A stretch of 38,739 bases of DNA from Chloroflexota bacterium (GCA_005883405.1 VBGG01000126.1:1-38739); one strand, 5' to 3'; positions 1-38,739 are shown, numbered from the stretch's first letter. Notes: a model not told the origin generated them from the letters alone. A program made the numbers and translations.

Positions 1-2
1 CC

Positions 3-611
3 CGCAAGCTGCGCGCGACGCGATCGCTGATCGCTTGCGCGCTGCTTGCCGGTGCAGCGTTTACCGCCATTCCCGCCGAGGCCGCCACGACGACCGCCTC
101 GGGAATCACTATCACCACCAACCTGGTCGGGTCGGCCACCATTGGCCAGCACTCCACCTTCAACATCGTGGTGACCAACAACACCGGCACGGCGCTTACC
201 AACATCCTGGTCGGCGATAAGCTGCCTCTCGGTTCGAAACTGGCCAGCCCGATCAGCGGCGTCCCGGTCAACTCGTGCGTCCGCGGCCTGAATGCTTTCG
301 ACTGCCTGGTTACGAGCCTGCCGGCTGGCGGGAGCGTCACGCTGTCGTTCCAGGCCACCACGACCACCGCCTCGCTGACGAACCTGGCTGCTTTCCAGGG
401 CTTCATCGGCGGCTTGTTCCACACCGTTGCGACAACCTCGTTCAACACCGCCGCCGCACCCGTCGTTGCACCCGTCGTTGCACCCGTCGTTGCACCCGTC
501 GTTGCACCGGTACCCGCACCGGTCCAGGTCGGCCAGGTCGCCCAGCTTGGCCAGGTCGGCCAGGTTACCGCAGTGGCCCGGGCTGCCCACGGCCGCCACA
601 CGGGGGACTAG
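3..611 (+). CDS. Secreted DUF11-like (Ig-fold) protein, 5'-partial, with VAPV and QVG repeat tail
   Basis: The frame is open from the window edge: RKLRATRSLIACALLAGAAFTAIPAEA (signal peptide, AxA site), then TFNIVVTNNTG..LTNILVGDKLP..SLPAGGSVTLSF, typical of DUF11. Confidence 0.7.
   Translation, partial: RKLRATRSLIACALLAGAAFTAIPAEAATTTASGITITTNLVGSATIGQHSTFNIVVTNNTGTALTNILVGDKLPLGSKLASPISGVPVNSCVRGLNAFDCLVTSLPAGGSVTLSFQATTTTASLTNLAAFQGFIGGLFHTVATTSFNTAAAPVVAPVVAPVVAPVVAPVPAPVQVGQVAQLGQVGQVTAVARAAHGRHTGD
457..570 (+). repeat. Coding tandem repeats: 12-bp GCACCCGTCGTT x4 and 9-bp CAGGTCGGC-like units
   Basis: Directly visible; they encode (APVV)n and (QVG)n. Confidence 0.85.
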
Positions 612-649
612 GGCTGAAGCCAGGGGGCGCACCGCACCTCGCTTCAATC

Positions 650-688
650 ACAAAAGGCGTCTGCTCCAGGCAGCAGACGCCTTTTTGT
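650..688 (+). terminator. Rho-independent terminator, possibly bidirectional
   Basis: AAAAGGCGTCTGCT-loop-AGCAGACGCCTTTT stem, with A and T tracts on either side. Confidence 0.85.
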
Positions 689-898
689 GTGTCCCGCCGA
701 GCGGCCGAAGATACGGGAAACCCACGTCGTGCATGGAACTCTCGTCGCATACAGTCCGTGGCGTGATGACCGATCAACTCTTTATGCACGCGTCTGGCAT
801 CGGCTGGGACGAAGCGTTGGTGGTATTCGGAGGTCTCGCGGTTGTTATGGTGCCCAGGCCGTACTGGGGGGTAGCTCGTGCCACTCGGCAGGTCGTGA

Positions 899-1360
899 CG
901 TTCGGAATCCGCGCCAGACACGACCTGGCGCGATCAAGCAGTGCTCGGTCCGCTCGATCGCGGCGATCGCGCAGAGGCGCTGGCGGCATACAGTGCTGAG
1001 GGAGCGCGCATGGCCGTCACCGTCGACGACATGATCGAGGCCTTTCTGGCCAAGAAGCACACGGTCGGCGCGGCACTGGAAACGCAGGCGGAGACATCCT
1101 TCGACCAGACGCGTTTCATCGCCATCCTTTTGTCGATCCTGGCGGTCGGCCTCGGCCTGGGCATCGGTTTCTTCCTTTGGCGCAGCATTGCTCGCGGTGT
1201 CGGCCAGGTCGCCACCGCCGCGAAGGGCCTGGCCGTTGGCGATCTCAACCAACGCATCCCCCTCGAATCGGACGACGAAATCGGCCAGATGGCAGCGGCC
1301 GCGCGCGAGATGATCGCGTGGACGGGCTGTTGTTCGCCCGCACGATCGCTGAGCGTCTGA
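899..1360 (+). pseudogene. Remnant of a methyl-accepting chemotaxis protein or HAMP sensor (end of four-helix bundle, TM2, HAMP)
   Basis: TM helix FIAILLSILAVGLGLGIGFFLW followed by HAMP (AAKGLAVGDLNQRI..SDDEIGQMA). The N-terminus and signalling domain are absent. Confidence 0.65.
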
Positions 1361-1397
1361 TCGCAGAGGAGTTCGCGGGAGCCGCTCCGGCCAAATA

Positions 1398-1440
1398 TTG
1401 ACACCCCTGGGCGGCGCGGGTGTAGCGTCGCCACGGGAGG
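1398..1440 (+). promoter_or_regulatory. Putative sigma70 promoter and RBS of the cox operon
   Basis: TTGACA at 1398-1403, TAGCGT at 1423-1428 (19-bp spacer, suboptimal), GGGAGG at 1435-1440. Confidence 0.45.
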
Positions 1441-1446
1441 TGTCGA

Positions 1447-2328
1447 GTGATACCTGCATCATTCAGGTACGCGGCCCCGCGCTCGATTTCCGATGCCGTT
1501 GACCTGCTGAGGACCTACGAGGACGCCAAAATCCTGGCGGGCGGGCACAGCTTGCTGCCGCTGATGAAGCTACGGCTTGCCAATCCGCCGGTCCTGGTCG
1601 ACATCAATCGTATTCCCGGACTCGCCTACATCCGTGAGGATGCCGAGATCGGTCGCCTGCGAGTGGGGGCCCTCGCCCGCCACATCGACTTCGAGCACTC
1701 CGACCTGATCCGCGAGCGGTATCCGTTGCTATGGGATACCGCGCGTGGCATCGGCGATCCGCTCGTCCGCAATCGTGGAACGATGGCCGGGGCCGTCGCC
1801 CACGCGGACCCGGCCGCCGATTGGCCAGCCGCGCTGCTGGCCGCCGAGGCTGAAGTGGTCGCCAGCGGGCCCGACGGCGAGCGGGTCATCGAGATTCGCG
1901 ACCTGTACATCGCGATCCTGACGACAGTGCTGCAGCCCCAGGAGCTGGTAACCGAGGTCCGCGTGCCGTTGGCGGTCCCGCGCTCGGGTGGCGCCTACGA
2001 GAAACTCGAGCGCAAAGTCGGCGACTACGCGGTGATCGGCGTTGGCGCGCAAATCACCCTCGACGAATCCGGCAATATCGCTCAGGCTGGCATCGGTCTG
2101 TGCAACGCCGGCCCGACGAGCATCAAGGCGATTGACGCGGAGGAATTCCTGGCGGGTAAGCCGGTCGCTCCTGACAACATCAATGAGGCTGCGCGCCTCG
2201 CGATGGAAGCGTCTGACCCGGTGGATGACGATCGCGGCCCGGTCGACTACAAGCGAGCGATGGTGCGTGAGCTCACGCGCCGCGCGCTGCGGCGGGCGGT
2301 GACGCGGGCACAGGGAGGTGCCGCATGA
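1447..2328 (+). CDS. coxM: Aerobic carbon monoxide dehydrogenase medium (FAD) subunit
   Basis: [13 protein letters not shown] and [14 protein letters not shown] motifs; first gene in MSL order. Confidence 0.93.
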
Positions 2329-2852
2329 GCGCGCTGGAGCCGGTGGGTCGCGCGGGTATCAGCGTCAACGTGAATGGTCAGCAGCATTCCGGCGAGGTTG
2401 AGCCGCGACTCCTGCTGGTGCACTTCCTCCGAGAGGACCTCAACCTCACCGGCACGCACATCGGTTGTGATACGTCGAACTGCGGTGCGTGTACGGTCGT
2501 CCTCGACGGAGTGGCGGTGAAGTCCTGTACGGTGCTGGCCGTTCAAGCCGACGGGGCCAGCGTTGAGACGGTAGAAGGCCTGGAGCAAGGCGGCCAGCTC
2601 CACGCACTCCAGGAAGGTTTCTGGCAGGAACACGGACTCCAGTGTGGGTTCTGCACGCCGGGCATGCTGATGGTGTCCCACGCGCTCCTCCAGGCGAATC
2701 CAAGTCCAACGGAGGACGAGATCCGCCGTGGGATATCCGGCAACCTGTGCCGCTGCACTGGCTACGTGAATATCGTCAAGTCGATTCAATACGGGGCCGC
2801 GAAGCTGCGCGGCGAGACCCCCGTGAGCACCCAGGAGCCGACTCATGCCTGA
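2325..2852 (+). CDS. coxS: Aerobic carbon monoxide dehydrogenase small (2x[2Fe-2S]) subunit
   Basis: [18 protein letters not shown] and NLCRCTGY motifs; 4-bp overlap with coxM. Confidence 0.95.
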
Positions 2853-5193
2853 GGCAACCCAGATCCGCGGCATCGGTCACAGCGTCCGCCGTAAGGAGGA
2901 CCCGCGGTTCATCCGTGGGATCGGCAAGTACATCGACGATGTCAAATTGCCGGGCATGCTGTACATGGACATCGTGCGCAGCCCGTATGCACACGCGCGC
3001 ATCACCCGCATCGATTCCTCGGAAGCGCTGAAGGTGCCCGGCGTGGCGGCGGTTGTCACTGGCAAGGAGCTGGAGGCAGCCGGATTGGCGTGGATGCCCA
3101 CGTTGATGAGCGACACGCAAATGGTGTTGCCGACGGACCACGTCGTCTATCAGTCGCAGGAAGTCGCCGTGGTGGTGGCCGAGACGCGTTACGGGGCGGC
3201 CGACGGGGTCGCCGCCGTGCAGGTGGAGTACGAGCCGCTCGAGCCGGTGGTCGATCCGTTCAAGGCGCTCGAGCCGAATGCTCCACTTGTTCGACCTGAC
3301 AAAGACAAGAAGTCCAACCACATCTGGCACTGGGAAGCCGGCGATCGCGACGCGACCAAGCGTGCCATTGATGGCGCCGACGTGGTGGTCGCCCAGGACA
3401 TCTATATTCCTCGGATTCACGTTGCTTCCATCGAGACATGCGGCTGCGTCGCCAGCTTCGACCGGGTCAGCGGGAAGCTCACCGTCTGGATGACGACGCA
3501 GGCGCCGCACGCCATCCGCACTGTTTTCTCGCTGGTGTCAAAGATTCCCGAGCACAAGATCCGCGTCATTTCACCCGATATCGGTGGCGGATTCGGTGGC
3601 AAGGTTCCGGTCTATCCAGGCTACGTGTGTGCGGTGGTGGCAGCGCTGACCACCGGCCGTCCGGTGAAGTGGATCGAGGACCGCAGCGAAAACCTGCAGG
3701 CGGACTCCTTCGCGCGCGACTACCACATTCGCGCCGAGCTGGCCGCCGACACGAATGGCAAGATGCAGGCGTTGCGCATCAAGACGATCGCCGACCACGG
3801 TGCTGCCGACGCGGCTGCCAATCCGTCGAAGTTTCCGGCCGGACTGTTCTCCATCTGCACCGGCTCGTATGACATGCCGACGGCGCACGTCGAGGTTGAC
3901 GGTGTCTACACCAACAAGCCGCCCGGAGGAATCGCCTATCGCTGCTCGTTCCGCGTCACCGAGGCGGTCCACACCATCGAACGCATGGTGGATTCCCTGG
4001 CGCTGAAGCTGAACATGGATCCGGCCGAACTGCGGATGAAGAGCTTCATCCAGCCCGAGCAGTTCCCCTACAGGTCGGCGCTGGGCTGGGAGTACGACAG
4101 CGGCAACTATCCGGCCGCGTTGCGCAAGGCGCTCGACAAGATCGGCTATGCCGATTTGCGCCGAGAGCAAGCCGAAAAGCGGGCGCGCGGCGAGCTGATG
4201 GGCATCGGCCTGTCGACATTCACCGAGATCGTCGGCGCCGGGCCGTCGAACACCTTTGACATCCTGGGCATCAAGATGTTCGACAGTGCCGAGATTCGCG
4301 TCCACCCGACCGGCTCGGCGATCGTCCGCATCGGCGTCCAGACCCAGGGTCAGGGGCACGAGACGACGTTTGCGCAGATCGTGGCCGAGGAGCTCGGTCT
4401 GCCGGTGGAAAACATCGAGGTGGAGCACGGCGATACGGACACCGCGCCGTACGGCCTGGGCACCTACGCCAGTCGCAGCACGCCGACCGCCGGCGCAGCG
4501 ACGGCTATCGCCGCTCGCAAGATCCGCGACAAAGCGGCTCGACTGGCCGCGCATCTGCTCGAGTGCAGCGTCGACGACCTGGAGTGGCAGAACTATCAGT
4601 TCCAGGTAAAAGGTGCCCCCGAGCGCTCGAAAACGATGGCTGACCTGGCGTTCGCGGCCTACACGAACCACCCACAGGGCATGGAGGCCGGCCTCGAAGC
4701 GGTCTGCTACTACGATCCGCCCAACCTGACGTTCCCGTTCGGGGCGTACGTGGCCGTCGTGGATATCGACCGCGGCACGGGTGAGGTCAGGGTGCGGCGC
4801 TTCCTCGCCATCGACGATTGCGGCACCATCATCAATCCGATGGTGGTCGAAGGCCAGGTACACGGTGGTCTGACCATGGGCCTGGCGCCGGCGCTCTACG
4901 AGCAGATCTGGTATGACGCCGATGGGAACATGCACGGTGGCACGCTGATGGACTACCTGGTGCCCACGGCGATGGAGACGCCGCGTTGGGAGACGGATCG
5001 CACCGTGACGCCCAGTCCGCATCATCCACTCGGCGCCAAAGGCGTCGGCGAGTCCGCTACCGTCGGCGCGCCACCAGCCATCGTCAATGCAGTCGTCGAC
5101 GCACTGAGCCACCTCGGTGTCACGCACATCGACATTCCCATTACCCCGCCACGCCTGTGGCGCATCCTCCAGGACAAGGGAGTCGCGCTTTGA
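2845..5193 (+). CDS. coxL: Aerobic carbon monoxide dehydrogenase large (Mo-Cu) subunit, form I
   Basis: Form I active-site motif AYRCSFR; also [18 protein letters not shown] and GAKGVGE. Confidence 0.96.
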
Positions 5194-6089
5194 GCGGCGC
5201 CTCGCCCGGTGACCTGCTCGAGCGCGCGGCGGAGCTGCGACGCCGTGGCCAGCCGTTCGTGCTGGCCACGGTGGTGCGTGCCCTCCGGCCCGCCTCGGCA
5301 AAGCCAGGCGACCGCGCCCTGCTGTTTGGCGAAGGCCAACCTGTTGGCTGGGTCGGCGGCGGCTGCGTCCATACCTCGATCGAGCGCGAGGCCGCCCTGG
5401 CTTTGGCAGATGGCCGCCCACGCCTCGTCCGCCTCAGTCCTGAACCTCACGACGAGGATGGCGTCGTCAGCTATCCAATGACCTGCCACAGTGGGGGCAC
5501 GCTGGAGATCTATTTGGAACCCGTTCTGCCCGCGCCCGAGCTCGTCATCCTCGGCGAATCGCCGGTGGCGGACGCGCTCGCCGCCCTCGGCGCGCCGCTT
5601 GGATTCCGCCTGCGCACGTCGCTCGACGAGATCACCACGTCCGACGCCTGGGTGGTGGCCGCCGCGATGAGCAGCGACGAAGACCACCCGGCGGTGCGAG
5701 CGGCGCTGGACAGAGGCGTGCCATACGTGGCGATGGTGGCCAGCCGCCGCCGGACGGAAGCGTTCGTCGAGGAGCTTCGATCCGAAGGGGTCTCGCCCGA
5801 GGCGATGATGCCGCTCAAGGCGCCTGCCGGGCTAGACATCGGGGCGGCCACTGGACCCGAGATCGCGTTGAGCATCCTGGCCGAGATCGTCCAGCGGCGT
5901 CGATCGCGCCAGGCCGTTGCGCCGGTCGCGACGCGCGAAGTGGCGATCGATCCGATCTGCGGCATGCAGCTCGACGTCAAATCGGCCCGCTGGACGGCCG
6001 ACAAAGACGGCCAGACCTACTACTTCTGCGCCCCCGGCTGCCGCAAGACGTTCCTGACTCCCTCTCCCTCTGGGAGAGGGCTGGGGTGA
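5190..6089 (+). CDS. XdhC/CoxF-type molybdoenzyme maturation factor with C-terminal YHS domain
   Basis: TTG start overlapping the coxL stop; GWVGGGC, CHSGGTLEIYLEP and APAGLDIGA..EIALSI motifs; YHS DPICGM..YYFCAPGCRKTF. Confidence 0.88.
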   Translation: MSGASPGDLLERAAELRRRGQPFVLATVVRALRPASAKPGDRALLFGEGQPVGWVGGGCVHTSIEREAALALADGRPRLVRLSPEPHDEDGVVSYPMTCHSGGTLEIYLEPVLPAPELVILGESPVADALAALGAPLGFRLRTSLDEITTSDAWVVAAAMSSDEDHPAVRAALDRGVPYVAMVASRRRTEAFVEELRSEGVSPEAMMPLKAPAGLDIGAATGPEIALSILAEIVQRRRSRQAVAPVATREVAIDPICGMQLDVKSARWTADKDGQTYYFCAPGCRKTFLTPSPSGRGLG

Positions 6090-6173
6090 GGGGTGCGTAT
6101 CTTCCAGAACGCTTGAAATCTCGTACCCACCCCTCACCCGCGCTGCGCGCGGCCTCTCCCAGAGGGAGAGGCG
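6057..6173. repeat. Inverted pair of REP-like palindromes (CCCTCTCCC-N3-GGGAGAGG...GGGTGAGGG family)
   Basis: 6057-6100 and 6129-6173 are inverted relatives; further copies at 9571, 14853 and 24304. Confidence 0.85.
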
Positions 6174-6192
6174 ACTCGCGGCGGACTAGCCG

Positions 6193-6822
6193 TCAGGCGC
6201 CCGGAGCGGCCGGGTTGCCCGGGTTCTGCTGCTGGTCCGGATGAACGTCCGCCTGGACCTTCCAGGCTCCGTTCTGCTGGACCAGCGTATACACGTTGCG
6301 GTCGCGTGACTGCTCGGTGGTTCCGTCCTCGAAGGTGGTGCCCCACGTCTCCCAGGCCGTGGCCGTGGCGGTGTTGCCGTTGACCACGATGTCGCCCCAC
6401 TCGATCTTGATCAACTTGACCTCGGTGACGCCGTGGTCAACCAGGTCCTGATTGGTCGCCACCTGCTCCTGGTAGAACTCGGGCGTGGCCGTGGCGGCCA
6501 TGACATTCGGGTTGTTAGTGGCGATGGCCTGGGCCTGCGCGTCGTCGAGCTGCTGGATCGCCTGCTGGATGGCCTGCTGCGTGGCCGCGTCCGCCGGCGT
6601 GCCAGCCGCGGCCGGCGCAGGCGCCGCCTGGCCACGAGCGCTCTCGTTGGGCGCCGTCGCGCGAGACAGGCTGCCGGTTGGCAACCGCGTCACGGCCACG
6701 AAGACGACCGCGCCGAGCACGATCAGCAGCCCGAGCATCAGCGCGAGACCGCCAAAACCCCGCCTACCCTTCTTGGGCGGCGGGTTGCTGACCTCCCAAT
6801 CTGAGGCGTTGCTGGGCAGCAT
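6193..6822 (-). CDS. Single-pass membrane protein with extracytoplasmic NTF2-like (IMS/DUF4101-like) domain
   Basis: Basic N-terminus, TM helix, Ala/Pro linker, and ATATAWETW..VYTLVQQNGAWKV C-terminus. Confidence 0.65.
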   Translation of the reverse strand: MLPSNASDWEVSNPPPKKGRRGFGGLALMLGLLIVLGAVVFVAVTRLPTGSLSRATAPNESARGQAAPAPAAAGTPADAATQQAIQQAIQQLDDAQAQAIATNNPNVMAATATPEFYQEQVATNQDLVDHGVTEVKLIKIEWGDIVVNGNTATATAWETWGTTFEDGTTEQSRDRNVYTLVQQNGAWKVQADVHPDQQQNPGNPAAPGA

Positions 6823-6841
6823 GGCTGCCCAGCATTCTAGA

Positions 6842-7243
6842 TCAGGTCAGCGCCACCTCGAGTGCACGCTCCGTCGCTCGTTCGACCTGCCCGACCAGAT
6901 CGTCGTAGTCGAACGGCTTCTGGATCACCCCGGCAGTTTGATGCGCGTCCTGTTCGTTCATCAAGCTGCCATAGGCGCTGACGACGATGACAGGAATCCC
7001 GAGGGTGGACACGTCGCTCTTGAGCTCACGCAGGACTTCGAGGCCGGACTTGGTGGGCAGCGCCAGGTCCAGGAGCACGGCATCAGGCGAATGCTGCCGA
7101 GCCTTGTTCAGACCTTCCTCCCCGTTCTTCGCTTCCACCACCGCGAAGCCCTCGCCCGCCAACAGGGCCGTCGTGATCGTGCGGGTCCATGGGTCATCTT
7201 CGATTACCAGGACAGTTTTCTGGCCCGATGTCTCCACGGTCAT
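6842..7243 (-). CDS. Single-domain response regulator (CheY-like)
   Basis: VLVIEDD, LLDLALP, VVSA and KPFD motifs; ATG at 7243 with a GGAGGG RBS. The longer ORF-track start was rejected. Confidence 0.9.
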   Translation of the reverse strand: MTVETSGQKTVLVIEDDPWTRTITTALLAGEGFAVVEAKNGEEGLNKARQHSPDAVLLDLALPTKSGLEVLRELKSDVSTLGIPVIVVSAYGSLMNEQDAHQTAGVIQKPFDYDDLVGQVERATERALEVALT

Positions 7244-7393
7244 GACTATACCCTCCCAAGCGCACGGCCCATCCAGGGATGGACCGCATGAGAAAGGTAG
7301 CATTTCGGTCGGAGCCTGCCAAGGGGGCTTCGGCGGTACTTCAGTCATTAGCGGGTCACCGACACGCCGTAGGCGCCCGCGTAGGCGGCCTGA

Positions 7394-8431
7394 TTGAGTG
7401 ATGGCACGCTCTGGGTGACACGCACTGGATCGATTCTTGCGACCGCCATCCCGCGGGTGAGCCGCTCGGCGGGCGAAGACGATCCAGAACAGCGGATTGA
7501 ACGGGTACTCGAAAAGGGCCTCGAGCGCGTGGAGACGCCGCGGGCAGCGCGAGCCGTCGTCGCGCGCGTCGAGCGGCTGAGCGCGGGCCGCACCGAGGAA
7601 GAGCGCGCCCACCAGGCAGCCGAAGAGACTGCCGCGACACCTGATCAGCCGGAGCACGCCGCGGCGACGGTCATCGAGCGCGCCGCCACCGCGCCTGCTG
7701 CCAGGACGCGGGCAGTCGCCCAGGTGCTGGAGGAGGTGGCCGCCCAGAGCGTCGCACCGACGCCAGCGGCGCAGCCAGTGGTCGAAGCCGTGCGGGCGGC
7801 CCTCGCACCCGAGGCCCCGGTGAGCCCGGCCGCGCGTCGCGGTCGCCGCTTGCTCAAGGAAGCAGTGCTTCAAAGGATGGGGCCGCTGAGTGCGCTCGAC
7901 GCGCGCATATATCTGGCGATCAACGAAGGGCCCCACCCGCCCAGGCTGGACGCGCTCGGCGGCGCCCTGACCGTGGTGACGACCGGCGGTTGGATCTGGC
8001 TCATCGCCACGCTGGTCGCCTGGTATGTCGGAGTGCCTCGATCCTGGACGGCGGTGAGGCGACTCCTGCCCAGCCTCGCGGCGGCGACCTGGCTGATCGA
8101 CTACCCGATCAAGGCGTTCTTCCGCCGCCGCCGACCGTTTTCGCGGATCGTCCAGGCACTGGTCATCGGGAAAAAGCCCGGTTCATGGTCGTTTCCGAGC
8201 GGTCACACTGGCTCGTCGTTTGCGGGCGCCTGGATCCTGAGCACGGTCTGGCCGCGCCTGGCACCCGTGTTCTTCAGCCTGGCCGCCGTGGTCGGCTTCA
8301 GCCGCGTGTACGTCGGCGCACACTATCCGGGGGACGTCGTCTCGGGGGCAGTGTTCGGAATGGTGTTGTCGGAGATCGTCCGACGCTTGGTCAGATTGAG
8401 CGGGCGACTGCGCCCTGCTGGGCGAGGATGA
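7394..8431 (+). CDS. PAP2-family membrane phosphatase with N-terminal extension; start uncertain
   Basis: KAFFRRRRP, SFPSGH and SRVYVGAHYPGDV motifs. Confidence 0.85.
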   Translation: MSDGTLWVTRTGSILATAIPRVSRSAGEDDPEQRIERVLEKGLERVETPRAARAVVARVERLSAGRTEEERAHQAAEETAATPDQPEHAAATVIERAATAPAARTRAVAQVLEEVAAQSVAPTPAAQPVVEAVRAALAPEAPVSPAARRGRRLLKEAVLQRMGPLSALDARIYLAINEGPHPPRLDALGGALTVVTTGGWIWLIATLVAWYVGVPRSWTAVRRLLPSLAAATWLIDYPIKAFFRRRRPFSRIVQALVIGKKPGSWSFPSGHTGSSFAGAWILSTVWPRLAPVFFSLAAVVGFSRVYVGAHYPGDVVSGAVFGMVLSEIVRRLVRLSGRLRPAGRG

Positions 8432-9107
8432 ACTGCACGATCTGCTCGCGCTCGGTGGCGCTCGGCTCGACGAACTGGCAGCCGGTATCCCAACCGTCAC
8501 GGCCACGCGCCGCGCGCACAACGGTCAGCCGGAGGCGCAGCTCGGCGCCGCCGCTCGGCGTGCCAAAGGCCAGCTCGAGCTGATCGCCGACCTGCAGCTC
8601 GGTCACGGTGGCCAGCCGCAGTCCGCCCGCGCTCAGGTCGCTGATGATGGCGCTGAAGGCGACTGGCTCGAACGAGGTCCCGCGCAACTGCAGCGCAGAC
8701 GTTGGTCGCATGTCGACGGGGTGGCGGACGGCGCGCCGCCGCTGCACTCGCTGCCAGGGGCCATCGGGACGCAGGATCAGGCTGGGCGGCTCTTCGGTGG
8801 TTGCGCTCTCGATGAGCGTTTCGATGCTGTAGAGCGCGTCGCCTGGGCGGGCGACTTCGACCATGACCAGTTGGCCGGGCATGAGCGGGAACAGCCGCAG
8901 GCGTTCGGTTGGCCAGCCGACCCGCAGGCGACCGCTGGCCCGATCGAAATACTCCACGTGTGTCCGAAGCGAGTGCACGCCGTCATCGCTGGCGATGCGC
9001 AGATCGAGCTGCTGGCGCGGCGCCAGTTCTGGCGCGCCTGCCGGCTCCGTCACTACAGCGGGAGCGGATGGCCCTGTTGCTGGGCCAGAGTGCGCAGCCG
9101 CTGCCAA
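8391..9107 (-). CDS. YcgR-like PilZ-domain c-di-GMP receptor
   Basis: QRRRAVR (RxxxR) and DLSAGG (DxSxxG) motifs, with an N-terminal barrel-like domain. Confidence 0.85.
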   Translation of the reverse strand: MAAAAHSGPATGPSAPAVVTEPAGAPELAPRQQLDLRIASDDGVHSLRTHVEYFDRASGRLRVGWPTERLRLFPLMPGQLVMVEVARPGDALYSIETLIESATTEEPPSLILRPDGPWQRVQRRRAVRHPVDMRPTSALQLRGTSFEPVAFSAIISDLSAGGLRLATVTELQVGDQLELAFGTPSGGAELRLRLTVVRAARGRDGWDTGCQFVEPSATEREQIVQFILAQQGAVARSI

Positions 9108-9541
9108 TCGACGCGTATGTAGTAGACGTACTGCTTGGGGTTGGGCTCTTCGGTGCGAACTTCGGCGTAGCCCGGGCGGACCAGGTACTGGATGAGAACG
9201 TCCGCCGCCGCGCTTTCGGCTGGATCTCGGCTGTCGTAGGGCACCTCAGCCTTGCCTTCGTGGCCGCCACGTTTGTGTACGTCGGCCATCGCCGCGCGGA
9301 AGACGTCGAGCTCGCGGCGGGCTTCGGCAAGCTCGTCGCGCTCGGCCCGCTGCTGCGCTTCCTGGACGTCCGCCAGGCTACGGCGCCCCGTGGCCTGCAT
9401 CTCGCGTTCGACGGCCTCGACCTCGAGTCGATCCCGCGTCAGCGCGTCGAGCAGCGAGGCATACGCGCGCTCATCAGTTCGCCACTCGAGGTTGCCGAAC
9501 CCACTCAGCCATCGTCGCGGAGCGCCTGGCTGTCGAGCCAT
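9053..9541 (-). CDS. Hypothetical protein
   Basis: ATG start, protein-like composition, co-oriented with and overlapping the PilZ gene. Confidence 0.65.
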   Translation of the reverse strand: MARQPGAPRRWLSGFGNLEWRTDERAYASLLDALTRDRLEVEAVEREMQATGRRSLADVQEAQQRAERDELAEARRELDVFRAAMADVHKRGGHEGKAEVPYDSRDPAESAAADVLIQYLVRPGYAEVRTEEPNPKQYVYYIRVDWQRLRTLAQQQGHPLPL

Positions 9542-9570
9542 TCTGAGATTGTATTCGCCAACGCGCTTAA

Positions 9571-9610
9571 ACTCCCTCTCCCTCTGGGAGAGGGCGGGGG
9601 TGAGGGGTGC
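9571..9610 (+). repeat. REP-like palindrome
   Basis: ACTCCCTCTCCCTCTGGGAGAGGGCGGGGGTGAGGGGTGC, nearly identical to the 6057 copy. Confidence 0.85.
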
Positions 9611-9631
9611 TGACGAGCAGAAAACGCTCGC

Positions 9632-11102
9632 TCACTTTTGGCTTCTCGGCTCGAAGCTGCCTTCCTCGTGGTACACGACCGGTTGATCCGACTCGAACGC
9701 GCGAACGGTGGGCGCCTCACCAGGCAAGCCGAGCGAGGCCCAGCGCCCAGCCACCCGCTCGTACATCTCACGCCGCAAGGCGGTGCGCTTTGAGAAGACC
9801 GGCAGGTAACGGTGCTCCTTGCACGCATTGATCAATGCCTTGGAGCTATACGGCCGCTCCTCGGGCGGATTCTGGGTCGGATCGAGCCAGGTACTCCAGG
9901 TATTGCGCAGGATGTCGATGTCCTCGATCGGATTGCAGCGCGATGCCATCGCCCAGACCACCTGATCCATGTCCGTCGGATCGACGTCCTCGTCGACGGC
10001 GATGATCCACTTCGTGTAGTAGGCCCCGCCGGGGACCTGGGCAGCCAGCGCTAGCGCCTGCGCGGCGTGGCCGGCGTAGCGTTGCTCGAGGCTGAGCACC
10101 GTCATGCCGAACCCGCCTGCCGCGGCCGGGTGCGAGTACACACCCTGTATCCCTGGCAGTCCCAGTCGGTCCAGGTCCGACCAGATCCGCGCCGAACGCG
10201 CCACCGCGAAAAAGCCGCTCTGCTCGCACGACGGATAATCGGCCATGAGCGCGTTGGTCAGGATCGGCCGGGAGCGGAAGTGCACCGCCGTGACGTCGAC
10301 CAGCGGCGCGCCCGCTTCCGGTCGCCCGTAGTAACCGGTGAACTCGCCGAAGGGTCCCTCCGGTCTGATCGAGCCAGGCCGGATCTCGCCCTCGATCACC
10401 AGCTCGGCGTTGGCCGGCAGCAGCAGGTCCGTGAGCTGGCCGCGCACGACGGGAATCGGTTCACCCTTGATGCCACCCGCGAACTCATACTCGGAAAGGT
10501 TCTTGGGAAACGTCTGCGAGCCAACAACCATGAACAGCGGATCGATTCCCCAGGCGGCGCCGACCTGGATCGATTCGCCTCGCTGCCAGGCGCGCGTGAT
10601 GTGCAGCCGCGCGTCCTTGCCCGGTGACAGATACAGCCCGCATTGGCGCGGCCCGTGGATCATCATGCGATACGTGCCGACGTTCAAGTAGCCGGTGTCA
10701 GGATCGCGCGTGATCACCGCGTCGGCCGTGCCCGCATAGCGACCGCCGTCCAGTGGCCAGTGTTTGGGGAACGGCAGGCTCGTCAGATCAATCGCATCGC
10801 CGCGCAGCGTGTGCTCGTACACAGACGCATCGCGTCTCGAGACTTCTTCGGGCGGGATGCGAACCTGCATCTTGTCCTTGACGCGCCTGATGAGCTCCAA
10901 GGTGGGCGTGTCGGGCGGCTCTTCGAGCGTCAGCGCGGTGCGGCGCATACTGGGGCCGAGGATGTTCCACAGCAGGCGAGCGCCGATGGAGCTCATAGGT
11001 CACCGCACCCATCTCTTCGATCGGGTCCACAGCCTGGTCGATACGCACCAGCTCGCCGAGCTGCTCGACGCAGCTCAGCCACTGACGCAGATCCTGGATC
11101 AT
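9632..11102 (-). pseudogene. UbiD-family (de)carboxylase disrupted by an apparent deletion and frameshift near 10997
   Basis: The N-terminus MIQDLRQWL..GELVRI..VDPIEEMGAVTY is in one frame. The remainder (DGGRY, NVGTYR, EGPFGEFTGYY, IAVDEDVDP) is in another, and the ALLFE segment is missing. Confidence 0.8.
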
Positions 11103-11103
11103 C

Positions 11104-11586
11104 TCACGCTGCCGCCGCGAGCAAAGCTTGGACGGTGCGCCGCCAGCGCGGCACGACCTGTTCCGGCTGCTTCAGGCTGAAGGTGACGCCCGAGGTGAGC
11201 GTGGCGTAGTCAGTGGAGTCCTCCTGGACGTCTTCGACTTCGAGCGTAAAGTAGGCCAGCCGTCCCTCGGGCCCGAGGTCGAGATCGGCCCCGCGTCGCG
11301 CCATGGTTCGCACGTAATAGCCGTTTCCGTTGGCGATCAGCACGAGCGTCGCGCGACCGTCTCGCGTCAAGTTCTTGGTCGTACCGCTGTGCAACCACAG
11401 GCCTGCGCGGACCGCGCGTGGCTCGGTCGCCACCAGCTCACCGACGCTCAGCATGGCGACCTGTGGCCAGCCGTTCTCATCTGTCGTCAAGAGCAGGAAC
11501 GTCAGCCCTACTCGCTGTGCCAGGTCAGAGCCGTCCAGCAGCTTTTGCAACGCTTCGGGGAGCTGATTACCTAGCGATCGGGTCAT
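11104..11586 (-). CDS. Pyridoxamine 5'-phosphate oxidase-like (split-barrel flavin-binding) protein
   Basis: LLTTDENGWPQVAMLS and SGTTKNLTRDGRATL motifs; ATG at 11586; ends just before the UbiD start. Confidence 0.8.
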   Translation of the reverse strand: MTRSLGNQLPEALQKLLDGSDLAQRVGLTFLLLTTDENGWPQVAMLSVGELVATEPRAVRAGLWLHSGTTKNLTRDGRATLVLIANGNGYYVRTMARRGADLDLGPEGRLAYFTLEVEDVQEDSTDYATLTSGVTFSLKQPEQVVPRWRRTVQALLAAAA

Positions 11587-11617
11587 GGCGGAATCCGGCG
11601 CATTGTAGCCTTGAGCC

Positions 11618-13141
11618 GTGCTCGAGCTGACCCGCCGCGCACCAGGCAGGGTGTTCAACATGGCCGTGCCGCTGGTGGATCGGCACGTCGAGGAGGGACG
11701 CGGCAGCCGACCGGCACTGCGAACGGACGCATCGACGATCAGCTATGCGGACCTGCAGGCGCTGATCAACCGTGCGGGCAACGCGCTGCGAACGGCCGGT
11801 GTCGCGCCAGAGATGTTCATCGGTGCGATGAAGATGGGCGCTGTTCCGGTGCCGATCAATACCGCTGCGCGGCAAGCGGAGCTTCGCTTCATGCTCGACG
11901 ACAGCCGAGCGCGGGCGCTGGTCGTGCACGCCGGCCTGATGGATGCCGTCGCGGGCAGCGTCCCGACTGTGCTGGTAGTTGGCGGCGAAGACGCCAGCTT
12001 TGCCGCCGCGCTCCAATCCGCATCACCCGTGCTCGACGCCTTCCCCACGGGCGTGGATGAGCCGTGCTACTGGCTGTATTCGTCGGGCACGACCGGCAGC
12101 CCGAAGGGTGTCGTGCACCTGCACGGAGACATGCTGGCGTGCGTAACGCCCTACGCGGAGCAGGTCGTGAGCATCGAGCCGAAGGACAGCACCTTCTCGG
12201 TCGCGCGACTGTTCTTCAGCTACGGTCTGGTCAATTCGCTGTTCCTACCGCTGCTGGCTGGCGCGTCGTCCGTGCTGACGCAGGAACTGCCTGATGTTGC
12301 CCACACGCTGGAGGTGGTGCGGCGGTTTCGACCGTCGCTGTTCTTCTCCGTGCCGACGTCCTACGCGCAGTTGTGCGCGGCCATGGCCGAGATGTCGTCC
12401 GAGCGGCCGTTCGCCAGCGTGCGCCTGGCCATCTCGGCGGGCGAGCCGCTGCCCGCGCCGCTGTACGCGCGTTGGAGAGCGCTGACGGGGGTAGAGGTGC
12501 TTGACGGGCTGGGCAGCACCGAGGCGGGCTACATCTTCTGCTCCAACCTGCCGGGGCAGGTACGGCCCGGGTCGAGTGGCGTGCTGATCGGCGAACACGC
12601 GGCGCGGATCGTCGACGAAGCTGGCCAGGACGCGCGGGACGGCGAATCCGGCGAGTTGTGGGTCAGGGCCGCGTCGACCGCGCTCTTCTACTGGAATCAG
12701 CGCGAGCGCAGCAAACAGACGTTTTGCGGCGAGTGGCTGCGCACCGGCGATCGCTACGTGCGCGATCGGGACGGGTACTTCTGGTACCAGGGCCGCAACG
12801 ACGACGTCTTCAAGGTCAGCGGCCAGTGGGTCTCACCCCTGGAGATCGAGACGTGTTTGCTCAGCCACCCCGAAGTGCTCGAATGCGCGGTGGTCGGCGC
12901 AAGCGACGCGGCGGGGTTGATGAAGCCCAGGGCCTTCGTGATCCGGCGGCCGGGCGCATCCGTCGAAGCCGTAGAGCTGCAGGCGCTGGTCAAAGCGCAC
13001 CTGCAGCCGCACAAGTATCCACGCTGGGTCGAGTTCGTCGACCAGCTGCCGAAGACAGCCAGCGGCAAAGTCCAGCGCTTCCGCCTGCGCGCGCTCGAGG
13101 CCGCTCCCCCTGGCGGCGCCTCGTTGCCGGAGCGACGCTAG
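11618..13141 (+). CDS. Benzoate-CoA ligase family protein (possible short in-frame deletion near 11815)
   Basis: FNMA..LVDRHV, WLYSSGTTGSPKG, SAGEPLP, DGLGSTE, RTGD and LPKTASGKVQRF motifs. Confidence 0.87.
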   Translation: MLELTRRAPGRVFNMAVPLVDRHVEEGRGSRPALRTDASTISYADLQALINRAGNALRTAGVAPEMFIGAMKMGAVPVPINTAARQAELRFMLDDSRARALVVHAGLMDAVAGSVPTVLVVGGEDASFAAALQSASPVLDAFPTGVDEPCYWLYSSGTTGSPKGVVHLHGDMLACVTPYAEQVVSIEPKDSTFSVARLFFSYGLVNSLFLPLLAGASSVLTQELPDVAHTLEVVRRFRPSLFFSVPTSYAQLCAAMAEMSSERPFASVRLAISAGEPLPAPLYARWRALTGVEVLDGLGSTEAGYIFCSNLPGQVRPGSSGVLIGEHAARIVDEAGQDARDGESGELWVRAASTALFYWNQRERSKQTFCGEWLRTGDRYVRDRDGYFWYQGRNDDVFKVSGQWVSPLEIETCLLSHPEVLECAVVGASDAAGLMKPRAFVIRRPGASVEAVELQALVKAHLQPHKYPRWVEFVDQLPKTASGKVQRFRLRALEAAPPGGASLPERR

Positions 13142-13341
13142 CGGCGTGCTTCGGCGCGAACTCGGGGTCGCTTGGTGCGGCGTCTGGCGGCAGCCTTCGC
13201 CTTCTCGCGGCGCAGCTCGCCTGCGCTCTTGAAGCGCTGCTTGCGCTTGTACTCGCGCAAGATGCCCGCTTTATCGATCCCAGTCTTGAATCGCCGTAGC
13301 AGTTGATCAAACGGCTCGCCTTCGCGAGCTTCGACGTGCAT
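13138..13341 (-). CDS. rpsU: 30S ribosomal protein S21
   Basis: MHVEAREGEPFDQLLRRFK..GILREYKRKQRFKSAGELRREK, 67 aa. Confidence 0.92.
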   Translation of the reverse strand: MHVEAREGEPFDQLLRRFKTGIDKAGILREYKRKQRFKSAGELRREKAKAAARRRTKRPRVRAEARR

Positions 13342-13388
13342 TGCGCTTAAACGCCCCTCTCGGTGCAGTGCTCTCTCAATGATGTCAG

Positions 13389-13424
13389 AAAATGGAAACA
13401 GGGGGTACGTGCGTACCCCCTGTT
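13389..13424 (-). terminator. Terminator-like hairpin between the zinc-ribbon gene and rpsU
   Basis: AACAGGGGGTACG/CGTACCCCCTGTT perfect inverted repeat followed by TCCATTTT on the minus strand. Confidence 0.65.
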
Positions 13425-13432
13425 GGCCCTTC

Positions 13433-13795
13433 CTAGTAGCGGCCGCGGCCGGCAACCCGGCGCGCGCCAGCGTTGACGCCGCGCCGCTGCTCGAAGCACG
13501 TCGAGCAGTACACCGGCTTATCGGCGCTCGGCTGGAACGGCACGCTGGCGATCCCGCCGCAGCCCGAGCAAACCGCCTCGAACATCTGGCGTGGGCCGCG
13601 CGGCGCGCTGCTCTCGCTGAAACCAGCGCCAGTGGAGTACGAGCCGCGCTCGCGCTCGGCGCGGCGTGCAGCGCGGCAGTCCGGGCAGCGGGTTGGCTCG
13701 CTGAAACCCCGGCTCGCATAGAAGTCCTGCTCGCCAGCAGTAAAAGAAAAACCCTGGCCGCAATCGCGGCAGGTCAAAGTAACGTCACCCGACAT
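13433..13795 (-). CDS. Double zinc-ribbon protein (zf-trcl-like plus CxxC-x17-CxxC)
   Basis: LTCRDCG..FTAGEQDFY..EPTRCPDCR and AVCSGCG..VPFQP..PVYCSTCF. Confidence 0.9.
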   Translation of the reverse strand: MSGDVTLTCRDCGQGFSFTAGEQDFYASRGFSEPTRCPDCRAARRAERERGSYSTGAGFSESSAPRGPRQMFEAVCSGCGGIASVPFQPSADKPVYCSTCFEQRRGVNAGARRVAGRGRY

Positions 13796-14006
13796 CTTGT
13801 CGACGGCTCCCTTGGAACGAATCAGCCTGAATAAATTCGAACGATCAGCCCGGCTGGCAAGGGCGGATCACCGGTCAAGATGGGTTCCGTCGACACGAGA
13901 AGAGATTACGGACGAGGAACGGCGCCAGCCGAAGCAGTTTAGCGGCTTGGCTCCCCGTGCGCCAGACTTCCCTACAAATGCCCCCACGCGGACGGGAACG
14001 AGCCGT

Positions 14007-14038
14007 GAAAGAAGGGCCGTCTCGCGGGGAGACGGCCC
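14007..14038 (-). terminator. Rho-independent terminator
   Basis: GGGCCGTCTC/GAGACGGCCC 10-bp stem followed by TTCTTTC on the minus strand. Confidence 0.7.
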
Positions 14039-14229
14039 AAAATTTCAAGGTTTCATTTCGTTCCGGTCGTTCGATAGCTCATGCGTGCGACACAAACCTT
14101 ACGACGTTCGACTTTCCCAGTTCTCAGATCGGCCCCGGTATCGCCACTCAGGCGATGCTCGATGGGCCCACTTTGGACGCGCGGCGTGTCGCTCTGGCCC
14201 CTTTCCGGCGGCCTTCGCCAACGGGGCCG

Positions 14230-14283
14230 CTATCTGTCAACCTGCCAGCAGCAGTTGAGCCGGTGCGTGGCGCGGAGATTCAT
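14230..14283 (-). CDS. Putative 17-aa small or leader peptide MNLRATHRLNCCWQVDR
   Basis: AGGGAGG SD 6 nt before the ATG; extended -10 TGCTATGGT upstream; GC-rich structure directly after the stop. Confidence 0.45.
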   Translation of the reverse strand: MNLRATHRLNCCWQVDR

Positions 14284-14319
14284 TTAAGTCCTCCCTGTGG
14301 AGCACTTGGCTCACCACTG

Positions 14320-14328
14320 ACCATAGCA
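14320..14328 (-). promoter_or_regulatory. Extended -10 promoter element
   Basis: TG-C-TATGGT on the minus strand, about 36 nt upstream of the mini-ORF. Confidence 0.5.
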
Positions 14329-14429
14329 TCGGTTGCATTGCGCCGGGGTTACAGTACGGTAAACACGGTTGCAGTTCCGCGACGATTGGTACAAGCCTGG
14401 GACCGTGCGCGGCACGCTGGTTGCGAGCC

Positions 14430-14475
14430 GCCTAGGGCCGCGGCCGAAAACGCGCCTCGGATACAGGCCCTAGGC
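14430..14475. repeat. Degenerate B unit of the CTAG-delimited repeat family
   Basis: GCCTAGGGCCGCGGCCGAAAA...GGCCCTAGGC resembles GCCTAGGAACGCGGCCGAAAA at 38250. Confidence 0.55.
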
Positions 14476-14501
14476 GCAGTCTAGACGAGGAGAACACCGC
14501 A

Positions 14502-14852
14502 ATGGCTACGACGACCAGCAGCACGACGACGACCGACGGCTACACCGCCTCCGAGTGGACCCAGCAGACCATGCTGTCGGACCTGATGCAGCAGAAGGGC
14601 CTGCTGATCGGGCTCGGCGTGCTGATCGCGGCGATCCTGCTGTTCTCGCGGCGATCCGCGCCCGAGGAGAAGGCGGCTCGACGGCTCGTGCGTGATTGGC
14701 GCGAGGTGGACGATCTCGACGACGCCCGCGACCTGCTCGGCGAGAACGTGCCCACGATCGTCCGCCCCGTCCTGCTGATCGCCCTCGACGAGCTCGAGCG
14801 CCAGGTTCACCACGCCTTCCGCGCGCTCGAAAAAGAGATTCAGCGCCTCTGA
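14502..14852 (+). CDS. Hypothetical single-pass membrane protein
   Basis: GAGGAG RBS, ATG start and one TM helix. Confidence 0.75.
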   Translation: MATTTSSTTTTDGYTASEWTQQTMLSDLMQQKGLLIGLGVLIAAILLFSRRSAPEEKAARRLVRDWREVDDLDDARDLLGENVPTIVRPVLLIALDELERQVHHAFRALEKEIQRL

Positions 14853-14897
14853 ACTCCCTCTCCCTCTGGGAGAGGTTTAATCCAGGGGTGAGGGTGC
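14853..14897 (+). repeat. REP-like palindrome
   Basis: ACTCCCTCTCCCTCTGGGAGAGG..GGGGTGAGGGTGC, lying between convergent genes. Confidence 0.8.
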
Positions 14898-14912
14898 GCT
14901 CGCGGCAGTTAC

Positions 14913-15617
14913 CTACTGCGCGGCGAGCGAGTAGCCCGCGCGCGAGTGGGTCAGCACGTAGCGCGGCTGGCTGGCGATGTCCTCGATCTTGCGACGCAGC
15001 CGCGCCACGTTGACGCGCAGCAGGTGGACTTCGTCGCGATAGGCCGGGCCCCAGACTTTCTGGAGGATGGCTCGGCTGGGCTGCACCTCGCCAGGCGCGC
15101 GGGCCAGACAGGCCAGGATGCCGAACTCGGTCGGCGTGAGATCCACCGGCCGCCCCGCCTTGTACGTCAGGTGCTGGTCGAAGTCGATGCGCAGGTCGCC
15201 CGTGACGAAGACATCGGGCCCGTTGGCGCCAGCGTAGACGTTCGAGCGCCGCAGCAGGGCATTCACACGCGCCAGCAGCTCGCGAGTGGCGAACGGCTTG
15301 GTCTGGTAGTCGTCGGCGCCAGCTTCCAGCCCGGCCACCTTGTCCTCTTCGCTGCCGAACCCGGTGAGTATCAGGATCGGCGAGATCACGCCGTCGGCCC
15401 GAAGCTGGCGACAGACTTCGATGCCACTCATCCCTGGCATGCCGACATCCAGCAGGTAGAGGTCAGGGTTGACCTGGCGCGCCGTTTCCAGGGCGCTCAA
15501 CCCATCCGCCGCGGCGACCACGCTGAAGTTGCCCTGCTCGAGCGCCCAGCTGAGCAGATTCCGCAGTCGCTGGTCGTCGTCCGCCACCAACACCGTGCGC
15601 CGCTCGTCGTCAGGCAT
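14913..15617 (-). CDS. OmpR/PhoB-family response regulator
   Basis: Receiver domain plus winged helix (LTPTEF, VWG, NVARLRRKIE, GYSL). Confidence 0.92.
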   Translation of the reverse strand: MPDDERRTVLVADDDQRLRNLLSWALEQGNFSVVAAADGLSALETARQVNPDLYLLDVGMPGMSGIEVCRQLRADGVISPILILTGFGSEEDKVAGLEAGADDYQTKPFATRELLARVNALLRRSNVYAGANGPDVFVTGDLRIDFDQHLTYKAGRPVDLTPTEFGILACLARAPGEVQPSRAILQKVWGPAYRDEVHLLRVNVARLRRKIEDIASQPRYVLTHSRAGYSLAAQ

Positions 15618-15619
15618 CG

Positions 15620-16675
15620 TCAGGCCACGGACTCGTGGAGATCGAGCGTGGTGCCCGTCAGGCTCGGCCGCGGGGTTTCGCGGATGCGCGTCACCCGCCG
15701 TAGCTGGTCCACCGTCTCGGCCAGATCTTTGGCGCCGTTCACGATCTCGTTGACCACCTCGGTCATACTTGCAGGCAGGTCGGGATACTCGGCCAGCATC
15801 TCGGCATAGCCGAGCACCACCCCGAGCCGATTGTTGAGCTCGTGCTGCGCCGTGCGCGCGGCAAGCAGCACACCCTCGAGCCGCGCCCGCTGCAAGGCGG
15901 CCAGCGCCGCGGCGCAGAGCGTTGCCATGGTCTCCAGGTTCTCGGCCTCCTCTCGGCCGAACGATCGCCGCGGATCCCGCGTCCCGAGCGCGACGGTTCC
16001 CAGCAGCTGGCCCTCATGCAGCAGCGCGACGGCGATACAGTTGCCCTGTGTGGCGGGTCGTCGCTGCGTTGCGGCGCTGGCGGCTACCTCGCGCATCGCG
16101 CTGAGCAGTCCGCCTGCTTCAGCTTCGCCGACGCCGACCAGCTGCTGCGCGATAACGCTCTCGTTCTGATCGGCAATCTGCGAAACGAAGCCCGCCTCCA
16201 TGTGGTTGAGCTGGATGGCCTCCTCGAGCAGGATGGTGAACAGCGCCGACGGCTCGATCGCCGTCGCCACGTGGCGCGCCAAGCGCAACAGCGCTGCTCG
16301 TCGACGGTGCAGTGCGATGACCCGATCCGCCGTCACCATGCGCGCGCCGAGGTCCTCCATGTCGAATGGCTTGGCCAGGTAGTCGTCCGCCCCCGACTTG
16401 CGCCCCGTGAGATGGTGCTGTTGGTCGGCGAGTGCCGTCAGCAGGATGAAGTAGGCATACGGCGCGTCGGAGTCGCGCACCATGCGGCACAGCTCCGGCC
16501 CCTCCACGCGCGGCATCAGCCAATCGCTGATGATCACGTCCGCTCCGTGCTCGGCGAACAGCCGCCAGGCCTCCTCGCCGTCGCGCGCGAGCGTCACGTG
16601 GTGACCCTGGCGGTGGATGAGGTCGTGGAGGAGATCGCGTATGCCCGCGTCGTCCTCGGCGATGAGTACGCGCAT
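15620..16675 (-). CDS. Receiver-GAF-DHp (HisKA-like) protein lacking an ATPase domain
   Basis: Receiver (IAEDD, SDWLMP, KPFD), GAF-like middle region, C-terminal AQHELNNRL helix pair, and no N or G boxes. Confidence 0.82.
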   Translation of the reverse strand: MRVLIAEDDAGIRDLLHDLIHRQGHHVTLARDGEEAWRLFAEHGADVIISDWLMPRVEGPELCRMVRDSDAPYAYFILLTALADQQHHLTGRKSGADDYLAKPFDMEDLGARMVTADRVIALHRRRAALLRLARHVATAIEPSALFTILLEEAIQLNHMEAGFVSQIADQNESVIAQQLVGVGEAEAGGLLSAMREVAASAATQRRPATQGNCIAVALLHEGQLLGTVALGTRDPRRSFGREEAENLETMATLCAAALAALQRARLEGVLLAARTAQHELNNRLGVVLGYAEMLAEYPDLPASMTEVVNEIVNGAKDLAETVDQLRRVTRIRETPRPSLTGTTLDLHESVA

Positions 16676-16687
16676 TCGAATAGAAGC

Positions 16688-18301
16688 CTACCCGCTGCCC
16701 GATACACCGGCCACGTCATCGGCGATCTGCCGCAGATCGGCGATGCGATACGGCTTGGGGATCACCTGGTCGACGCCGCGCTGTCGAGCTTCGGCCGGGT
16801 CGATGGCGGCTCCCCAGCCAGTCACCAGAACGAAGCGTGTCGCGGGCCAGCGCTCGCGCACCGCCTCCGCCAGGTCCCAGCCGTTCTGGCCTGGCCCCAG
16901 GCCGAGGTCGGAGATGACCAGAGCAAAGGGCTCCTCCCTGAGATAGACCAGCGCCTCCTCGACAGATGCCGCCACTGACACATGGTGTCCGCGTTGTCGA
17001 AGAACCAGACCGGCCATCCGCGCGAGCTGCTGCTCGTCTTCGACCACCAGGATGCGGATGCGCTGCCCGGGCGCCGCGGCTGGACCTCGCGGCAGTGTCT
17101 CCGGTCGGCGGCGGCGATCGCTGGCGCGTGGGAACTTCAAGCGGAAGGTGGTACCCCGACCCGGCCGGGAATCAAGCTCGATCGTGCCGCCGTGACGCTC
17201 GACGACGGTGAGCACCTGCGGCAGGCCGAGGCCCGTGCCACGCTCACCCTTGGTAGTGAAGAACGGGTCGAAGACCCGCGCCTGAACGTCGGGCGGCATG
17301 CCCATCCCCGAATCGCTGACCTCCACGACCACGTGGTCGTCCTCGCATCGGGCGCTGAGCTTGATGATGCCACCGCGGGGCAGCGCGTCCACCGCGTTGA
17401 ATATCAGGTTGGTGATGGCTTCGCGCAGCGCTGCTGGCGAGCCGTCGATGGCGCAGTTCGGCTGCGCGTCGACCACCAGGTCGATCGGCCGCCCCTCCGC
17501 CTGGGTAGCGTCGCGCCAGCGCGGCGCGGTCAGCCTGGCGACGTCTTGCAGGACCTCGCCAGGATCGACACGCTCCTCTTCGACCAGCAGCTCCTGCGTG
17601 CGAACGAACGACAGCAGCCCGCGCAGCACCTGCCCGCCCTCGATGGCCGCCTGCGCCGTGATACCCACCATCTCGCGCACCCGTGCGACGTCTGGGGTAT
17701 CGCCCGAGAGCTCCTGGCGGGCCATGTCGCTGTAGCCGGTGATGAGCGCGAGGGATTGGTTCAGGTCGTGCGCGATGCCGCTGGCCATTTCGCCCAGGGC
17801 GCGCAGTCGCTCGCTTTGCGCGAGGCGACCATGGACAGCTTCGGCTTCCTTGCGATTGGTGATGTCCATCGCTACGCCGGTGATACCCAACGGCCGGCCA
17901 CGCTCGTCGCGGCGCGCCTGGCCTTTCAGCAGCAGCCAGCGTTCACTTCCCGGCCGCCTGAACCGTACCCGCGCCTCGACGTTGAGCTCGCTATCGTGGT
18001 CGAGGGTGTCTCGAATTGCACGCTCGATCTTGCTTCGGTCCTCGGGGTGTACGCTCCCGAGACTCTCGGCGAGAGAGCCAGTGAGTACGTGGGGCGGCAC
18101 GCCGGCCATCTGGGCCAGCTCGCGCGACCACTCCAGCCGATCGCGTCGGAGGTCGTAATCCCACGTGCCCATATTGCTGGCGTCCAGCGCCATCTGTAAT
18201 CGCAGCTGAATTTGCTGCAGCGTGCGGCTATCGCATGCAGTCCCGTCCACCTCGGGCTCCACGTCAGTGCCTGTGACAGCAGGGAATGTGCCGGCTGGCA
18301 C
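16688..18301 (-). CDS. Cytoplasmic hybrid histidine kinase (PAS-HisKA-HATPase-receiver); start uncertain
   Basis: PAS (GTWDYD, VHPEDR, DIT), AHDLNQ H-box, NLIFNAVDA, PFFTTK, GTGLGL and a C-terminal receiver. Confidence 0.9.
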   Translation of the reverse strand: MPAGTFPAVTGTDVEPEVDGTACDSRTLQQIQLRLQMALDASNMGTWDYDLRRDRLEWSRELAQMAGVPPHVLTGSLAESLGSVHPEDRSKIERAIRDTLDHDSELNVEARVRFRRPGSERWLLLKGQARRDERGRPLGITGVAMDITNRKEAEAVHGRLAQSERLRALGEMASGIAHDLNQSLALITGYSDMARQELSGDTPDVARVREMVGITAQAAIEGGQVLRGLLSFVRTQELLVEEERVDPGEVLQDVARLTAPRWRDATQAEGRPIDLVVDAQPNCAIDGSPAALREAITNLIFNAVDALPRGGIIKLSARCEDDHVVVEVSDSGMGMPPDVQARVFDPFFTTKGERGTGLGLPQVLTVVERHGGTIELDSRPGRGTTFRLKFPRASDRRRRPETLPRGPAAAPGQRIRILVVEDEQQLARMAGLVLRQRGHHVSVAASVEEALVYLREEPFALVISDLGLGPGQNGWDLAEAVRERWPATRFVLVTGWGAAIDPAEARQRGVDQVIPKPYRIADLRQIADDVAGVSGSG

Positions 18302-18347
18302 GCCGTTTGCCGCAAAGGGAGCCCCGATAGGACTGGAGGTAGTTCGG

Positions 18348-18902
18348 GTGAGACCTCGACGTGCACGACGAATGTCGTGGCCGCGATTGTCCGTAGGCGA
18401 TCGTCACGCGGTCAGCCGCAGGCGAGCCGGGTGGATGAGCCTGGCGAGCTCCCTGGCAGGCGCCGCGCTCATGTACTTTCTGGATGTCGAGCGGGGTCGT
18501 CGTCGCCGCAACATGCTCCGCGACCGTGTGATGGCCCGCATGCGACGGCTTGGCCGGGTCATGACCGGCACCTGGCGCGCCGCGGCCGCCGAGACGTCCG
18601 GTGTCTCACATCGCATCGTGCACCTCGTGCCCAAGCAAACCGACGTGCCCGACGATGAGACGCTGTGCCAGCGGGTGGAGAGCCAGCTGTACCGCGATCG
18701 GCACATTCCGAAGGGCCACCTGAACATCAACTGCGAACACGGCATGGTGATCCTGCGGGGCGAGCTCGACAGCCCCATGGACATCACCCAGCTAGAGGAG
18801 CGCGTGCGTCGGATCCATGGCGTTCGCGGCGTCCAGAACCTGCTGCACACCCGCGGCACGCCCGCGCCCAACAAAGCCCGATCGCAGATGGCGACACGCT
18901 AG
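18348..18902 (+). CDS. BON-domain protein
   Basis: GTG start 7 nt after GGAGGT; GAALMYFLD..GRRRR N-region; BON DDETLCQRVES..GMVILRG..GVRGVQNLL. Confidence 0.82.
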   Translation: MRPRRARRMSWPRLSVGDRHAVSRRRAGWMSLASSLAGAALMYFLDVERGRRRRNMLRDRVMARMRRLGRVMTGTWRAAAAETSGVSHRIVHLVPKQTDVPDDETLCQRVESQLYRDRHIPKGHLNINCEHGMVILRGELDSPMDITQLEERVRRIHGVRGVQNLLHTRGTPAPNKARSQMATR

Positions 18903-18911
18903 AGCCGCACG

Positions 18912-19859
18912 CTACAGCTCGACCAGAATACCCTCACGAACTCCGAATGCCCCCAGCGGCTCGAGCAGATCGAGTGCCTGGCTGATCTCGGCGGCCGTCA
19001 CCACCCGCGACAGCTCGAGTGAGCGCATGGTGTCGGGCCGCAGATAGCCGCCGAGCATCGCGAAGTCTGTGCTGCCCTGGCCTGGCGCCAGGTGGTCGCG
19101 TCCCGTGTGGGTGTCGTGGATGTGCATGCCCACCAGGCGTGCGGCGTATCGTCGCAGCAGCTCCTCGTGCTCGAGGAACCCGAGATAGTCGAGCTTGGCA
19201 CCGTGGCCGGCATCGTGCCAGTAGCCGACGGGCAGCCCATCGCAGGCTGAGAGCACCTCTGCGAACTCGTCCAGGCTGGGGATCTCGAAGTAGCCGTCGC
19301 GACACTCGACACCCAGCCGCACGCCGCTGCCGGCCGCGTGCTCTCCTAGCGCGCGAATGCTGGCCAGCGCTGACTGCAGATGGGGTGCCTTGGCGGCCTC
19401 GCGCTCCTGCCAGGCAGTATCGCGGAGGCGGAGGTGCTCATCCGACAGGCGACCATGTCGAGCGATGGTGTCGAAGATGGCTCCCTGGCGTGAGACCACA
19501 CCCGAATTGCCCAGGTGGACGACGATGGCCCGCGCGCCGACTTCGACCGCCGCGTCGATGGTGGCCTTGTGTGCGTCGACCGCGCGGTTGCGCTCGACGG
19601 AGTTCGTCGAGGCGAGCCAATCGCCGGTCGGACTCGGGAAGCCATCCGGGCTGTTCGGCACCGGGCAGGGGCCGTGCAGGCTGGCGATCTGCATGTCGCG
19701 TCGGGCGGCCTCCGTGGCCAGGCCGCGCAGGCCATCGGCGGTGAAGTGGGCGTAGGCCTCGAGCCGCCGGAAGCCGAGGCCGCGATGCTGGTCGAGGAGT
19801 CGTTCAGGGCTGGCGCCTGGCCCATTCCAGGACGTCGACAGCCCAATCGGTTCAATCAC
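18912..19859 (-). CDS. Sugar phosphate isomerase/epimerase (xylose isomerase-like TIM barrel)
   Basis: SLHGP, VVHLG, LGVE, WHDAGH, HIHD, DHLAPGQG and LE metal-binding motifs. Confidence 0.85.
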   Translation of the reverse strand: MIEPIGLSTSWNGPGASPERLLDQHRGLGFRRLEAYAHFTADGLRGLATEAARRDMQIASLHGPCPVPNSPDGFPSPTGDWLASTNSVERNRAVDAHKATIDAAVEVGARAIVVHLGNSGVVSRQGAIFDTIARHGRLSDEHLRLRDTAWQEREAAKAPHLQSALASIRALGEHAAGSGVRLGVECRDGYFEIPSLDEFAEVLSACDGLPVGYWHDAGHGAKLDYLGFLEHEELLRRYAARLVGMHIHDTHTGRDHLAPGQGSTDFAMLGGYLRPDTMRSLELSRVVTAAEISQALDLLEPLGAFGVREGILVEL

Positions 19860-21081
19860 GCTCTGACTTTAGCTCGTTCGACGCCTCGCGCCTGGCGGGC
19901 AGGATGGCCAGCATCGCCAGCGCCGAAATCAACGTCAGCGCCCACAGCACGGGCTCATAGCTGTGCAGGGCATCGTAGGCGACGCCAGCGCCGAAGGGCG
20001 CCGCGGCTTGCGCCAGCGACAGCAGGAATTGCAGGACGCCGGCGATGCTGGCGAACTGGGCGGCGCCGTACAGGTCGGCCAGCAGAGCCGGCCGCGCCAG
20101 TGTGCTCAGGCCGCGCTGGGCTCCGAAGAGGAGCACGAACAGGAGCACGCCGGGCGTCGAACGCACAAGCAGCAACACCAGCAACGACAGTGGCTGCAGC
20201 GCCAGGATGGATGCCGCCAGCACCCGCGGCTTGATGCGGTTGCCGAATGGCGCCAGAAGCAATCGGGCGAGCACCTGCATCGCTCCGATGGCGCCCGTGA
20301 CGGCTGCAGCGAAGGTCGCGTCGTAGCCGAGGCCCTGCAGGTAGGGCAGGACATGGATGCTGACGGCGGCCGTCGAGACCGTCGCCAGCCAGAACGCGAG
20401 GGTCAGCCAGCGGAACGAAACATGGCGCAGGGCCTGGCCGACCTGCATCGCCGATCGACCGTGCTGGTCTTCGCAACGCCGCACAGGCGGCAGGCCGTCG
20501 GGCCCGAGCCCGAGATCTTCGGGCCTTCGCCGAAGCAGCACGGCGTGCGGCGCGATGGTGCCCACAGCCAGAATGGCCGCCAGGATCACCAGCGACGTGC
20601 GCCAACCCTCGGACTGGACGAGCCAGCCCGCCAGCGGGATGAAGATGGTGCTGGCGAAGCCGGCCATGAGCGTGATCACGGTGAGCGCGCGGACACGCTG
20701 ACGCTCGAACCAGCGCGAGGCAGTGGCAAACGCCGGGTCGTACAGCGTGGCGGACATCACCAGTCCGATCGCCGCCCAGATCAGATATAGCTGCGGCAGA
20801 TTGGCGACCTTCGACCAGGCCAGCACCAGCAGCGTCGCGGCCACCGATCCGACCGTCATCAACAGTCGCGGTCCGTGGCGATCCAGCCAGCGGCCGACGG
20901 GGATCGCCGCCAGGCCGGCCAGGAGCACCGCCAGTGAGAACGCGCCGGTCATATCGCCGCGTGACCAGCCGAGCTCGGCCTCCATCGGCGCCAGGTAGAC
21001 CGTAAACGCGTAGTACAGGACGCCCCACGAGATGGTCTCGGTCACGCCGAGGGTGACCATGAGCACCCAGCCGTAATACAC
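19852..21081 (-). CDS. MFS transporter
   Basis: About 12 TM helices; GRWLDRHGPR motif A. Confidence 0.9.
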   Translation of the reverse strand: MYYGWVLMVTLGVTETISWGVLYYAFTVYLAPMEAELGWSRGDMTGAFSLAVLLAGLAAIPVGRWLDRHGPRLLMTVGSVAATLLVLAWSKVANLPQLYLIWAAIGLVMSATLYDPAFATASRWFERQRVRALTVITLMAGFASTIFIPLAGWLVQSEGWRTSLVILAAILAVGTIAPHAVLLRRRPEDLGLGPDGLPPVRRCEDQHGRSAMQVGQALRHVSFRWLTLAFWLATVSTAAVSIHVLPYLQGLGYDATFAAAVTGAIGAMQVLARLLLAPFGNRIKPRVLAASILALQPLSLLVLLLVRSTPGVLLFVLLFGAQRGLSTLARPALLADLYGAAQFASIAGVLQFLLSLAQAAAPFGAGVAYDALHSYEPVLWALTLISALAMLAILPARREASNELKSERD

Positions 21082-21251
21082 GCGCTGTGTGAGAGCCTAC
21101 GCGGTTTGGGCCGCGCGATTCTGAGGAGGCCGCATCGCGGCCCGTGTTACCATTCGTCACTCAAACTATACGCAACCGACGCCGATCCGGCGACGATCGT
21201 TGGCGGATCGCGACGCAAGATGGACAGGGGCTTGCCATAGGATTCTCGGTG

Positions 21252-21632
21252 GTGAACTCGAATGATCGGCTTGTCCTCGTCGTAGAGGACGAAGAGGCCA
21301 TTCGCGAAGTCATAACCGACGTGCTGGAGGAGCGTGGGTTCGGTGTCGTGTGCACCAGAAACGGTGCCGAAGCCATCCAGTTCCTGCAAAAAGCGCGTCC
21401 GGAAGTGGTGGTGCTCGACCTGCTGATGCCGGTCATGCACGGCTGGGCATTCATGGAGGAGTACGTCGAGCGGATCGATGGCGCGCCGATCCCGATCGTG
21501 ATCGTGTCGGTGAACCCGGCCCTGCCGCGCTCGTTCGAGCAGTTCGGCGTCAAACGCATCCTCGCCAAACCGTTCGACCTGGACGATCTGGCGGACGCTG
21601 TCGAACAAGCAGCCCAGACCGCCGCGGCCTGA
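21252..21632 (+). CDS. Single-domain response regulator; start approximate
   Basis: VLVVEDE, VLDLLMP and AKPFD motifs. Confidence 0.88.
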   Translation: MNSNDRLVLVVEDEEAIREVITDVLEERGFGVVCTRNGAEAIQFLQKARPEVVVLDLLMPVMHGWAFMEEYVERIDGAPIPIVIVSVNPALPRSFEQFGVKRILAKPFDLDDLADAVEQAAQTAAA

Positions 21633-22138
21633 ACGGAGCTTTCAGCTATCTGCTCGACAGCCGCGAGCGGCTGACGCCCGTCGATCACCAGACCCATCGA
21701 CGCTACGTCTTTAATGTTCCGCCAGGCTGCACCGGGCTTCGAATTCGCGTGCGGTACGCCCCGAAATATCTGCCGCGAGCCGATTCCGCGCGGCTGGCCG
21801 CACAGGCGGTGGAGGCCCAGGCATCATCGCTTGCGGCGCGGGTCGGGGAGCCGTTGGCGGCGCAGTGGCGAGCCGAGATGGACGTGATTGCGTCCACGAC
21901 ACGCGTGCCGAACCTGCTGACCATCTCGCTTGACGACGCCGCGGGCGCCTACCGCGGGGCGGGCCATCGGCATCATGCACGGCAGGATCTGCTTGTGGGC
22001 GTCGCGGCGGCCTCGCCAGGCCTGGTGGCCGGCCCGCTTCCAGCGGGACAGTGGACGCTCACGCTCAGCGCCCACACGCTGGTGACGCCTCAGTGCGACG
22101 TCTCGATCCAGATCGGGGCGGAAACGGCCTCGAGCTGA
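21629..22138 (+). CDS. Hypothetical protein resembling the N-terminal beta domain of CehA/McbA-type hydrolases; CTG start inferred
   Basis: YVFNVPPG..LRIRVRYAPK, NLLTISLDD..YRGAGH, ASPGLVAGPLPAGQW; CTGA overlap with the upstream stop codon. Confidence 0.6.
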   Translation: MNGAFSYLLDSRERLTPVDHQTHRRYVFNVPPGCTGLRIRVRYAPKYLPRADSARLAAQAVEAQASSLAARVGEPLAAQWRAEMDVIASTTRVPNLLTISLDDAAGAYRGAGHRHHARQDLLVGVAAASPGLVAGPLPAGQWTLTLSAHTLVTPQCDVSIQIGAETASS

Positions 22139-22977
22139 CTGTTCGCGTCGCGCCTTATCGCATACATGGCGCGTCGCCCGTCACGTACCTCGATGGTTTC
22201 GACCTGAGCTGAGCCCGAGGTTCGCGGCTTCCATGACCCCTCGGCGACGTGCTCGCCGAGGAGCGCGACGCTGCCCAGGCTGTCATGCTCGAGCCAGAAC
22301 TCGAAAGGCGCACCGACCGCGGCGACAACACGCCGCTGCCGCAGCGCATCGAGCACGCCGGCGCAGCTGCGCTCGCGCGCGTAAACGTAGGTGGCGGGCC
22401 TGCGGCGCGCCGCTCCGGGTTTCGAGTGCACGTCGCCGGCCGCGGCTGGCGCCGTTATGCCGCCGCGCACGAGAAGTTGTCGCCACAGCGCCAGATCCAG
22501 CTCTACTTCGGCGCCGGGCGAATTGAAGATCTCCCACAGGTCGACCGATGCCGGCTCGATGGGCCAGTCCCAGCCGCAGCCGCTGCAGATGGGCGAGCCG
22601 AGCGCCGCGGCGTGGGCCACGCTGAGCACACCACCGTCGGCTCTGACTTCGGCAGCGAGCGCGTTGATACCGCGCGCTTCGAGATCCCGCCACTCGGGCA
22701 CATGACGGACGCCCAGAACCACGGCGTGTCCCCGAAACGTCGTCACCTCCACGCCCGGCACCAGGATCAAGCCCAGCCTGTCGGCAGCTTCGACCGCCTC
22801 GGGCAGACCGCTGAGCGTGTTGTGGTCGGTGAGCGCGACCGCGTCGTAACCAACCGAACGGCAGGCTTCGAACATGGCCGCCACGCTGTCCTGACCGTCG
22901 CTGTGGAGCGTGTGCAGGTGCGGCTCGAGCTTCAGCAGCCTCAGGTCACGCTGGGCGTACGGACCCGCCTCCGCCAT
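22090..22977 (-). CDS. PHP-domain CehA/McbA-family metallohydrolase
   Basis: HLHTLHSDG, ALTDHN, PGVEVTTFRGH, CSGCGW and GDVH motifs. Confidence 0.85.
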   Translation of the reverse strand: MAEAGPYAQRDLRLLKLEPHLHTLHSDGQDSVAAMFEACRSVGYDAVALTDHNTLSGLPEAVEAADRLGLILVPGVEVTTFRGHAVVLGVRHVPEWRDLEARGINALAAEVRADGGVLSVAHAAALGSPICSGCGWDWPIEPASVDLWEIFNSPGAEVELDLALWRQLLVRGGITAPAAAGDVHSKPGAARRRPATYVYARERSCAGVLDALRQRRVVAAVGAPFEFWLEHDSLGSVALLGEHVAEGSWKPRTSGSAQVETIEVRDGRRAMYAIRRDANSQLEAVSAPIWIETSH

Positions 22978-23102
22978 CAATCACTGCCCATGGTAGGCGC
23001 GCCCGCCACCCGCGCTCGTCTCGCATGCTTTCGGCGGTGCGAATGTCGTCAGCGAGACGTCGGGCCAGTAGCATGAGCACCAGTTCGCGAGGGAGTCGTT
23101 CG

Positions 23103-24295
23103 ATGACCGTGACGAGCAGGCGACAGTTCCTTTTCCTGGCCGGCGGGGGCTCGGCGGCGCTGCTTGCGGCGTGCACCTCTCCGAGCGCACAGGCCCCGGC
23201 GCCGACCACCGCGCCGCCCGCGGCGCAGCCGACGCAAGCGGCCAAACCCGCGGCCCAGCCCACCGCCGTGCCCGTCGCTCAGCCGACCGCGGCGCCCGCG
23301 GCAGCCGCCTCGGGCGACATCAACCTGTATGTCGGCGGCGACGTCAACATTCGTGACCTGTGGCAGAAGCAGCTCCTGCCGGCGTACCAGAAGGTCAAGC
23401 CCAACGTGAGCTTCACGCTCATCTTCGATGAGCACGCGCTCAGCGAGCAGGCAGTCTTCGACAAGCTGGCCGCCGCCAAGCAGGCCAACGCGGTCTCGGG
23501 TGTCGACTTGTGGGAAGCAGGCGGACGTCTGAGCCAGGGCGGCGACGCGGGCCTGATCCAGAAGGTGACCTCGAAGGAGGTCCCGAACCTGGACAAAGTC
23601 CCGAAGGACACCCTCGCCCGCTTCGCAGGCTTCGGCGTGCCCTACCGCGCCAGCTCCGTGGTGCTCGCCTATAACAGCGCTGAGGTGAAAACCCGCCCGA
23701 CAAGGGCGGCTCGGGCGGCAACTTCACGACGCGTGTGCTCGCGATGGGCATTCCCCAGGAGCAGTTGACCTTCTTCCAGACCCAGTACGACGAGGGCAAG
23801 GAGTCGATGTGGGAGCAAGGCTGGAAGACGCTCCAGGACCTGCACCCGCACATCTTCAACAACGGTTTCTACCCGGCGGGCAACATCCCGGTGCTCCAGA
23901 CGCTCGGCAAAGGCTCGATCGCGATGGCGCCGGTGTGGTCCGACCAGAGCCTGAGCTACCTGACGCAGAAGCTGCTGCCGCCCGAGGTCAAGCTGCTGCA
24001 GATCGACCCGCCGTTTGCGGGCAGCGCGGCGTACCTCGGTATTCCGTCGGACAGCAAGAACAAAGAAGTGCTGTACGAGTTTCTGAACTGGCTGCTCACG
24101 CCCTAGCCGCAGCAGCTCATCGTCGAGCAGATCAACGGCTACCCGGGCCTGGACTGGAAGTACATGGCGCCTGAGGTCCAGCAGAAGTTCGCCGACGTCG
24201 CCAAGGCCTACAGCTTCGAGTTCAGTCCGCAGTTCAACGCCGACCGCAACAAACTGTGGTACGAGAAGGTCGCCGGCACGCCGCCACCCGCGTAA
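23103..24295 (+). pseudogene. ABC substrate-binding Tat lipoprotein (PotD-like), disrupted
   Basis: SRRQFL Tat motif and LAAC lipobox. Frameshift/deletion at about 23692 (YNSAEVKT to PPDKGGSGGNF) and an in-frame TAG at 24104-24106. The protein-like frame continues to TAA at 24295. Confidence 0.82.
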
Positions 24296-24303
24296 CTGCC
24301 ATC

Positions 24304-24357
24304 CGCCTCTCCCTTTGGGAGAGGCCGCGCGCAGCGCGGGTGAGGGGTGCGTATCTG
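24304..24357 (+). repeat. REP-like palindrome between the binding-protein and permease genes
   Basis: CGCCTCTCCCTTTGGGAGAGGCCGCGCGCAGCGCGGGTGAGGGGTG is nearly the reverse complement of 6129-6173. Confidence 0.85.
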
Positions 24358-24359
24358 CG

Positions 24360-25268
24360 ATGGCGCACCGTTCCCTGAGCGACGCCCGCTGGCGCGAGGC
24401 GGCCATCGGCCTGGCCATGGTCGCGCCGCCGATCGCCGTGCTGCTGTTCCTGATCGCCCTGCCTGCCGTCCAGGCGACGATCTTCTCGCTGGGCATCGTC
24501 CCCAGCGACAACCTGGTGTTCAGCACCGGCCAGCATCTGATCAAAAGCGACGCACCCACGTTGGCCGTCTATCGCGACCTGCTGGCCAGCCCCTTCATCC
24601 GCGATGACCTGTGGCTCACCATCTGGATCAGCCTGCTGTCGGTGGTGCTGGTCGCGATCGTCTCCTATGTCCTGGCGCTGTATGTCCGCTTCGGCAGCGT
24701 CCCCTTGCCGCGCATCGTCCGCTCGCTGTACCTGGTGCCGATGTTCGTGCCGGTCGTGATCGCCTCCTACGCCGCGATCACCTTCTACGTGGATCGCGGC
24801 GTTCTGGCGTCCATCCTGCACGTCCTCGGGCTGCCGTTTGCCTCGCCCGCCTACAAGCCCGCTGGCGTGGTCATCACGCAGGTCTGGTTCAACATCCCGT
24901 TCGCCGTGCTGATGCTCGGGTCGGGCCTGGATGGCATCGAGCAGGAGTTGATCGAGTCAGCTCACGACGTGGGCGCCGGTTTCCTGCGGGTGCTCTGGCG
25001 CATCGTCCTGCCGATGAACCTCGTGCCGCTGTTGATCGTGCTCACGTTCACCTTCATCGGCGTCGTCGGCAGCTTCACCATCCCGTTTCTGATCGGTGCG
25101 AACGCACCGCAGATGATGGGCGTGGCCATCCAGGCGTACTTCTCCAACTACAACCAGCCCCAGCCCGCGGTGGCGATGGCGGTCCTGCTGTTCGCCATCT
25201 GCGCGCTGGCTGGTGCCCTGTACGTCTGGGCCACCTCGCGCTCCGGGAAGCACGCGGTGACGGTGTGA
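24360..25268 (+). CDS. ABC transporter permease (PotB-like)
   Basis: Multiple TM helices; EAA loop LIESAHDVGA. Confidence 0.88.
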   Translation: MAHRSLSDARWREAAIGLAMVAPPIAVLLFLIALPAVQATIFSLGIVPSDNLVFSTGQHLIKSDAPTLAVYRDLLASPFIRDDLWLTIWISLLSVVLVAIVSYVLALYVRFGSVPLPRIVRSLYLVPMFVPVVIASYAAITFYVDRGVLASILHVLGLPFASPAYKPAGVVITQVWFNIPFAVLMLGSGLDGIEQELIESAHDVGAGFLRVLWRIVLPMNLVPLLIVLTFTFIGVVGSFTIPFLIGANAPQMMGVAIQAYFSNYNQPQPAVAMAVLLFAICALAGALYVWATSRSGKHAVTV

Positions 25269-26137
25269 CGACCGCCTCACTCCCGAAGCCCGAAGTCGCG
25301 CCCGGCCTGCGGCTCACGTGGTTCTGGGACGTACCGGAGTTCCGTCGCGCGATGGGGCTCGTGCTGGTGCTCGCGCTGAGCAGCTTCTTGCTGCTGCCGC
25401 TCCTCACCTTGCTGCTGTGGGCGTTTGCCGATGAGTGGCGGTACCCGGGTGTCGTGCCGCAGTCTGCATCTCTGAAGTGGTGGGACTGGGTGTTGACCAA
25501 CGGGGACGTCGGTTCGGCCGTGCGCTACAGCTTTATGACCGCGCCCGTGGTCACGCTGATCGCCGCGATCATCTGCCTGCCCGCGGCGTACAGCTTTTCG
25601 CGGTTTCGCTTCCCCGGTCGAAGGACGCTGTTCATCAGCTTGCTGGCCGCGAACGCGTTCCCCAAGATCGGTCTGTACGTGGCCATCGCCACGCTGTTCT
25701 TCCGCCTGAATCTGATGGGCACGTACTGGGGCGTGGTCCTGATCCAGCTGGTGGGCACGCTCGTGGCGATGGTCTGGATCCCCGCCGCGGGCTTCGACAG
25801 CGTCTCCCGCGAGCTCGAAGACGCCGCGCGTGACGCCGGCGCCGGTCCGCTGCGCGTCTTCTGGAGCATCACCTTGCCGCTCGCGATGCCGGCGATCGTC
25901 GTCGCGTCGTTTCTGGCATTCATCGCCGCGTTTGACGAAGCGCAGGGCACGCTGATTGTCGGGTCGCCGACGATCGTCACCATGCCGACGCTGATGTACA
26001 CGCTGGTGGTGAATTATCCCGAGCCGGTAGGCGCCATCTTCTCGATTCTGCTGTCGGCGCCATCGGTCATCCTGCTGCTGATCGCACGCCGCTTTCTACT
26101 CGCGGGCTATCTCGCCGCCGGCTTCAAAGGTCGCTGA
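25265..26137 (+). CDS. ABC transporter permease (PotC-like)
   Basis: GTGA overlap with the upstream gene; EAA loop LEDAARDAGA..ITLPLAMP. Confidence 0.88.
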   Translation: MTTASLPKPEVAPGLRLTWFWDVPEFRRAMGLVLVLALSSFLLLPLLTLLLWAFADEWRYPGVVPQSASLKWWDWVLTNGDVGSAVRYSFMTAPVVTLIAAIICLPAAYSFSRFRFPGRRTLFISLLAANAFPKIGLYVAIATLFFRLNLMGTYWGVVLIQLVGTLVAMVWIPAAGFDSVSRELEDAARDAGAGPLRVFWSITLPLAMPAIVVASFLAFIAAFDEAQGTLIVGSPTIVTMPTLMYTLVVNYPEPVGAIFSILLSAPSVILLLIARRFLLAGYLAAGFKGR

Positions 26138-27339
26138 TGGCGAGGCTCGAGCTCGATCACCTGGTAAAGCGGTATGGCCGCGGTGGCGAGCCCGCCGTGC
26201 AGGACCTGTCGCTCGAAGTAAATGACGGCGAGTTCGTGTGTCTGCTGGGGCCGTCGGGCTGTGGCAAGACGACGACGCTGCGCCTGATCGGCGGGTTTCT
26301 CAAGCCCGACGCGGGCGACGTGCGCATCGATGGCACGAGCATCCTGAAAGAGCCGCCCGAGCGACGGCCAACGGCGATGGTCTTCCAGCGCTACGCGCTG
26401 TGGCCGCACATGACCGTGTGGGACAACATCGCTTTCGGCCTGCAGGTGCGCCGCCGGCCGCGTGATGAGATCGCCCGACGTGTCGAGGCGGCGCTCGAGC
26501 TGGTCGGGCTGCCAGCGATGGGCCGCCGTTATCCGGCTCAGCTTTCGGGAGGTCAGCAACAGCGCGTCGCCCTGGCACGGGCGCTGGTCCTCGAGCCGCG
26601 CATCCTGCTGCTCGACGAGCCACTCTCCAACCTGGACGCACAGCTGCGTGTGCATATGCGCACGGAGCTCACCGCCATTCAGCGCCGCGTGGGGATCACC
26701 ACGGTCTTTGTCACCCACGATCAGGAGGAGGCGATGTCCATCGCCGATCGGATCGCGGTGATGAACGCGGGAGTGCTCGAGCAGATGGACTCGCCCGAGG
26801 AGATCTACGCCCAACCCGCGACGCTGTTCGTGGCGACGTTCATCGGCACCATGAACCGTCTCGACGCCCACGTAGATGCCGGCTGGGTTCGAGCTGGCCC
26901 GTTCGTGGCGGCCTTGCCCGACATAGGTCGGCTGAATGCTGGTAGCGGCGCTAGCGTGGATGGCGCGCTGGTCGCGGGCGTGCGACCCGAGGACCTGGTG
27001 CTCGAGACAGCCGGGCAAGGCGTGCCCGCGCGCATCGACAGCGTGGTCGACCTCGGCCACTACCGCCGCGTGACGCTCACCGCGGAAGGCACCAGTCTGC
27101 TGGCATTTGTCCCGCGGTCGGAGCCCATTCCCACCGACCGCCTCACCGTCGCTCCCCGCCGCCTATTGCTGTACGCCGACGGTCACCTGCTGGCAACCAA
27201 CGAAGGCGGCGTGAAGCGCAGCGGGTCGAACGCTTCGGGATCGACGGGCGGCGGTTCGCCGTCGATCAGCGCCATCAGCAGCGCGATCGAGCCGGGCAAG
27301 GGCGCGATTCCGCTCGGCCCGTGGCCCGTCAGGAAGTAG
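26137..27339 (+). CDS. ABC transporter ATP-binding protein (PotA/MalK-like)
   Basis: GPSGCGKT, LSGGQQQR, LLDEP, VTHDQEEA and GVRPED motifs. Confidence 0.92.
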   Translation: MARLELDHLVKRYGRGGEPAVQDLSLEVNDGEFVCLLGPSGCGKTTTLRLIGGFLKPDAGDVRIDGTSILKEPPERRPTAMVFQRYALWPHMTVWDNIAFGLQVRRRPRDEIARRVEAALELVGLPAMGRRYPAQLSGGQQQRVALARALVLEPRILLLDEPLSNLDAQLRVHMRTELTAIQRRVGITTVFVTHDQEEAMSIADRIAVMNAGVLEQMDSPEEIYAQPATLFVATFIGTMNRLDAHVDAGWVRAGPFVAALPDIGRLNAGSGASVDGALVAGVRPEDLVLETAGQGVPARIDSVVDLGHYRRVTLTAEGTSLLAFVPRSEPIPTDRLTVAPRRLLLYADGHLLATNEGGVKRSGSNASGSTGGGSPSISAISSAIEPGKGAIPLGPWPVRK

Positions 27340-27386
27340 AGGCCCTCGCATGCGCCTCGGCCGATCAGTGGCAGCCTGCCCGCGGC
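27183..27386 (-). pseudogene. C-terminal remnant of a DAO/glycine-oxidase-family FAD oxidoreductase
   Basis: Manual translation GRLPLIGRGACEGLYFLTGHGPSGI..LMALIDGEPPPVDPEAFDPLRF; no start codon, and an in-frame stop just upstream. Not in the ORF track. Confidence 0.7.
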
Positions 27387-27458
27387 CTATCCCCTCCGAA
27401 AGTGTCTAGCGACTGACATTCTGTCCGCCCGACGCCTCCGAGGCGAAGCGGTGCCCCA

Positions 27459-27716
27459 CCAGAAGTTCGGCCGACAAGCCGCTTTCGGCACAAGACGCAG
27501 TCGGCCGACCTTCTTGTGACAGTTGGCCTAGAAGTTCGGCCGACAAGCCGCCTTTTCGGCACGAGTCGCAGGCGGCCGAACTTCTTTGACAGATTGGCCT
27601 AGTAACGCGGCCACCGAGATTTCGAGGCATTTCATACTTTTCGGCCGCGTTCCTAGGACCGCGGCCACCGAGACTCCGAGGCATTCACTACCTTTTCGGC
27701 CGCGGTCCTGGGCACT
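27459..27716 (+). repeat. Modular palindromic repeat array A-A-B-B with CTAG junctions (MITE/REP-like)
   Basis: Two ~70-bp A units (GAAGTTCGGCCG..CGGCCGAACTTC) and two ~54-bp B units (CGCGGCC..GGCCGCG), with CTAG at 27528, 27599 and 27653. Confidence 0.88.
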
Positions 27717-27785
27717 GTCACAGCCGAGGACTGGTTCCGGCAGTGATTCGGCGATGCCTCGGGGTAGGATGGGCAGCCGGAGCCG

Positions 27786-28505
27786 ATGAGCTGGGACGAG
27801 GCGTTCGCCGATCACTACGAGGAATGGTCGGCATCGATGACGGCCGACGTTGCGTTCTACGTCGAGCTGGCACGCGAGGCGAACGGGCCGCTGGTCGAGC
27901 TTGCCATCGGGAATGGGCGGGTCGCGATCCCCGTGGCGCAGGCGACGGGCCAGCGGGTTGTCGGCATTGACTCCTCGCCGGCGATGCTTGCGCAAGCCCG
28001 TGCCCGGGCGGCCAAAGCGGGCGTGCAGCTCGACTTGCGCGAGGGTGACATGCGGGATCTTGCGCTCGAGGAGCCGGCCGCGCTGATCTACTGTCCATTC
28101 CGGGCGCTCCTGCACCTGCCGACCTGGGCCGACCGCCGCCGTACCTTCGAGCGCGTTGCCGCCTCGCTCCGCCCTGAGGGGCGGTTCGCCTGGAACGCGT
28201 TTGCCTTCGACCACCGGATCGCCGCGCGCCTCGACGGCCAGCACCAGGAGAAGCCCGTCCCGCACACGATCCAATACTCGGTGGGCGACAACCGCATCGA
28301 CATCACGCTCGACGGCGGTGGGAAGAGCTCGCTGTGGCCGGCAACCAAGAACGAGTGGCTCGGGCTGCTCGACGTCGCCGGTCTCCAGGTGGAGGCGCTC
28401 TACGGCGGCTTCGCCCACGAGCCGTTTGCCGACGACAGCCAGGAATACGTGTTCGTCGCCCGCCGTCCTCGAGTGACGTTGCTGGTCTCAGCGGCGCGTT
28501 CTTGA
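27786..28505 (+). CDS. Class I SAM-dependent methyltransferase
   Basis: DVAFY, VELAIGNGRV, GIDSSPAML, EGDMRD and LRPEGRF motifs. Confidence 0.88.
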   Translation: MSWDEAFADHYEEWSASMTADVAFYVELAREANGPLVELAIGNGRVAIPVAQATGQRVVGIDSSPAMLAQARARAAKAGVQLDLREGDMRDLALEEPAALIYCPFRALLHLPTWADRRRTFERVAASLRPEGRFAWNAFAFDHRIAARLDGQHQEKPVPHTIQYSVGDNRIDITLDGGGKSSLWPATKNEWLGLLDVAGLQVEALYGGFAHEPFADDSQEYVFVARRPRVTLLVSAARS

Positions 28506-28609
28506 GGCTGCCGCAGTTCGCCAGCGGCATCCTCGGCGGCGCGGTCATCGACCGCCTGGGCTATCGGCGTGTCAGCGTTGCCGCCGACCTGATCAGCGGC
28601 GCTGGCACC
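28475..28609 (+). pseudogene. Short internal fragment of an MFS transporter
   Basis: LPQFASGILGGAVIDRLGYRRVSVAADLISG contains MFS motif A, with no flanking transporter sequence. Confidence 0.6.
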
Positions 28610-28681
28610 GCCGGTCGGCCAGCACGCGGCGCGCCCCGGGTGAACAGCGGGCTGCCTGCTGTCAGGTCGGCTGCGCTGATA

Positions 28682-28990
28682 TCAGCCGCGGCCGCCCGAG
28701 TGCCGAATAGCGTCGACCAGCTCCGCCTTGGTCATCTTGCTGCGACCCTCGATGTTCATCTCTTTGGCGCGGTTGTAGACCTCGTCTCGCGATCTGCTCT
28801 CGAGGCCGCGGTTCGGGTTGCCCGTGCCTTGCGTTCGCCGGTTGGGCGTCCGCCCTTCCATGCGTCGGCGTTTGTTCACGGTGCGGGCGGCGATCTCCTC
28901 CGCGCGGTCCTCGGACACACCACGCTCCTCAGACCCCTCCTTGATGTGTTCGTACATCCGCTCGTCTTTATTGCTCCAGGCTTTTGGCAT
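28682..28990 (-). CDS. Small basic protein with a C-terminal Rho-N-like helical motif
   Basis: WSNKDERMYEHIK, AEEIAARTVNK and YNRAKEMNIEGRSKMTKAELV motifs. Confidence 0.8.
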   Translation of the reverse strand: MPKAWSNKDERMYEHIKEGSEERGVSEDRAEEIAARTVNKRRRMEGRTPNRRTQGTGNPNRGLESRSRDEVYNRAKEMNIEGRSKMTKAELVDAIRHSGGRG

Positions 28991-29081
28991 ATCCCACTGA
29001 AAAGCAGATCGCGTGCCGTACTCGTCCCAGACGGTAGAATCTGTCGCCTGGATTGGCGCCGCGGGAATCGGCGTCCGTCTT

Positions 29082-29154
29082 GCGCCCGTAGCTCAGCGGA
29101 TAGAGCATCAGTCTTCGGAACTGAGGGTCGGGAGTTCGAATCTCTCCGGGCGCG
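29082..29154 (+). tRNA. tRNA-Arg, anticodon TCG (CCA not encoded)
   Basis: Acceptor stem GCGCCCG/CGGGCGC; anticodon stem TCAGT/ACTGA with loop CTTCGGA; T-loop TTCGAAT; TAGAAT -10 at 29035. Confidence 0.93.
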
Positions 29155-29272
29155 CCTCGTCAGGCGCGTACAGACCCGTGTCATAACAACAACTATCGAC
29201 ACGAGGCGTCACGTAGACCGTCACGCCGGACGCAAGCAGCGTCATCTGGACGTCACAATAAAGTCAGACTGT

Positions 29273-29350
29273 TGGGGTGAGCGACCGGGGTCGAACCGGC
29301 GACCTTCGGAGCCACAATCCGACGCTCTAACCAACTGAGCTACGCCCACC
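29273..29350 (-). tRNA. tRNA-His, anticodon GTG (G-1 and CCA encoded)
   Basis: G-GTGGGCG..TCGGA-TTGTGGC-TCCGA..GTTCGA..CGCTCAC-C-CCA; TATAAT at 29445-29450 on the minus strand. Confidence 0.95.
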
Positions 29351-29552
29351 ACGAACAAAAAGCGCTATTGGGCTCTCAAACAACGCCGGACATCCAGGCC
29401 GTGTGGCTTTCAGGCGGAGATGGGCGGGCGTTCCGAGCGGCCCGATTATATCTGAATTCGGGGCGCACGGGCGAGCGCCCACACGCCGGTCAGGGTCGAC
29501 GCTGGCCCCGGGCTAGCAGAACGCCCGCGGCCGACGGGCAGCAAGCAGAACG

Positions 29553-30158
29553 TCAGCCCGCGGCCGACAGCAGCACGCGAGAGCTATTCAGGCGTGCCGT
29601 CGCCCGCGTCAGACAGTGCCGCGCTCCAGCCGAGAGGTCGCGGCAACGTGTCAAGTCTTCGATCGTCGCCTCCCTGTTCAAGGCCAGCGAGGCGGCGTCG
29701 GCGCGCGTCATCCCCGCGATGCGCCGCTGATGCAGATCAGGCGGATACCGCCACCAGGTGGCGTGCTCAGTCGACTCCAGGGCTTCTGTCGGCTCGGCGG
29801 GCGCGGACACCAGCCGAGCCACCACGTCGACGAGCTCGTCCAGGTCAAACGGCTTCGCCATGAACGCCTGCACGTTGAGTGCCTGGGTCAGTCGCGCCGG
29901 GTCGTGTTCCGCGGTCATCACCGCCACCGGCACGTCGGCTAGCGCGGGGTCGGCCCGGCAGACCCGCAGGAAGGTCTGCCCATCCATGATCGGCATGTTG
30001 AGATCGAGCACCACGCCGTGCGGCAGCGCCTTACGCATACGATCGAGCGCCTCCGCCCCATTGGCGGCGACGACGGCGGTATAACCCGCATCGCGAAGCA
30101 CCTGACTGACTATGGTGCGTATGTCCGGCTCGTCGTCCACGACGAGGACGCGCTTCAA
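29553..30158 (-). CDS. Response regulator receiver protein with an uncharacterised C-terminal helical extension
   Basis: VLVVDDE, VLDLNMP and AKPFD motifs, followed by about 80 extra residues. Confidence 0.82.
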   Translation of the reverse strand: MKRVLVVDDEPDIRTIVSQVLRDAGYTAVVAANGAEALDRMRKALPHGVVLDLNMPIMDGQTFLRVCRADPALADVPVAVMTAEHDPARLTQALNVQAFMAKPFDLDELVDVVARLVSAPAEPTEALESTEHATWWRYPPDLHQRRIAGMTRADAASLALNREATIEDLTRCRDLSAGARHCLTRATARLNSSRVLLSAAG

Positions 30159-30245
30159 GGCACTGGCCTGCCCCTACGCGGCCCCGCAGAATGCGTGCCA
30201 CGCCGTCCCCACACGCCGACGTAGAATGCCGCCGCGAGCACGTGA

Positions 30246-31025
30246 GTGCCGGGGGAGAAGGCTCTGAGCTTGAATCCGAGCGTCTCGGTCGTCATTCGAG
30301 CCAAGAACGAGGCGCGCTTCATCGGCGAGACGCTGGAAGCCATCTTCACCCCCGAGGCGGTGCGTCGTCCCCGCCATGTCGTCGTAGTCGACTCGGGCTC
30401 GACCGATGGCACGCAGGCAATCGTCAACGCGTTTCCCACCACCCTGATTCAGATCCGTCCCGACGAATTCACGTATGGCTACGCGCTCAACCTGGGCGTG
30501 GCCAATTGCGACGCGGAGATCGTGGCCACGCTGAGTGCGCACTCGCTGCCGAGCAGTCCCGATTGGCTGCTCAATCTGGTCGAGCCGTTTACCCGACCGC
30601 GAGTTGCCGGCGTGTATGGCCGCCAACTGCCACGGTCGAACGCGACCATCTTCGAGCTACTCGGCATGCGGCTCACTGGCGTGCTGAGCGACACGCCTCG
30701 CGTCCTGGATCGTCAACCGCTCTTCTCGAATGCCAACGGTGCGTTCCGAAGATCGCTGTGGCTGGAGCACCCGTTCGATGAAAACGTCGGCGGCGCCGAA
30801 GACATCGCCTGGGTGCGCACGATGCAAGAACGCGGCTACCTGATTGCCTACCAGCCGACGGCGTCGGTGTACCACTCGCATGGGGAGCCGATCTGGCGAC
30901 ATCTGCGGCGCGCCAGCCGCGACGTGCCGACCGTGGTCGGCAACTTCTTGCACCTTGGCTCTGGTGGTCACGTGGTCCACAAGCCAGTGCAAGCGGACCC
31001 GGTCACGCGACCCGCGCCCGACTAG
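30246..31025 (+). CDS. GT2-family glycosyltransferase (rhamnosyltransferase-like); start uncertain
   Basis: SVVIRAKNE, VVDSGSTD, LSAH, FSNAN, AEDIAW and VYHSH motifs. Confidence 0.88.
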   Translation: MPGEKALSLNPSVSVVIRAKNEARFIGETLEAIFTPEAVRRPRHVVVVDSGSTDGTQAIVNAFPTTLIQIRPDEFTYGYALNLGVANCDAEIVATLSAHSLPSSPDWLLNLVEPFTRPRVAGVYGRQLPRSNATIFELLGMRLTGVLSDTPRVLDRQPLFSNANGAFRRSLWLEHPFDENVGGAEDIAWVRTMQERGYLIAYQPTASVYHSHGEPIWRHLRRASRDVPTVVGNFLHLGSGGHVVHKPVQADPVTRPAPD

Positions 31026-32958
31026 CTCCCGCTTTGGCAGCGGGGGCCATCGGCAGGCGCACCCAGAATGCCGATCCGCGCCCGAGCGTACTCCTGACGC
31101 CGATGCTGCCCGCGTGGGCTTCCACCAGTTGTCGCGCGACCGCCAGGCCCAGGCCGGTGCCGCGCACCGCCAGGGTCGCGCCATGCCTGCCGCGATAGAA
31201 CTTTTCGAAGATGCGTTCGCAGTCTTCGGCGGCGATGCCGGTGCCCTGATCGATCACCTGGATCTCGACGCTCTCGTCGACAACGGCGGCGCTGATGCGA
31301 ATCTCGGTGCCCCGCGCCGAGTAGCGAGCCGCGTTCGACAACAGATTGTTCATCACCTGGCCGAGCCGATCGGCGTCGGCCATCACGCTCGGGAGTGGCG
31401 CCGCCAGCTGAGCGACCACGTGGTGGGTCGGAGTGGCCTGGCCAAAGCCGCTTGCGACGCGCGTGAGCCACGTGGCGAGATCGAGGCGGTCGGTCTTGAG
31501 CTCGATGCGGCCGGCGTCCAACCGCGACGTGTCGAGCAAATCGTCGACCAGCCGCAACATCAACGCCGAGCTGGTGTGAATCTCATCGGCGCTCTGGCGG
31601 ATCGTGCCTGGCTCGGTCAGCATGCCGTCGACCATGAGCTCGGAATAGCCGTGGATGATCGTGAGCGGCGTGCGGAGCTCGTGCGAGACCTGGCCAAGGA
31701 ACTCGTCCTTGAGGCGCGCTACTTCTCGCAGTGCCTCCATCTCGCGCCGCGCCTCCGCCTGGCCCGCCTCGCGATGCAATCGAGCAGTCTCCTGCGCCAG
31801 GCGTGCCGTCTCCAGCGTGACGGCGGCATAGTCGGCGAGCGTCTTGAGCACGAGCATCTGATCGAGATCGAAGAAGGCTGCCCGACCAGCATTCACCTCG
31901 CGCCAGGCGATCAATCCGCCCACGGGCCGCCCGTAGCCGGCGCCGAAGGGGATGGCCGCGACCGCAAGTCGAGCGCAGCGTACGTCCTCTGGTACCCAGG
32001 TCGGGACGACTCGGCCTGGCCCGATGTGCAAGTCGATCTGGCGCGGCTCGAGAACCAGCTGCTCGAGGATTGCCGCGCGCAGCGCCGGGCGGTCCACCTC
32101 GCACGCGACGTGCTCGGAGAACGCGGGCGGCGAGCCCATCGGCACAAGCGCCAGGCCGTCGAGCTTGAGCCCTTCGAGGACCGCACCCTCGGCGATCGCC
32201 TGGAACGCCCGCTCAGGATCGAGCGTGCCGACCACCGCACGTCCGACCGCGCTGGTAACGGCCATATTGCGCGAGCGGCGGTCGGCGCGGTCCATGGCCT
32301 GTTTTGCCAAATACAGCAGCCCGGCTGGCACGAGCAACATGGGCGCCCAGTTCGGGGCCGAATTCAGCATCGCCGCGAGCATTGCCCCGACGGTGCCGAG
32401 TCCTACCTCGCCCATGGTTTGCACCGAGAGGTTGCCGCGCGTCACCTCCCATACTGGACGACGTTTATCGAGGGCGACCACCACCGCGACCAGACCCGCC
32501 GAAACGACGCAGTAGCTGCAGCTCACGACGATGGCGATCAGCGGATCGGTCCAGCTCCCACCCGGCGACACTCGATCGGGACCGCCAAAGCGCGTGGCCA
32601 GATGGGCCGCGGCGCCGACCGCCAGGGTTATGCTGGCCACGTTGAAGGCCAGTTTCGGCGGCGCCAGCGGGTGACGCAGCGCGCGTAAGCCCACGCCCAA
32701 CGCGGCGATGGCCATCGCCAGGCCTGGCGGCAGCAGAAACGCGGCGGCGATGTGGGCCACCGCGCTCGCGTTGGTGTACCAGCCGCGCCGGACTTCAAAA
32801 TGCAAGTGATCACCGATCGCGGACAACACGATTAGCGCGATCGTGACTCCGGCCGACCACGCGTACGGCCACTGAGCAACTACGCTCAGATCGTGGCCGA
32901 GCAGCAGAACTGCGTTCGCCACGACCAGCGCGATGTACAACTTGAGCAAGGGTCCCAT
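31003..32958 (-). CDS. Sensor histidine kinase with polytopic membrane input domain, GAF-like region, HisKA and HATPase
   Basis: About 7 N-terminal TM segments (including PPKLAFNVAS); SHELRTPL, NLLSNA, DQGTGI and GTGLGL motifs. Confidence 0.9.
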   Translation of the reverse strand: MGPLLKLYIALVVANAVLLLGHDLSVVAQWPYAWSAGVTIALIVLSAIGDHLHFEVRRGWYTNASAVAHIAAAFLLPPGLAMAIAALGVGLRALRHPLAPPKLAFNVASITLAVGAAAHLATRFGGPDRVSPGGSWTDPLIAIVVSCSYCVVSAGLVAVVVALDKRRPVWEVTRGNLSVQTMGEVGLGTVGAMLAAMLNSAPNWAPMLLVPAGLLYLAKQAMDRADRRSRNMAVTSAVGRAVVGTLDPERAFQAIAEGAVLEGLKLDGLALVPMGSPPAFSEHVACEVDRPALRAAILEQLVLEPRQIDLHIGPGRVVPTWVPEDVRCARLAVAAIPFGAGYGRPVGGLIAWREVNAGRAAFFDLDQMLVLKTLADYAAVTLETARLAQETARLHREAGQAEARREMEALREVARLKDEFLGQVSHELRTPLTIIHGYSELMVDGMLTEPGTIRQSADEIHTSSALMLRLVDDLLDTSRLDAGRIELKTDRLDLATWLTRVASGFGQATPTHHVVAQLAAPLPSVMADADRLGQVMNNLLSNAARYSARGTEIRISAAVVDESVEIQVIDQGTGIAAEDCERIFEKFYRGRHGATLAVRGTGLGLAVARQLVEAHAGSIGVRSTLGRGSAFWVRLPMAPAAKAGASRARVA

Positions 32959-33053
32959 ACCAGGTGCCAGGGCGCCGCTCGGTTGGAGCTCCTGCCTGCG
33001 TCTCGCGCAGGCAGGAATGTTCCAGCTAAACGTTGGCCAAGCTCAGATCCAGT

Positions 33054-33203
33054 TCAGCTCCAGCCGAAACCGGTCAGGCCAGCCAGCATGCGAACGATGC
33101 CATCCGCCATGTGGATCGAAACGGGGACGAAAAGAACCGCCAGCAGCGTCGGAGCTGCCTCTCGTTTTGGGAATCGCTCCCACCAACTCGCGAAGAACTG
33201 CAC
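33054..33203 (-). CDS. 49-aa hydrophobic peptide ending GFGWS; candidate signal-peptide precursor
   Basis: GGGAGGG SD then GTG at 33203: MQFFASWWERFPKREAAPTLLAVLFVPVSIHMADGIVRMLAGLTGFGWS. It lies 95 bp upstream of the kinase on the same strand. Confidence 0.62.
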   Translation of the reverse strand: MQFFASWWERFPKREAAPTLLAVLFVPVSIHMADGIVRMLAGLTGFGWS

Positions 33204-33229
33204 TAATCCCTCCCACCGTGTATCGTTCC

Positions 33230-33254
33230 GGTCACGTATTACAAAAACGTGACC
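33230..33254. promoter_or_regulatory. Palindrome GGTCACGT-N9-ACGTGACC upstream of the peptide gene
   Basis: Perfect 8-bp inverted repeat; either an operator or a 5' hairpin. Confidence 0.45.
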
Positions 33255-33423
33255 TGTCCGACTATCGCTTGTGCATGGCCCGTTTGGACTCCCCCATCCG
33301 GGGTGTTTCGAACAGCCAGAAGTACCGGCCACCCCGGTACTTTCGGCTGCCCCACCGCAACCCGTGGGCAGCCGAGCTCGAACGCCTACTCGGCGCAGGC
33401 CAGTTGCGCCTCGCAAGACGGCA

Positions 33424-33439
33424 TGTTACGAATTGTTAC
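33424..33439. promoter_or_regulatory. Direct repeat TGTTAC-N4-TGTTAC; candidate OmpR-family binding site
   Basis: 10-bp-period direct repeat in the divergent promoter region. Confidence 0.5.
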
Positions 33440-33480
33440 ACAAGGGGAGCTGAGCATCGCCGACCACGGAGGTTGACTTA

Positions 33481-34233
33481 GTGGCCGAGACGTCGATTCT
33501 GCTTGTGGAAGACGACCTGGATACGGCGCGGTCGCTAACCAAGGCATTGGAGGCCAGTGGCTATCACGTCACGGCCGTTGACACCGGACTCGAAGCTCGC
33601 TCGATCATCGAGCACGTGCATCCCGATCTGATCCTGCTCGATCTGATGCTGCCCGACACCGACGGCCTGGTGTTGACGACCGCGCTCAAGACGATCACCA
33701 GCGCCCCGATCATTATCTGTAGTGCCCGCACGGAGCAGGTCGATCGTGTACTGGGCCTGAAGCTCGGCGCCGACGACTTCGTCGCCAAGCCGTTCGACCT
33801 CGACGAGCTCGAGGCGCGCATCGAGGCGGTCCTGCGCCGCGCCTCGCGTGTGCGCGAGGCCTCGAACGTCCCGCCCGATCAGATTCAGGTCGGCGAGCTG
33901 ATCGTCTCGCAATCGCGGGGAAGCGTGACGCTGAGCGGACAGCCAGTGCACCTGACGCCGACCGAGTATCGGCTGCTGGTGGCGCTGGCCAGCCGGCCCG
34001 ACGAGGTGCTCACCCGCGAAGTGTTGGGGCAGCTCGTGTGGGGATACCAGGACCTGGGTACCGGGCACCTGATCGACGTGCATATCGGACGTCTGCGCCT
34101 CAAGCTGCGCCGCGTGTCCCGGTCGGCGCCCGTGATTGTGACTGTCCGCGGCAAGGGCTACACCATCGCGTCTGAAGGCGCCGAAGCGGCCGCCGGATCG
34201 GAGCACTCCACCGAAGCCTCGCCAGGCGTCTAG
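33481..34233 (+). CDS. OmpR/PhoB-family response regulator
   Basis: GGAGG RBS; receiver domain plus winged helix (LTPTEY, VWGY, IDVHIGRLRLKL, TVRGKGY). Confidence 0.93.
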   Translation: MAETSILLVEDDLDTARSLTKALEASGYHVTAVDTGLEARSIIEHVHPDLILLDLMLPDTDGLVLTTALKTITSAPIIICSARTEQVDRVLGLKLGADDFVAKPFDLDELEARIEAVLRRASRVREASNVPPDQIQVGELIVSQSRGSVTLSGQPVHLTPTEYRLLVALASRPDEVLTREVLGQLVWGYQDLGTGHLIDVHIGRLRLKLRRVSRSAPVIVTVRGKGYTIASEGAEAAAGSEHSTEASPGV

Positions 34234-34246
34234 CGACCGGCCAGAG

Positions 34247-34295
34247 CGCGGCCACCGGACTTCGACTCGACAGGGTTTCGGCCGCGTTTTTGGGC
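34247..34295 (+). repeat. Degenerate B unit of the repeat family; may act as a terminator
   Basis: CGCGGCCACCGGACTTCGA..TTTCGGCCGCGTTTTT compared with CGCGGCCACCGAGATTTCGA..TTTCGGCCGCGTT. Confidence 0.6.
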
Positions 34296-34415
34296 TCCGC
34301 GCCGAGGGGGACGCTCAACCCGATCTCAACTCCGGCGGCATTCGCACCGTGGGGATGCTCAACAACTCAGCCCTACGATCCGCGGTGGAATGTACCTGGC
34401 GGAGGCGCGACCACA

Positions 34416-36746
34416 ATGACCGAGCTTAGCGGCACGTTGGACGGGGTTGGACTGCCGGCCATCGTGCGCTTCCTCGCCGGCCTGAAGAAGACGGGATGCC
34501 TGCGCGTCTCTCACGGGGACTGGCAGGGTGAGGTCTTCTTCGATGCGGGTCAGGTGACTGGCGCGAGGCTCGGTTCGCGTTCGGGTTTATCGGCGCTGGA
34601 TGCGTTGGTGCAGGCGCTGCCGAGCGGTAGTTTCGCGTTCGCGGCATCGGAGCGTGCCGAGGGCGGCCCGACGATCCACATGTCCCCCGAGGTCTTCGAG
34701 GCGCACCTGGACGAGCTGGCCTCGCGTTCCGCGACCGGCATGCCGAAGCTTCCACCGGTCGATGCGGTGCCCTCGTTAGTCGCCGACCACGACCCGAACC
34801 GAGGTGAAGAGCCACTGGCCCTGGACCGGGGCACGCTGCAGACGCTTCTGGCGGTCGATGGACAGCGGACGGTGCGCGACATCGTGGCGCACCGGGGGTC
34901 CTTCGATGCCCTGTGGCAGCTTCGCAACCTGGTCGAAATTGGCCTGGTGCGGCTCGAAGCGCGCGCCGCCACCGTGGTTGCCTCTCAACCGCGCGTGCAT
35001 GAGCCGGCGATCGTGCGGCCCTTCCCAGTGCCGGACCAGGCGTCTACCGCTTCGAGCCACTGCCCGAAGCTGGGTTTCGAGGACGACCCGAGCAACTCAT
35101 TCGGTCGGCCAACACGGCTACACCGCTGCTTTGCGGCCGGGACGGCGCAGCCATTGTCCCTCGACCAGCAGCGCGAGCTGTGTCTCAGCGACCACTTCGG
35201 ATCGTGCCCGCGGCTAACGATGCCCGCGATGACGCTAGAGGCTGAGGCCGAGGCGGCTGCGCGAGCCGTGCCTGATGATCCACGCATCGTCCGCCTGCCG
35301 TCGGTCGCGCGAGCCACCGCGGCGGCTCGCAACGGAACTGCCAGTGCCGCGCCGTCTGTCACGCAGCGGCGCGCGCCGAGTCAGGATGTCGGTGCCGCAC
35401 GATCGACACCCCTGCGCGCGCGGATCGAGCGGCAGGCTCGGCCCGCGTCGGATGCCGCGGTCGCCGAGCCGCCTCTACCCGAACCAGCCGTACGGTTCGC
35501 GCCCGAGGCACGTCCGGTGCAGCCAAAGGCTGCGACGCGGGCGCTGTTCATGGACCCGCTCGGCGTCCGTGTGCGCGGCGTGCGTTTGTCGTCGCTCGGC
35601 GCGGGTCTCGTCGGCGTGCTGGTGCTGGCCGTGTTCGGTTATTTGCTGGCGCCGAAGCTGGCCTCGCTGCTTGCCGACGATACGATTGACGCGTCACGAC
35701 TGCCAAACACCAGTGCAATAGCCGCGGGCACGCCTGTCGCGCAGATCACGTCGTCGCGGCAGACGCCGGCGCGGTCCGCCGCCCAATCCGCGGTGGCCAG
35801 CAATCCGCCTGGCGCTGCCGCTGTCCAGACGACAGCTGCCAGCAATCCGACCGGTGCTGCCGAGGCCCAGACTGCGGGGGCAACTAGTCCGAGCGGCGCT
35901 GCTGCTGCCCAGATGACGGTGGCGAGTAATCCGAACGGGGCTGCGGCTGCCCAGACCACGGGGGCGAGCAATCCGAACGGGGCTGCCGCCGCCCAGACCA
36001 CAGCGCCCGCCAATCCGAGTGGCACAGCCGCCCAACCAGCGGCGGCGGCCATTAGGCCGAATCCCGCCGCCGCCAGTGCTGCTGCTGCCGCTGCGAGTGC
36101 CGCCGCGGCGCGCGTCCAACCCACCCTCGCGCCAACCATCGCGCCAACCCCGGCTCAGCCAACCGCGGTACTGACCGCGGCTGCCCGTACCCTGCTCGAC
36201 GAAGACTTCACCGCTAGCGCCTTGAATTGGCCGAACGATCCGCAAGGCACGGCATGGCTCACCAGCGGCAGCTATCGGCTGGCGACGCGCGATGCGAGCA
36301 AGTTCGTGGCGATCAGCGCTCCGGTCGCGCAGACCCCGAACGATGTCGTCGTCAGTGCCACGTTACGCAAGGTGAGCGGGCCGATCGGCGGTGGCTATGG
36401 CATTATCCTCCGCGACCAGGGGCCCCTGCCGCAGGAGGGCACGCGCCAGGACGGCCGTTATTACGTGCTCGAGGTCGGTGACAAGGGCGAGGTCGGGATC
36501 TGGCGACGAGAGTCCGACCACTGGGTCGACGTGCTGCCCTGGCAGCACTCCGATATTGTGAAGACCGACTCGTCGACCAACGAGTTGACGGTTCGCGCGA
36601 TCGGCAACACGCTGAGCCTGTTCGTCAACGGCACACAGGTCACCACCCGAACGGACGACGCGCTCACCTTTGGCAGCGTCGGCTTGTTCGTCGGCGGCGA
36701 CGGCAACCAGGTGGCTGTCGAACACTTCAGCGTTCAGACGCCCTGA
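34416..36746 (+). CDS. Membrane protein: DUF4388/PATAN-like domain, Cys/His motif, TM helix, repeat stalk and C-terminal DUF1080-like beta-sandwich
   Basis: GGAGG RBS; LSGTLDGVGLPAIVRFL..KTGCLRV; CPKLG..HRC..C..CP; TM helix; GGYGII..NELTVRAIG..LFVNG..GSVGLF. Confidence 0.8.
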   Translation: MTELSGTLDGVGLPAIVRFLAGLKKTGCLRVSHGDWQGEVFFDAGQVTGARLGSRSGLSALDALVQALPSGSFAFAASERAEGGPTIHMSPEVFEAHLDELASRSATGMPKLPPVDAVPSLVADHDPNRGEEPLALDRGTLQTLLAVDGQRTVRDIVAHRGSFDALWQLRNLVEIGLVRLEARAATVVASQPRVHEPAIVRPFPVPDQASTASSHCPKLGFEDDPSNSFGRPTRLHRCFAAGTAQPLSLDQQRELCLSDHFGSCPRLTMPAMTLEAEAEAAARAVPDDPRIVRLPSVARATAAARNGTASAAPSVTQRRAPSQDVGAARSTPLRARIERQARPASDAAVAEPPLPEPAVRFAPEARPVQPKAATRALFMDPLGVRVRGVRLSSLGAGLVGVLVLAVFGYLLAPKLASLLADDTIDASRLPNTSAIAAGTPVAQITSSRQTPARSAAQSAVASNPPGAAAVQTTAASNPTGAAEAQTAGATSPSGAAAAQMTVASNPNGAAAAQTTGASNPNGAAAAQTTAPANPSGTAAQPAAAAIRPNPAAASAAAAAASAAAARVQPTLAPTIAPTPAQPTAVLTAAARTLLDEDFTASALNWPNDPQGTAWLTSGSYRLATRDASKFVAISAPVAQTPNDVVVSATLRKVSGPIGGGYGIILRDQGPLPQEGTRQDGRYYVLEVGDKGEVGIWRRESDHWVDVLPWQHSDIVKTDSSTNELTVRAIGNTLSLFVNGTQVTTRTDDALTFGSVGLFVGGDGNQVAVEHFSVQTP
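35796..36035 (+). repeat. Coding 42-bp tandem repeat, about 6 copies (ASNPxGAAAAQTTx)
   Basis: Visible in both the DNA and the translation. Confidence 0.85.
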
Positions 36747-37918
36747 TCGTCACCGCGCCACTGCTCGAACAGTGGCCAGACGGCCGGATCTTCCAGGCCT
36801 AGCCGCCAGGTCGCTACGCCGCGGACGCGATACGCGTCCACCAGGCTGAGGCGCGCCGCGGCGCTGGTGCTCTCCTCGAGCCAGACTTCGTGAAGCTGCG
36901 GCTCGCCAGGCGATGGAGCCGGGGGCGTCGGCGTCGATGGCACCGGCGGGGGCGGTTGCGCGTCGCACGGCGGCGGCTGGTGCACGGCCGTGGCGTGGCG
37001 TGGCGGCGGCTGAGACGGCACAGTTGGCGGCGGCTCACCTGACGTGCCCGCGTACGTGAAGGACAGCGATCGCTGCTCGAGATCGAAGCCGACTGCTGCC
37101 GAGTACCGCTCCGCGAGGGCCGCGAACTGGGCGTAGCCGATCGAGCGCGCGCTGCCTGACGTGGTGTTCCAGTCATAGCCGTAGAAGGCGAGGCCGAGCA
37201 GGACCCTGTCGGGCGGAATCTGGGCGGTCGCGAAGCGGGCCACACGCTGCACCCAGGCGAAGGGCGCCACCGAGCCGGGTCCGCTGAAGGGACCGCGATA
37301 TTCGTAGGCCATGACGGTGACCAGGTCGGCCTGCGCGCCGAGCGCGGCGTAATCGAAGGCGCCGGACCAGCCCTGGGTTACGTCACGCTCCTTGGCCGGG
37401 ATGGCCAGAGTGAGCATCTTGCCTTGCTCGTGCAGGGCGGCGGCGAGCGTACCAACGAAGTCAGTGAGCGCGGGCCGATCGTCTGGTGCGATGTTCTCGA
37501 GGTCCAGATCGAAGCCGTCGTAGTCCTCGGCGGAGGTGTAGCTGACGATGTGCTCGATTGCGCTCATGCTGATGTTCTCATCGGTAAGGATCCGATGGTT
37601 GAGCCAGGACGAGACGGTGAACAACGACGGCACCACCTTGAGGTTGTGGCTCCTGGCGAACTGCTTGAGCGTCTGATCGTCGCGACTGGCGATCCCGCCG
37701 CAGGCATCAATGCTGACCCACTGCGCTCCGACCAGATCCAACTGATCGGCATGCGCCTGCAGCGAGGACCAGGACGCGGAGTCGTACGGCACGTAATAGC
37801 CCAGCACCAGCGCCCGCGCTGGCGTGCTCGGTTGCGATTCCTGCGCGCTGAGCGGAGCGAAGCCGACGACCATGGCGATTGCGATCGCGGTCAGCAGCGC
37901 GGTCCCTGTGATCACCAT
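36734..37918 (-). CDS. Secreted GH18-family glycoside hydrolase (YaaH/YdhD-like)
   Basis: Signal peptide; catalytic DGFDLDLE; MAYEY, LGLAFYGYDW and GVATWRLGLED motifs. Confidence 0.88.
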   Translation of the reverse strand: MVITGTALLTAIAIAMVVGFAPLSAQESQPSTPARALVLGYYVPYDSASWSSLQAHADQLDLVGAQWVSIDACGGIASRDDQTLKQFARSHNLKVVPSLFTVSSWLNHRILTDENISMSAIEHIVSYTSAEDYDGFDLDLENIAPDDRPALTDFVGTLAAALHEQGKMLTLAIPAKERDVTQGWSGAFDYAALGAQADLVTVMAYEYRGPFSGPGSVAPFAWVQRVARFATAQIPPDRVLLGLAFYGYDWNTTSGSARSIGYAQFAALAERYSAAVGFDLEQRSLSFTYAGTSGEPPPTVPSQPPPRHATAVHQPPPCDAQPPPPVPSTPTPPAPSPGEPQLHEVWLEESTSAAARLSLVDAYRVRGVATWRLGLEDPAVWPLFEQWRGDDQGV

Positions 37919-38051
37919 TGCGACCGCTGTTGTACTCGCCGTGGGCCTGCCAGCGGCGTCACCAGCCCGCCCGCATGCGCCCTGAGAGCGAGCCTGGATG
38001 CCTCGGCCCGGCCACCCACCCCGGCCACGGCACCCGTCGCCTGGGGGAGCT

Positions 38052-38255
38052 GCGCTCGCCGCGGTGGTCCACTACGTCGTCGTACTGCCCGTCTCCAAGC
38101 TGATCGAGCAGTTCAGTCCGCCGCCTGCCGCCGCCACGCGCGCGTGCCCGTTCTGCCTGAGCAAGATCCCCCTCAAAGCGCGACGCTACGCGTTCTGCAC
38201 CTCAGACGTAGAGGACAAGGTCCAGGCACTGATCGACCTGATGACGAGTGCCTAG
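38052..38255 (+). pseudogene. mscL: C-terminal remnant of a large-conductance mechanosensitive channel with zinc-ribbon tail
   Basis: AAVVHYVVVLPVSKL (end of TM2) plus TRACPFCLSKIPLKARRYAFCTS; the N-terminal half is absent. Confidence 0.6.
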
Positions 38256-38374
38256 GAACGCGGCCGAAAAGTATGAAATGCCTCGAAATCTCGGTGGCCG
38301 CGTTCCTAGGCCAATCTGTCAAAGAAGTTCGGCCGCCTGCGACTTGTGCCGAAAAGCGGCTTGTCGGCCGAACT
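38247..38374 (-). repeat. Modular palindromic repeat A-B, inverted relative to the 27459 array
   Basis: Its reverse complement nearly matches 27532-27656 and ends CTAGGCACT, like CTGGGCACT at 27708. Confidence 0.9.
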
Positions 38375-38739
38375 CCGTCGTCTGACCGTTCAGTGGCGCA
38401 TCTATCCTCAAAACGGCGTAAGTGACCGCAGGTACGTCTTCTATCGGGATGAGGTAGGTCTTCCCGTTTTGCGGGCAGTACACCCCAAAAGCGTCTATCT
38501 GGCCGTGATAGCCGCCATCGCCCAGCGGGCGTCGGCTGTCCATGACGCAGGTCTTGAAGCCCACGCAGCCGTCGCGCAGCCTCCCCGTCTTGCACTGGAT
38601 GCGGACAACGCGGTTGCCCTCGTCCACCGCCAGGTCGTAGCGCTCCTCGTTCCACGGGATCAACACGGACATTCCGAGTTGAACGAGCGCGTGCAGTATT
38701 GCCGCCTCCGTCCTTTTGCCCTTCGTAGTCGGGTTGGGT
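38319..38739 (-). CDS. PD-(D/E)XK endonuclease (PDDEXK_5-like), 5'-partial; C-terminus runs into the repeat
   Basis: KGKRTEAAI..VLIPW..RYDLAVD..RIQCKT..IDAFGVYCP..YLIP. Confidence 0.8.
   Translation of the reverse strand, partial: PNPTTKGKRTEAAILHALVQLGMSVLIPWNEERYDLAVDEGNRVVRIQCKTGRLRDGCVGFKTCVMDSRRPLGDGGYHGQIDAFGVYCPQNGKTYLIPIEDVPAVTYAVLRIDAPLNGQTTEFGRQAAFRHKSQAAELL

What the first reader, a model, noticed from the sequence alone, without database searches (positions are those of the whole stretch)
31003..34233. Candidate peptide-pheromone system: Trp-terminal peptide, polytopic histidine kinase and divergent regulator
Seen: a 49-aa ORF with a strong SD, a hydrophobic core and a ..LAGLTGFGWS end, immediately upstream of and co-oriented with a kinase whose input is about 7 TM helices with no large extracellular domain. 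An OmpR-type regulator is divergent, and the shared region holds a direct repeat and a palindrome. Established: peptide-sensing kinases such as ComP and AgrC are polytopic and encoded next to their peptide, and ComX has a modified Trp near its C-terminus. Inference: an undescribed quorum-sensing-like or intramembrane peptide-regulated circuit. No ComQ- or AgrB-like maturase is present in the window. Nearby GT2, GH18 and DUF4388 envelope genes are possible targets.
Basis: partly seen in the sequence, partly recalled or inferred. Interest (0 to 1): 0.8.

Follow-up and report, generated by a model that had tools for sequence, protein, structure and literature searches.

The report
Small Trp-tailed partner of MASE9 kinase
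The 49-residue reading frame is a real, conserved tiny membrane protein that across Chloroflexota is encoded beside one type of membrane-embedded sensor, so it is more likely a built-in partner of the sensor than a secreted pheromone.

Summary
A 49-aa ORF (33054-33203, minus strand; GTG start, GGGAGGG Shine-Dalgarno) lies 95 nt upstream of a 651-aa histidine kinase, with a divergent OmpR-type regulator. The ORF is a gene. All 6 genomes with the orthologous kinase keep it, with a start codon and SD. Gene callers predicted 186 relatives. RNA-library contigs from 2 studies cover it. The kinase input is a MASE9-like intramembrane sensor domain. Small single-helix ORFs ending in Trp precede 20 of 28 homologous sensor loci, against about 0.01 expected per locus. 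In paralogues a DUF5317 membrane protein sits between or after them, sometimes fused to an MFS transporter. The window's locus lacks DUF5317 and its small protein has a longer tail. Most family members have only 4-6 residues after the helix, and specific helix residues are invariant. I therefore favour an intramembrane subunit or modulator of the sensor, analogous to MgrB, at about 0.55. A short exported C-terminal peptide is not excluded, at about 0.2. Agr- and ComX-type membership fails. No binding or processing is shown.

The parts
33054..33203 (-). Small ORF, 49 aa plus stop: N-terminal motif FFASWWERFP, one hydrophobic helix, variable tail, end G-F-G-W-S
   Evidence: Orthologues with ATG and SD in 5 other genomes. 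Family of 186 predicted proteins. RNA-library contigs cover it.
33208..33214 (-). Shine-Dalgarno GGGAGGG, 4 nt before the GTG start
   Evidence: Purine-rich GGAGG-like sequences stand before the ATG in all 5 orthologues.
31003..32958 (-). Sensor histidine kinase, 651 aa: MASE9-like membrane domain, GAF-like domain, HisKA, HATPase_c
   Evidence: 64 orthologues at 58-100% identity over residues 1-230.
32269..32958 (-). Membrane input domain (residues 1-230), MASE9-like
   Evidence: Pfam MASE9 passes its cut-off in orthologues P0131 (26.8 bits) and P0158 (25.3; cut-off 24.3). The window's own domain gave no Pfam hit. The helix pattern fits the published description.
32990..33016 (-). Perfect 11-bp stem hairpin in the 95-nt spacer between small ORF and kinase; no U tract
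   Evidence: I4. Spacer fold -45.6 kcal/mol, z -2.9. G003 has a similar strong hairpin by eye. The hairpin is absent where the spacer is 13-22 nt (G001, G006).
33223..33261 (-). Conserved hairpin just upstream of the SD; in orthologues its loop holds a third GTAACA
   Evidence: (I1).
33424..33439 (.). Direct repeat GTAACAATTCGTAACA, about 40 nt before the regulator's start codon: candidate binding site for the OmpR-type regulator (inferred)
33481..34233 (+). OmpR-type response regulator, divergent from the small ORF and kinase
   Evidence: 80-86% identical in 4 orthologous loci.
34290..36746 (+). DUF4388 protein, co-directional and downstream of the regulator; conserved neighbour
   Evidence: Present in 4 of 4 orthologous loci.
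30246..31025 (+). GT2 glycosyltransferase, convergent with the kinase, 3' ends overlapping by 23 nt; conserved neighbour
   Evidence: Present in 4 of 4 orthologous loci at 76-81% identity.
33023..33269 (.). Stretch covered by contigs from metatranscriptome libraries: X18 33023-33228, X19 33025-33228, X20 33052-33269
   Evidence: Contigs give neither strand nor level.

Best explanation
The ORF encodes a small bitopic membrane protein. Its N-terminus (FFASWWERxP with basic residues) is in the cytoplasm. One helix crosses the membrane. A short tail ending in Trp sits at the outer face.

It belongs to a Chloroflexota family whose members are encoded with MASE9-type intramembrane sensor domains, which are fused to histidine kinase, HD-GYP or GGDEF-EAL outputs. 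Usually a DUF5317 membrane protein is encoded alongside. I propose that its helix packs against the MASE9 helices, and against DUF5317 where that is present. The penultimate Trp would anchor it at the lipid-water interface. In this reading it acts as an obligatory subunit or a dose-dependent modulator of the kinase, as MgrB does for PhoQ.

It is the first gene of the kinase operon. It lies beside a promoter region that holds a candidate operator for the divergent OmpR-type regulator, so its level could feed back on signalling. The window's version has lost DUF5317 and gained about 10-15 extra tail residues.

Shown: the gene is real and conserved, it is linked to the sensor, and RNA libraries contain it.
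Inferred: topology, contact with the sensor, and regulation by the response regulator.
For: (1) Reality of the gene.
- 6 of 6 genomes with the orthologous kinase hold the ORF 13-102 nt upstream of the kinase. The five others have ATG starts and SD-like sequences. Lengths are 46-57 aa and identity to the window's is 35-45%.
- A profile of 14 members finds 186 predicted proteins at E<=0.01.
- The same profile finds 66 clusters at 50% identity in 1.84 billion representatives.
- Contigs of 3 metatranscriptome runs from 2 studies cover the ORF.

(2) Linkage to the sensor.
- Of 28 homologous sensor loci with at least 900 nt upstream, 18 have such an ORF by an automatic filter and 2 more by eye.
- The filter's background is 0.010 per 1500 nt.
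- 9 of 10 further MASE9-HD-GYP loci have a 29-45-aa ORF of the same build directly upstream.

(3) Triad with DUF5317.
- The middle gene of the paralogous cassettes is DUF5317, at E 1e-19 to 1e-21.
- All 3 DUF5317 genes of this genome have small ORFs of the family beside them; the one on C140 looks frame-disrupted.
- The gene order varies between loci.

(4) Helix-specific conservation.
- In 97 unique 43-aa members, A-13, G-8, A-6 and W-2 are invariant.
- S-16 is present in 95 of 97.
- These small residues lie mostly 3-4 residues apart, as on one face of a helix.
- The N-terminal W-E-R-x-R motif is near invariant.

(5) Tail length. Only 4-6 residues follow the helix in most members.

(6) MASE9 was proposed to bind its ligand within the membrane (passages of bioRxiv 10.1101/2021.11.05.467447).

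(7) Precedent. MgrB is a 47-aa membrane protein in the PhoQ/PhoP regulon. Its TM region is needed for PhoQ binding, its N-terminal lysines matter, and W47A causes a 10-fold loss (passages of PMC8404706).
Against: - No physical contact is shown.
- The small protein evolves faster than the receptor: 35-45% identity against 58-74% for the MASE9 domain. That pattern is also seen in pheromone precursors.
- The uncharged stretch is only 17-18 residues in several members. It ends in A/G-x-A/G followed by a six-residue tail, which also looks like a signal peptide with a cleavage site.
- Tandem copies exist: two identical in G042:C28 and two divergent in G000:C519. This is unusual for a 1:1 subunit.
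- DUF5317 has two invariant Asp residues and is fused to MFS exporter-like proteins in other families. That hints at processing or transport.
- The window's own MASE9 match is below Pfam detection.
- Six sensor loci showed no small ORF: L059, L062, L066, L067, L069 and L077.
Confidence: 0.55

Rival explanations
1. Precursor of a short exported signal peptide. The body of the small protein acts as a signal peptide or membrane anchor. The last residues (about 6 in most relatives, about 15-20 in the window's subfamily) are cut off at the outer face, perhaps by DUF5317 or signal peptidase. The MASE9 sensor then detects them, giving a quorum-sensing-like or autocrine loop.
For: - Layout: a basic N-region, a 17-18-residue uncharged stretch ending in A/G-x-A/G, then a constant six-residue tail A-[DGES]-x-[KRH]-[WG]-x in short members.
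- The tail positions at -3 and -1 are among the more variable columns (2.2-2.5 bits).
- Tandem gene copies exist.
- It diverges faster than the receptor.
- DUF5317 has invariant D150 and D168 and an NGGxMP motif in a loop/sheet region that I infer to face outward.
- DUF5317-MFS_3 fusions occur next to MASE9-HD-GYP genes.
Against: - Invariant residues inside the hydrophobic stretch and a conserved N-terminal motif are not expected of a mere signal peptide.
- W-2 is invariant and E/D-4 frequent, with acidic in 92 of 120 relatives. These positions are conserved rather than hypervariable.
- The DUF5317 model (pLDDT 92.7) matches no solved peptidase: best Foldseek E 3.4, and nothing from a profile search of PDB sequences.
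- The window's locus has no DUF5317, maturase or exporter.
- No cleavage is shown.
Confidence: 0.2
2. The small protein works mainly with DUF5317 and a transporter, and the sensor reads the state of that machine, as in co-sensing by transporters. In the window the small protein is a leftover of that cassette with altered or reduced function.
For: - A small ORF plus DUF5317 occurs without an adjacent MASE9 gene at G000:C196.
- DUF5317 is fused to MFS transporters.
- DUF5317 is found in 116 of 401 sampled Chloroflexota genomes, and also in Thermus thermophilus and Thermotoga maritima controls.
Against: - The window-type subfamily is kept with the kinase in 6 of 6 orthologous loci without DUF5317.
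- It forms many diverged clusters, so it is maintained rather than decaying.
- In MASE9-HD-GYP loci the small ORF sits next to the MASE9 gene, not next to DUF5317.
Confidence: 0.13
3. Regulatory leader ORF or small RNA. Translation of the ORF, or the RNA itself with the downstream hairpin, controls read-through into the kinase gene, and the peptide has no role of its own.
For: - A strong hairpin lies between the ORF and the kinase.
- RNA-library contigs cover the ORF region.
Against: - Conservation is at the protein level, with in-frame length changes, an invariant Trp and a helix face.
- The family also precedes DUF5317 and HD-GYP genes at spacers of 13-100 nt, without a conserved hairpin.
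Confidence: 0.07
4. Chance ORF in G+C-rich non-coding DNA.
For: - G+C at the third codon position is 0.70, against 0.82 in neighbouring genes.
- Many spurious ORFs overlap the region.
Against: - It is conserved, with start codon and SD, in 6 of 6 orthologous loci.
- It has 186 database relatives.
- The background rate is 0.010 per 1500 nt.
Confidence: 0.02

Closest known systems
MgrB-PhoQ (E. coli): small membrane protein that inhibits its sensor kinase (PMC8404706, passages read)
   Same: - Under 50 aa, one helix, basic cytoplasmic N-terminus, short outer tail with a functionally relevant terminal Trp.
- It acts through its TM region on a histidine kinase.
- It belongs to the regulon of the cognate regulator. 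Here that last point is only suggested, by the gene's position next to a candidate operator.
   Different: - No sequence similarity: no Pfam or NCBIfam hit.
- MgrB is unlinked to phoQ; this gene is the first of the kinase operon.
- PhoQ has a periplasmic sensor domain; here the sensor is the intramembrane MASE9 type.
- MgrB has periplasmic cysteines; this protein has none.
- No DUF5317 partner is reported for MgrB. This last point rests on my recall.
MASE9 sensor domain (TM1467 of T. maritima, HdgA of S. venezuelae; bioRxiv 10.1101/2021.11.05.467447, passages read)
   Same: - Eight helical segments, two of them short.
- No sizeable outer loops.
- Promiscuous fusion to signalling outputs.
- Orthologues of the window's kinase pass the Pfam cut-off.
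   Different: - The passages read list HD-GYP, HD-GYP-GAF-GGDEF and GGDEF-EAL outputs, not a histidine kinase.
- The word DUF5317 does not occur in that text.
- The passages read describe no small partner ORF. The paper's supplementary figures were not seen.
AgrD/AgrB/AgrC/AgrA and ComX/ComQ/ComP/ComA peptide quorum sensing (features from my own knowledge)
   Same: - A small precursor-sized gene next to a polytopic kinase.
- A Trp near the C-terminus, as in ComX.
- The small gene diverges faster than the receptor.
   Different: - No AgrB or ComQ homologue.
- HisKA kinase and OmpR-type regulator, instead of HPK10/LytTR or the ComP/ComA types.
- No Cys for a thiolactone.
- The tail is often only 4-6 residues.
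Phr-type exported oligopeptide signals of Firmicutes (features from my own knowledge)
   Same: A precursor of 30-45 aa with a signal-peptide-like body and a possibly active C-terminal oligopeptide.
   Different: - No RRNPP-type cytoplasmic receptor is adjacent. An oligopeptide permease was not looked for.
- The NCBIfam PhrK model scores only 14.3 bits against a cut-off of 35, for one relative.
- The hydrophobic segment has invariant residues.

Membership tests
Agr-type peptide quorum sensing | AgrB-type membrane endopeptidase encoded beside the precursor | tested here: not met
   No AgrB match among the 16 window ORFs scanned against Pfam. The conserved block of 4 orthologous loci holds only GT2, kinase, small ORF, regulator and DUF4388.
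Agr-type peptide quorum sensing | LytTR-type regulator, and a Cys in the precursor for the thiolactone (definition recalled) | tested here: not met
   The regulator is Response_reg plus Trans_reg_C and the kinase has HisKA. The 49-aa protein has no Cys.
ComX/ComQ/ComP | ComQ isoprenyl transferase beside the precursor (definition recalled) | tested here: not met
   No polyprenyl-synthase match among the 16 ORFs scanned.
ComX/ComQ/ComP | Trp near the C-terminus of the precursor | tested here: met
   W is penultimate in the window protein, in 115 of 120 relatives, and in 59 of 66 cluster representatives. Modification of the Trp is not testable here.
MASE9 (PF20972) | Match to the Pfam model above its gathering score | tested here: inconclusive
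   The window's domain gave no hit even at E<=10. Orthologues P0131 (26.8 bits) and P0158 (25.3 bits) pass the 24.3 cut-off. Paralogues and HD-GYP relatives score 15-22 bits.
MASE9 (PF20972) | Eight helical segments, two too short to span the membrane, short loops, fused to signalling outputs | tested here: met
   The AF2 model has helices at 3-25, 36-51, 66-75, 78-95, 100-123, 137-165, 176-200 and 202-242. The description comes from passages of the bioRxiv paper. Relatives carry HD-GYP and GGDEF-EAL outputs.
MgrB-like small membrane regulators of sensor kinases (functional class, not a sequence family) | Physical binding to the kinase's membrane domain | not testable with these tools
   The one complex job gave no verdict (see Tried and rejected). 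Two-hybrid, FRET or co-purification experiments are needed.
MgrB-like small membrane regulators of sensor kinases (functional class, not a sequence family) | Under 50 aa, single helix, N-terminus inside | tested here: inconclusive
   The size and the single hydrophobic helix are seen directly. Topology is only inferred from the positive-inside rule.
MgrB-like small membrane regulators of sensor kinases (functional class, not a sequence family) | Expression under the cognate regulator (feedback) | not tested
   A conserved GTAACA-N4-GTAACA repeat lies in the shared region. Binding and regulation remain untested.
DUF5317 (PF17248) cassette | A DUF5317 gene adjacent to the small ORF and the sensor | tested here: not met
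   It is absent from the window's locus and from its 5 orthologues. It is present in paralogous cassettes.

The most novel reading that the evidence does not exclude
The small ORFs are the precursors of a new class of very short (about 6-residue, Trp-containing) extracellular or membrane-surface peptide signals. DUF5317 is an unrecognised membrane peptidase with an outward-facing Asp pair that releases them, and in some lineages it is fused to an MFS transporter. MASE9 is their receptor. This would give Chloroflexota a peptide quorum-sensing system built from three families of unknown function. It would also assign a ligand class to MASE9 sensors, including those that control c-di-GMP turnover.
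Probability: 0.2. Interest if true: 0.85.

Novelty: new variant of a known kind. Interest (0 to 1): 0.6.

Why it matters
MASE9 is a sensor domain with no known ligand, and DUF5317 is a family of unknown function. The library holds no paper with the word DUF5317. MASE9 appears in two papers, only one of them relevant.

A conserved small Trp-tailed protein beside both gives a testable three-part membrane module. It also extends MASE9 to histidine kinases. And it supplies a cheap handle for probing how an intramembrane sensor is switched: a 30-50-residue protein, its Trp, and its small-residue helix face.

Whichever way it resolves, the result would apply to many soil Chloroflexota signalling proteins that control two-component and c-di-GMP outputs. 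That holds whether the protein proves to be an MgrB-like modulator or a peptide signal.

Tried and rejected
1. Complex prediction, kinase residues 1-230 plus the small protein, each with its alignment. Verdict 'no answer', score 0.00. This is neither support nor evidence against binding.

2. DUF5317 as an LspA-like aspartyl peptidase. This was my recollection of a motif likeness. The AF2 model (pLDDT 92.7) has no Foldseek match in PDB better than E 3.4. A profile search of PDB sequences gave only chance hits. The idea is dropped as unsupported.

3. RNA cover. The RNA-library contigs did not cover 32300-33001 (kinase 5' part) or 33272-33595 (intergenic region). Short pieces at 33619-33818 with loose ends are conserved receiver-domain fragments of other organisms.

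4. Whole-genome profile searches with the small protein (A3; A5) found strong hits only in the window's own family: 5 of 401 genomes, one of them probable noise. Only 17 candidates per genome were scored, and known members at G000:C519 were missed. The narrow range is therefore not reliable. Divergent members in other families were found only by reading loci.

5. The G027 hit (E 4.7e-5) lies inside a 758-aa gene on the other strand. I reject it as spurious.

6. A search for fused forms (A5, lengths 'longer') gave one 114-aa protein, which is an over-extended start. No fusion was found, which is weak evidence only.

7. ESM Atlas returned only unnamed clusters of 43-48 aa.

8. The sigma-70 promoter scan found no site. 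I name no transcription start.

9. Peptide/receptor co-variation was not attempted. Six related pairs give no power.

10. Regulon search with the direct repeat gave 5 sites at up to 1 mismatch, against 3 for the reversed control. There is no enrichment beyond the two exact sites.

11. The supplementary figures of the MASE9 paper were not seen. They may show neighbourhoods or architectures that bear on the novelty claim.

Full report
WHAT IS THERE. On the minus strand, the window holds a 49-aa ORF at 33054-33203. It has a GTG start, with GGGAGGG 4 nt upstream. A 651-aa histidine kinase follows 95 nt downstream, at 31003-32958. An OmpR-type regulator is divergent at 33481-34233. The ORF's G+C by codon position (0.62/0.48/0.70) has the coding pattern, though weaker than in neighbouring genes.

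THE ORF IS A GENE. A six-frame search of 61 related genomes with the 49 residues found full-length or N-terminal matches in five genomes of the same genus. In each of them the match lies directly upstream of the orthologous kinase. In each, a divergent regulator lies on the other side.

All five orthologues start with ATG preceded by a GGAGG-like sequence. They are 46-57 aa long and 35-45% identical to the window's protein. M1, R10, P12 and W48 are invariant. Length differences keep the frame open in all six loci.

Every genome with an orthologous kinase (58-74% identity over the membrane domain) has the ORF: 6 of 6. A profile of 14 members finds 186 predicted proteins at E<=0.01. All that carry a name are 'hypothetical', and the named ones come from Chloroflexota MAGs. 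The same profile finds 66 clusters at 50% identity among 1.84 billion representatives.

W is penultimate in 115 of the 120 listed proteins and lies within the last four residues in all 120. It is penultimate in 59 of the 66 representatives. Neither Pfam nor NCBIfam has a model for any of the seven members tested.

The DNA occurs in soil metagenomes: 17 runs hold at least half of the sampled words. Contigs from three metatranscriptome libraries of two studies cover the ORF, at 33023-33228, 33025-33228 and 33052-33269. Contigs show presence in an RNA library, not strand or level.

WHAT THE KINASE SENSES WITH. Pfam sees only HisKA and HATPase_c in the window's kinase. Two orthologues, however, pass the MASE9 cut-off over residues 67-185. 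Paralogues with GGDEF-EAL and relatives with HD-GYP give sub-threshold MASE9 matches over the same region.

MASE9 was defined on T. maritima TM1467. It has eight predicted TM segments, two of them too short to span the membrane, and its ligand is proposed to bind within the membrane. It was listed with HD-GYP, HD-GYP-GAF-GGDEF and GGDEF-EAL outputs (passages of bioRxiv 10.1101/2021.11.05.467447). The AF2 model of the window's kinase shows that helix pattern, then a GAF-like fold, then the DHp and catalytic domains. A histidine-kinase output is thus an added architecture for a MASE9-like domain. 64 orthologous kinases were found in metagenomes.

THE WIDER CASSETTE. Paralogous sensors in the same family of genomes are preceded by two genes. 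The first is a 38-44-aa ORF with an N-terminal F-x-S-x-W-E-R motif, one helix and an [ED]-x-W-x end. The second is a protein of about 200 aa that is DUF5317, at E 1e-19 to 1e-21.

This genome has three DUF5317 genes, and each has small ORFs of the family beside it:
- C519: two small ORFs, then DUF5317, then MASE9-GGDEF-EAL.
- C140: a small ORF that looks frame-disrupted, then DUF5317, then a 970-aa kinase.
- C196: a small ORF, then DUF5317, then a large ATPase-like protein.

DUF5317 occurs in 116 of 401 sampled genomes of the phylum. It also occurs in the Thermus thermophilus and Thermotoga maritima controls.

In other families the order is small ORF, MASE9-HD-GYP, DUF5317. There 9 of 10 loci have a 29-45-aa ORF directly upstream of the MASE9 gene, ending KWH, RWA, KWL, GWGW, KGF, RGF or KGW. 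One of these carries two identical tandem copies. Elsewhere the order is small ORF, DUF5317, HD-GYP. In four loci examined, DUF5317 is fused to an MFS_3-type transporter.

An automatic filter defined the ORF type: 26-200 codon frame, basic N-region, uncharged 15-residue hydrophobic window, W or F in the last four residues. It finds the family in 18 of the 28 sensor loci with at least 900 nt of upstream sequence. Two more (L057, L078) are seen by eye. Two are ambiguous (L058 has a longer tail; L071 is frame-disrupted). Six have none (L059, L062, L066, L067, L069, L077); four of these six (L062, L066, L067, L069) are the weakest sensor matches. The same filter fires 85 times in the whole 6.17-Mb genome on both strands, which is 0.010 per 1500 nt.

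THE WINDOW'S VERSION. Here and in the five orthologous loci there is no DUF5317. The small protein keeps the N-terminal motif of the 38-aa DUF5317-linked type (FF-[DE]-SWW-x-R-V-P). It has an extra, variable 10-20 residues before a conserved G-[FWN]-x-W-[GSDEN] end.

The block GT2 | kinase-small ORF | regulator-DUF4388 is conserved in 4 of 4 orthologous loci fetched with wide flanks. GH18 is a neighbour in only one of them. The shared region holds GTAACAATTCGTAACA about 40 nt before the regulator's start. That repeat is exact in two orthologues and degenerate in three, and it is one of two exact copies in the genome. By analogy with OmpR-family direct-repeat sites, I take it as a candidate autoregulatory operator. 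This is inference. A conserved hairpin precedes the SD, and a strong hairpin without a U tract lies in the spacer before the kinase.

HOW IT MOST LIKELY WORKS. Two readings fit the anatomy.

For an intramembrane subunit or modulator:
- In 97 unique 43-aa members the hydrophobic segment is conserved at specific positions, not just hydrophobic. A-13, G-8, A-6 and W-2 are invariant and S-16 is present in 95 of 97. These small residues lie mostly 3-4 residues apart, as on one helix face.
- The cytoplasmic W-E-R-x-R motif is nearly invariant.
- Most members have only 4-6 residues beyond the helix.
- The gene travels with an intramembrane sensor through three different gene orders.
- MgrB offers a worked precedent.

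For an exported peptide:
- The uncharged stretch is short (17-18 residues). It ends in A/G-x-A/G and is followed by a six-residue tail of constant length.
- Tail positions -3 and -1 vary.
- Tandem copies occur.
- The small protein diverges faster than the receptor.
- DUF5317 has two invariant Asp residues and an NGGxMP motif in a sheet-containing loop, which I infer from the positive-inside rule to face outward.
- DUF5317 can be fused to a transporter.

The DUF5317 model resembles no solved peptidase, or any solved fold, at a useful score. Nothing shows cleavage.

I put the subunit/modulator reading at about 0.55 and the exported-peptide reading at about 0.2. A DUF5317- or transport-centred role gets about 0.13, a purely cis-regulatory leader about 0.07, and chance about 0.02.

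COMPARISON AND NOVELTY. The system is not a member of the Agr or ComX families. The maturase, kinase class, regulator class and Cys tests fail, and only the C-terminal Trp is shared. It works most like MgrB-PhoQ but shares no sequence with it, and unlike mgrB it is operon-linked to its kinase.

The full-text library has no paper with 'DUF5317'. It has two with 'MASE9', one of them irrelevant. The relevant one does not contain the word DUF5317, and the passages I read describe no small partner ORF. Its supplements were not seen. Searches for 'TM1467' and for 'HD-GYP' together with 'small membrane protein' (listing only) gave nothing on this.

I file it as a new variant of a known kind: a small membrane-protein partner of a sensor. 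It comes with an undescribed conserved triad of small Trp-tailed protein, DUF5317 and MASE9.

LIMITS. All functional statements rest on sequence, gene context and predicted structure. The complex prediction gave no verdict.

Noticed in passing
L114:1409-3436 (+), L116:1346-3529 (+), L118:1590-3620 (-), L119:1617-3638 (-): In other Chloroflexota families DUF5317 is the N-terminal domain of 674-728-aa proteins whose remainder is an MFS_3/MFS_1 transporter. These genes lie directly after a MASE9-HD-GYP gene.
   Followed up: partly
L123:948-1040 and 1104-1196 (-); G000:C519:2736-2846 and 2887-2997 (-): Tandem copies of the small ORF: two identical 31-aa copies in G042:C28, and two divergent 37-aa copies in the window's own genome.
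   Followed up: no
G000:C89:7292-7307 (L120:2993-3008): The only other exact GTAACA-N4-GTAACA in the genome lies about 370 nt upstream of a 741-aa protein that has a CxxCH haem-binding motif. It could be a second target of the regulator, or chance.
   Followed up: partly
G000:C140 (L071:2926-3090, -): The small ORF of this paralogous cassette seems split between two frames. The N-terminal motif is in one frame and the helix plus ERWG end in another. This is either an assembly error or a broken gene.
   Followed up: no
window 33313-33349: A palindrome with GTAC-N10-GTAC at its core is conserved in several orthologous intergenic regions. It may be an operator for another factor.
   Followed up: no
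window 33172-33184 and 33205-33217: A 13-nt direct repeat: the SD region (GGTGGGAGGGATT on the minus strand) nearly repeats the codons for W-W-E-R-F inside the ORF.
   Followed up: no
window 35700-36150: The DUF4388 protein carries a run of Ala/Pro/Asn-rich repeats of about 13 residues (..ASNP.GAAAAQTT..) between a predicted helix and its C-terminal domain (translation).
   Followed up: no
window 29082-29156 (+) and 29273-29349 (-): tRNA-Arg(TCG) and tRNA-His(GTG) lie between the methyltransferase gene and the stand-alone receiver-domain gene.
   Followed up: no
G000:C196:12123-13580 (L083:3-1445, -): Here the small ORF and DUF5317 are followed not by a MASE9 sensor but by a large protein with a P-loop (GPGGTGKT).
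   Followed up: no
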